From: Gekko japonicus
Taxonomy: Eukaryota
Direction of reading: 5' to 3'
NCBI RefSeq assembly: GCF_001447785.1
Contig: NW_015169777.1
Location: 995,524 to 1,059,523, forward strand
DNA: 64,000 bases
Below, piece by piece: positions 1 through 64,000 of the stretch; position 1 is the first letter of the stretch; each line of letters begins with the position of its first letter. The position numbers and the translations under genes are program-made. The notes under the pieces were generated by a model. The model searched no databases. It saw only the letters and a list, made by a program, of their open reading frames with translations, and was not told the DNA's origin.

Positions 1-6
1 GCCTCC

Positions 7-819
7 ATGGAAGCAATGGAGAAGAGAATGACAGAGGCAATACAAGCCATGGGGGAGCAGATAGAAAAAACATTGGGGGACCAACTGGAGAAGCAAACTC
101 AGATTCATCTGAAACATCTAGAAGAAGTCCAAGAGAAGAACATAACAGCATTGAAGGAATTGGTTACTACAGAAATAACTTCAATCAAGCAAGAAATGGA
201 AGGAGTTAAGAAGGATGTTCAAGCAAATGCAACCAAGACTACAGAGACAGAGGAGAAGATACAAAAAATAGAAGAGAAACAAGATTCTTTGACTCAACAA
301 ATTACAAGATCAGAGACAATGATGGAGTTCAGAAGGATGCAGACTCATCTGAGATTCAGAGGCATTAAGGAAACAGAGAATGAGAACTTAAAAGAAAAAA
401 TGATGGAAGTGATAACGGCTTTTCTGGGCGAGGAGGAAGGGTCAATGGACTCAGACTTTGATTTGATTTATAGAGTGAACTCCAGAATTGCAGAAAAGAA
501 GAATTTACCAAGGGATGTAATTGTACAATTTGTAACAAGATCAATAACAGAGGAGATATTCAAGAAGCAATTCAACGTCCCTTTTGTAATAGAGGGAAAC
601 AAAATTATGGTGATGAGAGAACTCCCAAGAACAATACTGCAAGACAGGAAAAGGTATAAATCCTTGGCGGACAAACTCAGAGCTTTGAGCATCAGATATA
701 GATGGGAGATTCCACAAGGTTTATCCTTTACGTATCAAGGTGGGAGGATTCAGATCAGATCGATGATGGACTTTTATAAATTTAAGGCGGACAATGCGGA
801 CGTCTTTGGAGAACTTTAA
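7..819 (+). CDS. LINE-1 (L1/Tx1 clade) ORF1p; may extend upstream of the window
   Basis: Long coiled coil followed by the RRM/CTD region typical of L1 ORF1p (HLRFRGIKE...IYRVNS...PRDVIVQF...RELPR..LQDRK...YRWEIP). The frame is open back to base 1. Confidence 0.88.
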   Translation: MEAMEKRMTEAIQAMGEQIEKTLGDQLEKQTQIHLKHLEEVQEKNITALKELVTTEITSIKQEMEGVKKDVQANATKTTETEEKIQKIEEKQDSLTQQITRSETMMEFRRMQTHLRFRGIKETENENLKEKMMEVITAFLGEEEGSMDSDFDLIYRVNSRIAEKKNLPRDVIVQFVTRSITEEIFKKQFNVPFVIEGNKIMVMRELPRTILQDRKRYKSLADKLRALSIRYRWEIPQGLSFTYQGGRIQIRSMMDFYKFKADNADVFGEL

Positions 820-832
820 AATAAAACGCATA

Positions 833-3800
833 ATGGAGTACAAATTGTTGTCATGGAATGTTAATGGATTAAATTCACCAAACAAGAGGAAAAGAATCAA
901 TCATTGGATACAGAAACAGAAATGCAACGTGATATGCTTGCAAGAAACACATATTAGAAAACAGGATATAAAATATTTAAAGAATGCTTTATTTGGAATT
1001 GAATTTTGTTCTGCGGCCTCAAACAAGAAAAAAGGAGTTGTGACATATGTGAAGAAGGAGTTACAACCTACAGAAATTTTTAAGGACATAGATGGCAGAT
1101 ACGTGGGTGTGGAATTAATGATTCAGCAGAAAAAAACATTGTTGATCAACGTGTACGCACCCAATGGAGCAAAGGAAAAATTTTTTAAGGATATAACTGA
1201 CCAATTACAACAATTGACTTATGAGCAAGTTATTATGGCCGGAGACTTTAATGGGACAATAGATCGTCTAGACAGAAAACCACAAAAGGACAACGAATTC
1301 AGCGGAAAATTGCCAAAGAATTTTTTTGAATTAGTTAAGCAAGAAAAATTAGAAGATGTTTGGAGGAAATGGAACCCGATGCAGAAAGACTTTACTTTTT
1401 ATTCCAATAGACATTGCTCTTTTTCCAGAATTGATATGATTTGGATGTCTGAAGAATTATCAATGAAAACACATAAGACTGAAATTTTGCCAAGATGTAA
1501 TTCAGATCACAATCCGGTGGTATGGAGTTCCACAGAAAGGAAAAAACCCTTTCTGTGGAGGATTAATGAAGACTTGTTGGATAAGAAAACGGTAATTGAG
1601 ATGTTAAAGGAAGAAACGAAACAATTCTTTCAACAAAATTTAAATAAAGAAACACCGATACAGATTGTATGGGATGCTTATAAAGCGGTGATGAGAGGAA
1701 TTCTCATCTCGCAAAACGTGAAGCAAAAAAAGGAAAAACTTCAAAAACAAACAGAAGTGTTAGAAAAAATTGCTCAGAAAGAAAAGGAATTAAAAAAGAA
1801 GCCTGGAAAAAAGCAAATTATTAAAGAATTAAAGTTGCTGAAGGAACAACTGAATGAGACTTGGAATCAGGAAATGTATTGGAATTTAAAGAAGTTACAA
1901 CAGAAATCTTTTGAAGGGGCGAACAAACCGGGAAAATACTTAGCTTGGCAACTTAAGGCTAGAAGAGAGAGAAGAATGATAACCAAAATAATAGAAGATG
2001 GAAAAGAGTTCGTTGATCCTAATGGAATAAAGAGATGTTTCTTCAAGTATTATGCTAAACTATTCCAAACAACTAGAGTTGATCTTGAGAAGATTAAAAC
2101 ATATTTAAAGGAGATTCCACTACCAAAAATAAGTAAGGAATACAAAGATTTATTAAATGGTCCAATTCAAAAAGAAGAAGTGATGAAGGCAATAGAAGAG
2201 ACAAAGTTGGGGAAGGCGCCTGGGCCGGACGGATTTACAGCGAAATTCTACAAAAAGATGAAAGAAGAAATTTCCCCGGTCCTGGAAGCTTTAACCAACG
2301 AAATAAGAGAAAACAAAAAGGTGCCGGACTCATGGAAAGAAGCAATTATTTCTTTGATTCCAAAGGAAGGACAAGATTCAACAAATGTAAAGAACTACAG
2401 GCCAATATCTCTTTTGAACAACGATTATAAAATCTTTGCAAAAATTATTGCAGAAAGGGTGAAAAACTATTTACAAACGGTAATTTCTGAAGATCAAGCG
2501 GGCTTTTTACCCAAAAGGCAGATTAGAGACAATGTAAGAATAGTAATGGACGCAATTGAATATTATGAAAAGCACCCAGAAAAAGAAGTAGCTTTTCTGT
2601 TTGTTGATGCAGAAAAAGCTTTTGACAATCTTAATTGGAATTTTATGCACCAGATGATGGAAAAGATTGAAGCGGGACAACATTTTAGAAATTGTATTGA
2701 AGCTATCTATTCTGAACAAAGAGCTAAAATAAATGTGAATAAAGAACTGACAGATAACTTCAAAGTACAGAAAGGAACAAGGCAAGGTTGTCCGTTATCA
2801 CCGTTATTATTTATCTGGGTATTGGAAATACTTTTACAAAAAATACAGTACGATCAAGAAATAAAGGGCTTGACACATAAAGGACACCAATACAAATATC
2901 GAGCATTTGCAGACGATGTAATGTTTATGGTGGAAAACCCAACAGAAAAATTGACATTGCTTTTTCAAAAAATAAAGGAGTTTGGAGAATTGGCCGGCTT
3001 TTACGTAAATAAGAATAAAACAAAACTTATATGTAAAAACATGATCAAACAAAAACAAGTGGAACTACAAGAACTGGTACAATGTGAAGTAGTTAAAAAA
3101 ACAAAATACCTTGGAATTGAATTAACGGCAAAAAATATAGACCTATATAAGAATAATTATGAGAAATTATGGACTAAGCTGACTCAAGATTTTAAGAAAT
3201 GGGATAAAATGAACTTATCACTGATGGGAAGAATATCAGTTATAAAAATGAATGTCCTACCACGTTTGATGTTCCTGTTCCAAACAATACCAATTCTGCA
3301 TAAAACGGATTTGTTGGCCAAGTGGCAACAAGAGTTGTCAAAATTTGTTTGGGCAGGCAAGAAACCAAGGATCAAAATGAAAATACTTTGTGATGCCAAA
3401 GAAAGAGGAGGTCTACAAATGCCAAATCTTAGACTATATTATGAAGCGGTTTGTCTAACATGGATGGATCAATGGGTGAAGCTTGAAAATGACAGATTGT
3501 TGGGGTTGGAAGGGCATGATTGTAGATTTGGCTGGCATGCATATTTATGGTATGACAAGATAAAAATGGACAGTTTTTTTAAACTTCACTTGGTGAGAAA
3601 AGCTTTGTATATGGTATGGACAAGATATAAGAAGTACCAGAGTGACTTAAGACCATTGTGGATTGTACCAGTAGAAGTGTTGATATCTTACTCAAGACAG
3701 CGAGGTAGAGACTGGTTGCCATATAGAGATTTAATTAAAAAAGAGGGAACAGAGTGGGTAATGAAAAAGCAGAATGAAATTGAATATGAATATGAGTGGT

Positions 3801-4585
3801 TGAAATATATGCAGATTTATGATCTTTTTAGATCTGACAAAAAAAACTATGGTTTTAGAGAGGAAAAAAATGAAATTGAAAAGGTATGGGAGAGTGGAGG
3901 AGGAAAAAATATTTCTAAAATGTATAAGGTGTTGTTAAAATGGTATACTGAAGATGAAACTGTTAAAGAACAAATGTTAAAATGGGCTATTAATATGAAT
4001 AAGGAAGTGGCTATGGAAACCTGGGAATATTTGTGGAAAAATTCTATTAAGATCTCGACATGTACTAATGTTAAAGAAAATTGTTATAAGATGATGTATA
4101 GGTGGTACATGACACCTAAGAAAATTGCAAATATGAATCAAAATATGTCAAACAAATGCTGGAAATGTAAGAGGCATGAGGGCTCATTTTATCATATGTG
4201 GTGGACTTGTGAGAAAGCTGTAGACTTTTGGACAAAAGTCCACAATGAAATGCAAAAAATATTGAAATGTTCTTTTAAAAAAGCACCGGAAATTCTGCTT
4301 TTGGGACTTAAAATGGAAGAAGTCAATACGACTAAAAAGACTTTACTCTGGTACCTGATAGTGACAGCGAGAATGATTTATGCTCAGTTTTGGAAGACAG
4401 AAAAGGTACCAGAGGTTGAAGAATGGATACAAAAAGTTCTGTTCATGGCACAAATGGATAAGATTACAAAAAAATTGAATAACAAAGAAGACGATGAGTT
4501 TTTTGGAGAATGGAATGACTTTAAAATTTATCTGGAAAAGAACTGGGATGTGAAACAAAACTTAATATGTTTAGATCAATATTAA
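833..4585 (+). CDS. LINE-1 ORF2p (APE endonuclease, reverse transcriptase, CCHC), uninterrupted, about 1250 aa
   Basis: Endonuclease motifs SWNVNGL, LQETH, GDFN, SRID, SDH; RT motifs KAPGPDG, YRPISLLN, DAEKAFD, GTRQGCPLSP, FADD, KYLG; C-terminal CWKC..H.WW.C. Likely start is ATG 833 (MEYKLLSWNV). Confidence 0.95.
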   Translation: MEYKLLSWNVNGLNSPNKRKRINHWIQKQKCNVICLQETHIRKQDIKYLKNALFGIEFCSAASNKKKGVVTYVKKELQPTEIFKDIDGRYVGVELMIQQKKTLLINVYAPNGAKEKFFKDITDQLQQLTYEQVIMAGDFNGTIDRLDRKPQKDNEFSGKLPKNFFELVKQEKLEDVWRKWNPMQKDFTFYSNRHCSFSRIDMIWMSEELSMKTHKTEILPRCNSDHNPVVWSSTERKKPFLWRINEDLLDKKTVIEMLKEETKQFFQQNLNKETPIQIVWDAYKAVMRGILISQNVKQKKEKLQKQTEVLEKIAQKEKELKKKPGKKQIIKELKLLKEQLNETWNQEMYWNLKKLQQKSFEGANKPGKYLAWQLKARRERRMITKIIEDGKEFVDPNGIKRCFFKYYAKLFQTTRVDLEKIKTYLKEIPLPKISKEYKDLLNGPIQKEEVMKAIEETKLGKAPGPDGFTAKFYKKMKEEISPVLEALTNEIRENKKVPDSWKEAIISLIPKEGQDSTNVKNYRPISLLNNDYKIFAKIIAERVKNYLQTVISEDQAGFLPKRQIRDNVRIVMDAIEYYEKHPEKEVAFLFVDAEKAFDNLNWNFMHQMMEKIEAGQHFRNCIEAIYSEQRAKINVNKELTDNFKVQKGTRQGCPLSPLLFIWVLEILLQKIQYDQEIKGLTHKGHQYKYRAFADDVMFMVENPTEKLTLLFQKIKEFGELAGFYVNKNKTKLICKNMIKQKQVELQELVQCEVVKKTKYLGIELTAKNIDLYKNNYEKLWTKLTQDFKKWDKMNLSLMGRISVIKMNVLPRLMFLFQTIPILHKTDLLAKWQQELSKFVWAGKKPRIKMKILCDAKERGGLQMPNLRLYYEAVCLTWMDQWVKLENDRLLGLEGHDCRFGWHAYLWYDKIKMDSFFKLHLVRKALYMVWTRYKKYQSDLRPLWIVPVEVLISYSRQRGRDWLPYRDLIKKEGTEWVMKKQNEIEYEYEWLKYMQIYDLFRSDKKNYGFREEKNEIEKVWESGGGKNISKMYKVLLKWYTEDETVKEQMLKWAINMNKEVAMETWEYLWKNSIKISTCTNVKENCYKMMYRWYMTPKKIANMNQNMSNKCWKCKRHEGSFYHMWWTCEKAVDFWTKVHNEMQKILKCSFKKAPEILLLGLKMEEVNTTKKTLLWYLIVTARMIYAQFWKTEKVPEVEEWIQKVLFMAQMDKITKKLNNKEDDEFFGEWNDFKIYLEKNWDVKQNLICLDQY

Positions 4586-4778
4586 GTCAAATGATGTTAT
4601 CTTTAGATTGTAATGATGAGAAACTGATATTGTTGATGATATGAAGTAATTTGGAGCAGGGGTGGAAGCATTGTGGGAAGCCATTGGAGGGAGGGGAGGA
4701 ACTGGGAATGGGGTAGACAATTGATAGAATGAAAAGTTTTATATGTTGTATTCCTGAGAAAATAAAATTTGTTTACCA

Positions 4779-5070
4779 TAGTTGGCCATCCGACCACGCT
4801 TCTTTCATCATTTTTCACGCCCGATCTCCTGCGCTTGACCCAGTTAGCTTCACTTGTACCATTCAGTCTCTTGGCTGGAAGAACCACTGGAGCAAAGGGG
4901 TGCCTCGATTCTCTGGCATTCCGCCATCGAAGAGGCTACCCCCTCAGAGCTCCCTGGCCAGGGCCCCTTGGGGGGGGGTTACGAGCCTGCTTGCCCCCTC
5001 CTTCCGCCGGAGCACGGAGACACCCCCGGGAGGTGAGTCCGCAAGCATGCCGCCATCAACCGGAAGTCCG
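4779..5070 (-). mobile_element. CpG-rich LINE-1-like 5' terminus/5' UTR in inverted orientation
   Basis: The minus strand begins CGGACTTCCGGTTGATGGCGG (ETS-like and YY1-like motifs typical of non-mammalian L1 5' ends). CpG-rich, with sharp boundaries against the flanking L1 sequence. Confidence 0.6.
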
Positions 5071-5862
5071 GGCATACACAGAGTATCATACGAAACCCTC
5101 ATACGGCCACAAAACGCGGGTGGCCTAGCTCTCCCGGACCTGCAATTATACCATAATGCTGCAATCTTGTTAGGCCTACTAAAACTCTATAACTCTTCCT
5201 TTAACTCAGATTGGAAAGCCATAGAAGAAATTCACTTGAATGCTATTCCTCTCCAATCCCTACTATGGGAAACCAGTTCTAGTAGACCGTCTTCAATACT
5301 TCGAAACAACTTTCTCTCCACCTTAATGGCAATCTGGGATAAAAGAAAAAACATCTTAGCCCCATCTATCTCGCCCATGACAACTTTTACTAATGTCTCC
5401 TGGTTTACCCCAGGGCAAGCGCGCTCGACATTTACAACATGGAAAGAGAACTGTATCAACAGTCTTCACACAATCATCTCCAACAAAGATATCAAAAAGA
5501 AAGATCTTCTTGAAAGTGAACACAACTGCTCTTTACCGTGGTTCGAATACACTCAAGTTACTCACTTGATTGAGTCTATGAAGAAGCAATCAGATCTCAA
5601 TAGACCACTTACCCCCTTTGAGCGGTTGCTAAAGCTTAACAAAAATTCGTTCAAAAGTTACATCTCATATATCTATGCAGACCTCCTTCACTCTCAATCT
5701 ACTAAAACTTTAAGTTATCAAGAGGCCTGGCAAACAGATTGTGACACTACATTCCTACCTTCCGACTGGGAAGAAATCTGGTCATCCCCATCACTCAGGT
5801 CCCACTCATTAAATATTCAATTCCAAAGCTACAAAATCCTTACCAGATGGTATCTCACACCC

Positions 5863-7406
5863 ATCCACTCCAGTCCGGCTTTCGCCCTGGCAACGGGATG
5901 GAGACGGTGCTGGTTGCCCTTACTGACGATCTCCGGAGGCATCTGGATCGAGGCGGTGTGGTGGCACTGTTGTTGTTAGATCTGTCAGCTGCGTTTGACG
6001 CGGTTGACCACCAGTTGCTGACCACCGCCTCGCTGACGTGGGGATACAGGGACTCACTCTTCAATGGCTTGCCTCTTTTCTCCAGGGTCGTGGACAGAGG
6101 ACAGAGGAGCAGCAGTCCCGGAGGCACCCATTGGAATGTGGTGTGCCTCAGGGGGCGGTGCTCTCCCCGATGTTGTTCAACATCTACATGCGCCCCCTCG
6201 CCCAAATTGCCAGGAGGTATGGGCTGGGGTGTCATCAATATGCAGATGACACTCAGCTCTATCTGATGTTGGGTGGCCGGTCGGGCTCCGACCCAGAAGA
6301 TCTGAACAGGGGATTACAGGCTGTGGCGGGGTGGCTCAGGCTGAGCCGGCTGAAACTAAACCCAGCGAAGACGGAGGTCCTGTGCCTGAGCCGGAATGGT
6401 TCGGGGTTGGGGCTCCCTCTCCCGTCCTTCGATGGGGTGCCTCTGGTGCCAGCATCAGAGGTTAGGAGTTTGGGAGTGCTCCTGGATCCCTCCTTAACTA
6501 TGGAGGCCCAGGTGGCAGCCACTGCCAGATCTGCTTTTTACCATCTGAGGCAGATTCGGCAGTTGACCCCCTTCCTCGACCGCGATGACCTGGCTACAGT
6601 GATCCATGCGATGGTCACTTCAAGGCTAGACTACTGTAACGCTCTCTACATGGGGCTGCCTTTGTCACAGATCCGGAAGCTGCAGCTAGTGCAGAATGTG
6701 GTGGCCAGGCTGCTGATGGGTCTCCCCAAGTGGGAGCACATTCAGCCTGGGTTGAAAGCACTGCACTGGCTGCCAATAGCATACCGAATCCGCTTCAAAG
6801 TACTGGTACTCACCTTTAAAGCCCTACATGGCCAGGGTCCGACTTACCTGAGGGACTGCCTTTCCCCATATATACCCCCAAGAGCACTTCGGTCGGGGAC
6901 CCAACACCCCCTGGTGATCCCAGGCCCCCGGGAGGTAAAGCTTGCTGCAACCAGGGCTAGATCCTTTTCAGTGGCGGCCCCTACCTGGTGGAACGAGCTC
7001 CCGAAGATCAGGGCTCTGCGGGACCTTATGCAGTTCCGCAGGGCCTGCAAGACGGAGCTCTTCCGCCAGGCTTTCACATAGGGGCTGCCACTGCCACCAC
7101 CACCAATGGTGGTGATACAATCGGGATTAGGAATCGCACTTGGAAGTTCCGCCATAAATTGCATGGCACTGATAATGTGGGATTGGTTCGAACTATATGC
7201 TGGACAGTGCCACCCCAATGGGGAGGATTGAGGACGCCATCAAAACCACTCAAGACCGCCTTGTTTACAGAAAGCACTTTATTATTGTTATTGTTACTAG
7301 TATTCATGATTTTACTGTTTTTGTGTATGAACTCATGCCCCTTGTAAGCCGCCCTGAGCCCGCTCGCGGGGAGGGCGGGGTAAAAATGCCTAAATAAATA
7401 AATAAA
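5863..7406 (+). mobile_element. L2-clade LINE, 5'-truncated
   Basis: [52 protein letters not shown] motifs; 3' stem-loop TGTAAGCCGCCCTGAG...GGGCGGG and (TAAA)n tail. Confidence 0.9.
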
Positions 7407-7691
7407 ATCTCCAATTCAAATTCCCCTCTATGCTGGAGATCTTGTGGGCAGCGGGGTACTTTTATGCACTGTTGGTGGTCAAGCGTTTTTGTACAACAAT
7501 TTTGGTCCAAAGTAGTCTTATCTATCAAAGATATTACAGGTTATTTAATCCCTATGCAACCTGACCTTATTTTACTAGACTATTGGGCAGACTCTCATAT
7601 ACCCAAAATTAGGCAAGACCTCATATCAGTTTTATTAACGGCTGCAAAGGTTATCATTGCCAGTTGTTGGAAATCCCCAAATAGGCTATTA

Positions 7692-7976
7692 CTGTTTGGT
7701 GTAGCGGTTAAGTGTGCGGACTCTAACCTGGGAGAACCGGGCTTGATTCCCCACTCCTCCACTTGCACCTGGCTGGATGACCTTGGGCAAGCCGTAGCTC
7801 TGATAAGAGCTGTTCTTGAAAAAGAGCAGTTTCTCCAAGAGCTCTCTCAGCCCCACCTACCTCACAGGGTGTCTGTTGTGGGGAGGGGAAGGGAAATGAG
7901 TTTGTAAGTCACTCTGAGACACCTTTGGGTAGTGAAGGGCGGGGTATAAATCCAATCTCTTCTCTTCTTCTCTTCT
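7692..7976 (+). mobile_element. tRNA-derived SINE (Squam3-like)
   Basis: A box TGGTGTAGCGG, B box GGCTTGATTCCC, L2-like 3' end, CT-rich tail; near-identical copies at 11077 and 47920. Confidence 0.85.
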
Positions 7977-8309
7977 CATGGCGTTTGAAAATATGGGATT
8001 ATTACGCCATGGATAAAATATCCGATGTAACAGTTAATTCAAACCTCTCACGTAAAAACCCTAATCTTCATTTGAAATGGTTCCCTTTTCTTGAACATTA
8101 TGTTTAATTCTGAGTTCTCTAAATTCAGTGTTCCTAAAAAGTATTATGACGTTTTTCACCACATGTAATCTATTTCGAAGTTTGTATAAACTTATGCAGT
8201 TACCTTGTTGAGTTCTATTGTTGTTGACAACCATGAAAGTTTGTGTATTGTTTAAGTTGAAATAAAATAAAAAATTTAAATTAAAAAAATAAAATAAAAT
8301 CTCTAAGAT

Positions 8310-8660
8310 GATTATGAACTTTCTGCCAGTATTGCTGTGTTATATGGCACCTCCACCAATTGTGGTAGAAGGTGCCCACATTGTTTTTACATTTCCAGCA
8401 GTTTTTTCATAAGTTTGCATAGCATTTTGCCACCTTATCCAGTGACTAATGCCACCTGTGAAACATTTTGTACACATTTTCCTTATATGGAATTGATCTT
8501 AAAGTGTCTATATCTATAGTATGACCCATATCCTGCATCCACGTGACCATTGAACATTTCACTATTTCATCGCATTCATATTCATCAAGGAGAAAATTAT
8601 ATAACTTCTGTATAAGCTTATCATTTGTAGATAGCCATAGCTTATCTAGGTCTGTTTTTC
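8310..8660 (-). mobile_element. Degraded LINE-1 ORF2 C-terminal fragment
   Basis: Minus-strand translation LYNFLLDEYECDEIVK..MVTWMQD...KENVYKMFHRWH*...NCWKCKNNVGTFYHNWWRC, with stops. Confidence 0.7.
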
Positions 8661-8680
8661 CTCTACTTAAAAAAAAAAAA

Positions 8681-9060
8681 GCCAGGCTTCACGTTGTTGA
8701 AGGGCTCTGATTTCCTCTTGTGCCATTAGTCCCATTTCTGTCACCGTATCAGCTAGCTGTGTAGTTTGCTCTAAGCCACTTCTTAGTTCATTTATCTGGT
8801 CTGTGATGGGTTTTAAGAGGAGAGACATCTCCTCTAAGATCTCGGTCTTCACGGAGAGTAAGGCTTCTATTATATCTTTGTTTTGTAATGGGAGCTGCGT
8901 CCTGTGAGGCAGTGGAATCCTCAGTGGCCATTTTAAAATCTGATTTCCTTCCTGCGGCAGGTTTCCCTTGCGTGAAGTATGAGTTGACAAGAGTGGGATC
9001 TTACTGTGGAGCTTGTGATTCTCGATCTCCTTTACTTCCCATGACCTTAGCTGTTGTCCT
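8681..9060 (-). mobile_element. Degraded LINE-1 ORF1 N-terminal/coiled-coil fragment
   Basis: KMATEDS...(frameshift)...DIIEALLSVKTEILEEMSLLLKPITDQINELRSGLEQ heptad pattern. Confidence 0.55.
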
Positions 9061-9438
9061 TGAGTCTCCTATTATTCAAATAAATTGTTACAGTCTGGGA
9101 TGGGGTTGGGAGCTCAGGCTTTAGGCTTCTATCTTCATGACAGTTGAAGCTGTCTCTCTTTACATGCGCGCCGTTTTGTGAATGGTGTAAATTCTTGACC
9201 TTGGAGACATTCAAAAAGCGAATTCTCTTTTTTTGCTTTATCCCACATCTTTGCAGCTATTATACTGATGTGACATTAGAGAATCAATCTTTGTGTTTTT
9301 TAAAATACAGGCTTATGCCATTTAGAGCATCCCCACTACCAGCACCAAGCCTAGTTGGAGGTCTGTGCTGCTAATCCTCTGTTCTGGATTTTGTGTTGAA
9401 ATCCTTGAAAGCAAATTTGTTTTCTTGCTGTCTTCCAG

Positions 9439-9585
9439 CCTCCTGCCCCGACTCCTTCCAAAAGCAGCTGGTCACACAAGAAAACAATGAACTCTATCAC
9501 TGTGTGATTTACCTGGCACCTGGAGATTACCACTGTTTCCATTCACCCACTGACTGGACAGTGTCTCATCGGCGTCACTTCCCAG
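9439..9585 (+). CDS. PISD: Phosphatidylserine decarboxylase, third-to-last coding exon
   Basis: ag|...[44 protein letters not shown]|gtagg; matches vertebrate PISD, including the catalytic-His region. Confidence 0.96.
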
Positions 9586-9949
9586 GTAGGCTTCGTTTTA
9601 GAGGTGGGAGACACAGAGCCAGTATGTCATTGAGAAAGTCTTTCGGGGCACTATGAAAAATAGTGTACTGGAGACACATGCTTTATCACTTGGCTATCCC
9701 AGGTGTTGAATTGCTTGGAGAACTCTAATGCTTCTTCGGCAGCATGGATCTGGGAGACAGGTTTATTATTGTGTAATGCAAAGAAGCTTTCTTGAAATGT
9801 CTGGGTGACCCCAGAACATCTGAAGTCTCTACCCCTTTTCCTGAGGTCTGCAATACCACATTTAGAAGTGATGCTGTCAGCTTATCACACACCCAGCAAC
9901 TCATATACACTGGGTCTCAGTTGCTTCTCATGCAACTTTAGTACACCAG

Positions 9950-10200
9950 ACATAGAATCATAGAGTTAGAAGGGGTCATCAGGGTCATCTAGTCCAACCC
10001 CCTGCACAATGCAGGAAATTCACAAATGCCTCCCCCCTCCACCCCTGCAGTGACCGCTTTTCCATGCCCAGAAGATGACAAAAACCCTCCAGGATCTCCA
10101 GCCAAACTGGCCTGGAGAAAAATTGCTTCCTGACCCCAAAGTGGCGATCAGCATTTTCCTGGGCATGTAAGAAAGGACCACAAGAACTTTGCACTGAGGC
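9950..10200 (-). mobile_element. CR1-type 3' end / CR1-tailed repeat
   Basis: CATAGAATCATAGAGTTAGAAGGG...CATCTAGTCCAACCCC is the reverse complement of the CR1 terminus with its (ATTCTATG) tail. Confidence 0.6.
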
Positions 10201-11076
10201 AACCCTTCCTCCCCTCCCTTTCATGATTACAGATTACAGCATTTTATTTCCCTGGAAAGGAAAAACAGAGATGTGCTAGATTTTGAAGCAGTATTCAAAT
10301 TCCAGTGCTTTAGGCACAGGTGTTGCATCTGATTGCTGTGCCAGCTGGCATGGCTTGGGCAGAAGGTGTCTAAACTAGAATTGCCATGAATGTCATGGTG
10401 ACCATCTTTATTTAGATGCCAAATCAGAATGATTTGCCTGTAGGCTCACTGGGGATTGGGGAAGGATGCCTACTCTATACTTGCATCTTCCTCATTGTCT
10501 TCAGCCGTCCCAGAGACCACCAGAGGGACTTTGGGCTGCACCTTTGAAGGTTTGGCACCATGCACATCTTGGGGGGGTGAAGGCCACTCCTGCTGCACCA
10601 GGTCTGACTCACCGGAGCTTCTCTTGCCTTTTGCGCTTTGCTCATATTTGGAGGTGGCTTTGAACCCACATGGCTTGGTGCAGGCATAAGCAAGCTCCCT
10701 TCTTGCCCTAATTTCAGGGAGATAAGGGTAGGAAATGGGGAAATGGCTGTTAAAGGCAAGCCCTGTAGCACTTGCTAAAAATTGCGTTTAAGACACAGAA
10801 CAATGAAAGGATGTAACTATACAGATTCCTTTCACATATTCCGAATATGATGGAGGGAAGGCTAAGCCAAAAGACACTGCAAGTGATGCCTTATATGCAT
10901 CCCTGCCAAAGACTTCTTCCTAAAGGATTTTAAAATGGGAAAAAGTAATGATCATATCCTTCCTCCCCCTCCTTCTTTTGCTACAAACTGCCCCACTATT
11001 TGTTGCTCCTGGCAAACTGGTTTGCTTTAGAATGACCATAGAATAAAATAACTGTATCCCTCCCCAAAAAGAACTT

Positions 11077-11348
11077 GAAGAAGGAGAAATTGGATTTATA
11101 CCCCGCCCTTCACTCGGAGTCTCAGAGTGGCTTACAAACTCCTTTCCCTTCCCCTCCCCACAACAGACACCCTGTGCGGTAGGTGGGGCTGAGAGAGCTC
11201 TTTTGAGGACTGCTCTTGAGAGAACAACTCTGAGACAACTTGTGACTGATCCAAGGTCACACCAGCAGCTGCATGTGGAGGAGTGAAGAATCAAACCTGG
11301 TTCTCCCAGATTAGAGTCCACGCACTTAACTGCTACACCAAACTGGCT
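11077..11348 (-). mobile_element. tRNA-derived SINE (Squam3-like)
   Basis: Reverse-complement copy of the SINE at 7692/47920. Confidence 0.85.
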
Positions 11349-11507
11349 TGTTGCCGCTGGGGGCTGTAATAAAAGTGGATCTTCTCTTGTTTTTATTTTA
11401 CTATTATCTGGCTCATGTACTGCAGTGATCCTGACCCATGAGTCTTGAGTTTTGTCTTATGGGTCATTCCTGATCATGTGTCCCCAATACTTACAATAGC
11501 TGGATGA

Positions 11508-11813
<306 letters not shown>

Positions 11814-12560
11814 TAACAAAAGGTCCAAGCAGGCAAAGCTACCAAATGCTCTCAGTTTCCAAAGTAGGCTCAAGTCCCCTGAACCTCAGTTTTTTAGTTT
11901 TGTTTGAGCCAGAGCCATTCTATGTTGTGTAGAAGAGACCACAGTTTAGCAATACAGTATATGCATGTAGGTCCTGGGTTCATTCCCTGAAACCTCCAAG
12001 TAAACAGACCTTTGATAATAGGGCTGGGAGGGACCTTTGCCTAAGACTCTGGAAGGGAACAGCAGTGGGGTAGCAGAGGAACAGCATTTTTATAATAATG
12101 TGGAACCTTAGCACACCCAGATGTGGAAGTCTTAGTATGGGTACAAACGGTGATGTATCCAGTTATCTTTCCTGTAGAAACTCTTGCTTGTTGCTGTCAT
12201 TTGAGATTAATTCAAGTATCTACTTTTCCTTCCTTGGGTAAAGCTAAGAAAACAACTGAATACTATTTTAGTATTAGAGCGGTTGCGTAGATACTTCTTG
12301 GCCATACATTAGGCTTGCAAGTAGCCACTTACCTTGTTGCCTGTGGTCACTATTGCCTCCAGGCAGGCAAGTGCTGCAAAAGCGGTTTCTTTTTCTTTAG
12401 CCCACAAAAGACTAAGCTGGCAGATTGACTTGGGTGGGGGGTGGGGGGATAACCACAAAAATGGGTAACTGCCTTATGCTTTCAGGAAGGGCATAATGGC
12501 AAGTTTTCTTCCTTCCTGAATAACAAAGATGCTAAGTAACATCACTTTCTGTCTGTGCAG

Positions 12561-12785
12561 GACCTGCGTACAAACAGCCCCCGATACAGCAAAGGCTCCT
12601 ATAATGACTTCAGCTTTGTAACCAACAACAACAAAGAGGGCATCCCCATGAGAAAGGGAGAACATTTAGGAGAGTTTAACCTGGGATCAACCATCGTCTT
12701 GATTTTCGAGGCACCGAAGGATTTTATTTTCTACCTGAAACCTGGCCAGAAAATCCGCTTTGGAGAGGCCCTGGGATCTCTTTAG
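12561..12785 (+). CDS. PISD: Phosphatidylserine decarboxylase, last coding exon (LGST autocleavage/pyruvoyl site)
   Basis: cag|[19 protein letters not shown]...[19 protein letters not shown]...[11 protein letters not shown]. Confidence 0.97.
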
Positions 12786-14764
12786 AGCCTCCACTGCCAG
12801 GAGGGGTTTTATATGCAATAGGGACTCAATTTGAAAAAGGAAAAGTTTCTCTAAGGTGGGAGTATTGCTCAGCAGGACCTGAGTGAGGACACTTGTTCTT
12901 AAACTGGGGTTGCGCAAGTGCATACCCACTATGAGAGCTGCATACATATCAGGGATCGTGGCCTTTAAGAATGTTGACCAGGGTGGCTTTTCTTCTTCCC
13001 TGTGCCTGCAGTAACAATAGTTTCTCCCTTTATACTCCTTTATGCAGCCCGCTTTTGCACAGAACCTCGAGGGCTGTGTTGAGCCAATATAAATTCTGCA
13101 GTCAGAGGGAGGAGAGGAAGCTGAGAGATTCCTCCTTTAAAGGGACACTAGCAGATTGACTTATGCGCCATATTGTTTTAATTGGTAAACTTGTTTTCCA
13201 GATTCTCTTCATACAAGCCTGTTTCATTGTCAATTTAAAAAATGTCCAATGCCAGCAGAACAAGGGGATTATCAAACATTGAAGTACCATTAGACTTATC
13301 TTTTTAAAAAGTTAAATCTGTTACTCTCCCTTTAAAGCAGAAGTTTGCACTGTATTTTAAACCTCAAACACTGTGTCCACATTCCTTATTTGACTTGATT
13401 GTGTTTGTTTTACTTATAAGTGTAGCTCACCCCAACCCTAATATTTCAGCTTACTCTTCTGGGCCTTAAAAGTTTCTGTTCTGTATGGGAGATACCCACA
13501 CTCCTTTAAGCTTGAAACATTAAAACTACCCAGTTGATGTCATTTCTCTGTGCACAGCTAGTGGGAATTCTTTTGCTGTTGAAAGCAAGCACAGTCAGTA
13601 GCCATGATTGGGGGAAGGGAAGAGGCAGTGAGAGAGTCTGCAAATATGCAGAATTCAAGTAGCAATAGGATAGACTTTAAAAAAATCATTTGGAATCTTC
13701 TGAGTAATCCAGTTTTTCTCACATGCATTTGACTTTTCCCACTCTTTGCTGAACTTGCTAATATTTATGTAGCTTTCTTCAGAAATTCAAATTTCCCCAT
13801 GCAAGATCAGATGTCAAGAATGCTGTTCTGAAGCTTCATCATGCAAGTGTCTCAAAACTAATGCTCAGAATGGGTTCCACTCTTTAACATCATGCCTGTT
13901 TCTGGAAAGAGTATTGCTTTATTTTTAAAAGAATTGTTTTGAATTCAAAAAACAAGCATACAAAGATAAACATCAGGAGTGCTGAGTTTATTTAGCTTTA
14001 AATTGTATCTTCCCTTTAAAAACACCTCTTGTGTATGCTTATCTTAAGCCTTATGTGTATACTTGCCAGCGCGCACACACCCACACACATGCGTGTGACA
14101 AGAATGCAAGAGTCTTCTCCTTTTAATATAGAAGGAGTATCTGGAAGAGAAAGCTAAGCCCCACTCCCACAATACAGAGATGAAGGTGCCTGCTGTAGAA
14201 AAAGAGCAGATCTTTATATGTCTGTGTGTGTGTCCTTGCTTGAGGCATGAATGCTTCTACTGACCCCCGTCTTTCTGGTGGTGGGACTGACGTAGGGCAG
14301 AGACTTCTTCATGATGCCTAGCTTGCCTCTCTTTCTTATGCAGCAAGTCACCCTCTTTTAACCCTAGAATGTCATCATAGTTGACATCTCTTGTATTGGT
14401 ACATCACTCAAGAGGCAAATCTAATTGAACAGGGACAGTTATAAAGCAGCTGAAAATAGACGACAGGCACCGGGGGTGGTGTGGGGGGTGGTGGCCTTGT
14501 TCCAGCCATTGGAGGAACAAATTGCTCCCACTGTGGCTGCACAGCCATCATGGCTTCGAATGTCTTATTCCTCAGCCTATCTAGCCGTATTGTTCTGAAC
14601 TCAAGGATGTTCTGCCTGGTCTGTTCAACAGGATTCTACTGGATGAATGTTCTGTGCTGAGCTAGGCTGCGTGGCAGCCAGGGCTGAAAAGGTCACACTG
14701 ATCCTAAATAAGTGGGAGTGGGTTTCTTGGTGATGCTGTGAATTTCTCCTACATGGAGAATCCA

Positions 14765-14770
14765 TTTAAT
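14765..14770 (-). terminator. SFI1: Probable SFI1 polyadenylation signal (ATTAAA)
   Basis: First A(A/T)TAAA I found on the minus strand downstream of the SFI1 stop (15006). Confidence 0.5.
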
Positions 14771-14856
14771 TTTTCAACTGTATCAGTAGCACAGTATTTT
14801 TGTATGTCAAAATGTACAACTTATGGACATTAACTCATTAATTGCAAACATTTTTA

Positions 14857-14862
14857 AATAAA
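14857..14862 (+). terminator. PISD: Probable PISD polyadenylation signal (AATAAA)
   Basis: AATAAA about 2.07 kb after the stop, with U-rich and UGUA elements upstream; the SFI1 last exon follows. Confidence 0.6.
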
Positions 14863-15005
14863 ACAAGTGACTTGCCCTGCTTGATTTTTTAAAAAGACAA
14901 AACGCCTGACCTTTTTACAGAGGCATCACTCCTTGCCAGAGTTCATGGAGCTAGCGGGTTCTCTAACCCTATCAAGGTCAACTGTCCCATTGCACAAGCA
15001 GTCAT

Positions 15006-15113
15006 TTAGCTGTTAAGAGCAGCTTGAATGTCCTGGATGCGTGTGCTGTAGTTCTGCATCTCTTCTCGCTCTTCTCCAAGTTGGCTTGTGAGGGATTGGA
15101 TCTGCACTTTCAG
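15006..15113 (-). CDS. SFI1: SFI1 last coding exon
   Basis: [35 protein letters not shown]; aligns to the human C-terminus. Confidence 0.9.
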   Translation of the reverse strand: MKVQIQSLTSQLGEEREEMQNYSTRIQDIQAALNS

Positions 15114-18100
15114 CTGCAGAGAAACCAGAATGCAGAAACCATTAGCAGTTGTGTGACAGAGAGAGGTGGGAATCTGTGCAATTGCCTATGTGCAATAACT
15201 TTTAACCTTTTGCAGGGAACACTAAAGCAGGAGTTAGCACCACATACCCAAGCAGCTTTGGAACCATTATCAAGGTAACAAGGCCTTCCTACAAGCAGCA
15301 ACAAAGAATGGTAACACGCTGGGAATTCTTGTTGCCACCTGCTCACAAGTAAATAGTTTGGATTTGCCCCATCTTGTTCTTTCTTACTACGTGTACTTAT
15401 GAAAAACAAATACCAAATTGAACCAGATGCAAAAGGGGAGTTTGGCTACAGAAGCATTTCCTTTTCAAAAATTAATAAATGTACAGGGGCCCGCCACTTG
15501 CATTTTCTTGACATGGGGTAAAACATCGGTTCTGCTGCCACCCAAATCATAATCTTGAACACCGTACTTCAGTGCAGTAATTTGGACTGACAGAACAAAC
15601 AAGCAAGGTCAGGAGACTGAATGTTATTAGATTTAAAGCAAAGCACCAAATGTGCCAACCAAAGCAGAATGAAGCAGCTATGAAGCAGGGTGTTTCATAG
15701 CAAAGGGAAGGGCAAGGGGATTACACAGAACGTTGACACCCCTGAACCCTGACCACAGAATGTCCTACTCAAGGCCCCCCTTACTTCTCAGATTTCATTA
15801 AAAACACATTTATCATTATTAGTCCCAAAGGCTACAAACTTCATTTTTAAAAAAAAATCAAAGCTGTTGAACCACAGAAGCAGAAAAAATACTCGGGGTA
15901 TTTGTCACATAATTGGGTATGTGCCTGTTTTGAGATGCAAGTCTCACATTTGCTTAGCTTCCCTCCCAGGATCCAACATTTTCTTTTCAATTAGGGCAGC
16001 CAAGTTAGTCTTTAGGATGCCACTAAACTCCTGTGGCCTTTTTTCAGCAACAGATTTAAATATCCTAGCATCCACTTTTGCGGAGTAGATGCAGTGAATG
16101 GCTTCTCACTAGGCATGCCTTTAAATATATGAAGTTAATTTTATTTCACCCTGTACTGCTTTAAGTTCATGGTCCTTTAAACCTGCATTTATTTATTTAA
16201 TCACTTCCTGTATGTCTGCATAATGAGGATCCACTGCATTCCACCTGAAGGAAGTGAGCTCTAGTCACAAAAAAACTGCTGGAGCAGAACTCTGTCAGTC
16301 TTTAAAGATTCCATATTTGTTTTCTGTTCATTTTCTTGTCTCCTTTCACTGTCAGCCATCGTACTAAGGAGCAAATCTAGCACACTTTCACGCAGTAATA
16401 CTGAGAAGGACTTGCATTTGTACCTGATCCAATTCTCCTTTTACTTGCTGCACAGATGCTTGCTCCTCAGTCCCCATACTCATTTTCAGCCACTTGAGCA
16501 AAATGCGTTGCCTTCTATGGCATAATCTGAAAGAAAAGAAACAACTCCCAATGTTCCCTGTTTGGACTGGTGATGACAAACAAGAAGGGTAATTTTATCA
16601 CTTCCCAATCATGCAGGCCTACGCAACTTTGCAGTACTAGAGTTTGTATAAGGTGCTCAGTACTTTACAGATGTTTTCTTCTTCATAGAATCATGATGCA
16701 GGCCACTAATATTTCCATTTAACAGATGGGAACTGAAGTTGGGAGATTACTGAGTTGGCCAAGGCCATCCTCAGCAAATTTGGTTTATAACCCCCCCAAC
16801 AATCTGTTTTCTGCTTCATCAAATGGTGCATCAGCATCTGAAAACAATGAAGCAATTCCATCTCTACTTCTTCCTCTCAGTGCTACTAATTACATTCTAT
16901 ATATTTCTTTGATAAATGGAGTGGACTGACAGAACAATGTAATCCTCCAGCCCAGTGCCTTTCTGTTTGTTTTTTAAATGCTGGTACTCATATATTTATT
17001 TTTATTTATTATTTCAATTTATATCCTGCCCTTCCCGCAAGTGTTGTTGCACTGCTTGCACTACGGTCGCACTGTTTCCACCAATTCCCCCCCCCCAGGA
17101 CTTGGGAGAGCCCCCACAAAAAGTGCCAGAAGTCAGTACCTGCTTCAGCCCATTACTGATTGCAACATTCTGTAATCCAGGTTTGATGGGAAAATTGGAC
17201 ATTACGCCCTTACATTCTAAGCAGTGCTTATTCTTTCAGGTTGTCTGACCAAACTGCAGCAAACAAGGAGAAATAAATAGCAGTAGACTCTCCTCCTTTG
17301 ATTAGCAGCTGAGTACATCTAAGCACAATAAGGACGGAATCAACAACTCCTTGCAGCCCTAGGCAACAGCCACAGAGCTTACTGGGAGAGGATGACCTAT
17401 CACAGCAGCTCTCAGTGGAGCTGTAGGAGAGGAACACATGGGAGTTACTGACATGCAGCTCCTCACTGAGAGCAGCTGTGACAGTTCTGACCATTCACAC
17501 CAGTGCTGGTGGTTGCTGCGTGTCCATTGGGCCTGGAACCTGACTACAAGTTATAACTGGTGTTTGATGGGCAAGATGCCATTGCTGAAGGAGGACCACA
17601 TCAGTGTAGCAGCCCAAAGAGAATCCCAATAAAATGGCTACTAACAGTTATGTCTAAGGCAGAGCCCCAAGTACAAATGAGGAAAGGGTACGTCACTACA
17701 CACTTCAGTTCCTGCAACTGCTGATTTCTGTAATAGCATTGCATTTTCTGCCCAATCTGTCGGAGCTCAGCCTCCAGCTGCTTATGAACTTCTGCCTCTC
17801 GTGTGGAACTGTCCATCTGATTTTCCTGTTGGCCTGCAACCAAAACCAAGACACAGGATTACATAATTCCTGCTAACCTGCTGCTTAGCTTCCAGATTCT
17901 GTACTGAATTCCATGCTGGGATGCAAGATATTTCCCCCCTTCTACTAAACATCCTTTCCACCAAGTGACTGCCTCCTCTCCTGAAGCACAGATTATCACT
18001 GCATTGTTCAAAAGCCCCAATGCTCGCTGACAAGAGAAAGTGTTTTGCTCCTTCCGCCAACACACATATGAGCAGCACTATTACCTGTCCTTCCATAAAG

Positions 18101-21100
18101 GGAGGAAGGGCTCTTGCTTCTGACAAAGTCTGCTGGCAAGAGCAGGTCTTCTCTTTGGCCTGTTGCCACTCTCTCTTTCCAGGGGCCTGCTACTGGAGGG
18201 CTTGTAGCATAGCACTTAGGGTGAAAGCTCAAAGACTTCTCCTCACCCTGGAAAGGAGAGAAAACAAAAACATTCAAATACGCAGCCAAACAAAGTTTTG
18301 CTTTGTGGTTTCTGTTTTAAACATGTTATAAGGCTTGCAAAGCCATTCGATGGAATTTTATGTATGTTAATATCCAATAAGCTTTTAAGACAAACTACAT
18401 TTTATGCTGGAAATCCACAAGGGGATCACTTTTTTTTTTTTTAAATAAAAAGAAAATTCCATGGTGCTGGTGGGATGCATTGGAACCATGGCACTGGGTA
18501 CAGAGAATTCAACCATTCTCCCACATGTCATTTCCCCAAAACTTCCTCTCTTGCTGTNNNNNNNNNNNNNNNNNNNNNNNNNNNGCCAGGACTAACACAG
18601 GGGGATGGTACAGGATTTCAGTTTGGAAAACAATATGAGGAGGGACCAGTTAACACCTCCCCCCTTGCCACGTGTTGTATGGCCCCCTCCCCGGTTCCTT
18701 TTTAAAAGGTTTTAAAAAATACATCAGGAGATAACATAATTTGGCCTGTAGAAGGCCACTGTGACAGCCCTGCTTTTTTAGAAGTGGCCAGTTCTTTGGC
18801 TTTAGCAAACTGCAAATGAGGTCAACTGCCCTTCATATGACCACTGTCTTCTGCATGAAAACTCACCGTTTTCTCTCCATTTCTCAGCCGTGGCACAAAA
18901 GAGGAAGGGGGCAACAACTCCAGCTTTTGACAGGCTGTGCTATGTGGCAAAGCATATTTGAGAAGGGGAGGTGATGAACAGTTGGAGGTGCCTAAGTGGG
19001 ATGAAGCAAGCTGACTGCTTTGCTCTTTTAGGGATGATGGCAAAGAGGCACCAGCTGGAGGACACGGTTTGCTCAGAGCATTTTTCTGCAAAGGCCCACT
19101 TAGAGCTTCCAGTCTAGAAGAGAACAAGGAAGACAAGATTGTTTTCTCTTTTGAGAGAGTCCAGATACAGATATCCTTGACATGAAAGAGGAAGATGCAG
19201 AGAACCTATACAGCCTTCTGCAGACATACATTGGTTTACAAGAAGGGATGCAGATGCAGCTTCCAAGGTGGTCTACAATTCAGTAAGTGATAATCAGTAG
19301 ATATTTTGTGCACATGCTTTATTCTGGTTACAAAAATATATATGCCTATTTAATGACTTGGAAAAATTGAAAAGAGGCAGACCTATGATGGAAGCAAGGA
19401 ACAAAACACAGATTGTAGAGAGCAACAGTATGGAATGAAGCACTGCATGCCATGCTCGAAAAACCTAATTGGAGAAACAGGTACAATCTTCACACGTGCA
19501 GCTTTTCTCTACAACTACAATGCACGACCTAGAACTTTTTTTACCTTTATTTAAACAAAAGATAAGACTTTCAAACTCCTAACACATCCTCTAGATTCCA
19601 TGCAGCCTTGCAACTCTTACGTTTCACTTATAACCGAATGGTTGTTCTTCCAGACTATCGTATTTTGTCAAACCTAGAATTCTCACTGCAGAAGAGTCCT
19701 GCTCTTCTTTAGGCTTTTACACCTTTAGCAAGAAAGCAGCAGGAACTGCAAAACAGTAGCAGAATTTCATGGGAGGACCAGAATGCTTGCTTGGCATCTT
19801 GGCTAAAAGTGACTAGATCTCACTAGGCCCACAAAAGGGCACTACAAGCAGTCCTTATACAAAGCTTGCTCAGGCTGCAGTTTGTCATGCCTGAGAGCAG
19901 TTGTGTCCCTACCCGTTCCAGTTGGAGCCTGGCATTTCCATTCTCTCCAGAGACTGCAGCAGGAAATCAGGCCTGCGTGGCTGCAGCCTTCTCTGCCGGG
20001 CTGAGTACCTGTGCGTAAGAAAGAAGGTAAGGTTAGTGGAGTCATGATGGAGCTTTTTTAATTTTGTATTTTTAATTAGGATCTTTGAATGTTCCATTTT
20101 TATTTTATTTTTGTAAACCCGCCTCTGGCAGGTTCCTCTAGAGGGAGCATAGACATGTTATAAATACATACATACATACATAAGCCAGAAAAAAAGCTAT
20201 TCTGTGCCAAGCTTGGCAGGTCTGTTCTAGATGGAGATGCTGTTCTCCAGCTCTCCCTCCTACGTCACCATCCCTGGGGTTAGCTTCTCTGTACATCCCA
20301 GGAAGCACTGTATTTGTTAATCAAAACAGAACCTCTTTCAGGTTCTTCCTCTTCCGTAACAGAAAGAATCCTAAGCATTATAAACTCCCTTGACTGACTC
20401 TTACAAATTTCCAGCTCTCCTAAAGACCCTCCCCAAAGTTTTCCATAAGGTAACATTTCATTATATATTCCAAAGAAAGGGGGAATGTTCTGCATTTCAA
20501 GGTATTCCTGCCTGGGCTGGCCCTCATGTTAGACAGAACTACATATTAGAAACACAGGGCTCTCCCACCATCACAAGCAGTGCTTTCCTTGTGTCATGGC
20601 ACCACTGTGTTGCACTGTGTTCTTACCCCCACTGGTAGAGGACAGTCAATTTGTGAAGCAAGTGTGAGAAACTGTCACACAGATGGATCTCAGGACACTG
20701 AAGATGCCATTATCAATAGCATCTCTGTGTCACCCATAACAGGAAGTTCCATCCTTAAGCAAGATCGGCTCCTACTCTTAAAATCTGTGGCCTGAGAGAG
20801 AAGGGCCAAGACTGAGCTGCTGTGGCTGGTTTCAAAGCAGGCACTGCCCTGTATGTGGCACCTAAGAATATATAGCTTTGCATAATTAAAGCAGCTATGG
20901 TTACTTGGATAGGCTGTGTACTAGAGAGAAGGAAATCTAACTTGTCCCAGTTCGGATGTTCAAGTATAAGTTAGCAAAGAGAATGAAAGAATTTTCGTTT
21001 TAACTCACAACTCAGTAAGGATGGAGTCTCCAGCAGCCAAGCAGAGTCGTAGATCTTCACTCTGAGCAGGCCTTAGCCCAGAGCACAGACTTGATGCTTC

Positions 21101-24100
21101 CCCTCTACCTCCACCAGCCTTAGAGGCTGTATCTGGCATTGGCACCTTGAACGAAACTCGCTTCTTGAGTGGGGCCCCTGGAAGAGAGAGGCCTCGCTTC
21201 TGGCAGAGAGCCTTCTGCTTCCAGAGCATGGCACAACGATAGACCAGATGGTGGTGGTGGCTAGCCATCTGCAATTGGAAAACAGCAGTAGACTGTGGGG
21301 TGCATGGAAGACAGGACTACAAGGGAAGGGAACAGGTGCTCCTCAGTGTGCTCCAAAAAAGAGATGGGCAGGCAGACCTAATGGACTGATCATGAGTCCT
21401 TGGCCTGGATCACACATATCGAGCAGCACCAGGATAAAGTCAGGCTAGCACCTGTTACCCATCTCATCCCTTCAGGATGCAGCTCACTCTCTTTTGGCTA
21501 AAGCCACTGAGCTGAGCTAAGGCACTAAGAAGATGGGATTCAAGTATGTGTGTGTGTTTGGCTTTATCCAGATCTGGACTCCTTTAGTGCAAATTGGACC
21601 AAAACCAGGATAGTGCCACCAACACCCAGGAAATTCCAGCAAGAAATATTTTCCCAGTATAATGCAGGAAGAAATGCTTCCAGGCCCATCTCAACTAGAT
21701 ATGTGCACTAGAGAGACAGGAGGCTGAGATAACTCTTCCCATTTTCTTGCTCCCCCCCCACCTCAACTAGAGACAGGGCTGTCCTCTCAGGACTTGCAAT
21801 GACCATGCATAACTTCTAAGTGATATAAGAGCTAACATGGATTGGAGTCCTTTATGCAATTGGTGATGGGACAAATTGGCTTTTTGCTGCCCTACAGGTG
21901 ACAACCTGACTTTCCATCAGGGAAAAATGACAGCTTTGCTAGCGGCTTTGGGCTTCCCAAGTCATCCATCTTGTCCTGAAGCACAGCTGGGGATCCAATT
22001 ATCCCTTCCAGCAAATACACCTGTATTATTTCAGCATCAGAGCAAACCACACTCCCAGAGATAAGGCTGCGGGATTCTAAGGCATATGTTTGCTATCACA
22101 AGAGCACCAAGCTCAGCCTATGCTGCACAAGTCCTCGGTCACATGAAATGAATATACCCTAACTACTGACTCAAGTCTTAATTGAAAAATTCTCCTGTGA
22201 TCTAAGCTAAACCTCTGCAGCCTTGAAGGATTAAGACGAAGCCCAAGTCTGGTGCAGCAGACAGCACGTGATGTTTGAAAATGGGAAACCCAGAACCAAG
22301 CTAATTTTTGGCTGTGGAACCTGCCTGGGGGACCACTGTTGTGCATCCTATCATTCTGCTCTGCAAAACTGGAAGCCTTCCTCCAGCCAAGGAAGCCTTC
22401 CATCTTAAGTTGGAGCAGAAAGTTTCCCAGTGTTGCTGAACGGAGTTCTAGCAAGGGGCCATTCTCTCTTAGGCATATACAGTACTTTTTCAGCATGGGA
22501 TCCCCTGAAGAAGAAAAAACATGCTCAGTCATGTGTAAAGACTGCATCGGCCCAATTCTGAGTAGTCCGGGAAGGCTCAGGACGGTCCTGAAGCCCATCC
22601 CACTCTTTTTACCTTCAGCTGGTGCTGGGCCTGCAGCTTCCCTCGGAATTGCTTCATGCCAGCTGCATATCTCAGAATGCGCGTCACACCCTCCCGCAAC
22701 AAGTCAGACCGGTAAACCTCCGCAGCTTTCTGTATGCGGGACTTTTTCCGTCGCCATTCCAGGACAGATCCTACCCAAGCATCAAATACCTGCAGTGAAG
22801 GCACACAAGAGACTGGAATGGAACACTGCACTTAACCAGAGGGTTTCTTCTCATTGGTGGAATGGAGACCCTTGGTGTAGCCACTGAACTATTTGGATGG
22901 CAGGTGCTCCAACTGTAATGAGTCCTACTATGTGAGACTGCCACCCAGGATGCCCTCAGCTTTTTAGCATCCCTCTCAAGAATACCCTTCTCCTTCAGGG
23001 TTTATTATCTTTGGTGGAATGACGTTAGACTCCCAAGCGATGTGTGATTCCTTGGACTTTTACTTCTCAATGCAACATAAAGAGTTGGAAAGAGAGGGGG
23101 AAAGACGCTTTGGCCCTTCCCACACTGGTGATTTCCCCAGGTTTCTTGCTGTTGGGAAGTTTTCTTCTCACTTACCCACAGTATCACAGTGCCACTGGGG
23201 AGGGGCTGTAGCTCAGTGCTAGACCATCTGCTTTCCATGCAGAAGGCCTCATGCTCAATCCCCAGCATATCCGTTTGAAAGGACCAGGTAAGAGGTGATG
23301 TGAAGGACCTCCACCAGAAACCCCAGAGATCTGCTGCCAGTCTGAGTAGGCAATACTGAATTCTATGGACGAATGGTCTGATTCAGTATAAGGCTACGTC
23401 ATGTGTGTTCACCTGGGCTTTCCTGTATTTTCTGCGATCTTTCCTAACCCTGCTTTGCTCTGACGTTCTGGGAAACATCACATTTTCCACATTCTGCCTA
23501 CACAGTACCCATTCCCCCTGCCCTAGTCCCTACAGCAGCTACTCCCCCCTCCCGCCTGCATGCCACAAGGCATTGAGTTTGTTTTTCAATCAGCAGTTGA
23601 CATCTCAGAAAAAGTTTCCCCCTGTAGTGCAGGAAGGATCGGGAAATGGCCACCACGGGGGGGGGGGGAGGATGGGAGGGCTGCCATCTGGAAGCCCCCT
23701 TGCCACTGGGCTGCATCAGCAGCTGTAGAAACACCAGGGTTTCCATACGGAAGCGCTGCCGCGGGGGGAAGTCCTTCGTGCTCTCACTGCTCGACTGCCA
23801 CTGAGCCTCTTCCTTCCCAACTGTATGGTGCTAACTCATTATTTCTCACTCCGGGATACCACGTCTTACCTTCCCCTGCAGCGAGAGGGACCAGTGCCAC
23901 AGCGCTCGCACAGTTTCCTGCTGTTCCCACCGCCTGTGTGCCAACTGTTGATGAGGGGAAAAAAAGGCCCCACATAAGCCCATGTGGTCCTGGTTACCAA
24001 GTTGTACAGTTTGCAGGCAACAAACTCAGCCGGATACCGAAGAAAGGGATAGTAACAGAAGATGGTCAGATACACAGCTCAGTATCCTTTTAAAGGATCT

Positions 24101-27100
24101 TGCATTGCTCTCGCTTTCTAGCTTCGGCTCACAGAACAGCTGCCCAATGCCAAGGCCCTGGCAAGTATCACCCATTGTTTTGTTTTTTGCCATCAAGTGA
24201 CAGCTGACTTCTGGCAACCCTGTGGAGTTATCAAGGCAAGAGACGTTCAGAGGTGGTTTGTCATTGCCTGCCCCTGCGTCATGCCTCTGGTACTCCTCGG
24301 AGGTCTCCCATCTAAATACTAGCCAGGGCTGACCCTGCTTAGCTCTTGAGATCAAATGAGATTAGGCTGGCTTGGACTATCCAGGTCAGGACCATCATCT
24401 GTTGCAGAGAAGAGTAATGAAAACCAGCTATTCTGCCACCATGGTCAGCTTCAGCTGCACTCCCCTTCCTCCCTCTATAGACAGAGCCACTCAGAAAACA
24501 CAAACGTCACCAGGTCCCACCAGCCAAAATTTTTCTCTTTTGAACTTGTAATTCCAACATAAGCTATTGTGACAGGAGAATGGAACAAGATTTTGTGCCT
24601 GATCTCACCTGTATCTTCCACGTTGAGAAGCAGGTAGAGAAAAGCCTTTGGGCCATCAGTTGATCCCCTTGTCTCTTCAGAAGCTTTGGGAGAAAATAAG
24701 CACAATGATTGGCAGTTTTATTTCCTGAGAGGAGAGGTGCCAACTCTTGCCTGGGAAATTCCTGAAGATTTGGGGGTAGTGCCTTAGGAGGGCAAAGTCG
24801 GAGGAGGAGAGGCAGCTTAGAAAGGATGGGATGTCAGCTCTAGGACTTCAGTTTCCCTTACACTCTATGGTACAGCATATTGTTTACCATCTGAAGCAGC
24901 CATTTCCTCCAGACCTCTGCACTCTGGGGATCAGTTGTAATGCCAGGAGAAATCCAGCTGTACCTTGAGGCTGGTAACTCTACCTTAGGGGTCTCTCAGG
25001 GCGCTCTCTCTATGCTTCAGGACTGCAGCACCAGAGATTAGGACAGTCAGGGTTGCATCCACCAGGAGACTCTTAGCCCCTGAAGAATTAGGTGGAATGT
25101 AACTTATTTCTGCATGGCTAATTATACTGTTGCCATTAATGGGGAGAGGGGGTACCACACCATTGACTCCTCCATGCCTCATCAAATGATTCTGGAAATG
25201 GAAACAAGTGATTTGGCATAATGAGGAGGGAGGGAGAGTGCCCCCCCCCCAGACAAGCCCTCTCACAGGAGGAGGAAAGGCTGAGTTCCTTTCTGCTGAG
25301 TTTTTCAGTCCCAGGAATGAGAGGCAGCCCCATTTGGTTTTCTTTTTATGTGAAGTTGGTCTTTCTGAAGAATAAGTTGGAAGTATGCAATAGTAAACAG
25401 TTTACTGAAGAATGTCCAATGTTACTCAAATATATGTATTGTAACTAATATGAATATGGAAGAAGAACTTAGGAAACGGAATGGAATTGCATGTAACAGG
25501 TGGTACAAGATAACAGGAGTCAGAATAGGAAGTAATTCTTGTTTAGTAATTAGGTATAATAGGAGCTAGTGGATGAGCCGGAGAACACTTTCTATTAATA
25601 AAGGGGGTGAATAGTATAATAGATTGTTGGAAAGTAAGATTAATATTTTGTATTATTGTTCACTATAGAAATGAATAAACTGTGAATGGGGGGGAAAACC
25701 ACTATGGTGAAAAAAATCTCTTTCATCCATCTAGGTTTCTGTCTTGGCTGGACTGGCCTCCAATGTATTGGCCCCCCTTCATCCTATTATTACTGATTCC
25801 AGGCCGTGATTCAGGATATCCACTGCCATATCTGGAGCAGGGAGCATTGCTCATAGAGCATGTGTTCTGTCCAGAACAAAAAAGGAGCCACTGCTGTGCT
25901 CATTCCATCGATCTGGTCTTCACCAGCTTCTATCTTCATAAACAATCCATTTATTGTTTTTTTTGGCAGCAGATTCTCTCAAAGCAGTGGCTGCCAGAAC
26001 AAACAATAAAGAGCTGCTTTGTGAACACAGCTGTAATGTATGTGGGGGGAAGCATTGTCTTCTGCTCTATTTCTATTCCAGAGATAGCAGAGGCTTAGGA
26101 GGAGGGGGAAACAGAGCAGTTACTTCTCCTTTTCCTTATCGGACAAAATGAAAAGCAGAAGGGAAGATAACGTAAGCATAAACCTGATTACACTGTGTAA
26201 GATAGCAACCTCAGTACAGTATCTGTAAGAGCCATCGTGCCCACCAATCCGTTTCCTGGCACCCAGCTGTCCTTCCCGCAAATACCTTCCCTACATGTCA
26301 CTGGAGAAGGAGGTGCTTCACAAGAGCTCAGGAGGTGTCACCTTTGGGTCTGCATGGAGCACCCACTCGGATATAGCTGCCAAATCTTCCAACATTTTGT
26401 AATTGCTTCCCATGGCAGCTGTTTCTTGATTGGTCCTGCCCCCAGAGCAGCCATTTTGCAGAGCCATCCATGACTATTTTTAAAAATTCTAATAGTGTAT
26501 GCAAGCTCAACAAGGTCGGAGACCCATGACAGGACTTACTTCTCAGTAAGCATGGACACAAACAGCTGATGAGAACTTGCATTACTCATGGCTAAATTCT
26601 TCAAAGGTTATACAGACCATTCCTGGTCAGATTCTGCCTGTCACAACCATCCTCTGTAGCAGGAAGCCTGGCTTCGTATTCTTTATTTAATGTTTTGGCA
26701 TCTACTATCTGTTAGAGAGAGGAATTCTCAGACCATCTCACCATCCTTCTGATGCACCAAAGGTGATACTGCTTCCACCAGGCCACACACTTGCTAAGCA
26801 GCTGCCTCCTGTGGTGTTGCACTGCCATGAGGAGCAGCCCCCTCTGCCTCGAGGATCTGATGCAGTACTCCTTCCAAAGGATAAATGCAGCCTGTAGCTT
26901 CACTGTCCAAAGCGAAAGAAAAAAACTAACATAGCAGCAAGGGAAGAAATAAAAGGGGGGCAAGTCTGAAACTGGATCAATTAGTATATGCCATCTATTT
27001 GCTTGAAATATGTTATTAATGTTTTAACTATTTTATCTAGACGTTTTTATGAATGTTGTACATTGCCCAGAGCCCTGCATTGCAGAGACTGGTCGATTAG

Positions 27101-30100
27101 CAAATCTCCCTTATAAATAAAAGCCGAATGGTGGTGGCACTTCTCTAGAACATTCCACACACTCCAAAATCAGTTCGCTCTCTGATCTGTCATTTAGAGG
27201 GTCTCCCTATCCATTGGCTGCTTTGCCTGAGTCCTGCCTCCAACATTCTAAACATTTTGCTAATCCTCTCCCCCCCCATAGCCAGTCAGAACACAGAGGT
27301 TATTTGGGCAAAAATGAGGGAGAGCACTCCCCCATGCTAATCTAGAAACAACAGAAGCATGACTGCTAATGTAAGAAAGGGTGCCAAAGCTTGCAAATGT
27401 AAGGAAGCATGGAGCAAGAAACCTCTGAAGTCGTCAAAACAGTCCTGAGTAGGAAGGTACAACCCTCTCCCTCACCCCATCTGCAGGCATATACAATTGA
27501 CATAGAAGCTTCCATCCCCCAGGAGGTGGGAGAGGGGAATGAGATAGAAAACTAAGAGGATCGCCCCCTCCAGTGGGGAACCGATATAAGACCTGCCTCC
27601 ACTACTGGACAGAAGGGGTCACCCATGTCTGAATGTCCTTTCTCATCTAAGAGGGAATGTGTAACTGCCTGCGGAGAAGCATGTAATGGCTGACTACAGC
27701 AGCAAAGTTAGAAACTGGAATCTATGCCAAGCTCGAGCAGGCTGCCTTTACCCAGGGGTACTCTTATGCTCACCAGTATGCAAATGTTTCCTGGCATCCA
27801 TCACAGCCGCTGCTTTTTGCTGACGGCAGTATGCACGAAGTGAGGTCGTGTCCCTCCAGTGAAGCACCACCTATGTAGAGAAAACAGCCCCCTTCTCATT
27901 GTCAGTCCTGCTCCACCTTTTACTGCCCTCTTCCTCAACTGATGGCTCAAAGGTTTTCCCCTATCAGAACTGCACCCCTCCAAGCAGCCTGTGAAGGCTC
28001 CACTTCTGCTGCTGCCCACCCTCCTACTCACAATCATCGCTGGTGCCCTGATGCTGTACATATGTGAAATTAACAAAAGAAGCTGTGGGTTAGCTATAGA
28101 AGGTGCACAGGAAAGTGTGATTGGCCTCCCCACCCCACCAGGATGGTAGGCTCACCCCCCACAATTTAATCAAGTATCTGTGTCTCCCTGGAATAGAGCT
28201 TTCCTTCAAGCCAGATGTTACCTTGGAGAGAACTGTTCTTCTGAAATGCTGTTCTGCCAGTACAGCCTTCTTGGCTTTATCCTTGAGATATGCAACTTTC
28301 GCCCTCCAGGCACGCAGCACCTGCCTGAGAGCAGATATATAAAACTGAAGATGTAAAAACTGAGTGAAAGTCTTGCCAAGAACAATTCCTTTCCTTTTAG
28401 AGGTCTGGAATGGGAGAAATGTTGCGGTGGGGCAGTGTGCGTGTCTGCATCTCAAAGAATGAAAGAGTCTATACAGTTCTACAGCACCATCGGGCCAAGT
28501 TGCACAGAATTACAGATTTTAAAAAGTTACCGTAGCAGCTCCTGATTATGCCTCTTCTCCTTTTCGTCTACATCGTACAGAACGTGTTGTACTTTAGTCT
28601 GGTAAGTCTGCAAAGGGAAAGCGGTGAATCCGTATTTCTCCCAGATTTAGGCAAGATTATATTTAAGTCGTTTACCAACATCACTACCATAATTTTATAA
28701 CCTTCATTTAAATGAAACCCTGAAATAGGCATACATGACTAAACATTCATCTCATCTTTCCTTTGTTTGAGAATAATGATGACACTGACTTCGTTCCAAG
28801 GCTGGGGATGATGGTAGTATTTTTAGTTACTTACTCATAGCTACACCTGGTGCTAAAATTTCTTTAAGACATCTGTACTAATCACCAGTGGAACCATCTG
28901 GTCTAGCAACCTTGTTCCTTTTAGCAGTTATTATTTATTTTAATTTTATTTACAGTAAAATTCCTATCTAACCATAACTGGGCTACTACTGGTAAGATTC
29001 AAAAACCTGTCCATTTTTGGAGGCTCTGGGGTACATAATTTTTTTAATATAACAGTAACTGCACCCTTATATAAAGTTTTTTTTAAGCGGTATCTCCTTT
29101 TTCCATTTTTTACTGGACTCAGTCCAAACCATCCCTCAAGGTACTGCACAAGGTCATTGTCCATGGCCCCTCCCCTTATTTCATCTTCACAACCATCCCT
29201 TGAGTTAGGTTGGTAATGGGTGACTGGCCCAATGTCAGACCTTGAGCTTCTCGGTAGAATGGGAATCTGACCCCAGTTCTCTCTTCACTCTCACCAAAAC
29301 ATCCTTCCAGCTGTATTAGCAATTACTTTTGTAACCAATTCTAACCAGGAGCTTATCTGCCTTTCAATTTTCCCTGAATCCAACAGATCTATTTTCTCCT
29401 TGATCAAACTTAATTCTGCCAATGTATTTTCAGAATGCTTTTTATTATCATGTTCCAAGGTTTTGATCTCTTCTAAAATACCCCTTGTTTGGTATTCTTT
29501 TCTTTAAAAATGCAGTGAATACATTTTGCCAATAAACTGACCTCTTATAAATGTCTTGCATATTTCATTTTCCTTAAGATCTTGATTAAATATATCTCTT
29601 AATTCTGATTTCATACATCTATAACTTGACCCTTCCAAGACAATATCAACATTACACAGATGAAGCTTCAAAAAGGGAGCTCTGGAGGCAACTGACAGCT
29701 ACTGTGTTCTAGGAATCAGGTTCTCTCCAATATACTACATCATTTGTTCCTTCTTTGCAAGTTTCTTATATCAAGGCAAAATAATGGTTAACTATGGACC
29801 TTCCTAATCTATTATTTGTTTCAAGCAATATACAGTAACAGGTTCTTCCATGTTCTGTACTCCAGATGATTTTTCATACCTGACACTGTTGGACACAAAA
29901 AGACCCTCCTCAAATACACAGCAACTATCCCAATGCAAGGATAATCTAGTTCTCTGCATTTGAATAATCCTACACTGAAAAGGCATTCTAAGGCATATAC
30001 TGCAGGAGTCCATCACAGCCGAGCCAAACTAAGGTGGTGTCTCAAGGCTACAGCACTTGGTCACAGTAAATCACCTGGTATTGCACAAGTACAAACTTTA

Positions 30101-33100
30101 ACATACCTTCCAAGCTGAAAGGATCCTGTGCAGTAATACCCGCTGGTAATGCACATCTGCTTTCACAAGCTTCTTCCACTTCTCAGACTGGTGTCTCAAA
30201 TACTATAAGGGGAAAAGGCAAACGAAATTGCTGGGAAGAGCCATTTCCATCCCTGGGTGTGACAGATAGCTTTCTGTAGACTCAAGAGTTAGTGGGTGGT
30301 CTGAGTGAAAGATGCAGCTCAGACAGGTTATTTTAAAGGGGAGCCACACACAGAGACAGGTCACTGTTCACTGAAACTAGAGACAGGCCTTTCACCTCTG
30401 CTTTACTCTAAAAGATCCTGGACTTCAGAGATGCAATGAACCAGCCTTAGTCAGTGCCCGACTAAGTTCAATATAGCAACTAAGTAGCACGGTTTGAAAA
30501 AACAACTTGCCTGTTGTGCAGGTTCTACAACCTGGGTAAAAGCAACTGCAACACACACACACACACACACACGCACCCAATTCTGGGAGCTGCAGGGTTA
30601 TACTTTGCATTGCTTTCAACCTGGTCTGGAGATAGAGAAAGTGATGGGAAGCACAGATTGGGATGGGTTGTGTCTGGACTGGAATCTAGCTCTAGGCCAA
30701 AGCTCTGTTTAGTCTTTAGAGTCCCTCTGCTAATATACTGGACTACTCTCTCCTGAGGAATTACAGGAGGGGGAGAATGTGAAAATTACATGTTAAAAAT
30801 CTCCCCTACCAGAATTCTGTAAGCTCTTAAGTAAGCCTATTCACCGATCTCCTTGTCTCTCCCCCCTTTTAACTGACTCTCAGCTACTATCAATATTTTG
30901 CCCCGTCTGGAACATACTCAGTCCCTCAGACCAGACTTTGAATTTGTTTTCCTTTTGATTAATTTACAACCAGGACCCCCAATCTAAGTAAGCCTGTTGG
31001 CACTTCTGGAATGCTGCAAAAGGGCAGTGGCAACTACTAGTGGGCAACACTAGAAAAATAACTACTGGGGGGGGGATATCTAAATATTAGAGGTTCCAAT
31101 CAGGCCTGTAGCTACAGTGGGGCATTTCAGGGCCCTGACCTCTTAATTAAAAGCCCTGCCCCACAAATAGCCATGTCAGGAATCTTATTTTTGCATGTTT
31201 CCCAAAGGCTCATGGGAATGCTTTTGAAAGACTCACCATGACCTCAGTGGTCTATAGCAGGACTGGACTAGCAGACAGGGGGATTGTTGGAGATGTATTG
31301 AAGGTACCACTCTTGAGTGCCCTTCTAAGCTTTCTTGCCCCATGGAAGGGAATTCAAAAGGCATTTAAATGCCTTCTGAAGACAATTAAATGTTCTCTGA
31401 GCTGTTTTTTTCCTAAGAACTGATGCACTTGCTGCCCTGTCCCTTGGAAGGAAGGGCTAGGAACAGGCGTAGAGCCTCCCCTTTTAAAGACAGGCATTCA
31501 GATTAATTGAATTGTTAACTGTCCCCTTAAAAAATTAACTGCCCCCAAACAAAAAAAAATCCTGGCTACAGGCCCGGTGCCAATAGAGCTGCTGTTGCCA
31601 CCATCTGAGAGGAAGGGAACATTGTGGGGCTCAGCTGCCTCTGAAGAGCCCCAATCAGCCTGCTTTGCTGTGAAAATTTGGGAAACATTGCAGTAAAATC
31701 TGGTAGTCCGCCATTCAGGTTGGAAATCTGAGATTTTCCCTCCCATGAAACAGACATTTTCCCTATCCCTGTACCCATGATGGCCTCCTCCACCACCAGC
31801 AGTGGGGGATTTAAAAAAATAATAATCACCAATTAAATATCATCGTCTCAATACAACACTGTGTAACTGGTTCTCTGAACTCCCAGCTTTCATTTAAGAA
31901 ATAAATCTGTAGCCACTTCCATTGCAAAGATATAGCAGGAAAGGCATACTATGGTAACAAAAGGGGCTTTTTTTAAAAAAAAAATGAAAGTTGAGAATTC
32001 AGAGAACCAGTTAAACATGTTGTTATAATGCCTTTTTCATGAAAAAGCCTTGATGGCCTGGGGCAGAGGGGATGGATACTGGGGAGGAGAAACTGTAGGG
32101 AAAAAAAACTTATTGCCACTGTACCAGCAACAGGGAAATCACACAAGCCTGTTCCTGCGTGAAAACTACCTGGATAAGGCAGCGGGGATAGAGAAGAAAA
32201 CAAGAAGAGTTCCTGAAGGTGTTGGAGAGTTGGAATAGTGGAGCCTCCTCCAATGGAAGGGGAAAGGACTCTTCCTAGTTTGCACAACTCTGCCTGAGAC
32301 TGAACTGGAGGAGTAACGCTCACAAAGAAACCCCCAATTTGTCACTGTTAGAGGAGGGTTTCTTGAGGTAGAATTTCTAGGTACACATTACTCTTCACAA
32401 GCAGCTAGGCTAAGAGTACTGGTTGCTTAGCAACCACAGGAGAAGGTGGATTTGATGATGCATCATTTCTCTCACCTGTTGCCACTTACACCAGGACCCC
32501 TGCAGCAGCTTTATGGAGTGGAACCTCAAAGCTTTTTCCTCCTTCTTTCTCCTGAAAGAAACCACAACCGGCACTCTCACTCTTCAAGTGGACATGAGCC
32601 TTCACTTTTTTGCTATTTTGTGCTCTTGTGAGCAAAGCTGTTTGCTTATGTAAGGTATCTACTTTTTTGGAGCACTGTAAGAGTATTATTATTTCTCTTG
32701 AACTAAACTCAGTAGCTAAATGAAGGAAAAATACATATGGTCACAGCAATATGCAGAGCAGTGTCACATAACTAGCTATCTATATTTTTCGAAAACCAGG
32801 CTGTTGTTAGCATATAATCATTAAAGTTCAAAGTAACCTTTAAGCCTGACGGGTGTCAGGTTGGGATTCAATTGGTGCATTTTCACTGAACTCTGACCAA
32901 AAGGAGGAAACCTCCAGAAAATCAGCAAGACCTGGAAAGGACCCTCTAGAACAATAAACCAAAACAGAGCATGTGATAAGGGTATCTGGTAACATCTAGA
33001 CCAAACTTGTTCCCCCAGCTAAACAACATCTGCACCATGCTACACTTTTGCATCATGATGGTCTTGCCTCTCTTAGAACTTTGCTCTGTGGATGAGGAAA

Positions 33101-36100
33101 TAAGTTCTGTGCTGCACCCAGGGGGTAACAGCAAACAATGCAGCCAGTGGGAAATGGTCACCAGAGCAAAAAAAAAATCAGAGGAAAAGGCAGCGATCAA
33201 GAGGAATAACTGGACAGGCTTAATGAGCCTGATGTGGCTTGTGGCTCAAAGATGCAAGATCACCATTGATGTGGCATTTACAGAAACAAAAAAAGAAAGC
33301 AGGCATTGTTATCCTCTTATAACTCTTTTACCCTTCTTTCATCTCCTGAATGTTCTCCTTCCAGAGATGAAAAGTCGCCTGCAAGATTTGGTGACAGTAA
33401 TGTTCTTGGGCCAGGGTCTCTTCCTCTTGCTCTTCTATATGCGCCACAGTTCTCCTGCACCATAAATACCAGAAGCGGGCCAGCAGCTGTTGGTCAGAGT
33501 GTAGAACAGCCTGCCAAGAGAGGAGAGTACCAGGGAGAGCAGTCAATATTGACAGCACTAGCGTCATCAGAGATTATCATAACCACAGAAAAATTCCCTT
33601 ACACGGCTACCTATGCTACAGGGTGAAAATGAAAAACTGGATTTACTGTGAGGGTTTCTTTTCATAGGTGGAAAAAGGATATCCTGGCGAGGATTCCTCC
33701 ACCTACTTACTTCAAAGACAGAGTGTTGCAAAATGGACAGCATCTTGCTTTCCTGTGGGACGACCTCCCCCCCATTTCAGTGCTTTCCTCATCAGAGAGT
33801 CACCAAGAATAATAAACTTATGCTGCAGTCCTAAGAACACTTTATTGGGAGTATGCCCAACCTGGAGCCTTTACTATTTGTCTAGGGTGACATGGATTTG
33901 AGTGACAAGGATGAAAAAGCAGCTGTCTGCTTTGATTTTGATTTCTTGGTCAGCATTATGACAGATCTGATCTTGCAGTGTCTGAGAATGGAGGAAAGAA
34001 GCCATAAAAAATTGATGGTCTAGCTGTTGATTATTGAAATGGCTGAACAGCACTCTGGGATGCCATGTTCCTTCAACAGTGGGACAGCTCTCCACAAATC
34101 ACAAGGAAAAGAGACTTGGTCTGTTTTGCATAACCCTCCCTGTGCAGCAGCTCTGACGGAACATGTGAAACAGCCTTATATGGAGTCAGAGTATTGGTCT
34201 GTCAAGCTCAGTATTGCCTACTATGATCAGCAACAGCTTTCCAGGGTCTTTCACATCACCCACTACCCAATCCTTTTAACTGAAGATGCTGAGGATCTTC
34301 TGCATGCAAACCAAGTGTTCTACCACTGTGCCACAGCTTCACCCCTCAGCAAGAGGCATAACTCTCACTAGGCTATCTTCCTGTAGTGATGGAAAAGTGT
34401 CATACCTGCTCAAAATGCGCTCATTCACAAATGTGGAAACTGCCTATTGTCTGGCGAGGAGTACGGGGGGGGGGGGACTAGAATTACCATTTTTTCTGCC
34501 ATGTGGTTCTCTTGCTGCCGATGTGTTCTCAGCTGCCACCTGTCAAATAAACGTCTTGTCCATGTTTCCCTGCCAAGCAGCAAGAATGACCAATGAGCTC
34601 AAGGGTCTCCAAGAAAAGATTTCTATGTCCAGGACACAGGTGTTGTAATAAAGAGCCCAAAAGATTAGGTAACAATTTGTCTGGGTTGGGTTTTTTTTAG
34701 TTTCCATTATGCTTTTATTACTGCACTTATAATTTTTATCGATTGCAACTTTTATGGTTCTAAAGGATTTTCTTTTAGCTGATTTTGTAGTGTTTTATTT
34801 TATTTTATTGGTTAAAAGCTCTATACATTCCATTAGGCCTTTTATATGCAGAGGTGGGATCTAAATATGGGTTCCTGAATACAGATATGACACTCCCCTG
34901 CAAACAGAAAAACAGAAGAGCCAGCAAAAGCCCAGGTAGAACTTTTCTGTCTTATGTGCTAGAACAGGCCACCCCCAGTGTTTTTGACCCTGTGAGCACC
35001 CTTAGAATTCTGACACAGAGTTGTGGGCTCAACTGCAATATCACTGCTATGGGAAGCAGAGCCAACCACAGTATGTCCGCGAGTGAGGACATGCATAACT
35101 CTAATAGTAAATCTTCAACATTTCAGGCAGAAGCTCCGCTTCATGGGATGCCTTCTTGAATGAATGTATTGTTTTCAAGTGAAGATCCTTGTCCTGTGGT
35201 GGCAGCTGCCAGCAAAGCAATGTTTTTTTAAAAAAAACAATCAGCTCTCCAATGGCCAGCTGATGCTCTGCTGGGCAAAGGCCACACCCACTTTCGAAAA
35301 AGACTTGGCTAGCACCAGGAAAGGTGATGGTCAGTGTCATGCTGGAGATCCCTGAGCTACAACCTTTCTTGTTGATGTGGTGCAGTCACTACTGAAATAT
35401 ATTCGATGCCCTAAAAGCAAACAAGCAAGCACACAAAAAAATCTAACCAAAAAAAATAAACCAAAAGAGAAAGGAAAGAGAAGGCATTGGGCAGATTTGG
35501 GGTGGTGGTGGTGGAAGAGGGATTCAAAAACAGAGACAGGAAAAAAGAAATTTCCAGAGAGTTAAGGAGCAAAATCTCAAACGGCATCCAGCTATGGAGC
35601 AGACAAAACTGGAACTGGGAAGTCTCCCCCCCCCCTCAGGCTGGGATTAACATTCAGCCAATTAACATTGCCATGCCTGTGCAGCAATCAAGAGAAGTAA
35701 CCTGGCCTGGAGTTCCTCCTCCGCCAACAGAGAAGTTCTTTTTCCCTCTGAAGTACTAGGCTGCCACAGTAGTGTGTGAAAGAAAAAGAAATCCCTTTGC
35801 ACAGTCCCCTTCATAAGAATATGTACAAGGACTCTGTCTCCTTGCATAGCATCAAGATGAATGACTGATCTAGTTTAATGTTTCCAACTCTGCTAGAGAC
35901 TGTGGAGGTATTTTTGGCTCTGCCACCAGAGATTTCTTAAGAGAAGTTGATGTCAAGAAGAAGAAGAGTTGGTTTTTATACCTCGTTTTTCTCTACCCTA
36001 GAGAGTCGCAAAGCAGCTGACAATTGCTTTCCCTTCCTCTCTCCACAACAGTCACCTTGTGAGGTATGTGGGGTTGAGAGAGTTCCGACAGAACTGTGAC

Positions 36101-39100
36101 TGGCCCAAGGTCACCCAGCAGGCTTCATGTAGAGGAGTGGGAAATCAAACCCAGCTCTCCAGATTACAGTCTGCCATTCTTAACCACTACACCATGCGGA
36201 ACAAGTTACTTCGCATATGCAGTCATTTACAGAGTTCTTCAGCAGCATTCTCCTTTTAGTTAAAAGCTGTTCATAAGAACAACCCACTGTACCTGTGAAA
36301 GCACATGGCTGTACTTTTCATCTCTCTCCACCAGCACTGATGAGCCCTGAATCGCTTCCAGGCTTGGAATGTGGCAGGCAAGATTCTTCTCCCATAGTGA
36401 GCATCCGCCTCTGCATACTGCAACTGAAGAAAAATGGTAGCCTTAGTGTGGATTTCAGAGCAGGAAATAGAGCTGTTATATTGAGGAAATGCCAAAGTTT
36501 GAGGTAACTGAAAGAGAGACAGACAGATACAATATATACCATGACTAAAGTGGGAAGCATCAAACTAGAGACTTGCTTTTTGTTATTAGGGGNNNNNNNN
36601 NNNNNNNNNNNNNGAGCAGAGAAGACCTTCTCACTTTGAAAATGGGTGCCTTGAAAACAAACAGATTAGAAAGGAAAAAGTGTTAACAAACGTACAGAAA
36701 GAATTTAAATATGCTCCAGAATTGGATGATGTTGGATTATGACCCACAACTGTACTGTGCCAGTGCAACTACTTTAAAAAAAAAAGAAAATGGGCAGTCA
36801 TAGAGAAAGAATAAGAAAGACACACATACAAGGCTATACAGATGAAAAGATAAAAACTAGGTAAAGTGAACATGCATATATAACAACAATATGGATCCCA
36901 TGTGGAGAAATGGAACTGTGTTCTGAAAAATTTGAAGATTACTGTGCTATGGAATGACTCCACCCGAATGACTCCACCCCTTACCTTTCTGTACCTTTTC
37001 CAGCTTGCATGATATAACCAGGTCAGGAAACATTTTTGCAGTAACACCAGGCTGCAATAGACATAGTACCTTAGAACACAGGCTACATGATTTTATTAAA
37101 AGTCTGGCACAGATACACAAATTCTTTGTAAAATGGCTGGCAGCTATGCCTGCATAAACCACATCAGTTTCTCGATCACACAGGGACTTTCGCCACCTAG
37201 TGGCAAATGGATCTAAGTTAGACGTGAACAATGTTTAAAGGATAGATGTATTGCTGAAGCCAACCAAAAATACCCCTTGTTGCCTTTACCCCACCCAAAG
37301 GCACCTGCTGTAGCTCTGTCTCTAAAATGAGGCAGGTCCAGGCCTGGCTAGTACTGGGGATGGGGGAAATTCAATATGCAACCAAAGGTCCTGGGAGGAA
37401 AGGTGGGAAATTAATATTTAAAACAAAAATAAAGAATAGGCAGTAACAAGAACAATCCCTTTCATGATAAAATTGGATTCAAAGATTACAACAGCGGGAT
37501 GCATTGCAGCTTTCAAAAGAGCAGTCGCTAACGCCAGAGTTTCATTTTTACAGCTGTATTTATTTATGCCCTACACTACCTGTAGTGAGAACGAGCTGCC
37601 AGAGTCAGACACCAATGCTGTGCTTCCTCCTTCCTTTCCAAGGAAGACTTCCAACAATTCCAGAACCTCTGCAAGAGCTGGGGGGGGGGGGGGGCAGAAA
37701 AGAGACACAATGTGCAGGACAATCAAATGAGGAGTCCTTCTACAATGAAAAAAGTAGGACATTATCTTTTTAAAGCAAAAACACTATTTGCAACAACCAA
37801 GCTAACATCTAACCTGAATGGTAAAAGAATGCATCCTGACAACACTGACTTGCCCAATTACACATATAGTCACCAAGTGATTTATAGTACACATATATGG
37901 TGTCTGTGCTCCAAAGAAACTTCCCCTCATGGACCAGGGGAGGAACACTCATCAGGTGCAAGCCCAGATGCAGCAAAGTGTTACTCAGAACTGGCAACAG
38001 GATGCCTGAGTGTGGCTGCTGCCAGAGTGGGAGTGACTTGGGCATGGGCCATCTAGGCATGTCCCTGGCGAAGCTCTGACTTCTGGGAGTGGAAGGTGGG
38101 GGGGCGAGTCCCTACACAGTGGTGATGCTGTTGTCATGGAACCAACTGTAGCTAACCTTACCCAGAAGGACAACAGGCTTACAAGAAATAACCATACCTG
38201 CGTAGTATAAAAGCCAGACCAGTCAAAGCTAAAGATGACCCACTTGGGGCTGCTCAAGAAACACAACAAGAGAACCATGAGAATGAGAAAGTGTCATAAA
38301 CCCCCTCCTTTCTTTGTCTGAGGGAGCTTTTGGGTTGAAGTGGGACTACACTTAGCCTACAGGGTGAAAGTTATAATGATCCAGATTAATTGTGTTTCTC
38401 CTTTTTTGAGCCCTAATTTTGTAAAGAAATATTATTGATTTATAAATTATTGATTTATTATTATAAATTATTGATTTATAAGGTATTCTTAGTGGGCGGG
38501 GGTGCGTTCCACTATTTATGGTCCAAGTACCTGTCAAAAATATCCTATTGGTATTTTCCAGATATAATTTGGCATCTAGATGGTACCTGGGATACTGGTA
38601 AGTGGTTCCTGAAACACTGTGTAAATATTCAAGAGTAACTGGAGGAAAATGTTTTCTGTAGCTCAGCATTCTACTTGCAGAGAACAACTCAGTGATCTAA
38701 CATGACTCTTTTGCTGACGAAGTAAGAAAGTAGGAAGGCTCAGGACGCAGATTTTGTAGTTGCAAGATGAAATAAGGTCTTACCATAACTTGATGCTGCT
38801 GAAAAGCTAAATTTCTTCTCATTTGCTTGATGCTTGCTTCCGCCACATTTTTTTGTAATGCGGTAAATCCACGATACTGTGAAAAGCAGAAACACCAGTA
38901 GCCTAAATCACAAAGCTCATAATATAAGACAAACCTGCTGAAAAGGGCAAAGGTGTTCTTATCCTAGATGCCTTTAAAAATTGAATATGTCTGCCAATAG
39001 CTCACATTTTCACGGAATAAATGGAAATGGCAGTATGCATATAAATACCTATGATAGGTGGTGGGGGGGGGACACTAGTGGAAAGACTGGTAACTTCATG

Positions 39101-42100
39101 AGAGCTGGTGTGCTATTTAGTGGATGTTAACATCAAATGGAGTCTGGGGAGATCCAAGTCCAAATCTCCACTCTACCATAAAGCTCACCGCATGGCCTTG
39201 GACAAGTCACTGTCTCTCAGCGTTGTGAAACTAAAAGAGAACAGGGTAAGAAACCATGTACATCACTCACATCCTTGAAGGAAAGATGGGAACACGCAGG
39301 CTTAGATCGATTCCCTTTCCACAAATGGAAGGGAAAGCATATTCACCAATTTCCCCTCCCCTTCCTCTGCAGACCTCCGACTCCCCCTTCATGCTGTTCT
39401 GGGGGGGGGGGTAACTGTAGAAGGAGAGCAAGTTGTGCTCTGAGAGTGGAAATCCTTTCCATCCTGCAAAGTGCTGGTGAAACTGAACTATAAACAGATC
39501 TGCTTGTGGCCTTTTCTGGAATCATCTGGTTAGACACTATGGAAAGCCAGGATGATCAATAAGATGGTCTGATCCAGCAGGACCCTTTTTGTTTACCATC
39601 TGTAACTATCAGCTTTGTACAGATGTGGCCTCTACCATGAGACAAGGTGAGGTAGCAGCCTCAAGCGGGAAATTTTGGCTGCAACAAGTGAGTGCAGACA
39701 AGGCACAATCTACCAGGAAGGTCTACACAAACCTATTCATATGAATGGAAAAATCACATGAGAACTAGCTATAAAAGTGTACCATGTGCAGTAGAAGCAA
39801 GCACATGTTTCCAGCCCTGTACCTCCTAAAGGTACCCAGCTAGGATTGGCCAAAGCTTCCTTCTGCTTGTAAACAAGCAAGGAATTGCCACCACGTAATA
39901 TGCAAAGGTGCCCTATGTGAGGATCATAAATGCAGGAAGCATCTTTCATCGGTCAAAAGTTATTTTAAAGAAGCCAGGCTCTGCAAACTTCTTACCAGCA
40001 GGAGGTGTCTGTAATGGTGTTCAGCTAGCTCCCGATGTTTAGCTGCTTCAGTACACAGTGACACATCCATTACATGGGTTAAAGAAAAAACCTGCATTTA
40101 CTTTTTTGGATCAGATAAATGCTGTATAGTTTATCACAGGCATTCATAACACGAGAGGCATCAAAATATAGCAGAATGCAAAACGTTAATAGGGAGGAAT
40201 CAACATGGGAATTATGGAAGTTTTAATTATTTTAAATCACTGCAGCTCAATTTTTACTTTTAATTTTATGAGGATGTGTCTGTTAAAAAAATTGCATGCA
40301 GCCCTGCATACGGAACAATCTATATACTAATAGTGAAGTCGCCCCCGTGCGTGCGGATACCTAAATCCGCGCATCGGGGGCACCTGGGGGGGAGGGAGAT
40401 TTTCGTGCACACTTGGGGCAGTCCCCAGGTGTGCACAAAAATCTGAAAACTGTAAAAAACTATAGGGGGATACTTAAATCCCCCCAAAACTACAACTACT
40501 TGCTCTGGGCATGCGCAGGGAACTCACTGAGGCGCGAGAACAGCGCGAGGGAAGCCCCCACAGCACTAACCCTCCCGGCTGCTCCTCCAACTTCCCTGCA
40601 CAGAGAACAGACTCACCCTTGGAAACTGTGGCGGGTTGTGCAAGGAAGCTCCGAGGACTTCGCCTCAGCACTGCTTCTGCCTGTTACCAGCCTCAATTGT
40701 TTGGAATTGTCAGCCTGGCTGCCCTTCGCCCGTTCCATCTTTCCCCTAGTGAGGGGTCGCCAGCCAGCTCTGGTCTCCTCCCACCCACTTGGCCCGNNNN
40801 NNNNNNNNNNNNNNNNNNNNNNNNNNNNNNNNNNNNNNNNNNNNNNNNNNNNNNNNNNNNNNNNNNNNNNNNNNNNNNNNNNNNNNNNNNNNNNNNNNNN
40901 NNNNNNNNNNNNNNNNNNNNNNNNNNNNNNNNNNNNNNNNNNNNNNNNNNNNNNNNNNNNNNNNNNNNNNNNNNNNNNNNNNNNNNNNNNNNNNNNNGTG
41001 GTGGAGGAGACGGGGAACCGAGGGGATCGGGGGGGAAGCTTATCTGCTTCTTCCTCCTCCACCTGCTCTGTGTGGAGCTTCCCCGCTCCTCCCCCCGCTA
41101 TTTTCACGGGTCCCCTTTCTTGTTATATATAAATATTCATCATTGAGTCTCAGAGGTTAATTATTATTCCCTAAAAATGCTGGCCCATGTTTTAATAATT
41201 CCTTCCATTAATCTGTATTTCCAACTGGGATCCTGTTGTACCTTTGTGGTGAAGCAGAACAGTTAAGCATGTGCTCCATCCATAATTCTCTGAAGATCTG
41301 CATCTGACCTACACCAGATTTCTTTGAAATGTGGTGTTGAAATGTGGAGTTGGAGGAGAGTTTTACAGATACTGTGGGCTGCCAAAAAGACAAATAAGGG
41401 GGTTCTAAATCAATCAAGCCTGAACCCTCCCTAGAAGCTAAATGACTAAACTGAGGCTATCATACCTCGGTCACATTACTGAGAAGACAAGAGTCACTGG
41501 AAAAGACAATAATGCTAGGAAAAATTGAAAGCAGCAGGAAAAGAGAAACACCCAACATGAGATGCATTGACTCGATCAAGGAAACCATGGCCCTCAGTTT
41601 GCAAGACCGGAGAATGGCTATTAATTATAGGACATTTTGGAGGACATTAATTCATAGGGTTGCCGACTTGACAGCACTTAACACATACAGTCCTTATAAA
41701 CTTTTGCACTTACTATGGTCAAGTCAAGAACCAGGACGCTGATTCAATTTCAGGTGGGTAACCTGTTGGCCTGCAGGAGAAGAGCAAGATTTGAGTCTCG
41801 TATAGTACCTTGAAGACCATCAAGATTTGCAGGGTATAAGATTTTGAGAGTCAAAGCTCCCTTCATCAGATACTGGTAGGAACAGCTCGTACTACTTGTA
41901 TCTACAAAGGGAGCTTTGACTCTTGAAAGCTTATACCCTGGAAATCTTGTTGGTCTTTAAGGTACTACGAGACTCAAAACTTTCTCTTATGCTGATCCAG
42001 TGGATCAGAAAACCAAGTAGTGAGACCCAGTTTTTGTTTCCATCCTGGAATCTGTAATGTGCCTGTTATAACACAAGAATGATCCTCCTGGTCGTTTTCT

Positions 42101-45100
42101 GCACACATAGTGCCGGATCCAACTCTTACTGTTCACTTTATCTCCCAAATCTCTGCAAAAGGACTATGAGAGAAAGGATACAGAATTTCCATTGCAAGAA
42201 GGCTCTTCTCAAGGCAATCCTGGCTGCCAGCTGAGCAATGCGTTCCTGATGTACGTGCAATTGCTGTTTGCGTTCCCAAGCCAGGTGCCATGACAAGAAA
42301 AACTGAAGGAGCATGCAGCTATGATGGTGTTGCAAAGCCAGCTCTGGAAAAAGACACACACAAATTGCCCCAACTACTATAATATCAGGATCCAGGTTTG
42401 GTATGCAAGCATAAGGCTGAGAGAGGTTTTGATATTAAGCAGAACTGAGGATGAAAGTAATGGCCGGTATTTATGCTATGGATCAAACTGTTTGGTTACC
42501 TGGTGAATTTTCCTTCTACTTGTTTGCCTGACAGTGGTCCAGACCCCACAGGGTTCTCACCTCTCTGCCCACAAGAAGGCAGCAGGTTGACTTTAAAGAA
42601 CAAACAAACTGGCTGGAGATAGACAAGGAGGCATCTACCTAACACTTAGCTACCAGTAAGACATGATTCATTAACCGTAAGACATTTATTCATAAATCTA
42701 TTCCTCAAGATGAGATCAGATTCACCATTGTGCATTTTCTCAATAGATTTTCTCTTAATCTAGCAACTCATTTTCTTTTGGATTTGTTTTGGATTTGCTT
42801 CTGAGTGCTGGTGGACTCTCTGCAACAGCATAGGGGGTGAAGAGTTAATCTGAGGTAGGAAATAGGAAATCAGTGGAAATAACGGCCCGCTTCTAAGAAA
42901 ATGTAAGGGCCCTTAAATCTTTGGAACCACCAGGCTGTTTCAGTCCCATAACCAGGCCTGAAACCAGATTGGAAAGGAGCCTGTGGAGCAAGTAGGAGGA
43001 GTAAGTCTCACCAAGATACCTTTGTTTCTTGACAGAGAATATCTAAAGCTAGATTCAAAGGAATGCTCTTATTGCCACATATAGGAATTTGTCCCTGGTC
43101 ACACAATGCTCATGTTTATAAGAGAATCAGGTTAGAGTCTATGATGAACACTTAAGGGAATAGGACTGTCCCAGTGGAACTGCTCCCACTGAAATTATCT
43201 ATGAAGGGTTTCCTTGATATGTATGCATGTTTTGCCCTCACAGATACCCAGCTGTGATTAGCTATTGAACCCTTTGTCTCATACAGCAGTAAATTCATTT
43301 CTTTGGGTAAATATTCAGTTGCATTCTATTTAACTCTTCCATAGAGACTTCTGTGTGGCCTGACAATTCCCACAGTCCTTTACAGTCAACTGTTCCAGAA
43401 TACTGCTCAGCAATTCCGGCACAAGCCATCTGTGCTTTCATTACCCAGGATCAAGACTATTTCACTCAAAACAGATACATTAGTATACTGCACTAGAAAT
43501 TAATCCCATTTTGTCACACACTTTTATTTTCAACTCACTGTGCTGATGCTTCTTCTCTCTTCGGAGACGCACATAGACATGCCAGGATTTCAAAGAATTC
43601 CCTATCTTCCTATGACGGTAATGCATCAGTGCCCTGACTTCCTTCTCTTTCATATTCTGTATATATGAACAGACCTCCTTCCACCGCAGCCAGGCCTGAT
43701 ATCAGAAGAACAGAGGATCAACAGGAAGAATGAATGGCCAGGAGCAAGGAAATGACAGGAAAGCAGAGCAAGGGAAAGCTTACACCAGACACAGAAGGGA
43801 AAAATGCAAAATGTCAGCCATACATTCTCCCCGTTGAAAGTTGTGTTCTATTACTCATCCCCACTAACTTAGGCAAAAGAGTTCTCGTTCATAGCAGTCT
43901 CTCCCTTCAGACTACTGCACTTTGTTCTTTCACACAACAGAACTCATCCAGTCATCTCGATTTTTATGTCATTCTTGTTTAAGGAAAAACAAAATCCAGA
44001 CCTCGCGTGTAATAAACTGAAACCAGATTAGAATCTCCATACTGAACAGAGAATGGAGGGATGGCCATCAGCCATGACAATTCTATGAAACCAAAAGTAG
44101 AGGTGATAAACCTTTGCAACAGAGTAACATGGCTACCCCTCTAGAGTACACCTTCAAGTAACAATTGCGAAGACAGATAACAAAGGCCAGCCCCTGACTT
44201 TGTGCATTCTGTGTAAGTTTACAGAGGCATTCAAATGGCCAATGTCTCAAATAAAATGGTATGATCCAACAAGCTTATGTTCTTAAAGAAGTGACACCTG
44301 TAATTACTAGTAGTAGCTGCTAAGTTCTGTATCATTTTATAACAACTGTATTAAGTATTTTAATCTAAAGCATGCAAAATTTAAAAGACTCATATTTCTG
44401 GCACTCACCCGAAACTGCAGACCCAGGGTCCATTGCTGTAGAGCTTGAGCATCCATTTCACAGCTAACTTGGACTTGGCACCATCTCCTTCTCCACAGTT
44501 TCCATGACATGCTGTTAAAAACAAGTTTTAGGACATTTAATTTTTTTTAACTTTGCAGTCTGCAGCAAGGAATTATAAAAGCAAGGAGTTCTGCAAACAG
44601 CTGCTGAAGACCTCATACCTAGGGATAGGCACAAACCAGCTCATGAACCAAAATCTGGGTTGAACTTGAGCCGGTTCGGAGCTCAGGAACTGATGTTCGA
44701 GGAAGACACCTTCCCCGAACATTTAGTGGACTTTTGGCCAGTTTGGTATGGCTGTTCGTGGCCAGCAATTTAAACTTGACAGCTGAGTGGCATGGGGACC
44801 CGCTGAGTGGCTGGCGGACCCACTCAGCTGTTAAGGGGTTTTTTGCATGTTTCTGAGTATATGTGCTTGCGAGCCTGTAAGTCATGGTGATGACCCATAG
44901 TGGGGCTAGGTCATTTCAGAGCGGTGGTTTACATTACCTGCCTGTGTGTCCTGGCCCTGGTATTCCTCGGATGCCACCCTTCCAAGTACTTGCCAGGGTC
45001 GGCCCTGCTTAGCTTCTGAGATCTGATGAGATTGGGCTTGTCTGGGCTATCCAGGTCAGGGCTCGGCTATGAAGTTTAAATGGCTGAGAGCCACTAAACC

Positions 45101-48100
45101 CCTCAGTTTCACTCCCCCCCTCGAAGCAAAGTCAAAGGGTTAAATGGCTCCCAGCCATTTAACCTTTCCTGGGTGATCCCCAGCCACTTTTTCCTGACCG
45201 TGATGAAGTCCTTTCCCGGGCAATCCCCCCTCCCTTTCTCCTGGCCCTGGCAAGCTGCAGCCAGGAGAAAGGTGGAAGAGAAGTCCCTTCCAGGATGATC
45301 CCCACCTCCCTTTTCCCAGCCATGGCTTCCCACAGCTGGGAGAAAGGGGCAACCAAACTCACTGGACCAGCTCAATTTGGGTGGGGGCCTTTTGGCTCGG
45401 TTCAGGGTTTGGTTTGTGGGCTGCCCCGAACTGAACCACCCTTTTCAGGTTCGTGCCCATCCATACTCATATCCACTCCTTACAACTGCCACAAGTTTTC
45501 TTGGCATCATATTCTACAACAAGACCTAAACAACTTGGCAGTCAAATAACTGAACAGGATACTTTGTTCATTCCAATAGTTTTCAAGGAAGTTTAATAGC
45601 TTGGTTCTTAGTTTAGAAGAAAATTTATTTCTGCCATATGTGACTTTTATCGGAACTGTGTTCAGGACGGGAAGCTATTTAAAAAACAGAAAGGAATGAA
45701 AAACAGGAACTTTGTCTAGATTACTGATTTGCAGAAATGCCTCTATCCTAGAATTCACCTCAATAATTCAATAATTGGGACTGCACTCTATCTGTGAGCT
45801 GGAACCCAGCTGCAAGGTTGTAGCTGGCAAAGAGGAAAGGTGCTAGGGGATGAGTCATCAAACCCCAAGCACATAGCACTTTAGGGTGAAGTAAATGGCT
45901 CTGGATTAGATTTACAATCTAATACCTCTGCTTGATCATTGCAACTAATGGGACAGAGACTGCTAAAGCAAAAAGGCTAGATGATATTTCTTCCTCTTGG
46001 ATCCAGAAGATGGTGAATAACCTGAGGGGGACAAACTCCCAAGGGGAGAATATAAATTCAAGGCATGAGGAAGACTCCATCTTGACCACATGTTGAGGGG
46101 AAATTAGAGAGAAAATTAGAACTCTGAAAATTAAGGTAATGATGGATTTTTAAATGCTGAAACTTCAAAAATAACTAACTCATAGCAGCAACAACATTGT
46201 TAGGAAAAGTATAGTTTAGGGTTGAAGAGGACTGTGTGTTTTCACTGTTTCTTTCCATTCTCGTTCAGCCTGATGCTTTACAGACCGTGTATACTCTTTT
46301 TGACTATGAATCTTTCTTATATTTTGAATGCTCAAAGCCTGATCTCTGTATACAAACCACACCTATTTGGTCCTGCTTTCCAAAGAGTAGCACAGGGGAG
46401 GGGCAGCAGTTGAGCTCACCATCATGAAAATGCAAAATATGCAATAGATTTATCTCACACTAGCCAGCACAAGAGAAGTAGGAGACATGGCAACTAAGCA
46501 GTCTTTAAATGGGAATGTAGTACGGAATTTTGGAAGTAATATCCCTTCCAGTGGCAGACAGTCTTTTGGATCTGTGGGTGGCAGTGGTTACTATCCAGAG
46601 AGAATTTGTTACTCCTGAGAGTAAGGGAAAAGTTCTATTCGCCAAGTGGTGATCCAGGATGGCCACGGGACTTTTCAGAGCTCCTAGACACACAGGAACA
46701 GGATTGCAAGACTGATCCCTCACAATTGGCTCTAAATCTGTTCTTACCGCAGGGTGCTCACTTCCTTGAATTTGAATGCTTCCAAATGCATCCTACGTTT
46801 CATGCGACGCATTTCCACATAGCTCAGCCAGTGACACCATGCTTGAAGTGTTTTCTTCTTTGCTGCTTTAAAAATCCAATTGATACAAGGTTTTAAAAAC
46901 ATGTACCAGTTTAAAAACCCATTATTTTAAAGAAATACTCAACTCCTTTACCCATTCAACCCACTGGGACAGGCTTAGAATGCGCTTCCAGGAAAAAAAA
47001 GTGTAGTGGGTCACCTAACTGATAGCTGCCAGAATTAATAACAGAAACTTCATATCAGCAAGATTGCTAGGGAAGCCTCATTATATGTGTGTTAAAAATG
47101 GAATAACTGGAGGTAACATTAGGGTCTGAAATTCTTTTGTAGTTTTAAAACTAATTACTGTCCTTATGTCTAATAGGCAAATGAAGCCATAGAAATTACT
47201 AGGTTACAGATTTCTTTTAAAAAACGATTTGAGGTTAAAAAAATCTTCCCAAAAATTAACAGAGATGCCTGCACATACATAGAGGTTTTTAAAACTGTGG
47301 GTATGAAGGACACTTATCAAAAGAATTTAACTTGGAAAAGGGGGTACAACAGGGATGTTTGCTGGGTCCTTCTTCTTTATTAATTTATATCTAAACGATT
47401 TAGCATCAGTCTTTGATGAATGCTGCCACCCACCAAACTGGCTGAGACTTGTGTCTCTGCCCTGCTTTATGCAGATTATGCTGTTATTTTGTCTTGAACT
47501 AGGGTTCATCTGCAAAATGCCTTGTAGTCTTTCTCCAGTTACTGTTTCCGAGAAACCTTGGTGATTAATTATCCAAAATCTAAGATCTTAGTTTTTAACA
47601 AGACCAGGAAATGGTCAGTCAACAGATCCAATATTGAGCAGGTTTAAGGCCTTCTCCTATTTGGGGATCTTATTCTCAGCAGATTTATCTTGGAACCCCC
47701 AACTCAGAACAGCGTTCAACAAAGCAAAACCATGTGCAAATGCTATAAATAGGTTTTTCCATAATGGGGGGAGGAGGTATCTTCCTAGAGCTCTACAAGT
47801 CTTCAGCGTGAAAGTGGTCCCCCTTATTCTTTATGGATCAGCTATTTGGATCAAAGCTATCTCTGATAATACTGATCAACCTCTGGTCCAGTTTTTAAGG
47901 AAAACACTGATTGTCCCCCAGAGCCAGTTTGGTGTAGTGGTTAGGTGTGCGGACTCTAACCTGGGAGAACTGGGTTTGATTCCCCACTCCTCCACTTGCA
48001 CCTGCTGGATGACCTTGAGCAAGCCATAGTTCTGGTCAGAGCTGTCCTTGAAAGAGCAGTTCTGGAAAGAGCTCTCTCAGCCCCACCTACCTCACAGGGT

Positions 48101-51100
48101 GTCTGTTGTGGGGAGGGGAAGGGAAAGGAGTTTGTAAGCTGCTCTGAGACTCCGAGTGAAGGGCAGGGTATAAATCCAATCTTCTTCTTTGTGTATCAAA
48201 TTATTATTGTTGTTGTTGTTATTAATTAGATTCTGAATAGCCCAAATGGGCTCTGGGTGATTTACAGCATTAAAACAGATAAAATACAATCAACATGATA
48301 AAATTATTACAACGCACTAATTAAACAACCAATCCAGTTGGCGATCAACCCCTTTTTTGTTATTCAACCAATAATAGAAAGGCAGNNNNNNNNNNNNNNN
48401 NNNNNNNNNNNNNNNNNNNNNNNNNNNNNNNNNNNNNNNNNNNNNNNNNNNNNNCAACACCAATATTGTATTGCGGGCAGAATTTGGACAAATATCCCTG
48501 GAAGCAAGAGCATGGTTCTCTGCCTTCAAACTGAGACTAAAATTGTTGTGTGCTAAAGATGGCTTACTAGCCACTCTGAAATAGGATACCCACAAACAAA
48601 GTTCTGGAGAAGAAACTGATGTTAGTTGGATTGCTAATCATATTTCTGATATGAGGTAATCCCATCTGAACACCATACAGCCACCCCAGGAAGGAGAGGT
48701 GAAGAGGGGGCAAACTGGAGCCCAATGAGGGAAGCCAAGGAAGTAGGAGCAAGCTGGAGACAGAAGAACTGAAAGCTGGGAATTCAGAAAACCTGCTACA
48801 TATACTGTTACAGCAATATAGCAATGCAATGATATTCTAGCAATTTTTTTAAAAAATGCAAAAGCCCTGGTGGTTCACCCCTGCATTTTGGTCTGTCTGG
48901 TCTACGGCCTAGTGGCCCCAGTTTTCTAACTACCATATGAAACTGCTGTGCCATCTGTCTTGTTTATAGGCTCAGAAGAAGGGTAGTGGTGGCCACTGCT
49001 GGGGGACTGGAGCGTGGAAACTGCAGAAAGTCCCATTGCTGCTGCACTTTAGATGCAGCCATACCAAAAGGGAAACCAGCCCTTCCCCGAGTGGACACCA
49101 CTTATTTTGTAACTAGTAGCACATCATGACACGGAAAGGGCAGAATATAAGCAGAAATTAATAAATAATAAAGAAATAAAATTCCCCTCAAAACCGTTAC
49201 CCACCCCCCATATGTACTATCTTACTATCCCATCATGAAAAAATGAAGAAATCTAAACAAGCATGACACAGAGACCTGGGATTTGGTTTAATAGGGTTTT
49301 AATTTTCTCCCCTATTTCTGGCTCATAAGGGAAGTGTTTTTTATTTTATTTATGCTGTGTAGAAGGATAACCTTCCAGAGACTTGGAGGTAATGCTGCAG
49401 TGCTATACTGCCCACAGCAGATAAGACAATATTGCCCACCTCATCACAGCTTCTCATCAAACTGAACTGATGAGTTTCACTTGCAAACTTATTTCTCTCC
49501 ATCTTCTATTGTTTCATGCATTCAAATGTTCTTTCTGCTCCTACCAATAATGTGATTATGAAGGAATGATCTCTAATATAGCATTGCTGATTTTTTGACA
49601 GAGGGAGAGCCAAGAAAGGGAGGAAGAGAAGATACAAAGTACAAAATGGACAAACATGAACAACTGCAGTCACATGCAATGCTCCCTCTACCGGCGTCGG
49701 GGAACGAGCCTCTGGGGCGGGGGTTTTTCCGCCCCCCGGGGGGACTTGGCAGCCCTATCTACAGGGGAGACTTCTGAATAGGCCTTATAGCCCTTGTGGC
49801 CTTAATAGGACTGACACATCTTTTCCTGTTTTGCTTGAATGTAGTTTTTTGAAAATACAAGGGATCATTATATTAAGCCTATAACTGATCACCCTGGAAA
49901 CACTGTCTCCTTTGCTTAGTGATAGGGATCCTAAGATCACTCTGTCAATAGCAAAATCCGTTTAAGTCCTTTTAGCCCTTGTGTCCAAAAAATGAGGAAT
50001 GAGAATCTTCTGCTGCTCAAAATTTGTTAATCAATGAGCTTCTAAGGGAATGAAAGGAAAGGAAAAAACATCTGAACACCATACAGCCACCCCAGGAAGG
50101 AGAGGTGAAGAGGGGGCAAACTGGAGCCCAATGAGGGAAGCCAAGGAAGTAGGAGCAAGCTGGAGACAGAAGAACTGAAAGCTGGGAATTCAGAAAACCT
50201 GCTACATATACTGTTACAGCAATATAGCAATGCAATGATATCTGCTTCCCGTCCAGAGGAGGTCCCTAGCCAGGCGAAACCTGACACTGGCATTAAAGTT
50301 GTGAGCGAGCGATTTGTCTACTGCATAAATTAGTTTGCTCTGGAGCCATCCTTCCTGAGCTAAGACAAAAATGTGTGAGCTGGAAGCTAAAAAAACTGTG
50401 AGCCAGCTCACACCAACTCAGCTTAGAGGGAACACTGGTCACATGTACTAGTCAGGCGTAGTTTCCGTTGGGGATTTGGATGTGCCATTCAAGCAATTAC
50501 CTATCTGGATGTGAGCATTACATTATCAGAAGAAGAAGTCATTATATAACAAGCACAGAACCAAAGCTTCTATAACAGTCCATGTACTTGCTCCACTTCT
50601 ACTCGCTTACCATGAGCCTCTGCAATACAGTATTTCTTTGTCTTCTCTCGCTGCTGGAGTAAGAAAGACTTCCAGGACCGAAAGACCAGATTGTACAGGA
50701 AATACCTGACCAACAGAAATGCTGTTTTGACACAGACCTTAATTCAATGTAGCAACAGATCATTCATTCTGAACTGCTTTGGAGAAATGTTTCTATATAT
50801 TAAAGCTTCTCATCACATAAACACCATACAGAATATTTGTTCAATCAGGAATAAAATGTAATTAAATGAGGCTTGCAGAGAGCCACTCACTGGGTTGCCT
50901 ATGGCGAGTAACATTCATCTATAGGTGATCAAGAAGTAAGTTTTACAAGAGCTTCCATGGCAGAACCTGGATCTCCCAGATCTTAACCAAGTGCCCTAAT
51001 CAATATACTTTTTAAGGTGCTGCAAGGCTATTTTTTGCTTAAGAAGAATGTGAACTTGGAATAAGTTGGAGAGAGTGAAAAAGAATGGTTGAAAATGCAT

Positions 51101-54100
51101 CGTGACTGACCATACCCCACACAGTCTTTTTTTTTTCTTTTTACAAACTTGGGAACTTCATCACTCCTGCCATCTTCTACTACCCTGCTTCTAACTAGGT
51201 GCAAGGCACCTCCCAACATATGATTAGTAAAACAAAAGAATAAAAATATTAAAAGTAATAACAGGAAAACAACACCACGGAATTATAAGGTCCATCTCAC
51301 AAACCTATAATGACAATCAGCCCTGATGGTAAGCTTCCATTCTTTGCAAACAATCCACCATTCTTCCTTCCACTCGCCAAAGGTTTTCTTNNNNNNNNNN
51401 NNNNNNNNNNNNNNNNNNNNNNNNNNNNNNNNNNNAAGCACATGGAATGAAAATGTTCATTTTTGAGAACTCATTTTTGTAAATTACTCTCTGTTTTCTG
51501 TTCTACTCACTCATATTATGTGACATTTTACCACTACTCACCCATTGCTAGGAATAATCATCCCAATGAAGTCAACAAGACTAAAGCATGCTTAACTGTG
51601 CACTATACCACACCTCCTTCTATGAATATGCAGGTGCTTCTAGAAACAATTACACTACATATAATTCATTCTGGAACTCACAAAAAGGCAGATCTGTTCA
51701 GTGAGAGCTCACTCTAAAGCATGCAGTGAAGAGAAGAACGAAAGTTTGTGGACCCCAACATCCTAGTGTTCCAATCATTAGGCAGCAAGCTGATCACTAA
51801 GTTAGGCTGAGATTCATATCAGACATCACAAAGAAAAGTTTATTTGTGAACGATCCTGACTCTCAGGCTCTCATGTTTCCTTCCCTTTATGGTATGCCAA
51901 GACTGAAAATAAAACTCTTCAATTTAAGTTCAATTGTGCTATCTGAATGGGGCTGCATCCATTAACTGTGGCTTGTTTCTATCCTGGTCATGAGTATTCT
52001 TAAGGAAGCTAACTTACACATGGCTTGTCTGCCTTGCTCTGGATGCCACTGGGAAGCAGGTTTATTTCCTACTTCCCCACAGCATCATGGTGCTTCTGTG
52101 CACCTCCTCATCTTTCACACAATCTTTCCCAAACCTGCTTTGATGTGATGTCTTCAGAAAGATCAAAGCAAAGCTGGGATGGCACTCACGTGGACCGAAA
52201 AGCCCAGATCTTCCCTGGTCCCATGCACACTGGTACCATTTCCCCTGCTCTTTTACTGACAGGTTACTCTACTTCTCCTCTGTACTGTGACGTTAAATCA
52301 TTTGATCATATTAACTGCAGAGATGTGGCAAAATCAGCCCGCCTCAAACAGACACTATTAGGGGGCCAAGGCCAAACCAATAAATCATGCAGGTGGCCTC
52401 CTCTTTGGGTAGGTATTTTAAACAAACAGGACCCTTTTATTATTTCTGCTCATTTATTTCACGCATACACTAAGTGTACCAACTACTGTAGAAGAAGAAG
52501 AGAAAGAGAAGAAGAGATTGGTTTTATACCCTGTCCTTCACTCGGAGTCTCAGAGCAGCTTACAATCTCCTTTCCTCCTCATCCATATGTCTCCCTGCAC
52601 AAGTTTCTACCACATCCTACCTATTGGCTGGTTTCCAATTTGCCCTATTTGGGCAAATTAATTGAGAGGGCAGTGGCGATACAGTTGCAGGGCTTTATGG
52701 ATAACACTTTCATATTAGATCCCTTCCAGTCCGGCTTCTGCCTGGGACATGGAGATGGCTTTAGTCACTCTTACGGACGACCTCCGGAGGCATCTGTATC
52801 GGGCCGGTTCGGTGGCACTGTTGTTGGACCTGTCGGCTGCATTCGACACGGTCGACCATCAGTTGCGGACCCACCACCTCGCTGACATGGGGATTCAGGG
52901 CCTTGCCTTGCAATGGCTTGCTTCCTTTCTCCAGGGTCGGGGACAAAGGGTGGCGCTAGGGGAACAGCAGTCCCGGAGACACCCGCTTGAGTGCGGAGTG
53001 CCTCAAGGGGCAGCGCTTTCCCCGATGTTATTTAACATCTATATCCCCTTGCCCAGATCGCCCAGAGGTATGGGCTGGGATGTCACAAATATGCTGATGA
53101 CACCCAGCTCTATCTGATGTTGGGCGGCCAGTCGGACTCCAGACCGGAAGATCTGGACCGGGCACTGCAAGCCATGGCTGGTTGACTTAGGCTGAGTCGG
53201 CTGAAGGTGAACCCAGCAAAGATGAAGATCCTGTGCCTGACTCAGGGCGGTTTGGGGGTAGGGATCCCACTCCCGGTGGGGCACCATTAGTGCCAGCGGC
53301 GGTGGTTAGGAGTTTGGCAGTGCTCCTGGAGTGGTGGTTAGGAGTTTGGCAGTGCTCCTGGATACCTCCTTAACAATGGATGCCCAGGTAGCAGCCACTG
53401 CTAAGACGGTCTTTTTCCATCTTTGGCTGATTTGGCAGTTGGTTCCCTTCCTCAACTGCGATGACCTGGCTATAGTGATCCATGTGATGGTCACCTCGAG
53501 ACTAGACTACTGTAACACTCTCTACATGGGTCTACCCTTGTCGCAAATCCAGAAGCTGCAGCTAGAGCAGAATGCCGCAGCCAGGCTTCTGATGGGCCTT
53601 CCTAGATGGGAGCACGTCTGACCTGCGCTGAAGGCACTGCACTGGCTGCCAATAGCATACCGAATTTGCTTCAAGGTGCTGGTACTTACCTTTAAAGCCC
53701 TATATGGTCAGGGTCCGACATACCTGAGAGACTGCCTTTCCCCATATATACTCCAGAGAGCACTATGGTTGGGGTCACAACACCAATTGACCCTCCCAGG
53801 CCCTAAGGATGCCAGCCTCGCTGCCACCAGGGCCAGAGCCTTTTCAGTGGTGGCTCCATACTGGTGGAATGAGCTCCTGGAAGAGATCAGGGCCCTGCGG
53901 GACCTTCTACAGTTCCGCAGGGCCTGCAAGATGGAGCTCTTCCACCAGGCTTTCAATTAGGAGCCGCCCTCATCACTCCCACCAACATCTGTGGTTATGG
54001 GCCGGCCCCAGCTTTGAGATCGAGCTATACCATTGTGTGACGCCAGAAGATCACTGAGTCGGAATTTGTCTGCTTGGTACATCATATAGTACGCCATCTC

Positions 54101-57100
54101 AATTAATGATGGAATGATGATCACTACTAGCAATTTATGTTTATCTGACTGTTTTAAAATGTTTTAAATGTTTTATGTGGATTTTATGGTACCTTGTACC
54201 GACTAATGTGAGCTGCCCTGAGTCTGTTTGCGGGCAGGGCGGGATACAAATGGAATGAATGAATAAATGAATAAATATTCCTGGCAGTTTTTAGGTGACA
54301 ACCTTACCCAGGAAACCAGTAGAATATTACTACCAGAAATAAAAACACATCACATGAACCAAAATGTGGTTTTAGGTGACAACTTCCTCCTCCCTAACCC
54401 GTATCTTGTGTTGGGAGCTTGGACTCTCGAAAGCTAATACCCCGAAAATCTTGTTAGTCTCCAAAATGCTACTGGACTTGAATCGAGCTCTCCTCCTCCC
54501 AGGGACCAGCTGCCATTGCTGAGGCCCAAGAAATAACAGGAAGCAGGCCAGCAGCCTTTCCATCAACTCTGACTTGCCTGGATGTGGACTTCGCTAAGAA
54601 CTGCTTCCCTGAGCAGCTTTTATCACATTTTAAAGACTGCAACACGAGATGGCATTTGAACTATTGCAATAAGGGAATAACATCCCCTGGCCACCGGCGG
54701 GGATGAGCGGGGCAGGGTTGCCAGATCCAGGTTGGGAAACTCCTGTAGAGATTTGTGGGTGGAGCCTGGGAAGGATAAGGAGACCTCAGTGGAGTCCACT
54801 CTCCAAAGCACTGATTTTCTCCAGGGGAACTACTCTCTGTAGTCTGGAGATGAGCTGTAATTTCAGGGGATCCCCAGGTCCCACCTGCAGGCTGGCATCC
54901 CAAGAATACCATCTAGCTGAGTTTATTATCCTCTGTGCATAGGCACTTAAGGCCTGAGCACAGGGAGAGACACTTTTGGCAAGGGAGGACCTGTGGAAGA
55001 CCCTGCTAGCAAGCAGCCTAGAAGTGGCTAAATAAATTCTTACCAAGTATGTTCTCTTCTGCTCACAGGTACTAAGGCCCGGGGAGTGCCCAGAGGGTGA
55101 GAACAAAGGGCAGCCTGAGGGTTGTTACCTGGTAGAAAACTGGGTAGCAGAGAGAGAAGGTCTACTTGGCACTTGGAAGCCCCCCCCCCCCCCCTCTCTC
55201 TTGTTCATTTTCTGTTGTATCTTTTCTTGTACTGTAATTCACTTTGGTTCCCCACTGGGGAGAAAGGTAAAGGGGAGAAAGCAGGATATAAATAAACACA
55301 TTGCTAGCAAATTCCAAGTGACAATTCCAAGTCAATACCAAGATCTTTGGCCACATCGGTAGGATGGGAGTCCAAGACTGAAGGCCACTTTCCACACATT
55401 TATATCCCATATGGGTCTAAATAGAATTATACATCCAGACAGAATTAATTAACAATTAATCCTTTCCCCAAGTTTAAGCTCCGTACAGAACATACAACAT
55501 AATACCACACACTAACTCATACAGAGAAGTAGTAGGTGACTAGCCTAGGCAGAATTCTAATTAAAAAATACTAAATCACTTTTATGCAAAAATCTTGTTC
55601 TGCTTACCTGGCACTTGATGGGAGGACTCTTCCAAAGGCCTTCCTTATCCATATGTAAAGGAATTTTCTGGCCAAGTGTCTGAAAAAAACAAAACGTTAA
55701 TTGGATTTTTTTAGTGTGTAATTTACTTTCTACAAATTCAAGATGAAGGTCTTCAAGATGAACAGAAATGTCATATATAAGTGCTATTCAGTTCTAGTTC
55801 ACCACTGAAGACAATGACATGTTTATTTTACTAAATTACATTTTTAAACCTGTTTTTCCTTGAGAGAACTTACGGCATACCCTGGGTGTCCCATTCTTCC
55901 TCACCATAGCTCAGCAAACTTCACCTGTAGCACCTGAACTCATTTCTCCTTGATTTTAAACAGCTGGATCATACCAGCTCTTATATGAACAACAATAAAT
56001 AAACAGGAGAGTTTGGGCAGCTTAAAGACTTAACAGATTCATTGAAGCATAAGCTTTCATGGGCTTGAACATTCTTCGACAGATGCATGTTGGATATTAC
56101 AGCACTGAGAACAGTGCAGAAGGAAAAAAACAATCAAAGTGATCAATGGGGTTAGAGCAACTTCCCTAGAAAGAACAACTAAAGAGTTTTGGACTTTTTA
56201 AAGATTATTAATGGGGCACATGATGAAGACTTAAAAAATTATGCATGGAGCAGACAGAGTACTTTTTATTCCTCTTTCATAAAATTAGAATTCACAGGCA
56301 CCCAGTGAAGTTGATGGGCAGTAGATTCAAGTCAAACAAAAGGGAAGTACTCCTTCACCTGAACAGTGAGTGGCTTGTGGAATTCACCGCCCTGAGATGG
56401 AGTGATCATTACTAATTTAGTTGGCTTTAAAAATGGAGTTGACAAATTTATGTACAACAGGTCCATCAATGATTATGTCATGATGACTAAATGTAACCTC
56501 TACATTCAGAAGAATACCTGAGATACAACATGAGGCAACTTGGTCTACTATTTCCACTTACAGGCTCTTTGGGGAGCATCTGTTGGCCACTGTGTAAAAC
56601 AGGACGCTGGACTTCATGAACCCTAGCTCTTAACCAGCAGCTCAACCCTTGCCCCTCCAACAGTCATCCCAAGCTCCTCAGGCAGGGACCTGTCATCTTA
56701 TACTCTGTGAAGCAACATGAACACTAATGGTGCCATTTAAAGAAAGCAGTAGGATATACATTTTTAAGCAAAATAAAATAAATCTAATGAACTGAACAGC
56801 TGCCTCCATTAATAGGTTAGAAAATAGTATCGAAACTATGCAAAAAACAGATGTGACCATTACCTAATACGGATTTCTTTTAACCTTCCACCTCGGTTCC
56901 AAGTGTATGCAACACGATAAGAGATCCGATGACTGCCATCCCGACGCCAAGTTCCAATAAGACGAGAAGAAACAAGTTGTCTAACAGCACCTTCCTTAGG
57001 AGTATGTAATTTCTGTATCTTTGTACACTTTAAACTTTAAAGGAAGAATAAATGACTGCTACTTTTAACCACTGGATTCAAAATTAAAATTTACAAGACT

Positions 57101-58576
57101 TGATAAACTGATACATGCTAGATTTTATCTTCTAATGCCTTGTTCTTATTATTTTTATTTTTAAGCCACCTTGAGCAGATTCCTAGAGAAGCAGCATAAA
57201 CAATTACTAAGTAAATAAATGCATCAATACCATTAAAAAATTTAGGAAGAGATAGAATTAACCAAATAGACACTTCTTCTTGGACTCAGTTGTTTAAAAT
57301 GCTTCTACAGATATTTTTGGGGTTGTGTGGCTAAAGTCATCCCTTGACTCTTAGATAAAAGGATGACTGTAGCTAGGTTAGCTCATTCCAGGGAAGCGTA
57401 CAACTGGGTCACCAGACTAAGCTGGAAAAAAGCATTCTTGGCCTCTTCTGAATGGGGCATTCTTCCCTTCGTGGAACACGGGAAACCCCTGATTTTAATA
57501 GGAGCACCCACATACCACACTCATAGTGTTCTACATCTTATAAGACAGCCAGCATACTGTAGTAGTTAATGTCAAACTAGGATATGGGAGACCTAGTTCA
57601 AATCCCCACTCTGCCATGGAAGCTTACAGGGTGACCTTGCACCAGTCACACACAGGGTTATTGTGAGGATAAAATGGAGAAGAGAGCAATGTAAGCTACT
57701 TTGGGTCCCCACTGGAGAGAAAGGTTGGGGTACACACAAAGTTTATGTGTTTGTGTGTGTACATAAACCCTTGTTAAAGCAGATGACCTTGCCAAGCTGA
57801 TCTATGCTTCTGCAACTTTCAGGCTTCCTGACAGGGCTCTCTTTGAAGTCAAACAGAAAACTTCAGATGGCGCAGAATACAGCAGCCCATATGTTATTTG
57901 GTCACAGGATGCCATGCTTATATTCAACATATCTTGTGCCAGCTGCAGTCGCTGATTCAAGGTACCCATTTTTCATTTTAAAGCTCTTCAAGATCAGATA
58001 ACACATATATCTGAAGGACTACCTCTGTTCACATAAAGCCCATATGAGATCACCTCAACAAGTTTTACTGGTGCAGCTCTCACACCCTCAAATGTAGGCA
58101 GTAGGGATAAGATCTACTCCTTTTTCAGTTGCAGCTTCTACTGTCTGGATTTTTTCCTAAAGGAAACACAGACTAAATTGCTTTTAAGTTTCAGCAGAGG
58201 ACTGGCCTTTTGCAGAGAGATGTATACATATATATTACTGAGTGGTGGTGTTTAATTGGGTATCTGATGTTTAGACGATTTTCGTAGTTTTATTGTATAT
58301 TTTAATTCACTTGTAATATGCTTTGCATGTAGAACACAATGACACTAACTTTTTTTTAAATGACATGAAAGAGTGGAATAATGTCTTCCATCTACCTGAA
58401 CTAACAATATCGTACTGCAGAGAAGTATACTCAATCAAACTGCAGCACCATATTATACAAGCAGGGATTTCTGCATCTTCCCTGAATCCTTGCTCTCAAA
58501 ACCTGTCTTTGTCAGCTAGATTTTTTCACGCAGACCTCCTCAGTATTTCTCACCTTCCTTTGGCTTTCTTCTCCAT
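15006..58576 (-). CDS. SFI1: SFI1 centrin-binding protein, whole gene span (32 coding exons)
   Basis: Exons traced by homology to recalled human SFI1 and by splice-phase continuity; repeated L...F..W Sfi1 motifs; lies between PISD and EIF4ENIF1. Confidence 0.95.
16424..16526 (-). CDS. SFI1: SFI1 coding exon 31
   Basis: [34 protein letters not shown]. Confidence 0.9.
17704..17833 (-). CDS. SFI1: SFI1 coding exon 30
   Basis: [43 protein letters not shown]. Confidence 0.85.
18085..18247 (-). CDS. SFI1: SFI1 coding exon 29
   Basis: [10 protein letters not shown]...[22 protein letters not shown]. Confidence 0.82.
18867..19113 (-). CDS. SFI1: SFI1 coding exon 28
   Basis: [10 protein letters not shown]...[19 protein letters not shown]; phases consistent. 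Confidence 0.82.
19913..20008 (-). CDS. SFI1: SFI1 coding exon 27
   Basis: [32 protein letters not shown]. Confidence 0.88.
21009..21268 (-). CDS. SFI1: SFI1 coding exon 26
   Basis: [22 protein letters not shown]...KKRVSFKVP...DSILTEL. Confidence 0.9.
22613..22789 (-). CDS. SFI1: SFI1 coding exon 25
   Basis: [59 protein letters not shown]. Confidence 0.93.
23197..23408 (+). mobile_element. tRNA-derived SINE (second family, Squam2-like)
   Basis: GGGGCTGTAGCTCAGTG...TCAATCCCCAGCAT tRNA-like head; related copy on the minus strand at ~34158-34338. Confidence 0.65.
23870..23944 (-). CDS. SFI1: SFI1 coding exon 24
   Basis: [25 protein letters not shown]. Confidence 0.93.
24185..24392 (-). mobile_element. 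5S rRNA-derived SINE (SINE3, 5S-Sauria-like)
   Basis: Minus strand reads ATCTCATTTGATCTCAAGAGCTAAGCAGGGTCAGCCCTGGCTAGTATTTAGATGGGAGACC (5S internal control region), then an RTE/BovB-like tail. Confidence 0.75.
24609..24683 (-). CDS. SFI1: SFI1 coding exon 23
   Basis: [25 protein letters not shown]. Confidence 0.92.
26742..26902 (-). CDS. SFI1: SFI1 coding exon 22
   Basis: [53 protein letters not shown]. Confidence 0.92.
27774..27870 (-). CDS. SFI1: SFI1 coding exon 21
   Basis: [32 protein letters not shown]. Confidence 0.9.
28222..28324 (-). CDS. SFI1: SFI1 coding exon 20
   Basis: [34 protein letters not shown]. Confidence 0.92.
28531..28607 (-). CDS. SFI1: SFI1 coding exon 19
   Basis: [26 protein letters not shown]. 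Confidence 0.9.
30107..30202 (-). CDS. SFI1: SFI1 coding exon 18
   Basis: [32 protein letters not shown]. Confidence 0.92.
30551..30576. repeat. (CA)n microsatellite
   Basis: ACACACACACACACACACACACGCAC. Confidence 0.9.
31101..31576. mobile_element. hAT-type MITE
   Basis: TIRs CAGGCCTGTAGC / GCTACAGGCCCG; 8-bp TSD GTTCCAAT / GTGCCAAT. Confidence 0.75.
32476..32551 (-). CDS. SFI1: SFI1 coding exon 17
   Basis: [25 protein letters not shown]. Confidence 0.9.
33332..33510 (-). CDS. SFI1: SFI1 coding exon 16
   Basis: [21 protein letters not shown]...[14 protein letters not shown]. Confidence 0.92.
34158..34338 (-). mobile_element. tRNA-derived SINE, same family as 23197
   Basis: Shares CAGTATTGCCTACT, CTTTCACATCACC and TCTACCACTG..CCACAGC segments with the 23197 copy in reverse orientation. 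Confidence 0.6.
34488..34569 (-). CDS. SFI1: SFI1 coding exon 15
   Basis: [27 protein letters not shown]. Confidence 0.9.
35956..36196 (-). mobile_element. tRNA-derived SINE (Squam3-like subfamily)
   Basis: (AAG)n tail, CTCCACAACAGTCACCTTGTGAGGTA body, TTAACCACTACACCA head. Confidence 0.78.
36293..36423 (-). CDS. SFI1: SFI1 coding exon 14
   Basis: [44 protein letters not shown]. Confidence 0.92.
36985..37051 (-). CDS. SFI1: SFI1 coding exon 13
   Basis: [22 protein letters not shown]. Confidence 0.9.
37580..37677 (-). CDS. SFI1: SFI1 coding exon 12
   Basis: [32 protein letters not shown]. Confidence 0.92.
38784..38876 (-). CDS. SFI1: SFI1 coding exon 11
   Basis: [31 protein letters not shown]. 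Confidence 0.92.
39996..40066 (-). CDS. SFI1: SFI1 coding exon 10
   Basis: (Y)[23 protein letters not shown]|gtaag; aligns to human [24 protein letters not shown]. Confidence 0.85.
40319..41122 (+). mobile_element. Probable non-autonomous Helitron (contains an N-gap)
   Basis: Begins A|TCTATATA; ends with hairpin CCCG-CTATTTTCA-CGGG about 9 nt before CTTG|T; no TSD; GC/CpG-rich relative to its flanks. Confidence 0.5.
41320..41690 (+). mobile_element. RTE/BovB-clade LINE 3' fragment
   Basis: FEMWCW...[27 protein letters not shown]...WRTLIHRVA, then the GACTTGACAGCACTTAACAC terminus. Confidence 0.8.
41740..41985. mobile_element. Penelope-like element termini as an inverted pair
   Basis: ~85-bp inverted arms (41790-41873 and 41898-41977) containing AGGGAGCTTTGACTCT..AAAGCTTATACCCTGGAAATCTTGTTGGTCTTTAAGGT; related copies at 54401, 56047 and 59250. 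Confidence 0.65.
42182..42343 (-). CDS. SFI1: SFI1 coding exon 9 (ends at a U12-type donor)
   Basis: [54 protein letters not shown]|GTATCCTTT. Confidence 0.92.
43539..43695 (-). CDS. SFI1: SFI1 coding exon 8
   Basis: [52 protein letters not shown]. Confidence 0.9.
44409..44511 (-). CDS. SFI1: SFI1 coding exon 7
   Basis: [34 protein letters not shown]. Confidence 0.9.
44620..45465. mobile_element. hAT-type MITE with a nested 5S-derived SINE
   Basis: TIRs TAGGGATAGGCACAAACC / GGTTCGTGCCCATCCATA; 8-bp TSD CTCATACC / CTCATATC. Confidence 0.78.
44860..45063 (-). mobile_element. 5S rRNA-derived SINE
   Basis: CCAAGTACTTGCCAGGGTCGGCCCTGCTTAGCTTCTGAGATCTGATGAGATTGGGC is the reverse complement of the 5S rRNA core. 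Confidence 0.75.
46748..46865 (-). CDS. SFI1: SFI1 coding exon 6
   Basis: [39 protein letters not shown]. Confidence 0.9.
47200..48600 (+). mobile_element. Degraded LINE RT/C-terminal fragment (RTE-X-like), interrupted by a SINE and an N-gap
   Basis: [46 protein letters not shown]; resumes [20 protein letters not shown] at ~48455. Confidence 0.65.
47920..48190 (+). mobile_element. tRNA-derived SINE (Squam3-like)
   Basis: GAGCCAGTTTGGTGTAGTGGTTAGG...GGTTTGATTCCCCACTCC...(CTT)n. Confidence 0.87.
48663..50241 (+). repeat. 173-bp direct repeat (48663-48835 and 50069-50241)
   Basis: CATCTGAACACC...GCAATGATAT, identical by eye in both copies. Confidence 0.9.
50611..50705 (-). CDS. SFI1: SFI1 coding exon 5
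   Basis: [31 protein letters not shown]. Confidence 0.92.
51305..51390 (-). CDS. SFI1: SFI1 coding exon 4 (5' end hidden in N-gap)
   Basis: [29 protein letters not shown]|gtttg. Confidence 0.9.
52620..54276 (+). mobile_element. L2-clade LINE, 5'-truncated, same family as 5863-7406
   Basis: [46 protein letters not shown]; frameshifts; internal 30-bp tandem duplication at 53301-53362; (GAAT/TAAA)n tail. Confidence 0.9.
54714..54902. mobile_element. DNA-transposon MITE (AGGGTTGCCA...TGGCATCCC TIRs)
   Basis: Terminal inverted repeats; a degenerate relative lies at ~24735-24985. Confidence 0.55.
55608..55679 (-). CDS. SFI1: SFI1 coding exon 3
   Basis: [24 protein letters not shown]; ag/gt ends. 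Confidence 0.92.
56165..56640 (+). mobile_element. Old CR1 LINE 3' fragment
   Basis: GGCACCCAGTGAAGTTGATGGGCAGTAGATTCA..ACAAAAGGGAAGTAC, GTGGAATTCAC, GGCTTTAAAAATGGAGTTGACAAATTTATG. Confidence 0.65.
56864..57034 (-). CDS. SFI1: SFI1 coding exon 2
   Basis: LKCTKIQK...[19 protein letters not shown]|gtaa. Confidence 0.88.
57550..57735 (+). mobile_element. Older tRNA-derived SINE
   Basis: TGTAGTAGTTA...GTTCAAATCCCCACTCTGCCATGGAAGC...TGTAAGCTACTTTGGGTCCCC; a relative lies at ~39105-39290. Confidence 0.6.
58554..58576 (-). CDS. SFI1: SFI1 coding exon 1 (MEKKAKG)
   Basis: ATG...GGA AG|gtgaga; aligns to human MEKKVDSR. Confidence 0.75.
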
Positions 58577-59399
58577 CACACTGATAAAATTAAGTGTTCT
58601 GTTTTCCACTGCAGTCCAATGCCATCTATGTAGTCTCTCATAAAGTGACAGATGAAAACACCTTTAGCCAAAACAAAATAATTCTCATATCAAAATCCAC
58701 CAAACATATGATGGGAAACACCTTTCTATGAACTGTGACATAAAAAACTGACACAACAGCTGCAGACACAACAGAGGTAGAGCACCAGTGCTCGGATGTC
58801 CCAGCGCAAGGCGTCAAGCTACATAATCCACTTTTCAAATTTATTATTTTCTTTAGGAGCATCTTTATCACCTTCTACAGCTGAATAATTGGTCATACAA
58901 ATAAGTCTAACCTACATTTGTATTTATTCTCCTACATCTTTCACCTAGTCTATAATAGTTTTAACATTAACTATTTGATTTAACTAGTTTTATTTCCCCC
59001 CTACCTATCCCCATTACATACTTCCTGCTAATAAAATAAGGCTGTGATTATCCTACATTCCCTTACAACAAATACTACCTCTACAAAAAGGCACTACCAA
59101 ACGATTTTTTTGGTCACAACAAGGTTCACAATTACTCTGAAATTTCAAAGGAACCACTTACACCAGGATGCTCAAGCTACTGATAGGTCCCACCTGCCAC
59201 CTCAGTTTAGGCAATTCAAAGCAGCTTCAGAGCATTACAGTGTTTCAATGTATCTGAAGAAGTGTGGATGCACACAAAAGCTTATACCCAGAATTAAACT
59301 TTGCTGGTCTTAAAGGTGCCACTGGACTCAAACTGTGTTCTGTCGCTTCAGACCAACACCTACCCACCTGAATCTAAGAACAAACTACCTCACCTATCT

Positions 59400-60090
59400 G
59401 TTCCAGGCGACCCGGCCGCCCACAAACTTCTCAACAGTATTCTTCCATATTCAGACATGAGGAACAACCTATTTGCTGTGCTCGCTGCACCCCACCACCA
59501 CCGCGGAACAAAAGCTCCCTGGCTCAGGAGCCCCTTAACTCCACCTCCTATTTACCGAGGCTGGGCCTGTTTGACCCACCCTACACTCTAAAGGAGGTGC
59601 TGGGTATCCGCGTACCCCAGACTTCTCCTTGCCCACAAGCCTCACCTTTAAATCGGGTCTCCACCGCGCATCACACGGGCATCGAACCCGAAAGGGCACC
59701 CCCCCCCCCAAATCTTCCCCTAAAGTGGACCCCAGAAACCAGCTCAGGCGGCTGCACCTTGGCTTTGGGGGACTGGGGTGGGGGGAAAGAATGGCAGCAT
59801 GTTTACCCCACACATTTATAAGACGCCACCCCGAGCTGCCGCAACGCTGCAAAAAAGGACGGGAGGGTCTCCTCTACCCTCACCCAGAGACCGCTCTTGC
59901 ACTTGCCTGTTATCCCCCCCGGCCGGCCGTAGCTGTTAGACGGCACCGCTCACGTAAACCCCCCAAAGCAGCCTTTCCCGCGGGGTGCTGCCCGCCAGGC
60001 TGTCGCTATGGCGACCAGAGCTGGCGGCTGTGGAGTTGCAACAGCCTCAGGCGCCCGGGAGGCAAATGGGCCCTGCGATCACCACCAAAA
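59400..60090 (-). promoter_or_regulatory. SFI1: SFI1 CpG-rich promoter/non-coding first exon region with an RFX X-box (60002-60015)
   Basis: CpG-rich; near-palindromic GTCGCTATGGCGAC; candidate donor CAG|GCAAGT at 59907. Confidence 0.65.
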
Positions 60091-61439
60091 TAGGCCTTAG
60101 CAATAGACTGCACCTTCAAAGCTCAACCAGGAATGTGTGAAGTGAGAAAAGCCTCTGAACATGTGCAAAGCATCATTTCTTAATTTACGACTCACACAGA
60201 CGTATGGAATGGGTGGTGCACAGCTTCCAGACAAAGGGCGCACTGTTTAAATTGTCCAGCCCCATAAAGTAGAGGAGCTGAAAGGAAAATTACTACTGGA
60301 ATCCAGAGAATGATTTCCTGAACGACTACTGGAAAGCATTAAATGAAAGGGGAATGGTGTTATAAGGATATCTTTAGAGACTACTGTTGACCAAATCAAA
60401 TCCATTCCCTCAAACGTTTACCGTACACAATCCCCCCCCCCCGAATATTTCCTGGATTGTGAGTTTCCATTTATAATCAATTACTGATGCTATAATCCCA
60501 ATTTTAAAACATGAGTTGGAAAGGTAGCCCCATCTTTACGGTTCTAGTATTCTGCAACTGTGCAGTAACATTCAGCTGTGTAGGATTCAGCAACTCTGTC
60601 CAGGTTTTCGTGGGAATAGAACTTGCTCATTTCAATGAGATGCTTACCCTAAACCAATGCATGTTTTCTAGGAATGACGTCTCACTGAGTTCGACAGAAT
60701 TCACTCTCAGTCCAGCGCTCTGTCCCAGCTGGGCTAAGTGTGTCTAGATTGTAGTTTTGAGAACACATGCAGAAGGTCTCATCCCCCCCCCCCCCCATCA
60801 ATTAATCCAGAATAGTTCCCGGCATGGTTCCACGCAACAATGAAGTATCCAACTAAGTGGGGGAAATTCAGTACTTTTTTCTCACTACAAAGAATTTACT
60901 ATAATCTTGTGATTCTTTAAACTAGTAATTGTATTTCCTGAGACTACACGAAGAACATTCTAACAGTGCAATCCTCAAGAGAATTGCATAATTCTAAACC
61001 CACTGAAATCAATGGATTTTAGGATTACGCAGTAAATCCACTGAAGGTCTGTAAGGGTATACAAGGATTTACAATAACAGATCTCTCCTGCGTTATAAAC
61101 TGGTTTACAAAGGTGCCTCTATACGATTAGATTATTAAACCGCAACCCCTACGCATGCCTTCTTCGGAACATGATCGCCAAAATCAGTAGCACTTACTTC
61201 TGAGTAAGCCTGCATGCACTCAAACTACATCGGTTCTCACTTCAGGTAACTACCAAGAGTCAGGATACAGAGTCCCACGATGGGGCTGTCTAGATGAAAC
61301 GCCTCAAGGGCCCCTTCTGACCCTCGCGTATCCCTTTCCATCCACTATTGTACAGATTTAATATACTTAAAACTGTGCATATTCTTTTACTCGGAAAGGA
61401 GATTAGGAGGGATTTCAGAGATTTGCCCTCCAGACAAGC

Positions 61440-62400
61440 ACCGTTCGAAGAGTCAGGCATATACCGCGGACGACCCCTTCGGTATAGCGGAAGAAAACTG
61501 CGCTGCGCGCGCATGCGGACGGGAGGCGGAGGGAGAGGAAGCCGAGCTTTGGGGCATGCGCTATGCTTATTAAAGGGGGGAGGGGTGGGGAATGAAGGCC
61601 CCGGTTACGGCGGCTGAGAGAGAGAGGAGCAGGCAGCGGGGGAGGGGGAATGAGGAGAGGCGCGTGAGTGAGCCGCCGAGGNNNNNNNNNNNNNNNNNNN
61701 NNNNNNNNNNNNNNNNNNNNNNNNNNNNNNNNNNNNNNNNNNNNNNNNNNNNNNNNNNNNNNNNNNNNNNNNNNNNNNNNNNNNNNNNNNNNNNNNNNNN
61801 NNNNNNNNNNNNNNNNNNNNNNNNNNNNNNNNNNNNNNNNNNNNNNNNNNNNNNNNNNNNNNNNNNCTCCTCGGGTGCGCGGTGGGGGTGCGGCCTGGAA
61901 GTCCCCTCTCCTCTCCCGGTGCTGCCTGCCTGGCCCCGGAGCTGGGGGTTGCGCCTTCCTGGCTGGCGTGGTCGCTCTGTTAATGCTCGGCCTCCATGTA
62001 GCGCGGCGACGTTCAAAGCGCGTCTCTTCACCTACCCGCCCACCACGGTCCTCGGTCCTGTCAGGCACCTCGCGTAGTATGAGAGGCTTGCCCGCCTTTC
62101 CTTTCCGAGTCTTCCTTCTTTCCCTTCCTTTCCGTGTCTTCCTTCTTTCCCTTTCTCCTTCTCCCTCTCCCTCTCCATCCGGAACGCGTGGCTAAATTGA
62201 GAGTGTAAACGAAACCTTCCAGGCCACGCTTGGAACTGGAGGAAGCTTCCCGGGTAGCCCTACTTTTAGGCTACCCAGAACAGCCTTTCGTGGGACGCAG
62301 GAGGAAGGAGTAGGTTACTTTATGTGTGTTGGGGGCCGGGAGGACTTGTTGCCACGAGTTGCTTTAAAACCGGTCGGGGCTCTTGCCAGCACAGTAAGGG
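61440..62400 (+). promoter_or_regulatory. EIF4ENIF1: EIF4ENIF1 CpG island promoter/5' UTR exon (partly N-gap)
   Basis: Dense CpG; NRF1-like TGCGCGCGCATGCG (~61504-61517) and GCATGCGC; ETS-like CGGAAG; upstream of the first coding exon. Confidence 0.7.
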
Positions 62401-63539
62401 GTGTGTGTCTGGTATGGGAAGGGAGAGATGGGGAGATGCTGGTCATCTTTGTCAAGCACAATTTGCACTGGCAGAAAGACTGAGCAACTTGAAGCTACAC
62501 ACTGTGCTGGTTCCCTGAGTTGGGGAATGCTGTAGTGCAGACTGTGCTCTGCTGAAGGATGTTCACCCTTACAGCCTTGGTATTTAGGTGGCATTCTACA
62601 TTAGCTTCCTTATTACTCTGTGGACATGTGAATATGTAGGTGGAGAAACGCTACGCCCACTCCCATTAAAGACACCATGTGAATGCTGTTGTTTTAAGTA
62701 TACTGAAGCAGATGAAGAATGTGAACAGGACAAGTTTCTTCCGTGTTATTTTGGTTACTGGATAAGAAGATAGTGTAAAAGACTAATCGTTCATCTGAAT
62801 GCTCGTATCCCCACTGTTGGCCCAAAGGCTCTAATGGCAGATGACATACTGAAAACATCTACTGTCTTGAGTGCAACCCCCAACTAAGAACTTAAGAGCC
62901 TCCATAAACAGATAGAAGGGAGGCTGCAAGATGTATCACAAGCAGAGCAACAGAACAAGAAACGATTTTAAAATGCTAAAATGAAATTAAACTAGGCAAC
63001 TATGAACACTAAGACCACCAATAATTAAAGCTGACATAATAAATAACCATAAACCAGCTCACAATTTAACAAAAGACCTGAGTTTACAAAAATGTGTTTG
63101 TCTGATAATGAAACAACGTGAGGTCTGGCTCCATGTGACTAAGTGAGGGGAGGGTATGTAAAGAGATATAGTGACTGGACCTGTGATCTTGATTGGTTTG
63201 CAGGAATATGAGGAAGTAAGTAGTCTTTCAAATGTCCTGGCTATATGTCATTTAGCTGTGTGAAGAAATTTCAGGCAAAGCTGGAAACCAGTTTAAAGAG
63301 TTTAAAATTGTGTTTACAGCTTGGAAGGTATTAAAATTGGATACGCTAATAATATGTTTAAGTTCCTGTAAGTTTTGCACCCTTAAATTGAACCCCATTT
63401 GGAAGAATTTTGTTCATGATCTTTAGTATAGAAATGTGTGGCAAGAAAAACATGAGGAGAAACTTTGTTGCATAGTTGTAAGATGTTATGTTTCACTTAC
63501 TTTCTTGGTCAGGTGCATGTTCCAAGTCTTCAAGCAATT

Positions 63540-63638
63540 ATGGATAAGCGGGGTGCCTTGACAGAAGCTGTGAATGGTGATACTTTGCTTGATGTTAGCA
63601 GAATTAGTGCAATGAAATTTCCTCATCGTTACACAAAA
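63540..63638 (+). CDS. EIF4ENIF1: eIF4E nuclear import factor 1 (4E-T), first coding exon
   Basis: Exon 63513-63638 (cag|...|gtaag) encodes MDKRGALTEAVNGDTLLDVSRISAMKFPHRYTK, matching human MDRRSMGETESGDAFLDLKKPPASKCPHRYTK; synteny with SFI1. Confidence 0.92.
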
Positions 63639-63769
63639 GTAAGATGCTATATCTGTTGCTTAATAACTGTGTATGAAGTGCTAATGGATAAAGTCTGCTA
63701 ATACACTTGTTGACAGTCTGCACAAAAGCACCTTACAGATGAAAGCTCAGAATTATTTACACTGCAGAG

Positions 63770-64000
63770 AATTTATTTAGTTATTTATTGGATTTATATC
63801 CCGCCCTCCCCACAAACAGGCTCAGGGCGGCTCACAGTTAGCGGCACCATGTGCCAAGTCACATAATACATATAAAAACAGAATCAAACAGTCATACAGT
63901 ACACAATTAAAATGCTTGCAACGATGGTCGTTCATTTAATCAGTTAGGGATGGCGTGCTATAAGGTGTAACACTAGAGTCCCAGTTCAGCGGTATGCCGG
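63770..64000 (-). mobile_element. L2-type 3' end (continues beyond the window)
   Basis: (TTTA)n then TTTATATCCCGCCCTCCCC..GGCTCAGGGCGGCTCACA, the reverse complement of the L2 terminus at 7343-7406. Confidence 0.7.

Follow-up and report, generated by a model that had tools for sequence, protein, structure and literature searches.

SFI1 and its intron at 40067–42181

The window, the 64-kb stretch of gecko DNA analysed here, carries on its minus strand the centriole gene SFI1, whose coding span was mapped by tblastn with gecko SFI1 proteins to 31 exon blocks between positions 15006 and 57036. A 162-nt exon (42182–42343, minus strand), which is the eighth coding exon mapped, the first residues of SFI1 being unmapped, is followed by an intron of 2115 nt including a 201-N gap (40067–42181, minus strand) and then by a 71-nt exon (39996–40066, minus strand) that leads into a U2-type GT donor. 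On the basis of sequence and joined frame, this intron was assigned GT-GG ends; the other 26 of the 27 SFI1 introns have GT-AG ends. With the GG acceptor in use, 28 of the 31 exon blocks gave a single open frame of 1132 amino acids. Over the 211 residues that precede the junction, the window protein aligned without gaps to Eublepharis and Sphaerodactylus alike, and its alignment to Eublepharis continued ungapped across the junction.

The donor GTATCCTTT (42173–42181, minus strand), described as a perfect U12 5' splice site in the first-pass annotation, indeed matched the U12 donor pattern RTATCCTT at 8/8 positions and is the same as that of the human SFI1 minor intron; the exon before it ends in CT, with U at –1 and no AG at –2/–1. 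A branch-point motif, TTCTTTAAC (40078–40086, minus strand; the branch A would be that at 40079 or 40080), matched the TCCTTAAC-like U12 branch-site consensus (PMC2831892) at 8/9 positions and is located 12–13 nt before the intron end. The putative 3' splice site, GG at 40067–40068 (minus strand), has the spacing that had been reported for it, 12 nt after A40079. No pyrimidine run was found between the branch site and the GG, and the pyrimidine fraction there, 0.57, was tied for the lowest among the 27 SFI1 introns. U12 introns lack a distinct polypyrimidine tract, and the exon upstream of them ends without AG and with U favoured at –1.

Classification relied on simple match counts to the donor and branch patterns, and just one of the 27 introns, that at 40067–42181, combined a full U12 donor with a correctly spaced branch site matching at 8/9 positions, the best values among the other 26 being 6/8 for the donor and 7/9 for the branch site. 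Given that both motifs occurred at chance level across the 64-kb window (three donor motifs versus 1.29 expected, and seven branch motifs versus 4.0 expected), we dropped motif rarity as an argument and relied instead on position within the intron. Judged by its sequence features, namely the donor, the branch site, the absence of a polypyrimidine tract, the non-AG exon end, and a minor-class ortholog, the intron is of the U12 type. A U2-type intron with a GG acceptor, of the kind seen in BANP and RBFOX2, was considered and rejected, with the donor reading GTATCC rather than GTRAG, no tract being present, and the nearest downstream AG lying 21 nt away.

Reads from X21, X22, X23, and X18 were placed on positions 38600–44600 at 87% likeness, and intronic repeats dominated these placements. 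Summed RNA depth, from three raw runs of one study with few reads per bin, was 6.4–9.5 on the flanking exons versus 0.48 in nine unique bins of the intron. At the boundaries, the two bins contained 308 and 470 read-letters, compared with 274 and 457 expected for spliced RNA and 1531 expected if the boundaries were transcribed through. RNA depth thus fits exons with the intron removed, with GG as the inferred acceptor. The suggestion that the GG end limits SFI1 expression found no support in this low-depth coverage, in which neither end of the intron was retained in excess. Among the joints listed (15 of 289), all were repeat-derived and came from the run of organism B, and among the rows with other letters that were listed (40 of 754), none fell at 40067–40068.

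The intron interior contains a GC-rich, partly repetitive segment with the 201-N gap (40291–41168) and a palindromic high-copy repeat (41774–41994). The former segment is absent from a contig of related organism B, which spans from 41169 to 40290 with approximately 48 letters in between, so that the N gap falls in an insertion that organism B lacks.

Junction in homologous proteins and in gekkonid kin

Both flanks of the junction could be aligned for 62 of 71 named homologues, and the junction was free of insertions and deletions in 59 of these 62, counts that are not independent because the sequences are mostly predicted models, many of them isoforms or from close kin. Of the remaining three, two were bird models shorter by one residue and one was misaligned to a repeat. 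Among 73 further representatives, 45 were scored and 42 of these were indel-free; one representative, P0096, showed a gap of approximately seven residues, the size expected from use of a downstream AG. Almost all homologues have Tyr at the junction position, with marsupial SFI1 models reading W-K-H-Y-M-L-I across it, and Rhineura and turtles have models in which the 162-nt exon is skipped. Together with the splice signals and the 1132-residue open frame, the 59 of 62 indel-free named homologues uphold the initial reading of a U12-type intron for which GG is the best acceptor.

Heteronotia and Paroedura, both Gekkonidae, form a clade with the window sequence (99/99) and are its closest kin. SFI1 of Paroedura is represented at NCBI by two models, halves of 347 and 997 amino acids, and that of Heteronotia by a COOH-terminal half of 916 amino acids, all of them broken at the U12 intron, in agreement with the expectation that gene predictors would mis-annotate it; no NH2-terminal half was found for Heteronotia in protein searches. 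The Paroedura NH2-terminal model continues past the donor with C-I-L, indicating that the U12 donor is kept in this species, and the peptide read through the donor is identical over 13 residues between the window and Paroedura. The Paroedura COOH-terminal model starts with the translated 3' end of the intron, which is 13/20 identical to the window upstream, reads F-S-L-T over the stretch of branch motif TTCTTTAAC, and is 7/8 identical from the branch site to the GG.

The Heteronotia model begins with M-D-V-S-L-C, and its start codon corresponds in the window to an ATG (40068–40070, minus strand) that lies in frame with the downstream exon, within the ATGG of the intron end. The models of both kin read Met-Asp at the intron end, which can be encoded only by ATG G followed across the junction by AY, and GG is therefore common to Heteronotia and Paroedura, in which it was read from protein models, AG being presumed in the outgroups. 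A base error at the GG is unlikely because both kin have it. The GG-ending intron likely explains the split NCBI models of both species.

Acceptor choice and alternative explanations

We consider it very probable that the SFI1 intron, with its U12 donor and branch site, ends in GG and is cut by the minor spliceosome exactly there, the full-length frame thereby being kept. U11 and U12 would bind the SFI1 donor and branch site, as is established for U12 introns, and the 3' end would be picked mainly by its distance, with GG at 12–13 nt falling at the optimum of 11–13 nt past the branch site (PMC3584512). GG would also retain the terminal G, the A at –2 being its sole difference from AG. The intron end offers no usable AG near the GG: the upstream AG (40092–40093, minus strand) lies 5' of the branch site and, as first pointed out, would add 25 nt and shift the frame, with an early stop following, and the in-frame AGs downstream would remove 7, 8, or 14 residues, the first two of these losses having been anticipated.

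Splicing mainly to one of the two nearest in-frame AGs (40043–40047, minus strand; exon start at 40045 or 40042) would make gekkonid SFI1 shorter by seven or eight residues. These AGs provide a canonical intron end and leave the frame open, and the gap in P0096 has the matching size, but their distances from the branch A, 33 and 36 nt, are well past the optimum, and their pyrimidine tracts are weak (fractions of 0.57 and 0.43). The seven codons that would then be intronic are identical at 7/7 positions in Paroedura and 6/7 in Heteronotia, compared with 13/20 in the true intron, and a loss of 7–8 residues was seen in none of the 62 named homologues alignable on both sides. Use of a downstream AG as the main site is therefore very unlikely.

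We assign an equally low probability to a minor-spliceosome cut displaced by 3 nt, at TG (exon start at 40063) or AA (40069), which would change the protein by one residue. Both sites are in frame, GT-TG U12-like junctions occur in human, choice of the U12 3' site has been described as error-prone, and the two bird models lack one residue at the junction. The distances from the branch A are nevertheless 15 nt for TG and 9 nt for AA, versus 12 nt for GG, both cuts drop the Tyr found in almost all homologues, and the AA cut also loses the terminal G. Minor use of TG or AA beside GG may occur.

The split NCBI models of Paroedura and Heteronotia could also be taken at face value, with inefficient splicing causing gekkonids to make an NH2-terminal half that ends in the intron and a COOH-terminal half that starts at the ATG at 40070. 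This ATG is in frame and has G at both –3 and +4, and the 13 identical residues read through the donor would be consistent with such an arrangement. On the other hand, Paroedura has retained both U12 signals even though the adjacent intron sequence has drifted, exon-level RNA coverage stops short of both intron ends, the sequenced part of the intron contains no AATAAA and its first ATTAAA lies approximately 1 kb in, and the long frame that the Paroedura COOH-terminal half has in the intron is interrupted in the window. We regard two half-proteins as extremely unlikely. Least probable of all, despite the six N gaps in the window, one of them within the intron, is that GG is an assembly error for AG or that the gap conceals the true structure, given that ATGG at the intron end is encoded independently in the models of two other species and that the organism B contig runs across this region without the insertion in which the gap lies.

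Origin of the GG end and known GT-GG introns

Under the favoured explanation of a minor-spliceosome cut at GG, the SFI1 intron would be an ancestral minor intron in which a single A-to-G change at –2 was likely fixed in the gekkonid ancestor, the ancestral state presumably being AG; gene predictors that accept only AG would then fail to join the exons and would split the gene. A-to-I editing was rejected as a means of rescue by reasoning, in that it makes A resemble G and cannot turn GG into AG. We also considered whether the change at –2 has been kept for a function, with loss of the AG blocking major-spliceosome skipping of the 162-nt exon and so tying SFI1 to minor-spliceosome processing, and with ATGG supplying an in-frame ATG in good context for a COOH-terminal SFI1 fragment from intron-retaining transcripts. 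We view this as improbable; if true, one base would couple minor-spliceosome activity to full-length versus split centrin scaffolds.

U12 introns with GT-GG ends are already known as a class, accounting for 0.216% of conserved animal minor introns. Examples in human include TCTN3, C18orf8, and PLCD4 (Parada et al. 2014, PMC4176328 supplement), with the heavily used junction in the cilia gene TCTN3 being GENCODE-annotated and supported by 1484 reads from 16 tissues, and two further cases are ARAF, GT-GG in both human and mouse, and SLC12A7, GT-GG in human and GT-AG in mouse (Sheth et al. 2006, PMC1557818 Tables 2–3). All five resemble gecko SFI1 in combining a U12 donor with a GG end, and SLC12A7 shows the same kind of AG/GG switch between lineages as that proposed here. 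The human set differs in gene and lineage; for gecko SFI1 the GG junction is putative, and the models of its kin are split rather than annotated. The GT-GG 3' site of BANP (Parada et al. 2014) likewise arose from an ancestral AG and was retained across a clade, but it is U2-like and alternative, whereas the SFI1 site is of the U12 type and has no nearby fallback AG.

In our literature search, no paper described an SFI1 intron ending in GG, and SFI1 has no entry in the supplements of PMC7507305, PMC10853781, and PMC10639083. The new element seems to be a likely gekkonid AG-to-GG switch and the break in annotation that comes with it, the GT-GG U12 class itself being already known, and knowledge of the minor spliceosome is unchanged by the SFI1 case. 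The locus would offer an example from nature, extending across a clade, of a minor intron that lacks the A of AG; the ortholog of the gene is listed among those with minor introns. It would also allow distance-based selection of the 3' site to be compared between gekkonid GG and the intron end of other geckos, presumably AG. Split SFI1 models would falsely pass for gene fission or truncation and would conceal the intron from minor-intron surveys based on annotation.

Additional files 1 and 8 of Olthof et al. (2019, PMC6717393) catalogue a minor intron of this gene in human and mouse, and human SFI1 levels are high in testis and spleen. The human intron is very likely orthologous to that of the gecko, since its donor context, ACT followed by GTATCCTTT, matches the His-Tyr junction. 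It is probably GT-AG, given that the human non-canonical list (Parada et al. 2014, PMC4176328, supplementary files other than file 1) has no SFI1 entry, and it is retained upon DDX59 knockout (PMC12095793).

The U12-type intron of SFI1 and its 3' end

A tblastn search located SFI1 between 57036 and approximately 15006 of the minus strand, and the peptide of the exon upstream of the intron in question matched gecko SFI1 proteins in a protein search. CT forms the last two bases of that exon, which stops at 42182, and the U12 donor GTATCCTTT follows at 42181; a U12 branch motif, TTCTTTAAC, lies at 40086–40078, and GG, the putative intron end at 40068–40067, is 12 nt past A40079 and 13 nt past A40080, all on the minus strand. 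The description of these elements in the first-pass annotation, including a GG located 12 nt after A40079, was accurate. The donor motif (3 in 64 kb versus 1.29 expected) and the branch motif (7 versus 4.0) occur at chance level, so that their rarity was rejected as an argument and the weight lies in their positions rather than in their presence. A match to 8/8 donor positions together with 8/9 branch positions was found for only 1 of 27 delimited SFI1 introns, that at 42181–40067, which was also the only one with a non-AG end. Two more exact U12-donor-like 9-mers, at 24082–24090 (plus strand) and 33674–33682 (minus strand), coincide with no mapped exon end, and their number is within chance.

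We translated all downstream exon starts from 40100 to 40031. In-frame intron ends near the branch site were AA (9 nt), GG (12 nt), TG (15 nt), AC (21 nt), and AG (33 and 36 nt), with GG alone yielding Tyr followed by Val without an indel. Both flanks were alignable in 62 of 71 named SFI1 proteins, the other nine being split, skipping, partial, or alternative models; the junction spacing expected for GG was exact in 59, one residue shorter in two bird models, and misaligned to a repeat in one. Among 73 unnamed distant representatives, 45 exceeded the score threshold and 42 of these had no indel at the junction, with the remaining three aligning on the left side only, on the right side only, or with a gap of approximately seven residues. 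Given that most of these homologues are predicted models, and that isoforms and close kin are included, the counts overstate independence. Joining of 28 exons from 50705 downward with the GG acceptor (a join that omits three upstream blocks, one of them touching an N gap) gave a single open frame of 1132 residues, the product of which showed 76–88% identity to four gecko proteins and an ungapped junction in the Eublepharis alignment as printed.

The intron is of the U12 type and, on the basis of DNA and homology, belongs to the GT-GG class, with GG as its predicted acceptor. We consider it highly probable that splicing occurs chiefly at GG 40068–40067; use of a downstream AG is improbable, as is, to the same degree, a splice site 3 nt away from GG. 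The donor and branch site would define the intron for the minor spliceosome, with the 3' end being picked by its distance from the branch site, and GG at the optimal distance (12–13 nt) would retain the terminal G. The last G of an intron pairs with the first.

RNA depth and intronic insertions

Reads from three raw RNA runs bearing the species label of the window, and from a single DNA run of a relative (organism B), were aligned to 38600–44600. RNA depth summed over the three runs was 6.4–9.5 on five exons flanking both sides of the intron and averaged 0.48 in nine unique intron bins. The boundary bins contained 308 and 470 read-letters, compared with 274 and 457 expected for splicing and 1531 for an intron end transcribed at exon level. 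At a few reads per bin from a single study, this depth speaks against the intron being retained or the gene yielding two separate transcripts. True gene fission or intron retention is very unlikely. The same sparse, single-study depth gave no sign of throttling and so offers no support for the suggestion that the intron could limit SFI1 expression.

A GC-rich, partly high-copy segment at 40291–41168, which contains a 201-N gap, is absent from a contig of organism B; this contig bridges 41169 and 40290 with an intervening stretch of about 48 letters, so that the gap sits in an insertion missing from B. The segment is likely a recent insertion within the U12 intron. A palindromic repeat of about 220 nt at 41774–41994, with arms about 90% complementary and very high copy by read depth, is MITE-like in shape.

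The intron end in related geckos

In a tree of the COOH-terminal half of SFI1, the window grouped at 99/99 with Heteronotia and Paroedura, both Gekkonidae, to the exclusion of Sphaerodactylus (Sphaerodactylidae) and Eublepharis. The NCBI SFI1 models of both closest kin break at the U12 intron. The 347-residue half of Paroedura reads beyond the donor into the intron (C-I-L-S-L-I...), with 13 residues equal to the window read-through, and the opening 29 residues of its 997-residue half are the translated 3' end of the intron. Over this 3' end, residues identical to those of the window number 13 of 20 upstream and 7 of 8 over the branch site and GG, ending in Met-Asp. For Heteronotia, our protein searches yielded only a 916-residue COOH-terminal half, which begins Met-Asp-Val-Ser-Leu-Cys. 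Met-Asp can be encoded only as ATG GAY, whereas AG would require a codon ending in A; GG therefore precedes the exon in both species. A spliced first exon is excluded for Paroedura by the collinear match to the intron, and the start of the Heteronotia model was assumed likewise to be continuous with the intron end. Sharing of GG by two kin renders a base error in the window unlikely, and an assembly error is the least credible of the alternatives. Mis-annotation by gene predictors, as had been anticipated, is evident in these split models, which likely need correction.

As judged from these translations, the donor, branch site, and GG are better preserved than the surrounding intron. All 13 residues of the opening 39 nt of the intron (42143–42181, minus strand) are the same in the window and Paroedura, compared with 13 of 20 near the 3' end, and conservation at the intron start may extend well past the 9-nt donor. 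Within the ATGG intron end, the ATG (40068–40070, minus strand) is in frame, is flanked by G at positions –3 and +4, and is the start of the Heteronotia model.

Known GT-GG introns and the ancestral state

The premise that U12 3' sites are chosen by branch distance and that non-canonical ends exist is supported by PMC3584512, according to which the donor and branch site define a U12 intron, there is no pyrimidine tract, the optimum for the 3' end is 11–13 nt from the branch site, and non-canonical ends function, often with lower efficiency. GT-GG U12 introns are already an established class, of which the SFI1 intron is, on DNA and homology, a further case. Sheth 2006 described five in human and three in mouse, with that of ARAF conserved between the two and that of SLC12A7 ending in GG in human and in AG in mouse (PMC1557818); in Parada 2014, U12_GTAG-like rows with GTGG number 8 of 29 (full sheet) and 3 of 15 (filtered sheet), TCTN3 and C18orf8 among them (PMC4176328); and Larue and Roy 2023 counted 159, or 0.216% of conserved animal minor introns (PMC10639083). 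SFI1 is a minor-intron gene in human and mouse, with the same donor as here (PMC6717393; PMC12095793). In the literature searched, which also included PMC2831892, PMC7367187, PMC10853781, and the TOGA2 preprint, we found no report of a GG-ending SFI1 intron, although subscription papers, bioRxiv supplements, file 1 of the Parada 2014 supplement, or online minor-intron databases may list one; a search of the supplement of PMC7507305 did not return SFI1, and the gene is missing from the human non-canonical intron list in the Parada 2014 supplement (PMC4176328).

SFI1 models are unbroken in Sphaerodactylus, Eublepharis, and other amniotes. Those of Rhineura, Pelodiscus, and Chelonia skip a 162-nt exon and join to the same acceptor, to which the Pangshura model joins from a different donor. 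If gene predictors accept canonical intron ends only, the landing of the Rhineura and turtle models at this site suggests AG at the outgroup acceptor. From these models we infer that AG was probably the ancestral intron end, with a likely switch from AG to GG in gekkonids. The value of the SFI1 intron lies in this likely switch and in a concrete annotation failure. The skipping or earlier-donor joins of the Rhineura and turtle models would pair a U2 donor with the 3' end of a U12 intron. Outside SFI1, window positions 1–4000 have a low GC content (0.33–0.36) and a plus strand strongly skewed in both GC and AT, unlike the remainder, and possibly represent a retroelement or coding stretch.
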